From positions 2,730,001-2,794,000 of the forward strand of contig MU053652.1 of assembly GCA_013239625.1 (NCBI GenBank): DNA of 64,000 nt, read 5' to 3'. The stretch is from Lama guanicoe. Its lineage: Eukaryota. The translations under genes were made by a program, and so were the position numbers. Below the pieces are notes generated by a model. It searched no databases, had not been told where the DNA came from, and worked only from the letters and a program-made list of their open reading frames with translations. Below, piece by piece: positions 1 through 64,000 of the stretch (positions are counted from its first letter, which is position 1; the number at the start of each line of letters is the position of its first letter).

Positions 1-634
1 CAAAGATGTTTATCGAATACCTCACAACTCTTGTGCTAGGCAAAAAAGATAAATAAAACACAAGCCTATACTACAGCGTATAAGCCCACTGAGGGCACAT
101 TGTGTCTTATTTGTCTTAACTTCTCAACATCTAGCATGTCCAGAGCAGAGATTTTAAATTAATATTAGATTAATGAATGAATGAAAATAGCTAGCACAGA
201 GTACACAATATGTGCTTGGCAGTGTTCTAAGCTCTTTATACATCTAAACTCATTTAATTTTCATAACGACTTTCTGGGGTGGCTAGTATACTTATCATCA
301 TTTCATATATGGGGAACTGGAGGTGTAGAGAATTTTTAAATAACTTGCATAAGGTCACACCGCTAGGTGTGACAGAGCTGGTTCCAGAGCCCACGTTCAC
401 AACCACTGGATGAAATGAAAGCTTGAGTGACTCAGCATAAACCCATTGGCACTCTTGGAAAAATAATTCAAAAGATGCATCTTTGAGGACATAGGTGGTC
501 TGGTGGTTCCAGGTATGTGCTTGGACTAGGACTCAGAATCATGTTCACATTTGCCCTCAGATGCTCAGTATAAGCGACCAACGTTGTTAGAGATGTTGAT
601 AGTGCCTCCAAAGTGCACCTTCGCATTTACTCAC

Positions 635-799
635 CCAACGTTACACAGCATTGGAACTCCAAGCTGATTTCTTCCACCACCTTCTCCTCCTCTCAAGTGG
701 GTATGTCCCTTCCATACCCAGCTGGTCCCTCTGAGTGTAGAACAAATGTGCCTAATCTCCTGCCTCCAGGCAGTTTTCTTCAGAATCCCTCTTTACTCC
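635..799 (-). pseudogene. Possible further cytoplasmic pseudo-exon
   Basis: Weak AAG acceptor. Phase 0 reads GVKRDSEENCLEAGD*AHLFYTQRDQLGMEGTYPLE. Donor TGG|gtgagt at 634; alternatively a terminal exon continuing to about 440. Confidence 0.4.
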
Positions 800-982
800 C
801 TTTGCAATTAGGTAAATAAGAGGAGGCAAAAAGGCAACTTGATGGTGGCCTCCACTGATGGCTTAGAGGGCCTAACAAAGATGTGCCAGGGCCAGGACTA
901 GTGCTCACAAGCCTCCAGTTCTCAGTTTGAGGCACAGTAGAGCCCTATAAGAATATTTGACGATTCAAGAATTGGCTCTTAC

Positions 983-1181
983 AAGCAACCATGTGACACT
1001 GCTGAGCCGTGCGAGACTGTTCCTGCAAGACATGACACGGTATAAGAAGATATTCTCTTCCCCTTTCTCCTCTACCGGCTCTCCTCCCAGTTAGAAATTA
1101 ATCATGGGACTTTCCAGGAAAGCACTGATGGCCTGGCTGGAAGACTTGAGAAACATCCAGTTGACCAGTGTTCTTGGGCAC
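983..1181 (-). pseudogene. Pseudo-exon, cytoplasmic tail
   Basis: Acceptor tgtgtttgtag, donor CTT|gtaaga, 199 nt, phase 2-0. Reads CPRTLVNWMFLKSSSQAISAFLESPMINF*LGGEPVEEKGEENIFLYRVMSCRNSLARLSSVTWLL, in frame with the TM exon. Confidence 0.55.
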
Positions 1182-2020
1182 CTACAAACACATTTTTCAG
1201 CGCTTTGGTAGAATTTATAGCATCTTATTTTTTAATTAAGGGAATCCAGAGGTTACTGTATTTATAGCTCATTTCATACAATTTAACACTTTGTTCTCTG
1301 CTTGTTTCCTTATATAAAACTTGTATTTTTCTAATCTAGATCATGAACTCACTGAGGGCAGGGGTCATGTCTTGACTTCTTTTGAATCCTCTGACCAAAC
1401 ACAGAATGAAAGAGTGCAATACCAGTGGTCAAAGGGGAATGATCACAGGAGGATATCTGAAGTCCTGGGTAGCTTCTCTGCCTCTGCCCCCTTCAGCTGG
1501 GAATAAGGGCTGAAGGAAGCACATAAGCCTCTGAAAAGCAATTTCCTCATCTTAAGACTGCCCCACTTACCTTACCAGTTTGTTGGGAGGATCAAATAAG
1601 ATAACGTATGTGAAAGTATCTTGTAAATCAAGATTTGCTAGCTACTGAAATGTGAGAAATCTTCAGTAGAAGCACTTAGTAAATATCTGATTGATTTTTA
1701 ACGATAAGTTATTATCTTACCTTCTCCCCTCTATTCAGTTCCTTTAGGGGTTTTATTTCTCAGAATTTAATTTTATCTGAGTAGCAAAGCCACTCCACAT
1801 CTTCTTGAAACTGTGTAAAATGTCCCCTAGTGCATTTCACCTGGTAGTTACTTTAAAATTTGATTGAAATCTAAGCAGACCAACCAAAAAGTCACAAAGC
1901 ATGCCATGGTCACATCTATCACATAGGGCTCCTAGATCAATGCATTTGTAACCCCCTAGGATTTCAGAACCCTTCTGTGCTACATCAACGCCCTCAAATT
2001 GTACCCAAGGCAAGGATTAC

Positions 2021-2149
2021 GTATATTTCTCTATTCTAGCATGTGCTTGAGATATGAGAGTGACAGAGCATCACTCTAAGCCCAGGCCAGCTGAGAAGAA
2101 AATGAAAAACGTGACACCTTGTATGAGAAATTTTTACAAAGAGATGACA
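2021..2149 (-). pseudogene. Pseudo-exon encoding a transmembrane-like segment
   Basis: Acceptor cagtttcatag, donor TAC|gtaatc, 129 nt, phase 2-2. Reads VISL*KFLIQGVTFFIFFSAGLGLE*CSVTLISQAHARIEKY. Confidence 0.55.
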
Positions 2150-2774
2150 CTATGAAACTGACTTAGAGTTATTCACTTATCTATATTCTTTATTTTCTAT
2201 TTGTTCTTAGCAGAGGAGATGATCCCTCTGCAGTAACAGAATTCTATATGCTACATTAGAAAAATCTTTCAAACATGATTATTCCTCAAATGCTTCTGGA
2301 AGATATAGTTTAGTTGTAGAGTTTCTACTCACTTAACTGGAGAAAAAAAAATGGAGACACTGAGACATAAAATGAGTTGTATATTCTGGGGATTAGCTTA
2401 TAGAGATTTCTGACTTCTCATCTAATACTCTGGGTCTAACAACATGAAAGTAAAAAATAACTAGAGAACTGATGACTTGTTTCTGGTAAGTATTGTCATC
2501 TCTTCCTGAAATTTTTCAATTTTAGTGTTTTCAATTAATTCATGAAAGCTATGCAAGCTGATTTTTTCCCCCAGGTTTAATTATACAGTGTCAACTGCAG
2601 GGTTGAAATATTTTGTTGGCATATTGAATCCAGACCGGAGTTTTGAACTCCATTGATGAAGATATCTATGATTCTCTTTTTATAGGCCATAAAAAGAGAA
2701 ATCTCTTTTCAGAATCAAGCAATGTAGAATAGTTTTCAGAAACTTCATTTACTTTCTTTTCAAAACTTAAAAAA

Positions 2775-2867
2775 AAAAATTATTTTAATGGAAGTACTAG
2801 GGATTGAACCCAAACCTCTTTCATGCTGAGTATGCACTCTACCACTGAGCTATAGACACACTCCCCC
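2775..2867 (-). mobile_element. tRNA-derived camelid-type SINE (Vic-1-like)
   Basis: The reverse complement carries the A box tatagctcagtggtagag and the B box gggttcaatccc, plus an AT-rich tail. Confidence 0.8.
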
Positions 2868-3526
2868 TCACCAACTTTTTGTTATAGAAAATGTCAAACA
2901 TACCCCACAGGAGAAAGAATAGTAAAAATGCACCCACCTTCCATTCTTATGAACCTGTCAGTCATCCAGCTTCAACATATGGTCAACCTTGTGAAGCCTG
3001 ATATTTAATCAACATTAGTAGCCAGTCAAATTACATTCACACTAGATGCCAATAAATCTTAATGATCAAATGTGACAGATATTTATTGATATATATTTTC
3101 CTAAAATAATTTTATTTTCATCAGATACTTTTCTTTCTCAATCTCAAATCTCTCTCATTTCTCTGCGGCTGAAGTGAGCCCAGCTCCTTTTATGGTCAAT
3201 ACTAGAGGAAAAATACTTAAGAAGAGGAAGCAGTAGTAGATTTTAAATTAATTAATCTATTAATTATTCTCTTCCTATGACACTATGCCTTGCTCTCTTT
3301 GCCTAAAATGTTACAGGCAAAGAGTTACAATGGGAAAGGAAACACTTCTAGCAACAGATCTGATACTTTGTCCCTTTGCCCCAACACTATGTAACAGGTG
3401 GCAGAATGAGAAGGTCACTCCATTCTTGATACTAAAGGCAGAGAGAGTCTCAGGGACAAATATTATAATCCAGATGTTTCAAGGTGGAGACTTTCTTGTA
3501 TGTAATACGTTAACTTATTTATGTGA

Positions 3527-3558
3527 ATATATATATATTATATATATATATATATATA
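3527..3558. repeat. (TA)n microsatellite
   Basis: Seen directly; one interruption. Confidence 0.9.
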
Positions 3559-3789
3559 CAAGTTTTTGCAGAGTACAAATAGTTTGCTCTATAAAATTAT
3601 TACTCTAAGATTTATCAAAATGTATACCAATTTGTAGCCAAATCATACCCACAGGAAATCTAAAATAATAATAATTTTTAAAAAGACATAAATTAGAATG
3701 ATGAAGTTGAGTAGAAGTTATATGGCTTTAACAAAACTTTGATTTCTTCTTTTATATAGTTCCCATGGTAAAAACAGTAAAATTCCTAC

Positions 3790-4020
3790 CTAGATGGTAA
3801 CACATAACCATTTGCTCAATTTTAGGATCCTTTGATTGCTCTTGGGAACAAACGTACTGCTGTGGCATGAGGTGGAAGGCATAATTTGGAGCCAGATAAG
3901 AGGAAAAAACGCTCCTTTAACAAGTAATATATTCATGTAAATGTAAAAGTATCAAAAAAAGGCTTAATAATTTCACCAAGTAATCTAACGCTAAATTTCA
4001 TAGGCAAGTTCCTTGCAGAA
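3790..4020 (-). pseudogene. Pseudo-exon with Cys-rich (ephrin-receptor/TNFR-like) remnant
   Basis: Acceptor gtttttgacag, donor TAG|gtagga. Across frames it reads LQGTCL*NLALDYLVKLLSLF...YITC / KERFFLLSGSKLCLP / SCHSSTFVPKSNQ, ending ANGYVLPS in phase 2. Confidence 0.5.
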
Positions 4021-4964
4021 CTGTCAAAAACTTTGTACAGCTCAAGCCCTCCATAGAAAAAGGTTTTAAAACTTTTAAACCAAATGCGTTGGGGATAGCA
4101 AGCCACGAAGTATAATGCAGTGTTACTCATTACTGTTATTTGCTTTATTATTCATGGTGACTTGTTTTGCATTCAGTAAAGACTCACAGAAGTGTAATGG
4201 TGGATACTTATCATAATTCATTCCCATGTGGACTTTTAGAGTCCAGGATAATAGCTTTCCTTTGTGCTTCAGTAGTTAGACTCTGAAAGGAATCTGGAAA
4301 GTGCTGCACACAGAGGTGGCGCTCAGTCAGAACTGGGCTCATCTCCAGCTCTGCTTAAGAGAGTTCCTTGCTGTCTACGTGCTGTCTACGTGTGATATTG
4401 AAGGGAGTGAGGAAAAAACTTCCTTAATGAGTGCATGGTGCCAATAACCTTACTTCACTATGGAAGAAATAAATTGCATTTCTTCCTCAGCATGTTCACA
4501 ATGAATCTCTGCGATACAGGGATATGGTTACTCAGTCAGAAAAAAAGCATGTATTTATTGAAGGGAAGTAAGCACTTTCAACTTAACAGATAGGGGGAAA
4601 AAACTTTTAAAAAAGGATGAAGCCAGTGAACCTAAGGAAAGCAAGGGGACGGGGAGGAGGAAACAACAATAAGGTATAATAAGTTTTCTTATTCTTAATT
4701 AATAAAAAGGAATGAATAAAAATAAGTGTGTCACTAAAAATTTGAATGAGTTGCATTTCCCTTTCAAAAAACAAACTTTCAGATAAGGCTCCAAACCCAA
4801 AATTAAGCTATGTATAAGAAACTTACTTCAAATAAAGTAACAAAGGAAGTTTGAAGATAAATAATTGGGCAGACATATGTCAGGCCAATCCAGAAACATA
4901 AATAGCAATATTAATATCAAATTCCAGGCTCAAAGCATTACATAGGCACAAGAGGATGGAATGA

Positions 4965-5445
4965 ATAAAGGCACTGTAGCAAAGATTGCTAAGATGCCTA
5001 TGCAATGTCCATTCCTTGTCAGCCTTCCTAACAAAACCTCGATTTAATTTGTCATAGCAATGTATCCAGACACAAATTATTTTTCCCATCCTCTTTTACA
5101 ATTAGGGGTGGACACTAAGTTGTAAGCAGAAGTTTGTGGGTGGGGCCTGTTGAAGTCTAATCCAGTTGGAAGCTATTCCTTTCTGCCTTCTTCTTTTTCC
5201 TTCTGACTGGAATATGTATGTGATGGCTGGAGCTGCAGGAACCATCTTGCAACCATGACTGGGAGAACAAACACCACTTACTAAAGGTAGCAAAACAGAA
5301 AAACAAATGGAGCTTGTATTCCAGATGACCATGGAACCACTCTACCAGCCCTTAACTTCTTTTACCGTCGTGTTTAAGAAAAATACATTTCTATTTATTT
5401 AAGCCACTATTATTTCAGTATCATTTTTATGCAGCCAGCTCAATT
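4965..5445. mobile_element. MLT1 (ERVL-MaLR) solo LTR
   Basis: Typical MLT1 motifs: gatggctggagctgcaggaaccatcttg and tttaagccactattatttcag...tgcagcc. Confidence 0.65.
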
Positions 5446-6254
5446 TCCTGTGGTATGGGTATAAACATGAAATAATATAATACTTGTAAGCTATTAAGAA
5501 CTAAAAAACAGTGCAAATTTTTTAACATATCAAAACTACTAGAAAGACAAGCATAATTTGATAAAAATTACAGCCTTAGCAGTAGGTAGCCACCTCTTTC
5601 AAAATTTGATATATGAAGTCAAAAGCAAGTAAGACTAGAATGATATAATCTACAAGCTTATTATATATGCATGTATATATGAGTATATATGTGCATTTAG
5701 TATATAGTATAAAAACTCATAAATTTATACCTTACAAAAAGAGAATATGCAATCTTTTTATATGCGTATGGAACACTTACAAAATCAATCATGTACTTGG
5801 CCATCAAAGTTGAAAGCATATTGTGGTTTGGGTACAGAAGAAAGGTGATGGAACCAGACAGTTTGTTCTCCAGCTTGCTGGCTGTGTGACCTTGGGCGAG
5901 TTACTTAACCTTTCTGGGCTTTGTGCTTTTATCTGTAGAGTTAGGGTCATAACAGATAGAAAGTTATCTTTTATGAATATTATTATCCCTCTGGGCCTAG
6001 CATTTTCCAGCTTGATGTCCATTTACCTGCATAAAGCTGTTAATACCGTTTGTAACTAACTCTAGGCAGAGGTGCCAGGCCATCAGATGGCTGTCACTGT
6101 TTCCGTTGGGAGGGTCAGGGCAGGATAGAAGGTTAACATTTCCCCGTTTGGCCTCCACTGAGCAGTGAACACAACGCCGTCTAGCACAGTATTCCAGAGC
6201 ACCAAAAGAATGTTAAATGGATGAATTGTTACTTGCAGGAAAAGAAACAGGCAC

Positions 6255-6348
6255 CATGTTTCCAATTATTCTTCATTTCAGACAACAACTAGCTGTTTCC
6301 GTTGGCTGGCACAGTAGCTGAATGGGGAACACTATTGAGTAAACTCTG
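6255..6348 (-). pseudogene. Possible short Cys-containing pseudo-exon
   Basis: Acceptor atcctttttcag, weak donor ATG|gtgcct. Reads EFTQ*CSPFSYCASQRKQLVVV*. Confidence 0.35.
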
Positions 6349-6924
6349 CTGAAAAAGGATGAATGTGGGCCAGTGAATTTTTATGACACAGCCCTAGCTT
6401 TATTTTTGCCTATTGCTGGCAAGCTAATGAGAGGGACATTAGGAAACAATTGACAAAAATTTCATAAATAAGGCTTAAAGGACAAGAAGTATCTATGGTC
6501 ACCCAAATATAAACTTTTTGTACCAACAAGGATTATTTGTGACATAAGGCAGAACCTCTAAATTTAGCTATTGGATACAAAAAGAAAAAACATATCAATC
6601 TTTTTTAAAAAACCTCACAAAATAAAACATTTTTTAATCACAAAAGCAAAATATTGAAGTATTTATAATATTTTTAAATAGGTCAAAAAAAGACAGGATT
6701 TTCATGAGCAAGTACAGTAATATATGGAAATACATGACTATATTAATGGTATTATAAATACAACAGAAAATACAATTAATTGTATATTATAATAATTATT
6801 TCATATAAGTAAATTATAAACATACAGGCTATATAAATTATAAGTATTGAATATGTTTATATATTTTAATAAAATTAAATTTAATGGACATACTACATAA
6901 ATGAGAGACTTAAAAGTTTTATCC

Positions 6925-7058
6925 CTGAACTTAGAGGGAAAGCAGAAATGAACTGAAGATAGTAAGTTTCTTAACTCATTTCAGGTCACAAGCCATTGAT
7001 AAACTATCTGATGTCAACTGGGAATGAATGGGGTATTCATTCCTTTGCTTTTGGGGAC
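6925..7058 (-). pseudogene. Pseudo-exon directly after the Ig exon
   Basis: Acceptor gctattacag after a 127-nt intron. The phase-1 frame reads GPQKQRNEYPIHSQLTSDSLSMACDLK*VKKLTIFSSFLLSL*. The donor is not clearly preserved. Confidence 0.45.
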
Positions 7059-7185
7059 CTGTAATAGCATCAGCAGAGTAATATTTATGTGTTTGCATAT
7101 TTTTCTATGGTTTTATCTCAGACATGTTGATGTACAGATAGGTAAACTGAGGGTGGTTAATTTTTTGGTCCAAAATATTTCCTAC

Positions 7186-7543
7186 CTCTCTAGCTGTTGC
7201 TGATTTCTCTCAGCATTATCTTAGTGTATCAAATCTTCACCAATCTTCACTCTTTGCTCTCTTTAAAAAAAGGTTTTGTGTGATTGCAAAATCAGCTCCC
7301 ATTTTTCTGCTGAGAATGACCTTCTCGCCAACTTCTGCACTCATAAATATCCTTTCTCAGCTTTTGCTTAAGCTGTTGTCATTCACAGAAGCTCCATCTT
7401 CTTTCCATGTGTAAGAAAACATTAGACTCAGGAAGAAGTTTTTTCCAAGTATGGGGGTTCAGACTTAGATACAATTCAAACCATGTATTGCTTCCCAAAT
7501 GAAGATATATATAGGGTGCCCATTTATCAGGGCGGAAGATAGA
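7186..7543 (-). pseudogene. Pseudo-exon encoding a degenerate Ig-like domain
   Basis: Long polypyrimidine tract ending ctctcctccccag, donor GAG|gtagga, 358 nt. Reads PYIYLHLGSNTWFELYLSLNPHTWKKLLPESNVF, then after a frameshift YTWKEDGASVNDNSLSKS*ERIF...AITQNLFLKRAKSED. This contains an Ig C-strand W-K-x-D-G motif and an E/F-strand L-x-L-x-x-A-x-x-E-D pattern. Confidence 0.65.
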
Positions 7544-7834
7544 CTGGGGAGGAGAGACAGAGAGAAACAAAAACAGAGAGGAGAGAAGCAGAGAACAGAC
7601 TTCCTCTGTTTGAATTGTCCTAGAAGCTCAGGATCTGTACTCCTTCTGTAACCCGGTTGATTAGCACAATCCTATCTGGACTACATGAATTTTTTAAAAA
7701 TTCAGCTTGAGATAGTAATATATATTTACTGGATGGAACTGAGAAAATCAGTGTTAAGAACTACATTAAAATAATGAGGTTTTTTTTTTTTTTTGGTTTA
7801 GAAGATTTTTTTTAACAGAATTTTTTTGGAGAGT

Positions 7835-7947
7835 AATTAAATTTCATTTATTCATTTACTTTTTTCTTAATGGAGGTACTGGGGCTTAAATCCAGACTCT
7901 TGTGCATGCTAGGCATGTGCTCTACCACTGAGCTATACCCTCCCCGG
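7835..7947 (-). mobile_element. tRNA-derived camelid-type SINE (Vic-1-like)
   Basis: Reverse complement reads ggggagggtatagctcagtggtagagcacatgcctagcatgcacaagagtctggatttaagccccagtacctcc, plus an A-rich tail. Confidence 0.85.
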
Positions 7948-8148
7948 ATAATTTTTTTGGTCCCCAAAATTGTCCTCCTAAAATGTGTATGAGTCTATCT
8001 AATCATGTAAGCACAGGGTCATCTTGCATTCCTGCCTTCTCCCAACACATGGAAAACAGATAACTTTGTGCTGCCCTCATCCCCGAGATAGGAAGAGATG
8101 CCACAAAGTAATTTTAAAAGATAGAGAAGGATTAAGAAAAACAAAGAA

Positions 8149-8263
8149 GTGCTCGCTTTGGTAGCACATGTACTAAAATTGGAAAGATACAGAGAAGAAG
8201 AGAAGATTAGTGTGGCCCCTTCATAAGGATGATATGCAAATTTGTGAAGTGTTCCATATTTTT
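8149..8263 (+). pseudogene. RNU6: U6 snRNA retrocopy (full length, diverged), 5' part of a U6/L1 chimera
   Basis: gtgctcgctttggtagcacatgtactaaaattggaaagatacagagaaga...gttccatattttt matches U6 end to end, with CpG decay and an 8-nt duplication next to the ACAGAGA box. No upstream PSE/TATA is evident. Confidence 0.95.
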
Positions 8264-8848
8264 CTATTTACAATAGCCAAGACATGGAAAGAACCTAAAT
8301 GTCCATCAACAGATGACTGGATAAAGAAGATATGGTATATTTATACAATGGAATACTATTCAGCCATAAAAAGAATGAAATAATGCCATTTGCAACAACA
8401 TGGATGTTTCTGGAGAATGTCATTCTAAGTGAAGTAAGCCAGAAAGAGAAAGAAAAATACCATATGAGATCGCTCACATGTGGAATTAAAAAAAAAAAGA
8501 ACATAAATACAAAACAGAAACAGATTCATAGACATAGAATACAAACTTGTGGTTGCCAAGGGGGCGGAGGGTGGGAAGGGACAGACTGGGAGTTCAGAAT
8601 TTGTAGATACTGACAGGCATATGTAGACTAGATAAACAAGATTATACTGTATAGCACAGAGAAATATATACAAGATCTTGTGGTATCTCACAGCAAAAAA
8701 AAAAAGTGACAATGAATATATGTATGTTCATATATAACTGGAAAATTGTGCTCTACACTGGAATTTGACACAACATTGTAAAATGACTATAACTCAATAA
8801 AATAAATAAATAAACACACCGCATACAAAAAAAAAAAGGAAAAAGAAA
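8264..8848 (+). mobile_element. L1 3' end (ORF2 C-terminus, 3'UTR, polyA) fused to U6
   Basis: ORF 8332 (YNGILFSHKKNEIMPFATTWMFLENVILSEVSQKEK) is L1-derived. AATAAA and an A-rich tail follow. Flanking TSD aagaaaaacaaagaa (8134-8148) and aagaaaacaaagaa (8849-8862). Confidence 0.92.
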
Positions 8849-9288
8849 AAGAAAACAAAGAAAGGGTTCTGAGGGAAATGCAACATATGAAATCAGGAAT
8901 CTTTCTTTCCATGTAATTTATAAAGTTTTTGTTTTTTGGATCTTTCTTATCTCCTGACACTTGTTTTCTCTTCACCAGGCAAAGACACCCAATATTGCCT
9001 ATTAAGAATGCCATCTGCCTCTCTGAAAAAAGACAGACAGGGTAGGGAGTGGTGATGAGGGGAAATATGGGAGATTAAAAATCTTTAAGTTTGAAGAAGA
9101 GGGAAAATGAAAACTGAAAAAAAATAAATTTAATTGTCAGTTTCTTCCTCAAACATCACTTCAGGTTACGAGATAATTTGCAGTAAAGACCTTTTTTTTT
9201 TTTTTTTTACAAACCTAACTCATATCATCATTCTAGACTCAGATGTGTCCCTCTTCCATTTATTGGTCAATAAAGAGATTCATCTCAC

Positions 9289-9447
9289 CCAGAATCCAAT
9301 CATTTAAAATGAGTCACAATACATGACTCAAGATTAAATAGCAACAGTATATTTCATCATATTAAATTTAATGTTTCCTTCAAGATTGGCTTGTAGGTTA
9401 GTTTCTCCCCCAATCCCAGGCAGCTCAAGAATTTTGTTATACTCTAT
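9289..9447 (-). pseudogene. Possible pseudo-exon
   Basis: Weak acceptor catgcaacag, donor TGG|gtgaga. Reads IEYNKILELPGIGGETNLQANLEGNIKFNMMKYTVAI*. Confidence 0.35.
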
Positions 9448-9726
9448 CTGTTGCATGATTACTCTGCTGCCTCTGTGTGTGTGTGTGTGTGAATAAAATA
9501 TAATGTGTACACACACAGTGTTTGAATAGTGCTATAATTATAAGCAGAAGTTTAAAGAAAATATTGATTTCACCAATTCACCAAGGAAAAGACAAACTAA
9601 CTAAAACAAATACCATATTACAGAATAATCTGACTTTCATTTTTAAAATCCAGTAAGTTTTACTCAAATTTTATAAATTTAACTCAGCCATTCCTCATAT
9701 GCTAGGAGTTGAAATCTCCCTCATAC

Positions 9727-10020
9727 ATTTGAAATATTTATCATAGATGTCAAACATTACACAGAGATTTATGGTGAAATTAATACTGTGGATCAAATAT
9801 AAGTGGCTGCTCCCCAATTGCATTTGACAGCATTTCTTTCAGTAGTTTCTGAAGAATCTTAACAACAGGTTTGCCTAAGTCAGAGTCTTTCTTGCCCCAG
9901 TTACTATAGGAGACGTTTCTATGGCCATTTGTGGTGTTCAAGATAGGCAGACTTGAATTCATATTCTTTAACTTTGCTGGGTCATCAAGTATGCTCACTG
10001 ATAAATTAATCCTTGTTCAC
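9727..10020 (-). pseudogene. Pseudo-exon rich in N-glycosylation sequons
   Basis: Acceptor aatatag, donor AAT|gtatga. Reads RINLSVSILDDPAKLKNMNSSLPILNTTNGHRNVSYSNWGKKDSDLGKPVVKILQKLLKEMLSNAIGEQPLIFDPQY*, with four N-x-S/T sequons in about 35 aa. Confidence 0.55.
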
Positions 10021-11710
10021 CTATATTAATTAGCCCCAAAGCAAATCCTTTAACGGTTCTTCATTTCTTCCAGTCAAAGATGAAAGGCTCACAATCTTAG
10101 ATCTTGCATTCATAGCCTTTCTCCACTGGTCCCAATTTACCCTTCTACCACATCCCTTCTGTGCTGGTCTCGCTTGCCTACTCATTGTTCCCCAAACGTA
10201 CCCCGTACCTGTCTACCTTCAGGCATTGACGCAAGCTGTTCTTACCTGGACTATTTTCTTCCTTTTGCTTAACAAACCCAAGCCTACTCATTCTTTTTTG
10301 TAAAATTTCTATATTTTAATTAAACAAAATAATGCATGACTACATTCTCTTTAGGAAAATATTCAAACAATATAGAAGTATACGTACAGCAAAAACTGAA
10401 AGTCCTTGTGAATTTTAGCCCTTCCCTCCCCTCCCCCACCACCTGCTGACCACACTCCCTCCTCCCATTTTGCTGGTATCTTTCCAACAATTTCTCTCTG
10501 CATTTAATATACACATATAGTTTTTGTTTGCTTCATTTTTAGATAAGTGGATTCAAACTATTCTGTTCTGTAGCTAGCTTCCTCCTCTTTAGGACCTATA
10601 TAAAATCTCCTGTTCCCTGAAGGCCCCCACCCCCACCCCACTGCTTTAGCATCCTCCTTCATCTCTCATTACTCTGCTTTGAACTTTTAATTCTTGGTAC
10701 CCATGGCACTCTATTGGCTTCTCATCCATCTCTTTATGACATCGACTGTTTAAACTATATTATGTGTGAGTCTTATCACTGGAATGTAAAGTCTTTGAGG
10801 GCAGGAACTTATCTTCATCTTTTGTGGTGTTTAGAACTGTATTAGGCACGAAGTATGTATTCAAAACTATTTTATTGAGGTAAGTGAACTTCAGAGTCCC
10901 CATTTCCTGACCTAAGTGAGAAAGCTCCGCTTAAGTGGAGAGAAAAGTAAAAAATGTACTGTAATGAAGTACTTTACAGTTTTAATGGTCTCTCCTAAGA
11001 ATTCTCCTAATCTGTTCTACATGATGGGTTGGCAGATTTCTACGAATCAACTGAGAAGCCCAGTAACTTTGTGAGAAGTCAGAGACCCCAGGCAAACTAT
11101 TTCTTCTCTGATATCTCAGACCAAGGACAGCTCCACCAGTTAAAACACTCTTACAGCAAAGGGGCGTTTACAGCACAGGCTGATAGGGGAAGGAGTTGTG
11201 AGGGAAGCACAGACTAAGGAAAACACACTCTCTCAGACTTATGGTTTTAAAATTTCAACTCTCACTGGACCACTTCTCCACTGGAATTACTCACTGGCAT
11301 AACAGCCACAGCAATTCAAAAAGCCTTTCACTCCTCCTTTTAACATAAAAGCTGTAAAGTCACACTTGACACTCCTTTTAAAAATGTTATTCTCTCAGCT
11401 CACAGAGAAGGCGAAATAACTAGTAAAACATAGCTTCTGTTTCATTTTAAAACACTGTCTCTTCAACAAGTTACTTAATACCTTTGTGCCTCAGTTCCTT
11501 TATCTATAAAATGGATATAACAATAGTGCCTACTTTATTGGATACTGAGCATTAAAATGAGATAATCAAGTACAATACATAGCAAAGTCTGGCTTATAAT
11601 AAGTTCTCAAAAATATTCGCTATGGTGAGGATGATCATGTTATGACTTCTAATATCTATGTCAGGAGTTTCCTACAAGGAACTTCAGCCAAAGAAGGCAG
11701 ACAAGAATAC

Positions 11711-12072
11711 TGCTGAGATATGATAATGGTGAACATTATGAGTGACATGTCTTGGAAAATTCTTTTCAACTCCTTCAATCTCATTACAACAAATTTGCTT
11801 AGAATCTTTATTAAACTGACTGTTGCTTGAAATAAATGGGTTATTAAATGGAAAATCTCTTTTTGTTAAAATTTCCTCTGAAATAGCATTAGTCATAACT
11901 GGATTTTATATTCCTTTTGACATCTTATATATCTTCTATTAATAGTCTCAATTCTTTAGTCCAAATAACCAGTTGAAAACATCTAACTTAATATTTAATA
12001 ACTAAGGATTTGTTTTATCAAAAAAAGTTGCTCTTGGTTCCAAAGGAGAGCTTCTAAGTCCTTCAGTGGAGG
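11711..12072 (-). pseudogene. Pseudo-exon, N-terminal extracellular region
   Basis: Acceptor tcttcattaacag. The phase-1 frame reads ASTEGLRSSPLEPRATFFDKTNP*LLNIKLDVFNWLFG. After frameshifts it reads KELRLLIEDI*DVKRN and PVMTNAISEEILTKRDFPFNNPFISSNSQFNKDSKQICCNEIEGVEKNFPRHVTHNVHHYHISA. The donor is weak, so the 3' boundary is uncertain. Confidence 0.55.
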
Positions 12073-14241
12073 CTGTTAATGAAGACAGGTAAAATTATTT
12101 CAGTTAATAAGTAAATACTTAGAATACTGCAGATATCCAAAATATTTAAAATACTTCAAATTGATAATTTCAAGGCCTCTAATAGTTATTGAGACACTGT
12201 GGAATACAGTGAGAAAATCTAAAGCGATGAGCTGGTTAATTCAGACACAAAGGCACTCGTCATCAATTAATTGAGAATTTCAGGTTGAAATACTCAATTA
12301 TTCAATTGCTTACTTCACCTGGGCAATGTCTACATAATAAATTAACCTAGTCTATCTTCATAATTAACGTATGTTCATCAGCATACAGGCTAAGGGTATA
12401 GGGCTTGAGACCAGAAAGATTCCAACTTGGTAACCTCCTAGATGAGTGAGCTTGGTCAAGTTGTTTAACTTAAGCCTCAGTTTTTTTCATTCCTAAAATA
12501 CAAGTAACATTTATTTTGCTGATTTATAAGGATAAACTGAGGTAATACATATAAGGAGCTTACCTGACACTTAGTAGGTAGATATTGTATTATTTCTTTT
12601 TTTAACCACTTCAGTGTCTAAGCTGTGATAATAAGACAAGTAAATACACACCGTATCAGATGGTGATAAGCACTGTATAGAAAAGCAAAGTAGGAACCTT
12701 AAATGTCTACCAGTGGGGGAAGAGGTAGCTAAAATAAGAAAAAACAGAAGGAAACATGGATAAGGTGGCTTAGCCTCACTCTGTGCATGTAAGTATCAAG
12801 AGGCACAGGGCAAACTATGTTCTTTCTGCCACTGTTGTTTCATGATTGTGACCATCACAACCAGGAGGACACAGTCTAAAATCATGCAGGCAAGTGGAAA
12901 AGTGGAAGCAGTCAGGAGTGAGGAGGTGGGGGAGCTAAGAAACTCAGAGTTCCCACTGATACCTGACCACGCAGTCCAGAGGATGAGCTCACTTGTACCA
13001 GCTCAGTTTCTTTTGATCATTAAAAAATGATTATTTTAAAAAATAACATAGCCATATTACAGAAAGGATATAACCTAAATACAGAAAATCTGAAAGATTT
13101 AGAAAAAAAATAAGCCTATAATCCCGTTAGCCTTATGTATTTAATATCTGCACTTGGGTTCATTTCCTCATAGTCTTTTTTCGTTTGCATATTTAAAGAT
13201 AGCTGAAATCATACTGTATACAATTGTGGCTCCTGTTCTCTTAAATATAACATTTCATAAGCATTTTCCTTGTTGCTAACCAGCTTTTTATAACTATTCT
13301 TTTAACAGTGAATAATATATCATTAAGTAAGTGAACAGTAATTTACTTAATTTAACTATCTCCTTATATTGTTAGATGTTTAGAATTTTTCCAATTTCTT
13401 GATATTATAAATATTATATCAATATGTATTTTCCTGTATATCTTGTTTTTCACAGTTTAGATTATCTTCTTAGAATTGATTTTCAGAATTTCCAAAACAT
13501 AAAATGTTCCAGGACATCACCATTTTATGACTCTTCATATTTACTGCCAAATTGCTTTTTTCAAAGGGATTATATCAATTTACAGTCCCCAAGATGGTGG
13601 GGAAGAGAAACAAACCTCATTGCAACCCTTGAAAACACTGGATTATTTCATTATTAATCTGTTTTTACTGCTTCAGTTTGCAAGCTGTGATGTAAACCAG
13701 TAAATACATAGTATATCAGAGGGTGATAAGTGGTTTGGTGAACAGCAAAGTGGGGAGAGAAAAAGTGCCAAAGAGGGGAGGAAGGTTGGTTGTTGCTGTT
13801 TTGTATAGGATGATCAGGAAAAGTCTTTCTAAAAAGGTGGTATTTAAGTAAAAGCTAAGAAAGTGAGGGAGTAAGATATGAGAATGGTCTGAGGAAAGAG
13901 GATTTCAGGCAGAGAAAACACCAAGAAAGGCCCTAAGTATTGGAGGAACAGCAAGAGGGCTAGTGTGGCTCCCATATACAGAGAATAGGGGGTCATGAAA
14001 GGAGATGAGATCAAAGGGAAAATAGGCAGCTAGGATACATATGGCTTTGTCCCACATTGTGAGGATTCCCACCCCCACCCTACCCCCGAGTAGAAAAGGG
14101 AGGCATTGAAGGGTTTTGGGAAGAGGTGAGTCAGGAACTGACTTGTGTTTTGTATGATTAGCTGATTGGTTCAGAATGGATTAAATATGCTCAAAATCAA
14201 ACAGCACTTTCCCAGCAAACCTCCTACATTCTCAGCATCTC

Positions 14242-14300
14242 CATCAATGCTCTCACCCATCAATGCTCTCACTCATCAATGCTCTCACTCATCAGTGCTC
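14242..14300. repeat. 16-bp tandem repeat, about 3.6 copies (catcaatgctctcact)
   Basis: Seen directly. Confidence 0.85.
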
Positions 14301-16173
14301 AAAACCACAGTCATCTTTTGCATCTCAAAACTAGTCATCAACAACCCCTGTCAATTCTCCCTCCAAAATGTCTCTTGCATCTGCCTTCTCTAGCCACCAT
14401 TCCCAGTACCAGAACCCTACAATGACCGTTTTCTAACTGATCCCCCAGCCTTCTTTTTTTTCTGCTCACCACTCATACTACTCAGTGCCATCAGAGCAAT
14501 AATTCTAGCAAAGCTGATCATTCATGGCTCTGCTCTTTATCTTTGCGGCCCCTTCACCACCAAGTAAGGTCCAAATTCTTCAGAATGGAATTCAAGCTCT
14601 ACCACAATCTGATTCTAATCTAGTGGTCAAAGTTTATCTCCCATTATTATTCAGAATCAACTGTGCTTTCCTGTCTAACAAGTTTCCTGAACCAGCTCTG
14701 CATTTCCTTACCATACACCTTTGCTTACATTGTCTTCCCTCTCCCTCTTCCCACCCCTCCCCCACCTCTCCATACCTTCTGTTTAGAACACCTTTCCTTT
14801 CCAGCCCCACCCAGAAATCCTACTCATAGTTCCAGGACCACCCCAACCATCACTTTCTTCACCCCAATCTTCTTGGCTGGAATTATGCTTATTTCCTCTG
14901 TGCTCCCATAAATTCTACTCCATTACCCATACATTCTATATCATATTATACCATAGTTTTGTGAATATGCTTTCTTTCCTACTAGATGATAAGTTCCTTG
15001 AGGATCCATGTCTTGCTTATTCTTGTAACGCCTACAGCACTTATAAAATGCCTTGAACGTACTAGATATCCAGTAAATACCTGTGGAACTTAGATTCTTT
15101 AAGGCCTTGTTGCTAATTTGTTGTTGAAACAGAACTAGAATTCAGGTCATGTGATTCCCAGCTCCATATACCTTCCCCAATACCATTCTATCTTTCTGAC
15201 TTCTTTCTGTGGCTCATTGTCATCCCATCTGAAGTACATTTGAAACAGCTAAGGAATTTTAAGGAAGGATGACTAAACAAAAGACAAATGCTGAAATTTA
15301 TTTTTCATGTAGCTATTTAAGCCAAAGTGAACCTAATTTAAGGGCACTAAAATTTTGACTCTGAATTAAAAAAAAATTTAAAAAACATGGTATTTATAGG
15401 TCTAGAAACTTTTTTGCTACTTAGCATTTGATTTTTGAGCTGAACTTAATCTTTTAGGAGTCAAATTGCTATGTTTCTTGGTATACTGTAAACCTGTAGA
15501 TTGGGGAAAAAAGAAAAAAAATGTGTGTGATTTTGCTTCACAGCAGGCAGCAACATTTCTAGATCGTAAGAACATGAAAGGGTTTAAACATTTGGGATGA
15601 GACCCTGAGACAAAGCATAGTTCTCAATTCTCCCAATTCTCCCAATTCTCCCCTGGCCTTCCCATCTTGGAAAAATAGCTCAAGGAGCTAGTGTTCTAAA
15701 CTGGGCTTCCCCTTTGATATTTTAAATTAAATAAGTAAATTATACTCATGATACATGTTATACATGAGTATATGTAAAATGAGAATAAAACTGTTATAAT
15801 ATTTACAATATAGCAATAGCTAGTCTTAGTATGCACATATGAAAATTATTTTTGAGTGATGAACACTGATGCCTTAGGAAAAGCAAGATCTGACTGAGTT
15901 AAAACACATATTTTAGAGAATGACTTAAAGTAGTGGGGCGAGGGGGGGAAATGGAATGACTTTCTCTCCTAAACTGTTTTGCTGCCTTCTCTTCATTGCA
16001 ACTTAGAAGAGAGCAGCATTGCTGTGAAGAATGTCCCATTGAGTTTTTCACAAATTCAAATGAAATGGGATGAAATTAAAGCCTTACATTTTACAGGGAA
16101 AAAGAATGAAATGGAAGCACTCGTTCGTCTCCCTCTGCTCCATCTCCCTCTGAGCATTACAGCAGTGACTGAC

Positions 16174-16272
16174 CTGTGGATCTGATGTGAATTGTAATGT
16201 GGGATCATAGAAATGAAAGTAACCTCTGAAGTAGTTTCATCTACCTTCCATCTTTGGCAAGTAAGCCCCAAA
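16174..16272 (-). pseudogene. Pseudo-exon with start codon and signal-peptide-like sequence
   Basis: Acceptor tttgtaacag. ATG at 16240 gives MKLLQRLLSFL*SHITIHIRST plus one G, then a phase-1 donor CAG|gtcagt. The in-frame TGA at 16207-16205 is one substitution away from TGG. Confidence 0.6.
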
Positions 16273-16649
16273 CTGTTACAAAGAGTTAGTATTTCAGAAA
16301 CTTTCCCCTAGGCAATTTTCCCCAAATCCAACCTACATTCTACCTTACAGGATGGCAGGAACAATTTTTCTTGTGCGCTACAGTGGAGACGTGAAAACAG
16401 CTTTTTGCCGTAGCTAATCATCATAACCATTTCTGCATCACATGGGTTATATTTCTGGACTATGGGGAGACAGCCTAGAATAATGGGTAAGAATTCAGGC
16501 TTAGAGACAGATTTGTGCTTAAGCCACAGCTGTATGATCACAGGCAATTTACTTAAGTTTCTCTAAGCCTCAATTTCCTCACCCATAATGTAGGGATGAT
16601 AATACAGTCCAGCTGATCAAATTACTGTGAAGAATAGTCTAGAATAAGT

Positions 16650-16970
16650 GCTAGAATAAGTCCAATAGAAATATAATGCAAGCCACAAATGTGAGTCACG
16701 TATGTAATGTAAAATTTTCTCATAGCCCCATTAAGAAACAAAAAGAAACAGGTGAAATTAATTTTAGTAATATATGTTACTCAACATATCCAAAACATCA
16801 TTTCAACACGTAAAAAATATTAGTGAGATATTTTATGTTCTCTTTTTTGTACTAAGTCATCAAAATCCAATGTGTATTTTACACATATGGTTTGTCTCAA
16901 CTCAAACTAACAACATTTAAGCACTTAATAAGCCACCTGTGGCCAGTGGTTACTGTAGTGGAGAGTCCAG
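16650..16970. mobile_element. MER33-like hAT-Charlie DNA transposon inserted in a MIR
   Basis: gtccaatagaaatataatgcaagccaca...aataagccacctgtggccagtggttactgtagtgga, with MIR-like sequence on both sides. Confidence 0.7.
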
Positions 16971-17439
16971 GTTTTGACAAAAGCTATAAAGCATTTAGCA
17001 TTATGCTAGGTGTGTAGTGAATGCTAGAAGGTTGGGGCTGCTATTATTTTTCTTAATATTATTCTTAGAGAACTCTGTAATCTTCTCAAAGCCTTCACTT
17101 CTCCAGACTGACCCTAGCTATGATGCTCTTAGGAGTACCTGGGGAGACTGGGTTACTCAAGCCAAGCACTTCAGTTACTTCAAAGGCAACTTCTTCATGG
17201 CCAATCCCCATCTATCATATGGAGAGGGTCACAAAAAGTGGCATCTGCATGGAGAATGACCTTCAATACTGACACATTAAACCCCAAGAAGTAGGCACCA
17301 CCACTAATCTGCTACCTTCTCATACAAATAGTACAGGATAGGACATCTGCTAAAGCAACCACTTGTTCCTATGATTTTCCCCTTGTAAGTAGTGAGGTGC
17401 TATGCAATACATTGTACTCAAAAGTCGATTTGCTAAGTT

Positions 17440-17962
17440 AAATATACAGTTAGAATATGATCCAGCAATTTCACTGGTATAACCAAGAAAATTATAAGAC
17501 TTATGTTTGCACAAAAACTTGTAAACAAATGTACACAGCAGCATTATTCATAATGGCCAAGAAGTGGAAACAACCCAGATGTCCATCAACTGATGAATGG
17601 ATAAACAAAATGTGATAAATCCATACAATGGAATATTATTCAGTAATGAAAAGAAATGAAGTACTGCTTCATGCTACAGCATGGACAAACCTTGAAACCA
17701 CGTTGCTCAGTGAAAGAAGTCAGACACAAAGGGCCACATATTGTGTGATTCCATTTATATGAAATATCCACCATGGGCAAATCCATAGAGAGAAAAAAAA
17801 GATTCTTGGTTTCCAAGGGCTAGGGAGAGGGGAGAATTGAGAGTGACTGCTAACAGGTATAGTTTCTGTCCAGAGTGATGGAAATATTTTGGAATCAGAT
17901 AATGGCAATGGTTGTACATCACTGTGAATATACTAAAAACCACTGAATTGCTAAAAAAAGAA
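17440..17962 (+). mobile_element. Old L1 (L1MB-like) 3' fragment
   Basis: tatgatccagcaatttcact...gtggaaacaacccagatgtccatcaactgatgaatggataaac...aatatactaaaaaccactgaattg, followed by an A tail. Confidence 0.85.
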
Positions 17963-18579
17963 AGTTGATTTGTTGTCCAAGGGAAGCATGGTCAGATACA
18001 CAGTACTGCCAGAGCCCCAGAATAGAGAAGTATTTGTAAGACTTTAAAAATAGAAGAGATCACCCATGCCTAAAATATTATTTGATAGGATAACATTTTT
18101 AACTACAGCATGCATAATATCAAGTCTTTCTCTCCTTTTCATAAATGAAAATTGTTTTACATTTTAACATTAAGCATATTAACTACTAAGAGGGCACAAA
18201 CTTCAAGGACACACACATATACATAAACATAAATGCATGTAAATTGTCAGAACCTTCTGAAAGACTGTACCTGTCATTCCTTTGTTTGGGGCTCTCCCAC
18301 CACTCCCATCTCACCCTCAGGATGACCCCACACCCCCCAGTGCCACCTGCCTACTGTGTGGCAGCAGAGTACAACAGTTAAGGCATGGGCCAGACACAGC
18401 CAGACAGCCCCAGTTAAAGTCTACGTCTCACTGCTCACTAGCTCTGTGACTTTGAGCACCCTTCCTAAGTTTTCTGTGGCTCAGTTTCCCTTTACAACAG
18501 GGATGATAAGAGTGCCCAGGCTTGTTGCAAGGATTAACAGAATTAACATATAAAGTACTTACAATAATGCCTGGCCTGT

Positions 18580-20289
18580 ATACTACTCAAAGCAATCTAC
18601 AGATTTAATGTGATCCTTATCTAATTACCCAGGACCTTTCTTCTCAGAACTAGAAAAAATAATTCTAAAATTTATATGGAATCAAAAAAGACCCAGAATT
18701 GCCAAAGCAATACTGAGGAAAAACAACAAAGCTAGAGGCATAACCCTCCCAGACTTAAGACACGCTACAAAGCTACTGTAACCACAACAGCACAGTATTG
18801 GCACAAAACAGACAAAATGGCACAAAATGGATCAATGAAACAGAAAAGAGAGCTCAGAAAGAAACTGACACACCCACGGTCAATTAATCTTCAACAAAGG
18901 AGGCAAAACTATACAATGAAGAAAAAGTCTTTCTGACAAGTGGTATCGGGAAAGCTGGATAGCCAAATGTAAATCAATGAAATTAGAATGCTCCCTCACA
19001 CCATACACAAAAATAAACTCAGAATGGCTTAAGACTTAAACATAAGACAAGACACTATAAACCTCCTAGAAGGGAACATAGGTAAAACATTCTCTAATAT
19101 AAACTGTGGCAATGTTCTCCTAGGGCAGTCTACCGAGGCAATAGAAATAAAAGCAAAAATAAACAAATGGGACCTATTTGAACTTATAAGCTTTTGCACA
19201 GCAAAGGAAGTAATAAACAAAATGAAAAGATAACCTACAGAATGGGAGAAAATATTTGCAAATGATGTGACTGACATGGGTTTAATTTCCAGAATATACA
19301 AACAGCTCATAAAACTCAATAAAAAGAAAAAAAAAGAAACACCCAATCCAAAAATGGGCAGAAGACCTAAACAAACACTTCTCCAATGAAGAAATAGCCA
19401 ATAGGCACATGAAAAAATGCTCAATATCCTAATTATCAGAGAAATGCAAATCAAAACTACAATGAGGTTATCACCTCACACTGGTCAGAATGGCCATCAT
19501 TAAAAAGTTCACAAATGATAAGAGCTGGAGAGGGTGTGAAGAAAAGGGACTCTTCCTATGCTGTTGGCAGAAATGTAGTTTGGTGCAGCCATTATGGAAA
19601 ACATTATGGAGAATCCTTAAAGAACTGAAAATAGATTTACCCTGTGATCCAGCAATCCCACTCCTGGGCATATATCCAGAGGGAACTCTAATTTGAAAAG
19701 ATACATGCAGCCCAATGTTCATAGCAGCACTATTTACAATAGCCAAGACATAGAAACAAATATCCAACCACAGATGAATGGATAAAGAAGATGTGGTATA
19801 TATACACATTGGAGTACTACTCAGCTGTAAAAAAAAAAGAATAAAATAATGCCATTTTCAGCAACATGGATGGACCTGGAGATTGTCATACTAAGTGAAG
19901 TAAGCCAGAAAGAGAAAAATACCATATGATATCACTTATATGTGGAATCTTAAAAAAATGGACACAAATGATCTTATTGACAAAACAGAGACAGACTCAC
20001 AGACATAGAAAACAAACTTATGGTTACCACAGGGGAAATGGGGTAGGGAGGGATAAATTGGGAGTTCAGGATTTGCAGATACTGACTACTATATATAAAA
20101 CAGATAAACAACAAGGTCCTACTGTATAGCATAGAGAACTATATTCAGTATATATGTAATAGCTTATAATGAAAAAGAATATGAAAAGAAATATGTATAT
20201 ATGTATAAGTGAATCACTATGCTGTACATCAAAAATTAATACAACATTGTAAATTGACTATACTTCAATAAAAATTAATTTTAAAAAGC
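18580..20289 (+). mobile_element. 5'-truncated young L1 (ORF2 3' part and 3'UTR) inserted into a MIR
   Basis: Frameshifted ORF2 (for example WRGCEEKG...[33 protein letters not shown]). The 3'UTR is related to the one at 8.3-8.8 kb. TSD atgcctggcctgt (18567-18579) and atgcctggtctgt (20290-20302). The MIR resumes after the insertion. Confidence 0.92.
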
Positions 20290-22071
20290 ATGCCTGGTCT
20301 GTGGTAGATGCTTTATAAGTATTTTATAAATAAAAATAAATAAGTATTCTAAAATCTGTCCCCACAGCATGCCAGCCTTGCTTAAACATGCTTCCCCTCT
20401 GTCTGGAACACCCCACGATAGCTCCTCCCCTCTTTTCTTTCCGTACTTCATTCAAATATCATGTCAGCAACCCTGATCACTCTATCCCTGTCCCTTGCTT
20501 GTTTCTGTTTGGAGCATTGATCACTTTCTAAAATTCAGTCTGATAATTTGCCTTTGTATCTTTTTTGTGGTCCATCAACTCCTAATGAAATGCAGGAATC
20601 TTTACCTGTTTGCTATTCAGCCCTAAGCATCTAGGATAGTGTCTGCTGCAGAGAAGGCACTCTACCATGTTTTCTGAATGAACGAAGGGACAATAGTTAC
20701 TTCCGGGCAGTGGCCCTGGGGATGGGAATGAGGTATACTTTTCCTGAACACTTCTTTCACCATTTTATATTTTACCACGTGCTTATGTTCTTCTCATAAC
20801 AATGAAAAGTGAGAAATAAAATACTGGAAATAAAAGAGGATGTGAACCCATAACAAAAAACAGTAAGACTTCAGGCATCCATGACCAGAGGAGAATTCCA
20901 CAGGAAAGTGTAAGGTTGCTCCTGCAAATCACCTTTAGACTTTAGCCCTGTGTAGAAAGTGGAATCACACCTCAGAAATGGCACACAGCCCTAATTTTGA
21001 AGCACAGCATGTACACAGGTTAGCAGAAAGTCTTAATAAGATCTCTCGTATTGTGCAATATGTGTTCTGTACCTATGGGTACAATGAGAAATTTTTCCAT
21101 GACCAAAGGCCTGTTTCCAGGCACAGTAAACAGACGCATTTGCTGAAGGTTGTTTGCCCTCTTCCACCCCTGCACCCCTGCCTGCACTGGACAGGCAGGA
21201 GGCCACAGTGCATGGGATCCCTTGGGCAGCGACAGACAGTCTGTCTCCACAGCCTGCGAATAGTGGTCTTCCTCATTCCCTCAGGCCTTCTGGAAACCCG
21301 ATAAGGTTACAGGATCCCACATAAGAGTTGGACTTCAAGTGAACTGTTCTGTAAACTTATCCCAATCAGTTGGAGGTAAAACTGTCTTCAGGGTCCCCCG
21401 ACTTCTCTATTCCGTTTCTCTCTTTCCTCCCCCTGTGTTACCACCTCTCTGCTCTCTCCTATCAGGAGAAAAACCACTGATGAGTCATTAGCTCCTTGAA
21501 TAATGTGTTACCTCTACCATGAAGTTTTGTATTTAAAAAGTGGTCAAGAGGGAAGAAATAATGATGATGATGTTCATAACGATATTAATAATACAATGAA
21601 GATGATGTTAATGAGAGCTGATGATAGCAGATATTGCTTATTGAATATTACTATTAGCCAGATATTCTGCTAAAAAGTGGATACAATTTATGTCATTTAG
21701 TCCTCCAATAATCCAATGAGGTAGGTGTTGTCATACTCACATTATAGATGAGGAATGAAAAGTCACATAATTAGTAAATGGCAGACAGAGAGTTTAGAAG
21801 AACTGTCTAAAATTGTTTGCTCTAAGGAATTTCTACATATTATTCAAATGAATGGATTCTAAGGTGGAAACTTGACCCTGTAGGGAGGGAGCTGAGGAGA
21901 GTCAATGACAGCACCCTGCAGTAGCAATGACCTTTGAGGCTTGAAACTGCAAACAATTCACTGTAGCTATGACTGCCTGGGTTCAAATCCTAACCCTGAC
22001 ACTCGAGATTACCTGAGGCAAGTCACATAATCTCTATGCTTAAGATGCTTATTAGAATTCAATAAGATGCC

Positions 22072-22172
22072 GGGGTGGGTATAGGTCAAGTGGTAGAGCG
22101 CATGTTTAGCATACGCAAGGTCCTGGGTTCAATCCCCAGTACCTCCTCCAAAAAATTAATAATAATAAAAAA
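22072..22172 (+). mobile_element. tRNA-derived camelid-type SINE (Vic-1-like)
   Basis: ggggtgggtataggtcaagtggtagagcgcatgtttagcatacgcaaggtcctgggttcaatccccagtacctcc plus A tail. TSD-like flanks agaattcaataagat and agaatgcaatgagat. Confidence 0.9.
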
Positions 22173-23239
22173 AGAATGCAATGAGATAATGTCGATGAAG
22201 TGCTTGCAATAGTACGAGTGTATATATATATATGCACATACATGGAATTCCAATGGTGTATATTTTGATTGCTATACATTCCTGCTATTAGAATAGTTTA
22301 TTTCTAGCTTTCAAATAACAGAAGTGCTTGTTTACCTAATTTTATAATGTAGTTGTTGGTCTATCTTCTTCAGGCTTTTTCTTGAAAACATAGCATAATA
22401 ATAGAATTTCAAAGGGAGATACCTCAAATACCATTTCCCTAACACAACAATTATTTTTATTTTTGCATATTGCCTTCCAGTTTTGCTAATTCTGAGAAGC
22501 TACATGGAAAGGGCACTATATTGAATTAAATTTCCATTTTTATTTTGCTGTCACAAATTAGCTGTATGACCTCAGGGAAGTTACATAATTGCCCTTTGCC
22601 TTAGTTTCCCAAAGTATAAAGTGAAGAGATTAGACTAGATGGTCTTTAAGATCCTTCTAGCTCCAACAGTGTATGCTTTTATAATCCATAATCTACTTTC
22701 TTTTTTGCTTTCATGGTTCATATGGTATTGTTTATACAAAGTACATGTAAGTAATGTTTGCAAAGTTACTTAACTTTCCAAACTATGTCTAGGAAATAAG
22801 GCTTTGCATCTAATGAGTTATGCAAAGGTAAGGTATGACTGAAACTCCCAGGAATTTCAAAAGTAGCTACCAAATTACCAAAAAGCCATAAAAATTAGTA
22901 TCAATACATTCATTATACATATGTTTCCAACTGAAGTATAGGCCTTTCCACATATTAATGTGTAAGTAAGACATTTAGTTTGATAAGGCCATTCTAATCT
23001 TTGTTGATATATAGTTATTAATTCATAATAATTTTAAAATATGACATCAGTGTAGTTTTTCCATGTGGTATTCTTTTTTTTTCTTTTTCTTTCCTTTTCT
23101 TTTATTTCTTTCCTTTATTGAAATATAGCCATGTGATATGCTTAATTTTTAAAGTTTCTGTACAAGAAAATCAAAGAGGGGAAAACAAAGAAAAAAATAG
23201 GAGTGACTCTGACTTAGATCGTATTGGCAGAAACATGTC

Positions 23240-25880
23240 ATTATAAACGTCTCTAAGTATTAATGGGATGAAGCAGCCACTCTCCTGCACTGCTGCTTGG
23301 TGTGTAACCTGGTGTAACCTTTCTAGAGGCGATCTGACAATACTAATCAAGCTTAAATATGCTCCTACCCTCTGGCCAGGTAATTGCACTTACAGGAATT
23401 TGTACTAAAGAAATAATAAGTGCAAAAGGTTTTACTGCATAGTTATATATACCTATAAACAACTGAAACCAATCTAAATGTCCAGAAATAGAAGAATGGC
23501 TAAATAACTGATGTTACACATATATTCAAGGTATTTATATATGAATATATGTAATTATGATATATATATATACACACACACACATGTGCATAGACATTTT
23601 TTCCTGCCTCAGCCAGATCATAATACAGATACCAGGGCTGCTCATTGCTACTGGCTTAATCACTGTTTCCAGGTCTTTTCAGTGAACAGAGGAGCTGGGA
23701 ATATGTCTATGTATAAACACATGAATCATAAGTTTATATCACTGACTTTCAATTCAAATTCGGAACTACAGGGTTTTTACCTAACCTCTTCTCTTTTACA
23801 TCTATATCTCCTTCTTTTCATGCTGAGAATCTTGATTCTCAAGGACACTGAGTGTGGTAGAATTAGAATATCCCATAATTAATATTTGCTTATTCCATAT
23901 TACTCAGAATAGCAATGTTGACATTACCACCAATAATACGATCACCAAAACCTGATAAAAGTGTTTTTGCAATTCATTTTGTCCTTAGAGTATATATCCC
24001 AGTAGGGAAATATAGTCAAATTACTGTGTCTTAAAGTTGTTTGAAACAGTGCTCTGTATGCCAGAAACTGGATACAGTTAGGCTTTTCAAAAGTTAGAAA
24101 TTATGTATTAAAAATTAATATTTTTATAACGATGTAAAATATTTAAAATATTCCAAAGTCAAATCTACAAAATGAGGTAAATTCAAAAAAGTCTAGCTTT
24201 TATCCTCATCCCTTCCATTTTATTCCCTTCCCTCTCTTATAGGTAACTAATATTTTGTGACATTTATCCTTCCATTGTTTGTTTTTTCAATATAAGAGAA
24301 TATATACGTATACATATATGTGTGTGTATGTATCTATGCATGTGTATATATGTATGTAAATATATATTTATATTCATTTTTACATAATGGCAGCATCCTA
24401 GATTGAGTTTTCTCCCCCTTGCTATTTTACTTACAATATATCCTAGCTATTAACCCATTGAAATATTTCCTGAAGATTCCTAATACCATTTTATAAGTGC
24501 AAAGAATTCCATTGCATGATTATACCATACTTTGCTCAATCAGTCCTCTATTAATGGACACTTGGGTTGTTTCTAGGCTTTTGATATTATAAATAATTTC
24601 TATCTTATGGTTTTATATTGTATTTTATATACTCATCTAAAATATAACTAGATCTGAACTGTGTGGAATTCTACAAGATGAGCCTAGACCATCTTATTAT
24701 ACCAACTAGCTGAAGCACGATCAAAGACTACTAGGGTCATGTCAAAAGATGTCAGGAGCCAAACTGAAGATGCTAACACAGGCCAAATAAGGGATAATTT
24801 AAGTCTTAATAAGCATAATAAATGTGTTGAAACAAATTAATGTTTCAATTAATAAGTCTGAATGACAATTGAAAAACAAAAAAACATAAAAAGCAAAAAG
24901 CACAAAACATCTATTTGGCCAGTATTGGCACATGCCAGAAAATCAACTCTAGGAATAAGAGGATTAAAATATCACGATTTTGAATCCTTAAGAAACAAAT
25001 GATTCCAGGTAACATTATAAAAGAAGAGATCATTACACATTATGCATCTCCTAATGGCAAAACACATCACTACCTATGAAGTAGTCTTGCAAAAAAAAAA
25101 ATCTGAATCTGTTAAACCTGTAGATAGTTGCAGGAAACACAGAGGACAGAGAAGCATGAGAAACTATACCTTGGGGATGCAATGAGAAAAATCCTAGGTT
25201 GTGGGCAAGTTCTATAGGACAAAACTTAGTTTCTTTAACAAATAAATCGCAAGAAAAAAAATTAAGTGGAAACCCATATATATTTTACAAGACTTAACAG
25301 ACATGTCAACCAGGCTCATCATGTGAACCTTATTTGGATCCTGCTTAAAACAACCTATGAAAATAAATTATGACATTTGTGAGATAACTAGAAATCTGAA
25401 CAATGACTGAATTATTTCATTTTATTAAGGTATCATTATTATAATTAGTTTGGATGTGATAATGGTTATGTTTTAATAGGCCTTGTCTTTTAAAGATCCA
25501 TATTGAAGTATTTGTGGATGAGATGATACGATTTCTGGACTTGCTTTAAAATAAAATGAGTGAAGAAGAAGAAGAGGGAATTGATAAGTTGGTTGGTCAT
25601 CAAGGTTGATGGGTACATAAGGTTCTTTATGCTCTCTGTCTACTTTTGTTTAAGTTTTAAATTTCCTATAATAAAACATTAATATACATTTGTACATAAT
25701 GGGCTTGTGTGTATGTATATGTGTAAACACTTGTCATAAGGAATAAAACAAAATATTAATGGTGATTATCTCCAGATGATAGAATTATGGGTGATTTGGT
25801 AATCTCTTGTTTTTACTGTACTGTATATTCTATATCTTTATACTGTACATATAGTCTATATAAATAGGAAAAAATATTTT
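23240..25880. mobile_element. Nested old L1 (L1MC/L1ME-like) 3' fragments in both orientations
   Basis: Recognisable degenerate L1M 3'UTR motifs, for example aatggacacttgggttgtttctagg, tgatgggtacataaggttc and aaatgtccagaaatagaagaatggctaaataa. Confidence 0.6.
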
Positions 25881-28800
25881 AAAAGGAAAATCTTTTAATG
25901 TTTAACAATACCATTTCACAACTTAACTAGAATTCACTTCTGACACAACGAATGAAATAACTTTGTACTTTTAAAATATAATTAGGCAAGGCAAATTACT
26001 TAATATTTCATTATATTTAGTTTTGAATGGGTATAGATAATAGATCATGAAAATACAATGCTAAGGTAAAGTTAAAAGTTTAAAAAAATTCTCTTGTTTG
26101 GTATAACAGGGTAATCTTAAATTTACAGCTTAGGAGTAAGCGGTTAAATTTTTTTCCTCCTTACATAACACAAAAACAACTGATTCAGTTTGGCACAAAC
26201 TTTCTCCTCCAAAGTCACCTTTGTGCTGAAATTCAGCACCTTGGGTTTCAGTCAAATAACTTGCAGATGAGAAAAGTTTTCCTAATAAAATTTTCTTGTA
26301 ACTTTACTACCATGTTAGTTCCTGGCAACTTGGGAGAGTCCTTTTTTCATAATTAAGTGCATCAGAAGAATGCGTCTCTCTCTCCTACTTTCTCCTATGC
26401 AGAGAGAGCAAACAGTTTAAATCATTCCTTTTGTGCTGCTGAAATGTAAGGCCATGACAGTAGATACAATTAAGAAAAAGACAGTTAATAGGTATTTTTA
26501 GCATATTAATAGTTAATACAAGGTACTGCAGGATTTGTCATTCAATTATGAGAAAATTAGTCTTTTGATATCAGGAAAAAATTTAAAAAACCAACTTATA
26601 AATAAAATTTTATTTTGTAATTACATATAGACATATTATCATCTGAATGTTCTATAATCAGATAGCTGTCCCTTCTTCATTTATTTTGAAATAAAGACTT
26701 TCCATTTATCTAATTTTCTCCTTTTGTTCACAAGTAATTTTCTCCTAAAGAAGCCATAGTCAGCTCCTGTTGTGAAATACATGAACAGATTAGCACTTAA
26801 GAAACATTTTGTTCTGAATGTAGACTTTAAAGCAAAGTCATTGGTAGATGTAATTATTCATTTAGAAGTGAAATTTTCTGATTTAACAACTGATCACAGG
26901 CAGATAATGTCGATTTGGGTTCATTTGTCCATTGGAGGTTCCATGCGTAATTAATTATACACTTTATATAATTCAACCTTCACTTGCAACTATGTGCCAA
27001 GCTTTGTGCTAAGCATTTTCATAGTTAATCTTAATTATTTACTATGATAACCCTGTGAAATAGTTATTTTGGAAAGAGGTTAAATTGCTTGCTCAAGATC
27101 ACACAGTAATCTAATTGATTGTAAATCATGTGTTAACCACTTTTAAGTTACGAACACTGGTGACTGAGAACATGTGTAGCACTCTTTGGTGCTTAATGTG
27201 GAGCCTTGGTCTAAAAGTAAGTCAAGTCAGCTCAAAGGCTGATATTTTTCTGCCTCATAGTGAAACAGGGTTCTCTACCTCCCAGACACATTGGAAGATG
27301 TGCAGGAGGTGCAGCGTGCTTCATATCATTCAAACATGGAGCCAGCTAGGATGGACAAGGTCTCATGAAGAAGACGACTAACTAAGAGGCATCAAGCAGA
27401 AGGGACAGGGCAACCTGTCCACAGCAGCAGAGCAGTACTAGCTTTCTGCCTTGATCTTTTAACAAATTTAAGAAGGCTCAGACATTTTTAAGCCTGGGAA
27501 TAAATAGTCTTTCAATTTAGTGACCAACAAACTGAAGGTCAACCTGAGAAAGTTGATTCTTGATGTATTTCCAACCAGGTTCACTCATTTTATCCCCATG
27601 GACTCAAAATTAAGAATTAAAAACCTCAACGTTAGTAAATCATATGTTCAAAATACTGACAGTTCTAGTTAGATGTACATCCCAAGTGCCAGCAGAGCCC
27701 GCTTTATTTGTTTACTCTTAACTTCATGTAGAACTGTTTGTTCGGAATGTAGTCTTTTTAAAAGCCATTCACCTCCAGGCTTAGTTAAAGAACAGAATAT
27801 GTGAGAAAAGAATTTTCCAACTTTTGTTGACTCAGTAATGAAGAGGAAAAATATGTTTATAAGAATTTGGCTGCTTGGTAACTCAAAAACATTGATCTAA
27901 GAAACTTGAAATTTCACATGTTAAATGCTAAATCCAATTATGAATTTCAAACCCAATTTTCCAAAGCATATCCTTGTTCTAGCTTATTAATACTACAGAA
28001 TCATTCTGATTGGCATCCAATTATTAACTGTCTCTATAAGGTTGTACTAGAAATTACTACTAGGAATGTTTTATTTGTGGATACGTAAATACAAGTTATG
28101 TAACACCTTATAAGTGGACGTGAACTAAAAGATCTTAAAAATAAATAGGAACAACAAAAATAAGACATGACTAACCCTCCTGCCACCATCAAAAAAATGT
28201 TTCCAAGGACGTGAAGCCAAGAAAACAGAAATCTATAAACACAAGGCCAAGATAATCAGTTGCCTAGGTCTCCATACATGACAAAATAAAGCATTAAAAA
28301 CCAAACAGAACCAACAAACCCCACCTGCTTTGAAGGAGAGAATGTCGAAGAACATGGACCTTTTCTGCCCCTCCACCTACCACAGAAATCCCTGCCAGTT
28401 GATGATTTTTAAATTACTGAATCTCCAAAAATTATGGGAGAAGGATGTCTTAAAAATGCAGTAGACTCAATCACATAGGTCATATCCACATTAGTTGAAG
28501 TCGTAATTATGGAAGGAAGAGTAATCTACTTCATTCATTTTAATAACCAGTTCTTTCTCAGATTTACCACAGAGCCAACTCAACCTAATTATTAAGGTAC
28601 AATAATAGTGGATTAAACTACTTTTCAATCCAAGAATTTTTATTATGGAGAGAAGGCTTGGACAATTTAAGCAATTATGTGCTTCATTTCTCCTTTTCTG
28701 TGTCTCCATTCTCACTTATGTATCAAGTATTAAATTTAACTCACTTCATTCTTAATGTTTCACATCTTGTCATCTTCATTTAGAAAAACTCAAACTAAAT

Positions 28801-29144
28801 TTTAAAAGGCTGCGGGGTAAGAGTTGGTGGCTAGTTTCTATGTGTAACAAACTATAATCTCTAGAGCCCAGACGGCTGACCTGGAGAACCAGAGACCAAA
28901 TTCCGGTTGCCCTGAAAAACCTTGCACACACAACTAGTGCATATTCTAGATTTTACCATACCTCTCCCAAAACACTTCACGGATGCCTGACCTACACAAC
29001 CTCTCTTTGTACACAGGAACACACCATTTATTTTCATTTGGATGGAATATTGCTAAAGAGCAAGGTCACTTGAAAGAAAGTTGAACTCAGAGTCAGAATT
29101 GAAGTGTGAGTTCCAGTTCTTCAGGGGACCTGTTAAAGGCGCTT

Positions 29145-29395
29145 TCGTGCAGTGGGTAAGTGTGTGCCTGCTGAGGCCAGAATGGGTAGGTGCAAATCCA
29201 GGTTTTTCCACTTTCTAGCCATGTGACCCCAGGCAAATTATTTAAGTCTTGTACCTCAGTTTTCTCTTTTGTAAAATGGTAATAATATTGATCATGACCT
29301 CATAGAGTTTTTGTGAAGGCTAAATATCTTAATGGGACTTAGAAGAAGAGCCTCAGGTAGCCTAAGCACTCAAGAAATGTCGGCAATTATTATTA
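29145..29395 (+). mobile_element. MIR SINE (representative; others near 190-410, 5850-5950, 11460-11620, 12380-12580, 16465-16640, 18358-18580, 30205-30420 and 43600-43830)
   Basis: MIR core: tagccatgtgaccccaggcaaattatttaag...cctcagttttctcttttgtaaaatgg. Confidence 0.8.
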
Positions 29396-29610
29396 CTTGC
29401 TGCGTGAACTTGGGGAATTCACCTAACCTCTATGATACTCTATTTCATCTTATGCTCAAAAGGGGATCACAACTTCATATGGTCTTTATGAAGACCAAAT
29501 AAACTCATGCAATGTATGTGACAGTCATTTTGAAAACATAATCAAGTATTGGACAACTCCTTCAACCAAGCTGAGTTAATTCCTTTTTGCTCTGTGCCCC
29601 TGTAATACTT

Positions 29611-29661
29611 CACACACACACACACACACACACGCACGCACGCACGCACGCACACACACAC
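29611..29661. repeat. Compound (CA)n(CGCA)n microsatellite
   Basis: Seen directly. Confidence 0.95.
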
Positions 29662-30439
29662 CTGCTATAGCACTTATCACACTGTATCATAAGAATTTGC
29701 TTATCTAACAGTGGACAGTGCATCCTCTGATTCACCTCTGCACCCTCAGCACATTAGATACACCTGGCACAGGACAGGTACTCAATAAATATTTATTTAA
29801 ATGAATATTGTCCAAACAACTGAGCAGGAATTCTCAAGGCCTCTACCAGGAAGGATGGCTTATCATTTTTTGTCCTTAGTAGACCACCCAGAAATGTGCT
29901 TGTTTTTCCTCAGTCACAATGGATTGGGATTCTGTCATTTCGAATGCAGCTTGTGTGGTTGCATCCACTCATTCTTTTCCCTTAGTAAATAGTTATTGAG
30001 CAACTATTGTGTGCCAGGCCCTGTGCTGTACCACAGGTGGCAAATGCCGTGGCTAGTTTAGTGCCTGCATACTATACTGAAAGAACCTATTTACAATAGA
30101 ATCATTTATGACTGGAGATAATAAGCTCCTTGATTTAATTACTTCATTAGAGTGGTAGAATCTCAAGGAAAGAATGATTTTCTAGCGGTGGGAGTCCTTA
30201 CAGAATAATAAGTTAAAGTCAGGGATTTGACTGCCTAAGTTAAAATCCTTGCTCTGCAAGCAATGTATAAGACCTTGGGCAAGTTACTTAACTCCTCTAA
30301 GCCTCACTTTTCTTATCTCTAAGATGGAGTTAGCAGGATTGATGTGAGTATTACAAAAACCCGCATTAAACACTTATTTTGGGACTTGCCATATAGTAAG
30401 CATTCAGTATGTGTTTGTTATGGTGATTTAACCCAACCC

Positions 30440-31310
30440 CTCACCCCAGTGTTTGAATTTCCATCACAAATGTATTCAGGACATGGGGCATGAATGCCCC
30501 AGCTTCTACTTGAATACCATCAGAGTTAGGGAACTTACAACATTCACCAGTTGTCCACTCAGTTACTGGGCAAATGTAATTGTTGATGAATTCTAATGGA
30601 TTGTGATATACATGCTTACATCTTCCACTCACAGGTCTTCAGTCTGTCATTTGAGGTTACCCAGAAGAGATCTAACCTTTCCTCTGCAGGACAGCCCCTC
30701 TAACTTTGGAAGGTAACCACAAATGTTAGCTCTCCCCCTCCTCCTCACACACCCACACACAATCTTAGCTCCTTTAATCATTTCTGATACGACACTGATT
30801 ACAAGACCCCATGTTATCTTTTTTTTACTCTTCTTGAATACTCTTCTGTTTATCAATGTCTCTCTTAAAGGCTGAAGATGAGAATTCATAAATAAGAACA
30901 AATCTGGTCTAATCACCAGAGAACTACTTCCCAACTTAAACACTATATTTCTATTAAAACAACAAAAGACTGATTTTTTTGGAAGTTACATCATACTGTG
31001 TTGACTCATCATCTACTCACAATCAACAGGAGACTCTAAATCTTCCTACGTGAGCAATTGTAAGTCATCTCGCCCCCAACCTGTACTTGTACAATTGAAT
31101 TTTGGGATCTTTGAGTACTTTATATTTGTCCCCATTAAACTTTATGTTGTTAGATGTGATTCATTATTACATTTTGGATAAGATGGAAAGAGGGGAATTC
31201 TGATTGTATCATCCAACTTATTTGTTATCCTTTCTAGTTTTACGTCATCTGTACATTTGTTCAGCCTGCCATCCATGTAATCATCTTAGCCATCAATCAA
31301 AGTGTTAAGG
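30440..31310 (-). mobile_element. Ancient CR1/L3 LINE fragment
   Basis: Degenerate L3-like motifs, for example aaatctggtctaatcaccag, tttatatttgtcccattaaactttat and ttttacgtcatctgtacattt. Confidence 0.55.
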
Positions 31311-32399
31311 GGGAGTTTGCATACCAGACTTGTATTAGAATCCTAGAGGCCTGAGTGTGCATCAGCCTTATAAAAATTTTTTAAAAGATACCATTCATTC
31401 AATCAACAAATATTTATTGGGTGCCTAGCCTACCATGTACCAGCTACAATTCCAAGCACTGAGCATATAGAGGTGAACAAAACAAATTCTTTGCACTCAT
31501 GAAGCTTACATTCTAGTTTGGAGATAGATATTAAGCAAATAAGAGGATAAATAAATAATAATTTTTTAAATGAAAAACTAAAGCAGGTGAGGGGCCAGGG
31601 AAGGTTGACGGTGGGAGTGAGGGAAGGAGTTGCCCATGCTCAGTGTAGCTAAAGCAGAGCTGTTTTTGAAATTTGACTGCATTGCTCACGCTCTGCAATC
31701 TTAGGGTGCATCTGGCCCCAAAGGTATCCCAAAGTGGGCAACAAGTCTTTCTGACTTCTCAAGACTCACTTTTTCTTATGTGGAGTCATATAAGGAAACA
31801 TTGAAAGAACAACGATGAAAAATTTAAACAGTCATGAAACAAACAAAAAAAAACATTTGAAACGACATAACACCTCAAGAGACATCACAACATTCCTTCA
31901 TATGCATAGGCTACTCAAACGTTGTGAGATCAGCAAGACTAGCAGGGGAGCTGGTCTTCTGATGAAGACCCCAGAGAGAGAATTTTGAAATTAATGCTAT
32001 AGAAGTATCATGTATGGTTGAAAATGAAATAATGGAGGAAAAAACGGAAAAGTGAGCACTTACCTTATTCCAATCCCCATGTTCTCAAGTATGGAGTGAG
32101 TTATGAATCCAGTACGTTGTGGAAAGTCAGGAGGATGGAATGCTTGGGTGACCCAAAACTCAGCTCGGAGAGTCTGAATACTGAACTCTGGAAAATAAGC
32201 CCAGAAGGAACAGATTTGAAATCTACCTCTAGTAACTACTCTCTCTCATGATTCTAATATTGATAAATTCTTCAAAATAGTTTAGATAATTTTCAAGCCT
32301 CTTTGATGTTGAAGGACTTGGTAAATCTATGTTTTGTAAAATCCTAATTGCATTCCCTGATTGGGAATGTGTTTTATGTTCTTACGTTCTTATAGTGAT

Positions 32400-33560
32400 A
32401 TTATTTTTGTTCACTGAGCATCTATTTTGTACCAAATACTTTGTTGGTGCTAGGAATACAAAGGTCAATAGGATAAATATGGTTCCTGCTTACAGAGACC
32501 TTCCAGTAAAGCTTGCAGTAGAGGGCAAGAGATAAACAGGAAAGGCAGCTCTGATAAAGGAATGTATTGGGGAGAGAACAATAGTGAGAGCTCTGGGAAG
32601 GACTCTCACCCAGACTTGGAGAATTGGAACTTAGGGACTGCTACACAGAGACTTACATGGTGTGAAGGAGTTTGTCAGATAAAGAGGTGGGGCAGGTGTG
32701 TTTCAGTGGAGGGCACAGAAGATGTACATTTTGAAGGTGACAGAAGTGGCTGAGTATCTGAGTGCTGAAACTAGTTCAGGATAGCTGAGACAGAATGGTC
32801 AGAGATGAGACTGGAAAAGTAAACAGGACCAATTTACACAGAGCTTTACAAGCCATGCCGTAGAGGAAGTACAGCCTACTGAAATTCGTGGTGGCTTGAA
32901 TGCTGGAGTTTTGAAGGGGCAGAAGTCAAAACTGCTGCTCAGATTTTTGGCTTGAACAGCTGTGGTGGACAGTGCTATCACTCCCTAAGAAAGCTAAAAT
33001 CATTTTTGTATTTTGAGAGGAAAAGGGGAGGAGTCCAGCCTTGGTCATGTTTGGTTTGGGATGTCTGGGGAACACTCACAGGGTACAAGTAGGCAGTTTG
33101 ATCTTGAAGTCTGAGAATACAGGTTCAGGAAGCATCAGGGCACAATCGGCAATGATAGAATCCACAGGGATGAAAGAGATACACTGGGCCCTAGAGTGTC
33201 AGGGAAGCGAAAAGACCCAGGAGAAGACCTGGAGGAAACCCAAAGCTTAGAAGATGGGCAGAGAAACGATCCCTGGAAAAAAGAGAGAGGGAGAAGGTGA
33301 AGGCAGATGGCCAGAAGGAAAACAAGAAGTGTGAGGTATCACAGAGGACACGGGAAAAGTACATTTCAACAAGGAGGTTAATGCTGTCATGAGATCAAGT
33401 AAGAAAAGACTGAGAAGCACCATGGAGGGAGCACCAAGGAGGTGTTTGGCCAGTTCACTGAGAGCAGTGTCAGTGGAGGTAGAAGATACGTTACAGCAAG
33501 TTGAGGAATAAATGGAACCAGTGAATGGAGATGACTGTTTCAAACAATTTGCCTTAAAAG
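32400..33560 (-). mobile_element. L2 LINE fragment
   Basis: Purine-rich L2 minus-strand pattern: actgagcatctattttgtacca...gatttttggcttgaacagctg...gagcagtgtcagtggag. Confidence 0.65.
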
Positions 33561-34660
33561 TGGAAGACATAATCCCGAGATTTTCTTCCCCAAGGTAGGA
33601 AAATGGGCCACCATGAAGACTCCCTCACCACCTTGACATTAGCTCAGTTGATCACATGGTGATGGTCTTGGTAGGCATGGCCTGTGTGTGGGGGCTGTGG
33701 TCTCTTAACCGGTGATGGGTGTAGCTGAAACCGTACAGTGAACTAAATCTGCCTTTCCTGTTCTCCTCCTAACCCTTCTCCCACACCTGACCCTTCCCTA
33801 ATCCTCTAAAGTTCTTCCTGGGCCCAAGACCACTGCGGTGCATGAATGTACATCTGACCCCTGGGCACAGACCACCCATGAAATGACCTTCATAGGTTAA
33901 AAACCTAATCAGACACAACTGTCACACTCACCTATTGCCACAGCTCATGTACTGGGACCAGTCAGAGGGAGGGAGAGGAGTGTGGTCAACTTGGAGGCTG
34001 GAGCAGATTGCTGGCCCCACAGCTGGCCAGGCAGCTCTCTATGCAGGGGCCAGTCCCTGACAGCAAAATCCAGAAGCCAAAATAAATGAGTCTGGTGGAA
34101 AACAGATGACCACAATGCAAGCAATGCTGAAGATTGGTCCTAGGGAGTGAAGGTGCGTCAGGACATAATGGATGCGCACTGTAAGGGGTTTGGATGAGAG
34201 GGGAGGAGCAGGGAGCTGTCCAAGAACAGGGACCAAGGACTAGAAGTGGGCTGAACCTGTCATACACACAGAGGCCAGGCACAACCATGCTGGGCAGGCG
34301 GCTCTCTCACCACCCGATCTCTTATCCTGCGTCCTTCTACTGCGCTCATGTTTGCACACACTCATGACATGAACTGAAGTTTCTGACATTCACAACAATT
34401 CTCAAAATCTTATTTCCTCAACCTTTCTTACAGTAACCTGTATTCCAAGAGGAAGCTAGGAACGCTCTGGCTTGGATGGTGCTAATGTGGAGCACAGAGG
34501 CTATGGTGGGAACTAACCTGAAAAGCTTGCAGGGATAGCGATCCCAAGCCTTGGGACCAGGAGCTGAAGCCAAGGTTTGATATAGTTCATTTAGGCCCTA
34601 AATCAATAGCAAAACTGGCTGCATGGCTTGGGTAAATGAAACGTTATTTCTAAATTGTAA

Positions 34661-34718
34661 TCACTCCAGGATATCTGTGTTCTCTAAAATCATTCCAGGA
34701 TATCTGTGTTCTCTAAAA
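34661..34718. repeat. 29-bp tandem duplication
   Basis: tca(c/t)tccaggatatctgtgttctctaaaa occurs twice, with one mismatch. Confidence 0.95.
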
Positions 34719-36048
34719 TGCACACGATGACTGAGCTGAAAGGCTTAACTGTCTTCAGTTTGTGATTATAGCACAGAGAGGAGAGAAAGAACAGTGGTAA
34801 ACATCTCAGATGAAGACAGTATTTTTATCTGGTGCACAGGCTAGCTAAGCTGCACAAACTGAGTTTTCAGCCGAAGATTTTTTTTTTTCACTTTACTCCA
34901 CTCAATAATCATTTACTCACTGGATATTGCTTACGGGGTAGAGTTTTCATCTAATTCTCATTTAAAGAAATTGAAAAGGAAAAACTAACTAATAATACCT
35001 CATTTGTGTATAGTGCTTGTCTCTCAAAGAAGACACTGTAACCTGTTTTATACTGTCTAATTTGCAGCAACAACACTTCTACAATGTAAATACTACTAAG
35101 GGCTATTATCATCTTACAAATTATGCATGAAAGAAACCGAGGCATGCGGGAGGGAAATGACTAGTTCAATGTCACTTCCATTTTAGAGGTGTAGTAGCTG
35201 GTTTCGTTTTCTTTTTTTAAACAATGAAGCCATGCTTTAGATAAGCCTATTTTTTAAGATGTACTTTGCCCTTAAATTTTAAGGCGAAAAATACCTTGCT
35301 TAAAGGAAATCACAAAGACCAAAATGTTCACTCTGTTCCACAGATCGAATTTCTCTCCCAAATGTAGATGAAAACTGATCAGTTCCTGACACCCAGCTCT
35401 GATTTGAATCAGCACAGTTCTCACCATCTTATGCCACACATATTACGAGTTGTTTGTGATATGCATTATGCTGCAGCCATCTTGTCATCTCAGCTGGATT
35501 TGGGAAGTACCATTACATGTGCTAATGCTGCATGTATGTAAAGTCACTGACACTTAGATGTTTGTACTAGCTTCCATTTGGGGGTGGGTAACATTTTCCT
35601 GATCTTTTCATGTATTCATTTACTCACTCATTCATTTATTCACACTCTCAAGCATTCAACCATCAATCCAGCAAACCCTGATTGTGTGCCCAAAATGTGC
35701 AAATACTACTCTGGATGTAAAAGATGAAAATAGGAAGGAGACAAAATCACTGATGTCAGGAAACTCCTAGCCCCATGAGGGAGCCAGAAGAGCAAACAAC
35801 TGTAGTTCAGTGTGGTGGGTGTGGAGACGGAGGGCACATGGAAACAGTCTGGGGAGCACAGCGAGGGGGGACTGATCTCTATCTGAGAGGGTGAGGAAGG
35901 CCTCTTAGATCTGAGCATGCCAGGAAGAAGGGGATTTGGGTGTTGCAGGTAGAGGGTGCAGCATGAGCACCTGATGCATCTGGCGAACTCCAGGGAACAT
36001 GCTATAACAGGAGGTTCTTCAATATTCCACGACTGGTTCTATTTCATA

Positions 36049-36431
36049 ATTTGGCCCACCAATTAAAGAACCTCCCACTTTCTTGACAACAGGGGGATGC
36101 TCATTACTTTACGCCTAGCTGATTTTGAGGCCCATGACATTCTCAGGGAGTCTGAGTATGCTAGGAAAAAGCTAGATGCCGATAATTTTGACACCCCATT
36201 ACATTTTTTATCGGGACCCACTTCAGAAGCAAACTTCATGTCAGAAATCTTTGGTTATTAGAATCTTTATTACTAGTGATTTCATGACTGGTATACCTGC
36301 AGTCCCTGGCAATGAGATCCTTATAGAGGTTGTAATAAAGATGGTCACTGAGATTAAGAGGATTCCTGGTATTTCTCCAATTATGTATGATTTAACATCA
36401 AAAGCCCCCAGGAACTACTGAGTAGGAGTAA
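36049..36431 (+). pseudogene. GMPS: 5'-truncated processed pseudogene of GMP synthase (C-terminal dimerisation domain)
   Basis: Across frames it reads FGPPIKEPPT / FLTTG / ADFEAHDILRES / MPIILTP / RDPLQKQTSCQKSLVIRIFITSDFMTGIPAVPGNEILIEVVIKMVTEIKRIPGISPIMYDLTSK / PGTTE*E*, matching the GMPS C-terminus (...PPGTTEWE). It is intronless, with frameshifts, a deletion and TGG>TAG. Confidence 0.93.
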
Positions 36432-37299
36432 TAAACTTCTTATTATACTAAAAAAAATTTTTTTATCGTAATCCAGGCCCTGGATGTCACCATAAATAAT
36501 TTTATAAAGGGAAATATATGGTCCTTCGGTTGTCTTCAGTTACAGAAGTAAAAACACATTCTACCAAAGTATTGTACCAAAGTGCTTTTTGAAACTCTGA
36601 CTATTTGAGGAATGTCACATAAGTTACAGCACAAAATCAAAGCTTTGGGTTGCTCTACTCAAAGTTTGTATTCTTTATATTTCATCTCCAGGGGGTGGCA
36701 GGTAAGAACAGCCTATCTACTCATCGAATATATGTAGTTGATTACTTAGTCCACCTCCAATATGGTCTTAGTATAAAATTTCTATATGGAAATACTTTCA
36801 AATACAGCATTTTCAAATGTACTACATGGGTTGGGTCAGATTTTTCCTGTTTACCTCTTCCCCACCATTCAGATTTGGTGCTGCCCAGTCTCCAAAAGCA
36901 TGACAGCCAGCCTTATAGGCTTCTTACCAGCACCCCCACACACTGGCAAGATGTTTTTGGAAGTAGTCTCTGAAAATCCTACACTCAAGTCCCTGCAGGG
37001 ACAGATCGTCCCTGAAGCCCCTGAGAAATCCTGTGTGAAGGCCTTCATGAACCAGGTCAGCAATAGTTAAAATGCAACTGCTACTGAGAACTCACATAGA
37101 ACCTTCTCTAGACTAACCCTACTGCCTTGGTAATTCTACTCTGAACTCCCTTATTGCTTCAGAAAAGCTTTGCACCACCAAATCAAATCCTTGTTTCTAT
37201 TTGGAGATTTTTAGGAGACTCTAAGAGTTCAAAATAACTAATCTATTATGGTTCCTGACCAATTATGGAGTCCTCTCTAAGACATCATTTATTCATTCA

Positions 37300-38760
37300 T
37301 CTACTACTTCACCCATTCAATGAACATCAGCTTCCTCATTTCTGTCTCCGATTCTTTCACTGAAAACACATCTGTGAAGACTGAGGTGACCTCTGTGTTG
37401 TCAAATTCAATGGTTAGCTGTCCACCTTCATCCTATTGACCGCTCAACAGTTTTTTGTCACTGGTGATCACTCTCTTTTGCTTTAAACATTTTCTTCACT
37501 TCGCTTCCATTACACCACACTGGCTTTCCTTCTACCTCCTTGTTTGTTCCCTCTTTTGCTGAGTCCTTCCTGATTTCTGAATGCTGGGAGCCCCCTTGGG
37601 CTTGGTCTACAGTTGCTCATCCAGTCCATTGCTTTAAATACCATATCTCTTGCCCTAATGTCTGACTTAGAAGCTGAAGAGGGTTTCTTTTCCTAGAGGC
37701 ACTGAAGGAGGAAATGAATTGGCTGAGGAGAGAGGATCCTTAGGGGAATAGGATGGGAAAAGGCACCAAAGTGTGAAAGGCAAACTGTGTTCAGAGAAAA
37801 GAGGGACGTCTGGTGTGGGCTGAAAATAACTAGTAAGGTAGGTTGTAGCCATGCCAAGAAGAACCTTGATTTATAGCTAAGGAACCTGAGCTTTACACTG
37901 AAGACAATAAGTAATTATCAGAAGTATCAGAGGTTCCTAAATAGGGAAGAGATGTGATCATTCATATTAAAAATATAAATACTCTTTAGTAGCATGTTGA
38001 TGGCTGAACTAGAGTAAGGGGGAAACTGGAGCCAGGAGAGCCAATTAGAAAGTCACTGTAATAGTCTAAGGAAGGGATTATGGTCTGAATCACCATGGCA
38101 GCAGTGGGATGAAAAGTAGTGACAAATCCAAGGGAGATTTAGAAGTAGCATTGAGGACATAGCTATTGATTAGATAGGCGTTTGGGAGTAGGGGAGAAAG
38201 GCCAAGGTTGAAGTGTAATGACGTTAAGCTAAACAGGAGAAGGAGAACAAGAGTCGGGAGAGGGAATGATGAGAAGCATATTAAGTTTGCAGTGATTGTT
38301 GGGTATCCAATGGCAAATGAAAGGCACGTCTGCAGATCAGGAGAGAAGTCTGAACTGAATATATAGGCTCAGAAGTCAGTGCCCAGGAGTAGCTGAGTCC
38401 TTAGAATGGATGGGACATCCTGAGGAGTGCAAACAGTGAGAAGAGTGCCAAGAACAAGAACCTGAAAAAAAAAAAAGCATGCAGGCAGCTGTCAGAGGAG
38501 GAGGAGCCAGTGAGGAGACTGGGAAGGAGCAGGAAGATGGCAGGAGAACGGAATAGAGGTCTGCAAGTAAAGGGAGAAGAGACCTTCCAAGAGGAAATGA
38601 TCAACAGTTCTCCCTGGGGTGGGATGAATGCTAAGATTAAGTTTGCTAATTAGATTTGATGAGCACAGCTTCTAGAGTGTTAGAAGTCAGACTGGAATGG
38701 ATTGAGTGAAGAATCCCCTTGGAAGTTTGGCTGTGGGGGAAGAAGGTAATGGAAGGAAGA
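37300..38760. mobile_element. L2 fragments in opposite orientations
   Basis: Pyrimidine-rich L2 to about 37660, then purine-rich L2 from about 37665. Confidence 0.55.
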
Positions 38761-39049
38761 AAATGGAGTTGGGCAAGATGTAGAAATTTTTTTTTTTTAT
38801 GGGATGGAAGTTTTTAGTACAAGAGATGGCCAGCTAGTTTCTACTTAAACATCTCTTGTGAGCTCACTACCCAACAAAACAAACCCGTTGCATTTTCGAC
38901 CAGCAGTTAGTCATCCAATGAAGTTCAGCATATGTTTGTTGAGTGCCTGCTATGTCTAAAGCATTGGGCTTGGTATTTCAGTGCCTAAAGTGTTATGCAA
39001 GGCATGGTCATGTTTATTGATGTGGATTTAAAATGTACAAAACTCACAA

Positions 39050-40010
39050 AGAAGAAACTCAGTTATAAGTCCACTATTGAGATATTACCACTAATAATCT
39101 TTTTCTGTGTAACTATCCAGTCTTTTTTTCTGAGCAAATATGTTTAAAAAACAAATTACCAGCATTCTCTGATGTCATGACATCTTCCATAATCTACTTT
39201 TTAGTGGATGCATAGATTTTATCATAGAAATAGATTATAACTTGTAGGATACTTCTTTTTGGATACTTAGATTATCTCCAAGTGTTCAATATTATAAAGA
39301 AGACATGCTCTACTAAAGATTCTTCTACATCAAAATTTGTGTTTCTGATTATTTTCTTAGCATAAAGTCTTAAAAATGAAATAACTATGTTAAATGGTTT
39401 GCATATATTAAGTTATGTTTAATACACAATACCAAACTGCTCTCTAGAATGCTTGAACCAAATTACATGCCCAATATTCTATGAAGGTCCTACTTCCTGG
39501 CATCTTTATCCATGCAAGTTATCATTTTAAAGTTCTTGACAATTTGTTAGGCACAAAGACATCTGATTTTATTTTATATTTCTTTGATTACTAATAAGAC
39601 TAGAACTTTTTCATTGTAATTAACCAACTGAATTCTTTTTTTTCTTTTTGCGTTTCATGTCTTTACCCACACTTCTTTTGGGAAGTTGTATTTTTCTTAT
39701 AGGTTTGTAAGAGCTCTTTATATATTAATGACACTACCAGTTGTCATAGTATCTTTGTATATCTATATATATCTGTATAGCTGCAAAAATTCTAGAATCT
39801 CATTTATCTTTTAATTTTGTATGTGATACTGTTTTATCTACATAAACTGCAAAGTTTTAGTATTCAAATCTATAGTTTTTTTTTAATAAACCATAAAACT
39901 TTACTTTCTTGCTCAGGTTTTTAATCTTCCTAAGGTCAAGAATACTTATATCACTTTCATCTTTTCAACACATATCACTGGTCACTTTTCACATTTAATT
40001 CTTTAATCCA
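39050..40010 (-). mobile_element. Old L1 (L1ME-like) fragment
   Basis: Degenerate antisense ORF2/3' motifs such as ccaaactgctctctagaatgc and tttcttataggtttgtaagagctctttatatatt. Confidence 0.65.
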
Positions 40011-40054
40011 TCTGATACTTTTCTATTCCTTCTTATTCATGTTTGTTCTATCCT

Positions 40055-40590
40055 TTTGAATCAGAGAGGATGCTTTGGTTTCAAGAAAAAGAATATTTAA
40101 CTCAAATTGGCTTAAACAAAATATTGAATTTATTGGCTCCCATAAGTAGAAAAGTTCAAAGGCTTCAGGCCGTGTTTGACCAGGTGGCTCACACAATATG
40201 GAGAAGACCTAATGTGGAGAGGACTTGATGGTTCCCTCTTCATTTCTTTGCTTTAGTCCCTGGTGATAGCTCCATTCTCAATAGAATCTCCCATTATGGT
40301 CCCAAGATGGTGTCCAAGAACTCACAGGTTACATGCTTCTGCATTCACTTCCAGAGGAAGTGTCTTTGTCTTAGTATTCCCACAAAAGTCCTGACATTCT
40401 CACTCTTTGATTGGACTGATTTAGGTCACATGCTAATACATGCAGTCACTGGGGCCAAGGGAATGAAATTCACTGACTGACTTAGTCTGGACCACATATC
40501 CCACCTCCTGGAGAGAAGAGTTGGAGTCAGCTTTCCCAAAACTACATGGATGCTGTAAAGAATGGAGCAGCTGGGAAAGGAGGATGAATG
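40055..40590. mobile_element. MLT1-type LTR
   Basis: actcaaattggcttaaacaa...tttattggctc and ttggactgatttaggtcacatgc motifs. Confidence 0.6.
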
Positions 40591-43500
40591 TGAGAAGACA
40601 ACTAAGGTAAGGACTACATCTTTAAGTATCCAGATCATTGCTTTTTATCATTGATAAATCCTCTGCCATTTGAAAACATTTGTTCTACCACCATTCATGT
40701 GGTACAAAGTAGTTAAAATCGTGAAAGGACGTAGTCCCTTCTTTAGGCACTAAACCTTTTACATTCAAGCTGCATAAGGACCACGTGAGCACATCACTGT
40801 TTCTAAACTTCTAATCATGCACGGTTAGAACAGTTTCCCCCATGACCAATTCATCTATAGGTTCTCTGAATTTCTTCTTTAAAACAGGTTCCATAGACCC
40901 AATAGAAATAGACCATAGCTCCAACTCTTCCCTTAATTCATTCTGGTAAAGTCTCTATCTCCTGGATACTTTGTTTTCTGGTTACTTATTTGGACTATTT
41001 GTTGTCTTTCTTTTTTTTTTTTAACTAAAGATCTTACTTATACCAATTTGTGATGTCTTTTCCTGGTTTGCAACCTGAGACCTATATCTTGACCTAGATA
41101 TCCCCTTAGAGGAGCCCTCCACAGGGTTAACTAGAGCTAAGTTGGACCTTGGAGCACCTCGGTCACAGAGGTGATCCAGAAGAGACAGGACACAATAGTA
41201 CCCACATGCTGTGTACCAGGCACAGTTCAAAAGGTCCCACCCAGGGCAAGCCATTATCTATCCGAACCTATGAATGGGATTAGTGCCCTTAGAAAAGATA
41301 GGAAAGAGATGATTTTCTCTTTCTGTGGATACAGCAAGAAGGTGGTCATCTGCACAAGACATCAAATCTGCTGGCACCTTGATCTTGGACTTACTAGCTT
41401 CCAGAAGTGAGAATTAAACATTTTTTAAGTCATCCAGTCTAGGGTATTAGTTATAGCAGCTCCAACTGACAAAGACATCGTCCTTCCCCACTCTGTGACA
41501 TTCCTGTACAGTGATTTGGATTCTGTGAGTGAGCAACAGTCTCGTTTTACCCCTTCCTAGAGGTTCTGACCACAGTTTTCCTCTCTTGTCTCTGTCCTGT
41601 CTCTAGTGTTGCTATCTTCTGTCTTCAGTAGTGCTCATCCACTCACGACTGCTCCCTCTATGGGGCAACACACTTCTGGTTGTGGCCTCCAACTGCTTTC
41701 TGACTCTTTCCTACCTTTGGTCATCACCAGCAGCACTGCCACTTTCAGAACACAAAATGGACCCGATTGATAATGGCACAGCTAAGTGAATAAAATTCCA
41801 CATTTTCTCTCTCCTGAGACCAATTTATAGTATGATACACCATCACTTAATTACTGTTTTTAGAGTCCTTCCCCCAAAACACTGCCATGTTAAATATATC
41901 TATTGAAGATACAGTCTGATTTTAGAATTATTAAAAATGTATGGGGAAAACCTTGTACCTGAGCATCTAGGAAATGCTATAGTTGAATGATTCTGGTTTT
42001 TAGCTAACTGTTAACATTAGACATTCGGCCCCATTCAGTAGCACTACCCCTTCTTGTTTTTCTTTCTCTACACATAAGCAAAAAACATACAAAAAATGTT
42101 GTCTTCGATCCTTTACCCAGAGCCTAGTTGTCTCTGGATGGTAAGCCCTCTGGCACTACTTTCACAGCTCTGAGTCCTTCCTTAGAGTGAGGCTTTGTTA
42201 TAGTCCTCTCCTCTTAGCTTTTTCTGAACATGTCCTTTAAAAATATGAGCTTATCAGAACACTTCCTGAGCGTTGATCTTTTTCAGATGCCCCCTTTTCT
42301 TCACTGAAATCACTGGCTTTACGAGAATTTAAATTTCAAGTCCTTTTACTCCTTTGGAGCTTTCTTCCCTAGTTCCTGGTCAGATAGAGCCTCATGTCCA
42401 TATTTTCTCTTAACCTTCTCAAGTCTTCTTTGTATCTGGTTAGGAAATGCAGAATTGCCTTCTCTGGTTACTACAAATTCAAGGATACTGTGGTCACTTA
42501 CTTTAAGTTGTCTGTCACTTCCACTTCACTGACACATTCTTCTTAGCTGGTTAGAATTAAGCATAGAATAGTACCTCTTCAATAAGCAATTAGTTTAAAT
42601 TTAAGTCATGCCAACTTTATTTGATGCTCACTTTTCAGTGGAATGAGCTTGTCAGTAGATGTTGAAGTACTCCATTCCCCCTATATTGTGCCCCTGTGCC
42701 ATTAATTTTGTCATTTGTATTGGGAAAGCATTATTGATGATGCCATAACAGGAGTACAAGGCCTGTTAGAACTAGCTGACAACACCAGTGGAGAGAGATC
42801 ATGAGCCCAGACTGGAGTGGGGAGCCCTCCCCAGGGCATGGGCTGTGAATACAGAAGCTGGCTTGCATTAGGGCAGCTGGGCTGTGCAAGACCTGATATC
42901 TCTCACCAAGCTGAGGTTCAAGAAGTTATTAATACCAAAACGTCCAGCATTGGAGGGAAAGGTACAGGTGTACCATAGTTTAAGGAGATCACAGCAGGGG
43001 TGTGGACAAGGGAATAGAGCCCTCTAGGCAAGACGACTGGTCACAGATAAGCTAAACAAGACATCAGAATCATGGTCTAGAAGGAAAGGGTTTAGGAGAA
43101 TAGCCCAAATCTATAGGGAGCCTAGATGCAAGGCAGAATGGTTGGAACTGAAGGTGTGGAGGTCAAGGTGGAAGGCCCAGAATTGGACAGACGCAGAGCG
43201 GGAGGCATAATGGGAGGAATCTACTGGTGTCCAAGGCTCACAGCTGACCTGACTGGAAGGAAGCAGGATGCTGGGGCTGACACTGATGACACACTTTCCC
43301 CCCAGTCAGAACTGGCATGTAAACTTTGGGGAGGGTGGAGAGCTAGACGGTCCAGCAGCTGGTCCCTAGAGAAGACAAAGGCAGGACAACCAGCCAGCTG
43401 CCTTACTATAAGCTCCTGTGACAAGGTCACTACTGCTTTTATTTTCACCCAAGTCTTCTCTACCAGGCATCAACCTCCGGGTTTGTGAGTTTTCATTTGT

Positions 43501-44323
43501 ATTCATCAGTTCCTGACTCACAGGGTTACTCTGCATTGCGTTTAATTGTGTGCTTCTTTTTGAACAAATTTTATACCTTCATATTGGTATAATACAACAG
43601 CTACTGTTTACTGACTGCTTGCCATGTGCAGGCACTCTGCGAGCTGACTTACATATACTACATCTTATTTAATTACCACAGCACCTCCACAGGAGGTGGG
43701 AATTATGCCCATTTTAAAAAGAGGAAACTGAAGCTTGTATGGTTTATTTAATCAGCATAAAGTTACATATCTGAGACACAAAACAGCTTGGATTTAAACT
43801 TAGTTTTGTCTAACTACCTATCTGTTGCTTAAATGACTCCATTTATACTGTAATATATCCAAACAATTCTAACACCTATCAGCCATTAGATATTTCATCT
43901 ATCTTATCAATTTATTTTTCTATTCTCTTCTATCTCTAACTGCCTAACAGTACTGCACTATGTAAAAGTGATCATTAATAAATACTTACTAAATGAATTA
44001 CTGCAGTTTTAAAATGTGATTAGAATTACGATGTCCTCTCTGGATTTGGATATTTATATAGTCCCTTAGCAAGAATTCTTCGGTTTGCTCTATAGAAACA
44101 CCACATTCCTGCACATTCATTCATACTATGGACGAGAAGGGGCCAAGGGTTAAATGAATACTGAATAAGGAGACACACTTTATTCCTAAATAAGTCAGAT
44201 GTAAGCAAATGTATATTCAAATAAATTTGAGAAGTTAAAGGATATTTATGAAACAGATTATTTTCTTTAGGAGTCCAAATCTGAAAAGCTTTCTCATGAC
44301 ATGATCTTCTTGTTTGTGTAAAT

Positions 44324-44643
44324 CAGAGGTTGCCAAACTAGTGCCCATGGGCCAAATCCCTGTTTTTGCATGGTATGGGAGCTAAAAATGGCTTTCACAT
44401 TGTTAAGTAGCTGAAAAAGATCAAAAGAAGAATGATATTTCATGACATGTGAAAATTATATGAAATTCAAATCTCATTTTCCAGAAATAAAGTTTAACTG
44501 GAAACACAGCCAAAGTCATTCATTTACGTATTGTCTGTGGCTGCTTTTGTACTACAATGGCCGAGCTAGTAGTTGGGACAGAGACCGTATGGCCCACAAA
44601 GCCTAAAATATTTCCCTTTACAGAAAAATTTGCTAGCCTCTGG
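44324..44643. mobile_element. MER58B-like hAT-Charlie element
   Basis: Terminal inverted repeats cagaggttgccaaact and aatttgctagcctctg; internal catttacgtattgtctgtggctgctttt. Confidence 0.8.
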
Positions 44644-47289
44644 TCTCACTAAATAATACAGGATGTCATAACATTTTAAATATTGTTTAACTGACATCTG
44701 TTATTTTGGTTTCTAACTCAAGGACACTGGACCAAGGGTCACAATGTCACTTTTGGCATGTAGAAGGTTTCCATGGTCTCAGGACAAAGTCAAACCCTTT
44801 TCTCCCTTGGCATCCTCTACATTCTCTCCTGATAGCAGCAGCACCTTTCTGCAGAAACAATAACAGACTGAGAGGCTGGTGGTTTCTCTAAGAGGTTTCT
44901 CTAATACCTCTTCCTGCCAAAAGTCATCTTTCTCTTTGATGGGGAAGCTGGGGCTGGGCATCCTTATGAGTGGTTACGGTGTATGACAGAACTGTAGTGG
45001 CACCAAAATGGGTTCTCCAGACTCCATCAACTGATTCAAGGTGGTATGATGGGGTCACATAGGCGAGGAAAAGCAAATTGTTCTTTTTGTCATCACCCAG
45101 GACCTAAATAAAGACAAAAATGACTCAGAATGACGAGACACAGGTTAATATTACTTATCAAAATGTCTTCAGGAGGCAACGTGGCACTATGAGAGCTCAA
45201 TCAATGTGCTAGCTCAAGAGTAAGACCCTTACTTCTCCTGAGATCAAGTTTGGTTTGAGGTCAAGGTCAAGGGAATATGCTTTATCTATATATTTTTTTG
45301 AAACACAAAAAATACATTCTATTGTCTTTCTGTATCTCCTCCTCTCTCTCGCTTCTGTATCTTTGACTGTCTCCAATTTAACAAAAATGTACTGATCATT
45401 AGTTATATGTGTGAAACACAATGCAAAGCCCTGTATACAAAAATAAGTCAAATAATCTCAACTCTCAAGGAGCTTAGAGTTTATGAGAGAAACAAGTTAT
45501 AAGGATCTTCCTGGACCTTTTGGTAGCATTTAACATGAGTTGATCCTCCTTAATATCACATTCTGACCCATATCACATTCCTCTCTTGGTTTCTTTGGCC
45601 CCATAGTCTCCTGGTTTTATTATTCTGGTTCTGATTCTTGGTCTCCATTGCCAGCTCTTTCTTTTCTATTCAGTCTCTAGAGGGTCAGACTTTAGTCATG
45701 GGCCTGCTTGTCTTTTGATTATATCTACCCTCCTTAGGCAATCTTCTCCCAAATTTATAAGTCCTGTTCTTGCAACTCTTCTGGGCTTCTGACCCATATC
45801 ACAAACCTGCAGGAGACATCTCCACTTAGACAGAACTTTGGATCTTCTCCTGAAATTTTGATACTGTCCAAGGATTCTCCATCTCAGTAACTGACACCTC
45901 TGTTAATTCACTGGATCCTGGAAGAAATCTTATGTCGATTATGACACTACCTCCCTCTCCAAAACTTAACATTTCCATTTAATTGTCAAGTCCTTTAAAA
46001 TAACTCAATTCTGATTATTTCTCTTCCTGAGCTTGCCACCACCCTAGACCAGGAAACCATCATCTCTTACATGAATCACTGAAATACCTTCCCAGCTGGT
46101 CTCTCCACATCTGCCCTTGCCCTGTTCTATTTTATCTTTTCACAGTTAGTGTTTTTCAGGCAAAAAAAAAAAAGTCTTTAAAAAGAAACACAATGCAAGA
46201 AAAATACATATGTTGTTCCTCATCTTAATTTTTCTTTACTTAGTAACTTATCATGAAGATCTTTTCACATCAGTACACCTAGAACTGCCTCACAATGTTT
46301 AACAGCTGTCTACCATTCACTTGTATAACTATACCATAATTTATTTAACCATTTCTCTATTGATGGACATGTAGGCTGTTTTTGGTCTTTATCTACCATA
46401 AATAATGCTTCAGTGAAGTTACTAGAAGAGTCATTCTTCAATACGTGTGAGTATATCTATTGGATAAATGTAGAAATGTGGAGTTGCTAAATCAAAGGCT
46501 TTGTACTTTTAGAAATCTGAAAAATACTGCCAGCTGCTCTCCTTAGAGGTTGTATCAATTTTCATCCTATTGACAATGTGAAAAAGTGCCCGCTCCCCAG
46601 CCTGGACAACCAAATATGCTATTAAACTTATTGATTTGTGAACCTGATATGTAAAAAATACATCTCATTGCAGTTATAATTTGCATATCTCTTACTATGA
46701 GAAGGGTCAGCATTGTTACATATTTAAAGGATCCATTTCTATTTTCTTGACTGTGATTTATTTGTCATACCCTTTGCCCATTCTCCCAGAGTTCAGGTGT
46801 TTTTCTTATTGATTTGTAGGAGTGCTTTGATTTTTTTCTTAAATAATCTAATTTCCAGATTCTTTGGAATCCTAGTATTTTTTAAAAGTCACAGTTTTGT
46901 CAATTTTTCCCTAATAATAAGTAATCCTCAAATGTTAACTCCTTGACAGGCGAGCCCACATGAAAAGCTCTGTGTAGAGGTTATGAATTGATTTGCAGAA
47001 GTCCTGACTTCCTAAAAACAGGTTGACAAGACTGCCTTATACCTACACCTATACTATTTCACTTACTTTTCCTAACAGCCCTATGAGGCATGTATTATTA
47101 TTATTATTAACCATAAAGTAAATCTCTTAGAATATGAATGCCCAGGATCACATAGCTAATGACTCTTCCACTTCTGGAGGCTTAAAAGATTAATAATCCA
47201 TCATCACTGGCCATTCCTCAACCACACCAGGCTTTGACCCTTGATGCCTCTAATTTTTAATAATCAATTGACCTTCTTTTTTGCCTTCT

Positions 47290-49545
47290 ACAAACACTCA
47301 ATGAAAACATTTTTAAGTACTTACCATGTTTCAGGAATTCTCACGGGGTTTACACTTTAGAGGAGTTCTCAATTATAAGCAATGCAATCAAACCGTAATA
47401 AAGTTTTACTATGATGAAAAAAATACATAGGATGGTTGGAAGGTGAACAAGGAAGCATACTTTTGGCAGGGAGGTAAGAGAGGTCCTCTTTGAGGAGGTG
47501 ACATTTAAGCAGAGATCAGAATAATCAAAAGTGTATTCCAGGAAAAGGAAATATCTGGGATAAGTCCTTTAAAAACTAGAGCAAATCCAATGTGTTTGAG
47601 GAATAGAAAAGAGGTCAGTGTGACTGGAGTTGGAGGAGAGTGGTTGGAGATGAGATTAATGAGATGGTCTGGGATGCCACATAAGGCTTTGTCGGTCAGC
47701 AAAGGAGTCTGGACTTTATTTCAAGTGCAATCAGGAGACATGGAAGGATTCTAAGGTAGAAGCGAAATGATCTGATTTATGTTTTATGATTTATGTGATT
47801 CTAGATGGGCTGTGGAGAATGGAGGCAAGGGTGGAAACAGGAAGACCAATTAGAAGCTATCACAGGAGTCCAGGAGATGGTGTTTGTATTAGGGTGATGG
47901 CAGTGGAGATTGAAAGAGACAGATTTTGGAAATGTTGACTTAGAAACTCTTCATAGAGTGGACATGAGAACTGAGGAAAAGCTCGCATGTCTATGAGCTT
48001 TTTGACTCACACATCTGTTGGGTAGTAATGCCACTCAATTTGAAGAAGGCGGAAAGAATCTAGAATTTTGTATTATATATAATTTCCTTCTTTCCCTATG
48101 CATCCTTAACTTCAAAGACCATGATTTTCTCTTCCCAATACTTTTATTTTTCCTTCCCTACTTGGCCTTTAGTCCTTCTTATCAAAAAAAAAAATTTCCC
48201 CTAGCTACCACCTCTATTCCTATCCACTCCTCAATCCACCGCAATCTGATTACTATCCCCATTATCCCAATAAACTTGCCAAAACACTACATTGACCTCC
48301 TTGTTGCTAAAACCAAGGACTTTCAGTCTATTTTTCTTGATCTTTCTCTAGCATTTAATACTGTTGACAGTTTCTCCCTTGACTTCTCTGAAACTACTTG
48401 TTCTTGGTCCTCCTAACTTTCTGGACGTTCTTTCCTGTATCTTTTTTTCCTCACCTTTTAAATGTTGTCATTTTCATAGGGTTCCAGAGTAGGTCCTTTT
48501 CTCTTCCTACTTTATTTTTTCTCTTGGGAATTTCACCTACTTCTGTGGACTGTCACTTATTCTGATGATTCCAGCATAGATCTCTCTCTTGAGTTCTAGA
48601 CTCCCCCATTCTTTTATGTAGTAGATAGTTTCACTTTGATATCCCATGGACACTTCAAACTCAATGTGTTTCAAATTAAACTAATCACCTTCCCTCCTGA
48701 ATTTATATTTGCTCCTGAAGTCCCCACCTTGGTGAATGATACCACTATCTTCTCATTTACCTGAGCCATAAATCTCCACCTATTCCTTCATCCTGCAGAT
48801 ACAATGAATAATAAAATTCAGTTGGTTCTATGTCCTTAATATTTCTTGAATCCTCCTCCTCCCTCCATTTCCCTTCTTGTTGCCTTAGCTTAGATGTCCA
48901 TCATTTCTTTCCTATAATGCTAAAACAACCTCCAAACTAGTCTCTCTGCTTGCTCACACTAATAAATTCTCCAAACTGGAGTGATCTTCATGCAATGGAT
49001 ATTTGGTCACCTCACTATGCTCCTTAAAATTAATCACCGGTTCTCGACTGGACTTAGGATAAGGTGAAACTTCTTAGAAAGACATACAATACTTTTCATA
49101 ATACAAGACCTGCTGATCTTTCTGGGTTCTGCCATGCATTCATACAAGACAGAATCTACAACTTGCTGGGACTGTCCTTCACCTTCAACTCTCTGGGGGC
49201 ACCTTTTTACCTCTAGGACTTTACACACAGTACTTTCTTTGCCTGGACTACATTTCTCTTTAACTTGCCCACTTGTCTGGATTCCTTCTCTTTTTATTCA
49301 GAACTCCTCTCTGAATTCGTCTTCTATAATTAGGGACCATGATTATGCCCAGTAAAGTTAAGTACCCTTCCAATGTGTTCCCCTGTTGACAACACCTCAC
49401 TGTTCTGTGATCAACTGTGTACTCCTCTATCTTCATTAAACCATGAGGCCCTTCCGAGAAGACTGTCTTATTCATCTTTGTACTCCCAGTTGCTAGCACA
49501 GAACCTGACACATAGCAGGCACTCAATAATGAATAAATAAAGTGG
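47290..49545. mobile_element. L2 fragments (minus, then plus with 3' end)
   Basis: L2 3' end: ctagcacagaacctgacacatagcaggcactcaataatgaataaat. Also cacttcaaactcaatgtgtttcaaattaaact. Confidence 0.7.
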
Positions 49546-52019
49546 AAGAGTTGGGTTTCAAAGTCAGATCTTTTCTCTTTGGCACAAATCTCACATAGCT
49601 TCATGCTACTTCTTAACATCTTGAATCTGAAAATTTCAAAAATCTGTGCCTATATTTTTGCCTATCACTAATTAAAATATAGGCAAATAGATGATTAACT
49701 CTATGAAGATTCAGTTGATCATTTATTTCTTGAATAGCCCTTCCTCAACATTTCATCGATTTGCTCATCAAAGTACTTCGGCTTAACTAAACCCAAAATG
49801 ACTGAAAGATCTTTCGACACACTTTTATATCCTTTCTACCTCTTATCCTGTTGCTTCTACAACACCACCAAGCAAGCAGAGAGTCAATACACTGGGATTC
49901 TGGTCGATTTTATTTGATTGTCTGGGAACTGACACTAAAAAGTGATGTAGCAACAGCAAATCATTTCCCATTATCATTTCCTCCAAGGTCTCTATGGATA
50001 GGTATTAAAGTTTCAGTGTCAAAATTTATCATTGCAAAATTCAGCTAAAATTAAAATTTTTATGTAGTGAGTTCAATATAATCACAGAATTTTGTAAATG
50101 GAAGGAATCTTACAGATTCTTCAGCCCAGCACTTTTGTTAAGCTTCCACGAGAAAACAGACATCCAAAGACATCCAGTCTATAGCATTTCCTAGCTTTTA
50201 GTCAGCTGATCTTTCCTTAATGCCTTATGTACCCTATTAATTTCCATCTATGCAAATTATCTACATCAGAACCTATCTATTTACATAGAGCTTATCTTTA
50301 TGATACTGATATTGTGATATCCTTGTTATAAAGAGGAAAGAACTGAAAGAAAAAAAAAGCAAAGCTGTCTTATCCAGGGACAAAGGAGAATTGGTAAAAG
50401 AGACAATTAGTACAAAGAGGTAGGCTCCTATTTGTAGTGTAGCCTTGTAATCATATTATTTTCTCTGAGTGCTCCAGTGCTCACCCAAGTTTACTTGTGC
50501 TCCTGAGGCCTGGATTCCATTTAATTCTATGCCTTATTTAGTCTAAATGATTTCCCCAGCTTCACTGTGTATTTTTTGAGTGATATTTTAGAAATATCAG
50601 ACTTAAATCATCTCTCAACTTGAGTTTGTTTTAGTTCTAATGCTGAGGAATGAAGATTCTGGGTAAAAGAAATAAAGATGATGCGTTTTTCTAGGCTTTA
50701 CATTTCAAGAATGGGTTTCTCAAATGGCAACTGGCAGTCTATTCTGTTCCTCAAATGATGACGTTTTCCATGGGAATTAGAATTTAATTGGGATAATTTG
50801 TTTTCACGGAAAGCACAGATTTCTTTCCAAGAGGATCAGTTTGATAATGTTTTACCAGCTAGAGCTATGAGACCAAATATAAACCAGTTCGGAGAAACAG
50901 GAAGTGAACCTGACTGGTCTAGTCTGCATGTCCCTGGCTGTGACGCACATACAGAAATCAAATTAGGAAAACAAGATATGTGGGTGTGAGGCAATCGATA
51001 ATAATCCAGGATGCTACAACACAAGCAAGAACGCCTTTAACCAAATGCCATTCATTTTAATAACACCCTGAGAAGTTTGATTTCCACATTACATGCTAGT
51101 GATTAGAGAGCAGGATGAGCTTGAGTTCCCTAGCAACAGCATGTGCTTTTGAGACAGTCATTAGCCTTTCAGTTAATCCCGCCAACCCCTTACTGCTAAT
51201 GTACGACAGACATTAAAAAAAAAATGTTGCAGAAAGTGCTTTGAAATTTCCAGGAGTGAAATGGAGAAGAAGAATAATTTTTTAAGAAATTGTCCCGGGA
51301 ATTGCACTCAGGTAAAAGAAGTAATGTTCCTATGTGCCCAGCCTGTCTCTATGTTCATGGCTCTCAGTTCTGTTTCTGAATTCCCTCTGGGTAAAGGGCA
51401 GCAGAGGTGAAATTGTTCAGGGTTTAAGGCAGTCCCCTTCATCCAACATAAGATACAGTCTCAAAGTGGGGTGAATGGTGGGGTGGGCAGTTTTGTGTAG
51501 AGTGGAGGCTGACAGAGGGTAGGGTGGGAGGGACCCTAAGGCATAATTTTCTTTCTCCTTTAAGAAGAATAAATTACCCTGGTTGAAAGAGCTTGGGGAA
51601 GGAGGGTGGTGAAGCTATTTTCCCTATTGATTGTTTAATTGCACCAGAGGCTGTTTGTCCGAGGCCACTGACCAAGAGCATTATTTTCGTGGCTAAAGTG
51701 AGATCGGGCAGGTTTCCATCCCCTTCCCTAGTTTTAAACAAGACAACCCAGAAAGCGCACCTAGGCTCTAGGACTGTGGTGTATGTTGACTCTCGCTATT
51801 CAGCGGTATCCTTAAGTCTCCAGGGCTGATGGTTCTCAAACCCTGAATCATTGCTTCTAGCTCCGTCCTGGGTTCAGGATGCACATCTCCTGTGTGTAGC
51901 CTGGGTCAACTGCGGGTCGTTATTCGAATGGTAATTATTGCCGCTGGTCATCCTTGTTATGGCCTGTGTCCCTTTCAGCTGGACACTGGGCTCCTTCAGT
52001 TTGGCCGAGGTGATTCCTA

Positions 52020-52520
52020 GTTCTCCCCGCCTCCCCACCTAAACCCCCTGCGCGCTCCCTTCCCAAGGCGACCACCTGCGCCGCCCCACTTACCATCTGC
52101 CCCGCGGGGAGGGCCCCCGGGGTAGCGGAGCCCTCCCTGCTCCCGGGCGGCTCTGGGGTAACTCGGTGTTTGCCTCCAGCCCTTCGCTACCGGAGAGATC
52201 AGGTTCCTCCCCTCCTCCCCCTCCAGCTCCGGCCGCCGCCGCCGCCTCCTTCTTGCATGACACAGCAGAACCGCAGCTGCTGCAGCAAGTCCCAATCATC
52301 CGCCCAGGAAGCGCCGCAACCGGGGCTCGGGAGGGGCGGAGGGAGAACCAAGCAGGGGCCACTGTCGAGGGGGATTCTTGCCCCCACTTTGCACCACACA
52401 CTCCTTTCCCAGCCCAGGGGCACCGGAACAAAATCAGGTTAAAGCCGACCAGGCCGAGCCCTGGAGGAATGCTGGGGTCTGGCGTCAGAAGGGATGGGAC
52501 CAGAGACAAGGGTGTTGGAG
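52020..52520. promoter_or_regulatory. Upstream CpG-rich promoter patch
   Basis: Abrupt GC/CpG enrichment, a (GCC)n run and GC boxes (ccccgcctcc, ccgcccc). Confidence 0.7.
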
Positions 52521-53479
52521 GAGACCCCAGTTGAGGCAGGACACTGCAGGTAAAGAAGGGGAAGAAGAGGCCGAGAAGTCGAGGGCCAGACTGTGAAGGA
52601 GAATAAAGGAGGTCAAAGAGAGGTAAGGAGGTTGAGTTGCTGAGACGGAGACCGAGCTGGGAAGGGGAGGAGGGGAAGGTGGAGTGGGAGGGAGTATTTG
52701 GGGAGGCCTGAGCTAAGAATTGGGAGGCAAGGACAGAAAGGGGGAAAGGAATGGAAGAATTACGTGTTAGATGGGAAGGTAAATATTGGGGGACATATTA
52801 AAGAATCAAAAGGGATGTAGTGGCGATCATGCATCATGGCTGATGAGGGAAACTGATGAGGTGGAAAGAGATACAGCCAAGGCAAAGCCAAAAGAAAGGA
52901 TGATCTTCCGTCCCACTCTTCAGCTTCCTGTGAAGTTTTTCATAATTCAGCCAATCCAACAGGGAGTTCTCTTTATAAATAGAAAAACATGAACTAAGAC
53001 ATAGAACGTTTAGCTTAGATTTACAGGATAAATTCCATGGTCCACACAAACTTTTAAGGCAGAGATTTGGATTTGGGGGGGGTGGGATTCAATAACACCA
53101 CTCAAAACTGATGTTACAGTTTCCACACATCACTAGACTTGACTGAGTCTTTCAAAGTGTTTGTTAAATGCTTCAGTGAAATGCTAGAAATGATGGCACA
53201 ATTAATGGTTCAAAATATAAAAAGGCACACACTTTTCACTTTTCATGCACAACGTATACATATATATGTAAATCTATATGTAATTTCTAGTGTCTAGCAC
53301 GTACACTGTGATTAAGGGGAAAATGTGTTTTTCTGATTATTTGATTTCCCATCAAACACAGACTATGCATTTTACAGCAGATCAGCTGCTTCTTACCATT
53401 TGAAAGAATGTGGTCAGAAAAGTAATGCAAAAACTGCCACTTTGGTTTTGTCTGTACCTTCCAGGTCATATCTTCGTAC

Positions 53480-53638
53480 CTCACTTCCTGACACAAACAA
53501 GTTTTTACTGTTGTCAGCAACAAAGCCCTAATATAGCTGCGGAAGAGAAAAACTGCATTGCATTTGCCTCCTGCAAGCATCATCAACACAGTTACCGGAG
53601 GAATGTAATTCCAGAAAAGCTTTAAAGCTGGTGTGATG
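53480..53638 (+). other. Putative alternative non-coding first exon A (start approximate)
   Basis: ETS motif cacttcctg near the start, repeat-free sequence, donor ATG|gtaatt. Confidence 0.45.
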
Positions 53639-53809
53639 GTAATTATGTATCAAATGCCTGATTCTATTTCTGTTATTATTGTTTTGTCATTTCTGATCTA
53701 CCCAAGAGCTGGCTGAACTCGCAGAGGGATAAATCCAGCTTTTCTTTTTGCCTTGGTAAAATTTAATCAGACCTGATAGAAAACTCATTGCTCTTGGGGA
53801 AAATAAAGT

Positions 53810-54203
53810 AGGAGCCACGAAATGTCATTTTAACAGAGCGTGGGTTTTGTGACTGTAGGAAAGGATTTAAGGACGCTCCTTCTGTTCGCTTTTCTATGTC
53901 ATGAGCAAAGGCTACACGCACGCACAGACGCCACATCTCCCGGATGCTGTGGCTCCCTTATCTGGGCTTCTGCAGCGCCAGAAGCCCCTCCGGGATGCTG
54001 CGAGGGGCTCTCGGTGGGTGGTGGTACGAACGCTGCGGCCGCCGCCGCCAGTCCTGCCGCTGCTGTTGTTGCTGCTGCAGTCACGTGGGAGCCCCTTTAA
54101 GTTTCCATAGAGAGGCCTCTCCGGTGTCACATGATGGACATGATATAATGAAACAACATTGTGGAGAGGAAAGCATTAGGGGAGCCCACGGCTACAAAAA
54201 CAA
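53810..54203 (+). other. Putative 5'UTR first exon B (start approximate)
   Basis: GCC/GCT-rich UTR-like sequence with uORFs, donor CAA|gtgagt. Confidence 0.6.
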
Positions 54204-54249
54204 GTGAGTGAGAAGAGGTGGGAGGAAGAGAAACTACGCCACCTCCCCT

Positions 54250-54548
54250 GCAGCCGAGCCGCACGCAGCAGCAGCCCGCGGGAAGTGGGCGACGCCGGGG
54301 GGAAGGGAGACCGGGTCCCCAGCCCCAGCCGGGGGACCCCGCCGCCCACTGCCGAGAGAACAACTTTTAGCCGGCAGCCTCGGCCAGCCCTGCACCTGTC
54401 TCCGAAGCCTCCATCGCTCCTCGTGATGATCAAAGGGAAATTCTAGAAGAAATGCTCTACAAATATACATGCGCATCATTTTCCCCCTTGCGTCTCGCTC
54501 TGGAGGAAGAGAAAGGGATTTAAGCAGCAGCTTGTGTTCAGCCCCAAG
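54250..54548 (+). other. Putative alternative first exon C (start approximate)
   Basis: Consensus donor AAG|gtaagt inside the CpG island. Confidence 0.5.
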
Positions 54549-56399
54549 GTAAGTTCTGGAGGGTGGGGAAAGCCGCCCCAGCAGGACTTTGGGATGGGAA
54601 TTTTGTACTCCGTTTGGACCTCTCGAGGTGAACGAGGCGTCCCCTCCCTGCTGGCGAGGCGGAGGGCTCGATGGTCCAGCAGAAACATTTCCACTGTGGA
54701 CTCTTGTTATTTCCTCTTTCGCACGCCCTGCGGTCCCACCCTGGGACTCCCCGGGGCCCCTCGCCTCCCCCCGGAAGGGGCCGCTGGTCCCGGCCGGGAT
54801 GTTCGCGAGCCTGGCGAGGAAAGGTAGGGGTTGTGGCGTTACCCGGGAATGCCGAGGCGATTTCGCCATGTTTGTGTTGCTAAGAGCACTTTTTTCCCCT
54901 TTGAGGTGGCTTGATGCCACATGGCTCCTCCGGAGCTGCTGCCGGGTTGAGAGTGTGTATTTTTTTTTTCAATGTCCGCATTCCAGCTAATGTTGCGCAG
55001 ATAAAATTCAAACTTGAGGTAAACAGAAGAGGAGGAGGAGGAGGAGGAGGGGAGGGAGGGAGAGGGGGGGAGACTGTTTCCATTTCGAGATCCCACCTCT
55101 TCACTCCGCGGAGAGTAACATCCCAAACCTCGAGAGCACTCGCTCCTTTCTCCCACCTACCCCACCTTTGCTGTCGACCAGAAATAAGGCGGTGGGGTAG
55201 GGGAGGTGCTCATAGAGGGCACGGCGTCTGGGTTTTAAAGGAAAAACAGCCCCTGGCACCTAGGCCTTTGGCTACCTCCCCTGTTCCGCCAGGAGGGACG
55301 GAGGATGCCCGTGCTGTGTTCTGGAGCTAGGGAGCTGGAGGACCGCGCTCCCGGGCGGGGCCGGAGGTGCGTGTCCCCCTCTCACTCCCTTTTACTTTAA
55401 GGAACCGAATGGCACCGTTCCCACCCTACCCCAGGCGCAGGTTCCAGAAGGTGGGCTGGGTGGGTCTCCAGGTTTCCAGAGGGCAGGTTGCGTAGCAGGT
55501 GTGTGGTGGGCATTTCTGTTTTCTAAGTCTTGCATGTGGTGGGACGACGTGGGGAGTCTTACAGCGAGTGGATGGGCAGAGCTGCGTCTTTTTTGTTGTT
55601 TTGTTTTGGATTAGGGAGAAAAGTCAAGACTCTCCCTTCCCCCCTCCCGCGCACCCTCCGTTTTAAATATCTGATTCAGCTCGAAGCTAGGCTGAAGGGT
55701 GAGTGGGGATGTTTAAGGGTAAGGGAAACTAAGCTTCTGACAGCTTGTGGCCACCCCCCTGCCGGGGCGGAGGATGTGGGGTAGGGGGTCCGAGAGAGGT
55801 GACGTTCCACTCGGTGGGAGCAGCTCCAGGTCCCGAAGTGCGCAAGGGTCCCTGGCCGTGTCGCCTGGGCCGGGAGAAGGAGGCGGCCACGTGAGGAGGG
55901 TCTGCGGAAGCGCTGGAGCCGAGAGATGGGGTTGAAGTGCGTAGCGGAGTCGTGGCGGGGGCTGACACGCAGCAGCCGTGGGCGGCGGGCAGAGGAAGAG
56001 CGGAGACTCCCGCGGGCTCGACCCCAGGGCCGTGGCGACGATTTTATTCCGAGCGGCGACTGGAGCCTCCCACGCAGGGCCGGCGTCCCGGCCGCGGGTG
56101 GGTGCGCACGCCCGGGCCCTTTCCCGGGAGACTTTCCGGGCGGGGTCCCGGGCCCAGAGCGAGGGCTGTAAACAGGGTGGTGCCCTCTGCCCTCCCGGCC
56201 TCGGCTGGCCCGGACGTTTGGTCGCCGGCGCCCGGGGCGGCAGAGGCGCGGCCGCGGCGCTGGGCAGTGGCCGCGGGGGCGCGCGCGCTCCCCTCTGCCC
56301 CCGCGCGCCCCCGCCGCCGCCGGGCCAGCCAGCCCTCTCTGTTTTTGTTTTGATGGAACCCGCGTGCAGCTGGCGCGTGTCGAGTCACGTGCCGTGGGC

Positions 56400-56570
56400 G
56401 GGAGGGGGCTGGGGCGCGGGAGGCGAGGGCGCGGTGACGCACGCGTCCGGAGGGCCGGGCGCCCGAGGGGGCTGCCACCCCAGGGGCGCGGGAGCGTGTG
56501 CCCCAGACAGATCCCGATCGCGCCGGATGTCAAGGCCGCGTCTGGTGGGGTTCGTGGGAGTTGATCCTCG
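56400..56570 (+). other. Putative alternative first exon D (start approximate)
   Basis: Donor TCG|gtgagc at the 3' edge of the island. An ATG at 56527 reads MSRPRLVGFVGVDP open to the donor. Confidence 0.4.
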
Positions 56571-58822
56571 GTGAGCACTATACGGACGTGGGTGTAAATC
56601 CCACGGCACTTTGAGTTGGTCGTCACAGCATGTAGGCGAGCCTAGCCCATCCGGGCAGTGGGGAGGGGGCGGGGGGCGGGCCGGCTTGGGCCGGTTCGGT
56701 TAGAAATCGAACAGACTTTGTCGGCCTATCTTATCTGTGGGCATATAGAGACCTATATATGTGGTTCTTAATTTTGGCTGCATGTTATAAGCAACGTCCG
56801 ATGCCCGGCCCAACTCCAGACCAATTGAACACAAATTCAAATAGGGCCTGAACATAGTGTATTTTTAAAAGACTTCCCTAAGTATTTTTGATGTACGGCG
56901 AGGAATAAGAGTTTATAGAGGTAACCAGCTTGCTGGAATAATTGTGAAACCATCCATCTTTAGGTACGGAATAGCTGAAATGTCACTAGACAGGGTCAGT
57001 ATGTGCTGGCTTTGTGGTTACACAGACATGGAAATACTGGATGAAATATTGTTAACCCCCTACCCCCCATTTTACAATTGGCAAAATTGAAGCTCAGGAG
57101 GTTGAGTAAGAGTTGGTCAGTGACAATCCTAAGTAGTACCCAGGGAGACTGACTCCAGAACCCGTTCTTTCAATCATTATGTATGCTGTGTTGGAAATCT
57201 GCCTTTACCTAAGGGCCAACACGTATTTGTGCCAATAGGAATAGTTTGTGTTTGCCTAAGGACCAGCCAGTTTATACATATGTATTTATATATGTTTTCT
57301 TTATTTGGAGACTTTTGTTTATATCAAAGGGAGGAGAATCACTTGACGAATTCTCTAAGGCCTACTTACATTTTCAAGAAGTTTACTGTGAAGAGAAGAG
57401 AGAGGATCCCAGTAATTTGAAGTGAGCTTATTCCATGGAAGTTTTTGTTTTTGTTTTGAGACTTGAACATATGTGTTAAGTGAAGGGAAGAGTCCAGAAG
57501 ATGCACAGCGACAGAAGTCCTTAAGGTTGCTGGACATTATATAATTTGGGGGGGTCATAGGCTAGGTGTAACAGAAAGTGCGAGGCAATATACAGAGTAG
57601 CAGAAGTTCTACCATGAAAATGTAGGAGAAAAAAAACTACTGTGGTCTGAAGTACAGAAGCCTTGCTTCTGCAACCCCCTTCTTCCTTTGATTTATTTCA
57701 TCTGCCTCTCCTTCAGACAAACTCTTAGTGGGAATATTTAGATATAGGGATAATCCATTTATTTTGAAAATGTAATCATTGATGTATTCGCTAAAGATAT
57801 ACCAAGTAAAACTCACAGGCAACTGAAGTTTTTTCCCTGAAAACAAAGGATTCCAATTACAATGTTTTCGTGACCAGTGCTTATTATTAAATGGTATTGT
57901 GTCACAAAGAAATGTTTTTGTATTCCTGCTAATGATTGCTATCTAATATTGCTATGGCAGATGTAGGCAAATTACTTACCAAGTTTTTGAGATTGTTTTT
58001 CCTGTTGCTTACAGCTTTAGTGACGAAAGCTTATAGATCTATGAGGGCAAGGCTGACATAAGCTCTCTAGCCCCATCTCCTTCCCTCCACTGTCACCTGT
58101 TGACCAGCAAAGATACTTCAATCCAGCATTGCCAAACCACTTGTGGTTCCTTTGCACAGCTCTCTGCCTTCTCCTACGGTACCTTTTTCAGGAAATTTCT
58201 CTTGATTTCTCCTCGGAAGACGTTTAAAATGTCCTACGTCACCTCTACGCCTTGTACGTACTTGTCTTCACTGCATTTTTCACAGCGTACATTGTTTTTC
58301 TTTATACGTTGGATGTCGCTACTAAATTGAGCTCATAAGAGGTGGGAATGGTGATTGTTTATTTGTGTATCACTGGCACGCAGTAGGCGCTTAAGTTTAT
58401 TGTGTTGGTCTAAACTGAATTTGAGTTGCATTATTTGTGTTGATCACTCATCTTCGTTCTTAACTGTCCTCCCCTCTGCTGCTAGCTACTAGGCTAAAAG
58501 CACACATCCTTGCACAGAGAATACAGGGTACTACTAGCACTACTTTAGTACTAGTAAAAGAAATAGGAAGGAAGGGACAAAACGTAATCAGTCTCTCACT
58601 TGTTTCCCAATTTCATTCTCAATTGGCCAATTGGACAGTGTTTATTTTCTTGGTTACTCATGTATGCTGGGAGAGATGCTCAGCATTATCATTTTTCAAC
58701 TTACTTAAGAAGGAAGGAGTGGACCGATGAACATACTTTTTATGTGTAGTAGCAGAGTACAGATGCATCATCATGTTTCTTTATGCTGTAATTTTCAGAT
58801 TTAGTATTGCAGAGATATTTGT

Positions 58823-59027
58823 AGAGCAGCACCGTCCCATAGAGCTTTCTGGGAGGAGAGAAATGATTTATAATATATTTATAATGACTTATGAGTGATA
58901 GCCACTGGCCACTTGAGGCTAGTAAGCCCTTTGAATGTGGCTAGTGTGACATAGGAACTGAACTTCTAAATGATTTAAATGTAAATAGTGACGAGTGGCT
59001 GTTGGCCACTGTGCTGGACAGCACAGT
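58823..59027. mobile_element. MER3-like DNA transposon
   Basis: gcagcaccgtcccatagagctttctg...tagccactggccac...gctggacagcacag; the element is palindromic. Confidence 0.75.
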
Positions 59028-60916
59028 TATAGAGGATTTGCTTATGTTTAAGTCTAGTATTTGATAGGTAAACATTAGATTCTGCCTTTAAAGGAAAAAA
59101 TCTTGATTCATTTTCCTGGGGCTTACCACTACACTTCCTGTTCATAGGCTATAAGGTGTTTACAGGCTGATATTTTTGATCTGTGTGAGGCCTTTATATT
59201 GTAGAGCATCTGTCTGTGTGTTCTGTGAGCTTTTCATGTAGTTCATGTGGTCTCCCACTTTAAGGAGCAGAGTGGAGTGATTATGAGTAATTACGACTTT
59301 GAGTAATTATTTTAAAAATCAAATGGATTTGATCCCTTGGTGCATAAACTAATTGGAAGCCCCACGAGCTTAATCAATACTTCTCTAAGATGTATTGTGA
59401 AGAGCAGGCGCTGTGTTCGTCTTGTGAGCCATAGTATCCCTAGTGTCCTCGTATGGTACCTGGCACATAGCAAGTGCTCAGAAATATTTGTCATGTGAAT
59501 GCTGAAATAATTTAACCCCTCTAATTCAGTTTCAGAGGGTGTGTTGTGGACCTGAAGAGAAAGGCCAAGGGTCAGTAACTACACTGAATTTACAGTTCTT
59601 CTGAGGAATGCAATCTCTCTGCATTATCCTTAACTCCGTGAGTTTGATTTCTTTCCTGTAAGATACGTAGCAGGAATTACTACTCTTATTTGGTGACAGA
59701 TTGAAAAATAAAGTCACAAGAAGATTTGGTGGTCGGGTCATACACAAGAGGTTGGAAGTGTAAACCATATTGAAGTCGTTTCTGTTGCTTTGTGCACTTG
59801 TCTGATTCTCCTTCAGAGAAATAAAGGCATGCACTGAACTCTTTTAGTTAGAAAATTCAGCTTGCAAAATCGAAGGTAATTATGTATGTTAATAGAGTCT
59901 GAAAAGAGCACTGAAAATATCTCTCATATGGCATGACATTGAGAAAACAGCTTCTATAGGAGAAACAGGAATGGAAACGTTTATTTCTTAAACCTCTAAA
60001 TCTCAGGCTGTGGTAATCCTAACACCCAAGTGATAAACTTCTCGAAGAGGATATTTTAAAATGTAAATAGAAACAGATGTTTAGTCGTGCAGATAACCAC
60101 TGCTAGCCTTTGAAATATTTATATGAAAAGGTAGGAGATACATCAAACATCTGTTTAGAACCTGAGCCCGAAGGCTGAAAATTGTAGATTGCATTTCACA
60201 TGGGGGATCCTGTATGGGTGGGTTGATGACGCAGCCCCATATGTGGTCTGGTACTTGCAGGAGATGATGCAGACTCTCCTCTCAGTGCTGTGCGTCAGAC
60301 TTACCTAGTCTGTGGTGGTATGTGTGGCTGGATTATAGGTTTGTCCTCATTCCTAGGACACAGGCTAACTTCCTGTCTTTCTGCCACGATGTGTTCCAGA
60401 AATGAAAACGAATTTTAAACTAGAGTAAGTAAAACATAATTGAAAGTATAAATCTGTTGTCTTTAAAAAAAAATCATATGATAGATTCCAAGATAAACTG
60501 TGAAGGTTTATTTTAGGGGGAGGAGTGGCTGTTACTTTCTTTTTTAGCAGTTTCTGGCCTCTTAGTCTTATGATCGCTTTCCAAATCCCTTTGCTGCGAA
60601 CCTCTTTGGTGGTGGTGGTGGTGGTGAGCAGCCCCAAAACCAAAAACAAACTATCAGCCGTGTGTCCCATAAACTCCTGCTGTTGCCCTCAAAACCGAAC
60701 CAAAGACAATCATTACAAGACAAAACCAACCCTGCTGTCAGCAACAGAAGTTAACCCACCAGCCCACCCAGCCGAATAAGAAAGCCTATGAGATTTGAGT
60801 TGTTGCTTTTGTGGAGAGGTCAGTAATGTGAAGTCTTTTTTTAGGCACTAAATGTGAATTACTCGTAACAGAAAAATTTTACCTGCCTGTCTAACTATAT
60901 TTATTGTGCAGTAGAT

Positions 60917-61090
60917 CAGGATGTCATCAACCTAGAAGATCCTTGAAGGCTTGTTAAAACCCAGATTGCTGGACCCCACCCCACAGTTTCTGACTCCATA
61001 CGTCTAGAGTGGGCCTAATAATCTGCATTTCTTGCAAGTTTCTAGGCAATGCTGACGTTGCTGGTCAGAGACTACATTTTGAGAACCATC
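60917..61090. mobile_element. MER5A DNA transposon
   Basis: cttgttaaaacccagattgctggaccccaccc...tctgcatttc...tttgagaacca. Confidence 0.8.
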
Positions 61091-64000
61091 GGATTTCATC
61101 ATCTGAAGTTCTATAATTCTGTGCCTGTTTTCCTCCTCTTTTAAAGTTGCAGCACCTGTCCTTTGATTTCTGCAACATTATTTCATTTAAAGATTGCTCT
61201 ATGGCAAACTGAGGTTTAAAGGTTAAAATGGATTGGATTAATTTTGAGAATTTCTTCAGAATTCCGTATATTTTGCAAAAAGTTTGAGTCTGTTAAAACT
61301 CAGATTGAAATTCTTACCCAGTGGTAGAAGTCTCCAGGTAAAATATATTGAAGTATTTCTGATGTTATTAAATGACAAAACTGTCTGCTGCTTCCTAAAC
61401 CTGAATGTTGTATAAAATCTAAGTGCCTTTTAATACAGCTACAGGGTGTGATGCAGCACATTAGATAATTGTGAGCTCACTAAATAAATGGTTTTTATGA
61501 GACATAGTTCTTTTCCTTGTTAAAACTGGTCTGTGGGTCCATAGTGGGTTCTGATAGTGTTGACCCGGGTGTCGTCCTCTGAAGATAACTGCCTCAAAGA
61601 AGACTCCTGGTTGCAGGAATGAGATGCCCATCAGGAGAGGAAGAGTAAGCTAGGGCAGGGCCATTCCCTATGTTGAGGACTTTGGGAAGCAGTGGAGGCT
61701 CTGCACTTCATAAATGAAGAGGCTCTGGGGCTGAAATCTGGTAGGAAGGCAATGGAGATACCAGGAGGCATCTTAAAGCAGCCCTTGCAGAGCAAGCACA
61801 CTGTTCTTACCCAGAGTGAATGTTTACTTTGCCAGGTCGGTGCCAGGAGTTGGGGAGAGGACTCAGGGAGGGGTTCATGGAGATGCCAAGGTCTTCTAAC
61901 AGGTGGTGTTCTGGAAGCATTCCACATTAAACTTGACTCCCAGGTGCCAAGAGTGAGATGGACTCAAGGTTAAGGTGGGTTGAAGTGAGGTTTGACAGCA
62001 CATTTTAATATGAGTGAATTCTTTGGATAAGAAAGAATAGTAAGATTTTGGGGGAAAATATAATCTTATCTGAAAACAAGGAAATAAAAAGAGAAATGGG
62101 TGAGGAGTAAGGAATGGGACAGTAAAAATTAAAGATTGTAAGTATTTAATGGTCTAAAATGTTTTGTGGTTATGGCAAGATTAGTTAATAGTCCAGGCTT
62201 CTTTTGTTTGAAAATAAATTAATTAATGAATTTTCCTTTTCATTTCCAGTGAATCCTTCAAATCATCATCTTATGCTATTATTTGACTTACATCAAATGC
62301 CTTTCCAAAGTTATGCCCAGAACTCATGCAGTGCTTACATTTTTAGATTGCTTTATGATCGTTAACTAGTTTAAATCAAATTCCTGGAAGGCACGCTCAA
62401 TGCTTATTACTGGATGTGTTTTATGGATTAGGAAACAAATCATTTGTGTAGCACAGGCCGCAAACCTGGGCTGAAGCCAAAAAAATCTCCCTGCTTTTCA
62501 CATCTACTGGTTTTAATTTTATCTTGAAATTCTCCGTTTTCTAACTTCTTTTATAAAATGGTTGAACCTTAAATCCTAGGGTTGATTTAGCATCCGTATA
62601 ATTGATTTTAGACTATATTTCATGGATATAGCCTTAGATTTTGATCCACTGTTGATTTCTTTGAAAAAAAGAACTACATGTGATTTGCTACTCAGATCTG
62701 CAGTCACTTCTTGACTCAAATATCTGTGACATAATCTTCGTAACTAAATCTGTGAAACTGTTTTGAATTCTTTAGACTTGACAATTTGAGGCTGGGGTTG
62801 GCAGTCTGGATGACAGGAGTGCTGGGGAAGGCCCATGGGCCAGTTTTCACTGAGCAGCTGGAGGGAAGGAGGTGCTGCTGTGTGATCCCCTCCCTCCGTC
62901 TTAGAGTTTGTCACCCCACCCCCCACCCCCAGTAACTTTAAAAAGCTTCCTGTGCTTTTGGGAGTTAAGGTACTTATATTTTTCTTTTGTTTAATCACAC
63001 TGGCACTTAGTAATATCTGTCTCTGTCTTTGCCCTCCTGACTTCCAGCTTGTGACGTTTCTGTTTCTCTGACAGCTAGGCGGCTGGCTTCTGATTGGCCA
63101 AAGCTCCCTCTGGATGTCCTTTACAGTCCTACCTCCACATTCTTCTTCCTTTTCCTGCTAGTTCTCTTTCTGTGCTATGGCTAATCTTACTTAGTTTGGT
63201 GGAAGGAATATTGAGGTAGAGTAATGTTAATATCTCTGCTAACGATTGATGGGTACCTGCCTCTTTGCATGCTGTGCTGGGGACTCTATTTTTTTTCACT
63301 GGGTTTTAGTTCCCACTCGCTGTAGAACTGTGGGAGGGTCTCCAAGTCTGCGCTGTAGGCTGCTCGTCTGTAAAATGAGGGTTTGGAGTAAGGTGTTTCT
63401 GGCTCTAATTTCGTGCTGCAATTGCGTTTATTCACATTGTGGTACGGTTGGAAATCCTCACAGGAGTGCTTTAGCTTTTTGAAAGATACGTGAATTAAGA
63501 CTGGTCTCAGTTTAGGGGTGTTGCTTCTGAGTCCCAGGATCGGGGGACCCAGGACTCCTTGGATCAGACTGTCTGCAGTATGTCTGGCCCTTTTTTCCCT
63601 CCAGGAGTTAGGGATGGGTGTCAGGTGCACCCTTCTCCGCCCGTGCGTGTTATCTACATCAGAAGCCTCGAGAACTAATTGAACCTGAACACTCCGCTCT
63701 GAACACCCCACACCTCAGTTTGGAAGTTTCTGCCGCTTCTCATCTCCGTGATAGAGGCACAGGGTGGTATTTAGACCACTAGGGGAGTTTCTGGGAACCT
63801 GCTTAATACTTCTATTAATTCTTGAACAACTCATTAAAAAGTTCTATTCCAGATCTTTCTCTTGCAAAATTGTACATAGTCTGTGACCTTGCGTGCTTGT
63901 TTCCTATTTCCAGGGGAATTTTTGTTAGTGCTGAGTCTTTTTGTAATGTTCACAGCTACGCCAAGCTACTTATCTGTTTGTTGTCAAGGCCATTGACAAC

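Follow-up and report, generated by a model that had tools for sequence, protein, structure and literature searches.

A Probable Unitary Pseudogene of an Ig-Bearing Surface Protein in Lama guanicoe and Its Possible Kinship with ZPBP/Sp38

Introduction

In the ZPBP proteins, an Ig domain is followed by a Cys-bearing middle region and a C-terminal Cys module. The Ig domain is split over two exons, and the Cys module carries an additional Cys pair and has an intron within it. To our knowledge, neither ZPBP1 nor ZPBP2 contains a TM helix. IZUMO1, SPACA6, and TMEM81 combine a single Ig domain with a TM segment and have a long Cys-to-Trp spacing; we know of no GCC or EGF modules in these three proteins. 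ZPBP1 is acrosomal, and its loss leads to globozoospermia (PMC6993856, PMC4492047, PMC7827414). Hezroni et al. (PMC5577775) describe lncRNAs as fossils of protein-coding genes whose loss predates the placental radiation. Among titles and abstract openings, neither a third ZPBP nor a membrane-anchored one is reported.

The minus strand of a 64-kb window of Lama guanicoe DNA (the window being the whole stretch that was analyzed) probably carries the unitary pseudogene of a surface protein with an Ig domain. The identification of this fossil gene as a third, membrane-anchored vertebrate relative of ZPBP/Sp38, taken as a whole, is the best explanation available and falls just short of an even chance. 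If the locus is the fossil of an Ig-bearing surface protein, then membership in the ZPBP family is somewhat favored; the overall kinship with ZPBP, guessed from knowledge of the family, is about evenly balanced.

Results

Candidate exons. All of the peptides quoted in the first-pass annotation were found on the minus strand at the positions given below. They are spread over three reading frames, which are interrupted by stops.

PYIYLHL, 7516-7496, minus strand
YTWKEDG, 7413-7393, minus strand
NLFLKR, 7275-7258, minus strand
KSED, 7254-7243, minus strand
PQKQRNEY, 7056-7033, minus strand
ACDL, 6993-6982, minus strand
CSPFSYC, 6331-6311, minus strand
GTCL, 4012-4001, minus strand
KLLSLF, 3973-3956, minus strand
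EYITC, 3934-3920, minus strand
KERFF, 3917-3903, minus strand
SKLCLP, 3890-3873, minus strand
SCHSSTF, 3870-3850, minus strand

Splice scores were ranked against the 4501 AGs and 3307 GTs of the minus strand with a crude matrix based on the splice-site consensus. The two ends chosen in the first-pass annotation proved to be strong splice sites, with an acceptor at 7543 (99.6th percentile) and a donor at 3790 (97.1st percentile). Three of the four strong acceptor-donor pairs of the entire minus strand fall within 1721-7543. Across the whole window, strong exon-like pairs show no excess (12 versus a null mean of 13.8). The candidate exons are as follows.

E0, 8976-9022, minus strand, speculative candidate start exon (acceptor 99.2nd, donor 94.3rd percentile)
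E1, 7186-7543, minus strand, putative Ig-like exon relic of 358 nt (acceptor 99.6th, donor 98.9th percentile)
E2, 6977-7058, minus strand, candidate exon of about 82 nt (acceptor 95.8th percentile, nearest donor 22nd)
E3, 6027-6345, minus strand, Cys-bearing candidate exon (CSPFSYC) of 319 nt (acceptor 98.8th, donor 99.2nd percentile)
E4, 3790-4050, minus strand, candidate exon (donor 97.1st percentile; 4050 is a working limit)
E5, 1841-2090, minus strand, candidate exon of 250 nt beyond the region first annotated (acceptor 99.5th, donor 96.8th percentile)
Distant first exon, 52094-52330, minus strand, non-coding candidate in a CpG island (donor ATG/GTAAGT, 99.6th percentile; upstream limit guessed)

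An ATG at 9014 in E0 opens 13 codons (MAFLIGNIGCLCL) with a weak likeness to a signal peptide. E0 ends in phase 0, compatible with the frame that opens E1, and the chance of such a phase fit is 1/3. It is possible that 52094-52330 is a distant first exon linked to E0-E5. A neighboring gene is placed at 52-57 kb. E2 is open in phase 1 (PQKQRNEY...ACDL) and has no stops in one frame, yet 53% of background segments of equal length are also open; its donor is degraded and its 3' end is uncertain. Several frames are possible for E3, none of which gave a Pfam match. No strong acceptor was found for E4 between 3990 and 4200. The GC content is higher in E1, E2, E3, and E5 than in the adjoining introns, with a value for E3 of 0.455 versus 0.26 and 0.36 in the introns on either side.

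The introns of the candidate exons are retained and the reading frames are disabled; a unitary pseudogene would also lack a live copy and have an intact ortholog in an outgroup. E1 contains at least four stops or frameshifts, and this minimum of 4 compares with a background mean of 3.45. The length of the open frames shows no gain over background, and the best P value of five candidate exons was not below 0.33. What is seen directly at the locus are these disablements, the strong splice sites, and related decayed DNA elsewhere; from the sequence motifs we infer the domain identities of the candidate exons.

Ig-like pattern of E1. The motif Y-I-Y-L-H appears at 7513-7499. In the next frame, L-N-C and Y-T-W-K-E-D-G appear at 7479-7393, 22 residues apart and with two stops between them, which corresponds to the B-strand Cys and C-strand Trp of an Ig domain in a single frame. 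This B-C pattern was equalled by 0 of 1104 background segments and by 1 of 150 permuted decoys, and P values of 0.61-0.83 were obtained for the other three exons. The Trp motif alone is present in 12 of 100 resampled windows. One of 150 resamples had it enclosed by a strong acceptor and donor, and 0 of 150 had it there together with Y-[IV]-x-L-H, with the thresholds for the resampled exon pairs placed just below the observed donor score. The Ig F-strand motif D-x-G-x-Y-x-C has no match in the six frames of the window and none past the matching stretch in nine related ORFs, and decayed E-F and F-strand patterns are at background level (274 and 797 of 2210).

The start of E1 (YIYLH) shares Y-[IV]-x-L-H with bovine ZPBP (IAM38), as seen in one printed peptide, VYVMLHQK (PMC3295773). 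Y-[IV]-x-L-H occurs twice in the window, where 2.4 are expected anywhere, and 3 of 150 resamples place it within a strong exon pair. A frameshift lies between YIYLH and the first Ig Cys of E1.

Cys module, EGF pattern, and membrane anchor. In E4, a hydrophobic stretch (3994-3938) is followed by a putative Cys module relic (3922-3844) spread across three frames. The module C-x-x-G-Y...C-x-x-C-x-x-G-S/T-Y named for ZPBP in the first-pass annotation is absent from any one frame and can be assembled only with two frameshifts; both Gly positions are changed, to Arg (CGT) and Ser (AGT). With frameshifts allowed, the GCC/Ephrin_rec_like pattern of E4 was equalled by 2 of 1106 background segments and 1 of 150 decoys, and P values of 0.44-0.92 were obtained for the other exons. 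Without frameshifts, it was matched in all of the 100 resampled windows.

E5 contains a decayed EGF-like pattern at 2065-1952, compared with C-C-x-N-G-G-x-C...C-x-C-x-x-G-[FY]-x-G-x-x-C, in which three of the six Cys are intact, two are one transition off, and one is two transversions off. The strict EGF pattern in E5 was equalled by 2 of 1106 background segments and 7 of 150 decoys (P of 0.70-0.92 in the other exons). When the position prior was removed, it was equalled or exceeded in 95 and 72 of 100 resampled windows; under a third weighting it left the top list, and window-wide it is not significant. A by-eye EGF reading of E5 in the GGYKC frame was dropped, as the scans prefer another frame. 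The Ig, Cys-module, and EGF motifs were chosen and fixed after the sequence had been read. Three unrelated patterns are each best in their own candidate exon and follow a ZPBP-like order, and therefore the fossil-gene reading is supported.

A TM anchor had also been placed between 3790 and 7543. The sole candidate there, 3994-3938, was rejected, since a type I anchor would follow the Cys module and this stretch precedes it. If the gene had an anchor, the likelier candidate is the hydrophobic 19-mer of E5 at 1922-1866 (Kyte-Doolittle mean of 1.93), which is in another frame than the EGF-like pattern; no cytoplasmic tail was recognized. On its minus strand, the AT-rich window holds 99 stop-free 19-residue stretches with a Kyte-Doolittle mean of at least 1.6.

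Profile and structure searches. The single frames of E1-E5, three 4000-codon frames, and nine related ORFs were scanned with Pfam. No Sp38, Ig, Ephrin_rec_like, or EGF match was obtained from any of these frames or ORFs, and the locus is not assigned to Sp38 here. This test has little power for the ancestral gene because the frames break every 30-50 codons. Stray rows for IgaA (E of 0.17) and Kdo_hydroxy (E of 0.056) appeared in the output.

Two low-confidence AlphaFold models of relic sequence were made, the first of which was used for a fold search, and no significant match to solved structures was obtained. The single-sequence model of the Ig-like part is all-beta with a pLDDT of 47.5. The best fold-search match to this model has a Z of 3.8 and an rmsd of 5.0 over 87 aligned residues; the entries returned were presumably mostly Ig-like. 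Foldseek returned nothing for the all-beta model at an E of 0.001. The model built from five rows is all-helix (pLDDT of 44) and contradicts the all-beta model. In the PDB sequence search nothing fell below an E of 0.055, and no Ig, EGF, or Eph chain was matched. The rows with E values of 0.055-2 (ferredoxin-2, HSP10, ankyrin, integrin, catalase-peroxidase, lymphotactin, and MRPS11) were taken as chance. IZUMO1, SPACA6, and TMEM81 are not among the PDB sequence or fold matches listed, which excludes nothing.

Relatives. A phmmer search over 1.84 billion proteins gave 13 matches, nine of which are long repeat proteins matched through a Y-x-W-K-x-D-G strand. Two of these nine were scanned and both carry Pfam Ig_3/I-set domains; the best single-repeat score against Ig proteins is 13.6 bits. 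Nine short database ORFs (36-178 aa) match E1 at 63-90% identity, and past a common site they continue in all three frames. No long or intact ortholog was found among 21 and 3084 word-index candidates. Decay seems to have affected the locus in other mammals as well, given that the ends of the related ORFs run in three frames and that the searches gave no long intact ortholog. Metagenome contigs gave 18 pattern matches, 0 of which were confirmed. An Atlas query with residues 1-78 of related ORF P0005, with the Zn-dehydrogenase families skipped, returned nothing usable.

Discussion

The ZPBP-like architecture proposed in the first-pass annotation survives in part. The position-conditioned motif statistics, together with the one printed bovine ZPBP peptide, support a decayed gene of several exons in which an Ig-like exon precedes a Cys-module exon, as in ZPBP. 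Similarity to Sp38 in profile or structure was not obtained for the single frames. Unlike ZPBP1 and ZPBP2 (Pfam Sp38, IPR010857), the putative fossil is dead, has no Sp38 match, and has no F-strand Cys. It also differs in having its Ig-like part in one 358-nt exon and a shorter Cys module, and in the addition of an EGF-like and hydrophobic exon. In the layout of a single Ig with TM and in the long Cys-to-Trp spacing it would resemble IZUMO1, SPACA6, and TMEM81, from which it differs in that we infer no four-helix bundle.

The ancestral product would have been a type I membrane glycoprotein, with a signal peptide possibly supplied by E0. E1 would encode the Ig-like domain, E2 and E3 with the beginning of E4 a Cys-bearing middle region, E4 the GCC/Ephrin_rec_like Cys module, and E5 a single EGF module and the membrane helix. 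The ZPBP domain order with an EGF-TM extension therefore makes a third, membrane-anchored ZPBP/Sp38 relative the likeliest identity. Such a protein may have served in adhesion or as a scaffold on the acrosomal or gamete membrane; a role at the gamete surface is guessed from knowledge of the family. The locus would be an intron-bearing, non-processed pseudogene in which splice sites have outlasted the coding capacity.

The fossil could instead derive from another Ig-bearing secreted or membrane protein unrelated to ZPBP, an ordinary adhesion molecule or ligand such as a receptor that combines Ig with EGF or with GCC repeats. This is unlikely. In its favor are a Trp motif of the generic I-set type, generic Ig repeats as the only informative database matches, and a Cys module in E4 that is spaced as closely as in common GCC/Ephrin_rec_like repeats. 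The ZPBP gene, with its extra Cys pair, an intron in the module, and a two-exon Ig domain, also differs from the locus. Against this origin, the order of Ig, middle region, and Cys module agrees with that of ZPBP, and Y-[IV]-x-L-H, placed before the first Cys, agrees with the one printed ZPBP peptide (PMC3295773). It is quite unlikely that the DNA was never coding, that is, that it is intergenic or holds exons of an lncRNA running divergently from a CpG island at 52-56 kb, with motifs picked by chance from six frames with free frameshifts. Every library test was blank, the open-frame signal equals background, and lone motifs are common (the Trp motif as above; C-x3-[TS][FY]-x-P seen 5 times versus a null mean of 2.7). 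Related ORF P0005 also matches intron as well as exon, and the same DNA yields chance look-alikes of MRPS11 and Zn-dehydrogenases. Set against these points are three unrelated patterns in their own splice-bounded segments, on one strand, in family order, and within 6 kb.

These look-alikes could be taken at face value, with E1 as the exon relic of a zinc-binding (MDR) dehydrogenase, E5 as an old MRPS11 retrocopy fragment, and no single gene at the locus. An Atlas comparison of E1 relative P0004 with ADH_zinc_N clusters gave a score of 0.87 with 142 of 256 features in common, but a score below 0.9 with fewer than 170 common features is a lead only. The motif [KR]x[LMV]GADx[AV]I, examined post hoc, occurs once in the window and in 0 of 100 resamples; no ADH_zinc_N match was found in Pfam, no MDR chain among the seven PDB rows, and no Rossmann motif upstream of E1. 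A frame of E5 aligns with MRPS11 residues 70-118 (E of 0.055-0.12) and competes with the EGF reading; one match at an E of 0.055 is expected across 10 PDB queries, and neither of the two remaining frames across 1649-2250 continued the MRPS11 match. This origin is barely credible, and the MRPS11 and Zn-dehydrogenase matches show how readily DNA of this kind imitates a protein family. A live, unannotated gene, intact in some mammals or broken here by assembly errors, is very improbable. The cross-species comparison is limited to E1, and P0004 has a Gly at the position of the stop in the window. However, six runs from two studies, the best of which may be the assembly's own sample, contain 0.96-1.00 of 175 sampled words from 5950-7650, and therefore the breaks in E1-E3 sit in real DNA. 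The early stops of the related ORFs in three frames and the lack of a long relative among the word-index candidates also oppose a live gene.

A broader proposal that extends the membrane-anchored ZPBP/Sp38 reading is that vertebrates once had a third ZPBP-family gene with the ancestral receptor layout of Ig, Sp38 core, Cys module, EGF, and TM, which was lost early in placentals; this is somewhat unlikely. It is just as doubtful that soluble ZPBP1 and ZPBP2 alone were left and that splicing still joins the fossil exons into an lncRNA of the reproductive tract. If this proposal is true, an unnamed intact gamete-surface receptor is expected in marsupials, monotremes, or reptiles. If the kinship holds, the locus draws attention to a membrane-bound ZPBP of non-placental vertebrates that has yet to be studied, dates its loss, and provides a testable lead to a mammalian rewiring of sperm-egg coat binding. 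If it fails, the locus is an ordinary old pseudogene or lncRNA.

The putative fossil would resemble the lncRNAs of Hezroni et al. (PMC5577775), with exons retained and coding potential gone. None of the four supplementary files of that paper, where bare gene ids could hide the locus, contains the terms ZPBP, zona, Sp38, immunoglobulin, or Izumo, and they are absent from one supplementary file of PMC10195156, whose tables may also use bare gene ids. The locus makes no protein at present and may be transcribed as a non-coding RNA. Runs with a word share below 0.2 (the lowest of the four reproductive-system RNA-labelled runs gave 0.15) and three unindexed rows were left out of the evidence. As shares of sampled words, values of 0.31, 0.24, and 0.23 were present in reproductive-system RNA-labelled runs of one study.

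Candidate Exons

The locus most likely encodes no protein now, and it is quite probably the fossil of an Ig-bearing surface-protein gene. The window is AT-rich, mammalian-type DNA. Splice sites were scored using a crude matrix derived from the splice-site consensus, and the scan provided the candidate exons E0 to E5 listed below.

Candidate exons from the splice-matrix scan
9022-8976 (-): E0, 47 nt, contains an ATG; beyond the originally annotated feature
7543-7186 (-): E1, Ig-like exon
7058-about 6977 (-): E2, with a poor donor
6345-6027 (-): E3
3' end at 3790 (-): E4, without a good acceptor
2090-1841 (-): E5, beyond the originally annotated feature

The peptides quoted in the first-pass annotation were all recovered on the minus strand, though spread over three frames and with stops included. 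Both ends of its feature are good splice sites, with an acceptor at 7543 (99.6th percentile) and a donor at 3790 (97.1st percentile). Three of the four strong acceptor-donor pairs on the minus strand fall inside 1721-7543; window-wide, such pairs are not enriched (12 versus a null mean of 13.8). The GC content of E1, E2, E3, and E5 exceeds that of their flanks; in E4 (0.364) it is nearly the same as in the intron upstream (0.359).

Domain Motifs

The Trp motif alone is found in 12 of 100 resampled windows, and the Ig F-strand motif is absent from the six frames of the window. Within a strong exon pair, the Trp motif appears in 1/150 resamples, Y-[IV]-x-L-H in 3/150, and both together in 0/150. 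The Cys module (C-x-x-G-Y...C-x-x-C-x-x-G-S/T-Y) as originally quoted exists in no single frame; two frameshifts are needed, and where the two Gly codons should stand, the sequence has CGT and AGT.

Patterns were scored against background segments and permuted decoys using a codon-distance scan with frameshifts allowed. The Ig B-C pattern in E1 beats all 1104 background segments (decoys as good, 1/150), the Cys module in E4 is equaled by 2 of 1106 (decoys, 1/150), and the strict EGF pattern in E5 by 2 of 1106 (decoys, 7/150), statistics that flatter the case because the motifs were fixed once the sequence had been read, the exons were picked by eye, and the background segments overlap. Each of these patterns gives an ordinary score in the other three exons. 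The Ig E-F pattern is equaled by 797 of 2210 background segments in a finer-step scan. When no position prior is applied, two of three weightings place the EGF site second in the window, and equally good sites are present in 95/100 and 72/100 resampled windows.

The EGF-like frame of E5, 1943-2095 (-), resembles MRPS11 residues 70-118 (~35% identity, E 0.055-0.12), with no continuation in other frames of the region; this is either a chance match or a fragment of a very old retrocopy. Another frame of E1 reads D-I-Y-E-C at 7355-7335 (-), one transition from G-I-Y-E-C and ~23 codons past the Trp. Given a deletion, it is possibly an F-strand relic, with a score not above background.

Relatives and Structure of E1

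A phmmer search of the 82-residue E1 frame against 1.84 billion proteins gave 13 matches. Nine are long repeat proteins matched via a Y-x-W-K-x-D-G strand, with E-values that add up numerous weak matches, the best of them scoring 13.6 bits for a single repeat; the two of these scanned by Pfam are both Ig proteins. The other four are short ORFs, 41-178 aa in length. Searching with a profile brought the short related ORFs up to nine (among 1702 candidates); they show 63-90% identity, are unnamed, and have no Pfam domains. One of them, P0005, is collinear with the window across the end of E1, the intron, E2, and the following intron, and the related ORFs are therefore gene-caller ORFs on orthologous genomic DNA, which we infer to come from other mammals. 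Past a common F-L-K-R site, the ORFs part into three different frames: P0012 and P0017 keep that of the window, P0005 runs on in a second, and P0018 in the third. At most one frame group can be ancestral, and thus the locus has decayed in other lineages too. No F-strand Cys occurs in the related ORFs. Screens of 21 and 3084 candidates yielded no long relative; they depend on identical words of 5 residues, so a distant ortholog from outside the placentals would escape them.

The expected profile similarity to Sp38, Ig, or Ephrin_rec_like did not materialize: Pfam returned zero rows for these or EGF in all frames and related ORFs. The best row in PDB sequence searches has an E of 0.055, and Ig, EGF, and Eph chains are absent. 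The longest E1 frame, modeled with AlphaFold from the single sequence, is all-beta (pLDDT 47.5), and the model gave no Foldseek match at E 0.001. A wide structural search with this model reached a top Z of 3.8, under the noise level of the tool; we take about 39 of its 50 rows to be Ig-like sandwiches. A second model, built from 5 rows, is all-helix (pLDDT 44). With low-pLDDT models, no Foldseek match, and Z under noise, structure is uninformative. In the Atlas, the related ORF P0004 matches Zn-dehydrogenase clusters at lead level only; with these families skipped, P0005 1-78 gives no usable match.

Sequencing Runs

All or part of 5950-7650 is contained in 20 of the 24 listed sequencing runs. 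In six unlabeled large runs from two studies, 0.96-1.00 of 175 words are present, the best run possibly being the assembly's own sample, and the breaks in E1-E3 are therefore not assembly errors. Word shares are 0.31, 0.24, 0.23, and 0.15 in four RNA-labeled reproductive-system runs from one study, and 0.67-0.17 in ten runs guessed to be RNA. Since about 0.40 of the words are expected, by arithmetic, to lie fully within E1-E3, the reproductive-system runs would fit spliced RNA, unlike the higher shares. Protein-coding fossils that persist as lncRNAs are a known kind (PMC5577775, PMC10195156).

Assignment of the Locus

That the locus was never coding is rather improbable. None of the candidate exons has stops and frameshifts below the level of background DNA, and the domain motifs taken singly are not beyond chance; taken jointly, they probably are. 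A fossil of a different Ig protein is also unlikely, at a slightly higher estimate. Neither a match to the Sp38 profile nor an F-strand Cys was found when sought, so the locus is not placed in the Sp38 family. The proposed TM anchor has no weight alone, with 99 comparable hydrophobic stretches on the minus strand. The stretch inside the original feature lies upstream of the Cys module; that in E5, after the EGF-like pattern, is better placed.

Kinship of the fossil gene with ZPBP is, overall, tentative and close to evenly balanced. The domain order is presumably that of ZPBP, as was claimed. A set of ZPBP mass-spectrometry peptides includes VYVMLHQK (PMC3295773), and E1 begins with the Y-[IV]-x-L-H motif of this peptide. 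The paper listings of a literature search contained no third or membrane-anchored ZPBP. The ancestral product would most likely have been a type I membrane glycoprotein with the order Ig, Cys-bearing middle, Cys module, EGF, and TM. If a ZPBP relative, it may, by analogy with ZPBP1, have had an adhesion or scaffold role at the acrosomal or gamete membrane; ZPBP1 is acrosomal and required in acrosome formation (PMC6993856, PMC4492047, PMC7827414). If real, the gene would add a variant to a known family.

Neighboring Elements

Elements in the window
2800-2870, 7871-7942 (-), and 22070-22150: tRNA-derived SINE copies, the one at 7871-7942 matched by Rfam tRNA
8149-8850 (+): full-length U6 copy (Rfam, 80.3 bits) with L1-like 3' sequence directly after
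~52-57 kb: CpG island

The SINEs of the window are presumably camelid. The U6 copy lies between E0 and E1 and, with its 3' sequence, which we take to be L1, resembles a U6/L1 chimeric retrocopy. An intronless, frameshifted piece of the GMP synthase C-terminal domain at 36000-36450 (+) (Pfam GMP_synt_C, E 1.9e-05) is a truncated GMPS retrocopy. The CpG-island segment 52094-52330 (-) ends in a near-perfect donor (99.6th percentile) and is likely the first exon of a divergent transcript running towards the fossil gene. At 53280-54210 (+), a stretch of ~900 nt lacks obvious repeats and precedes a donor-like site near 54206; it contains short upstream ORFs and two E-box-like sites and resembles a long 5' UTR of some gene.
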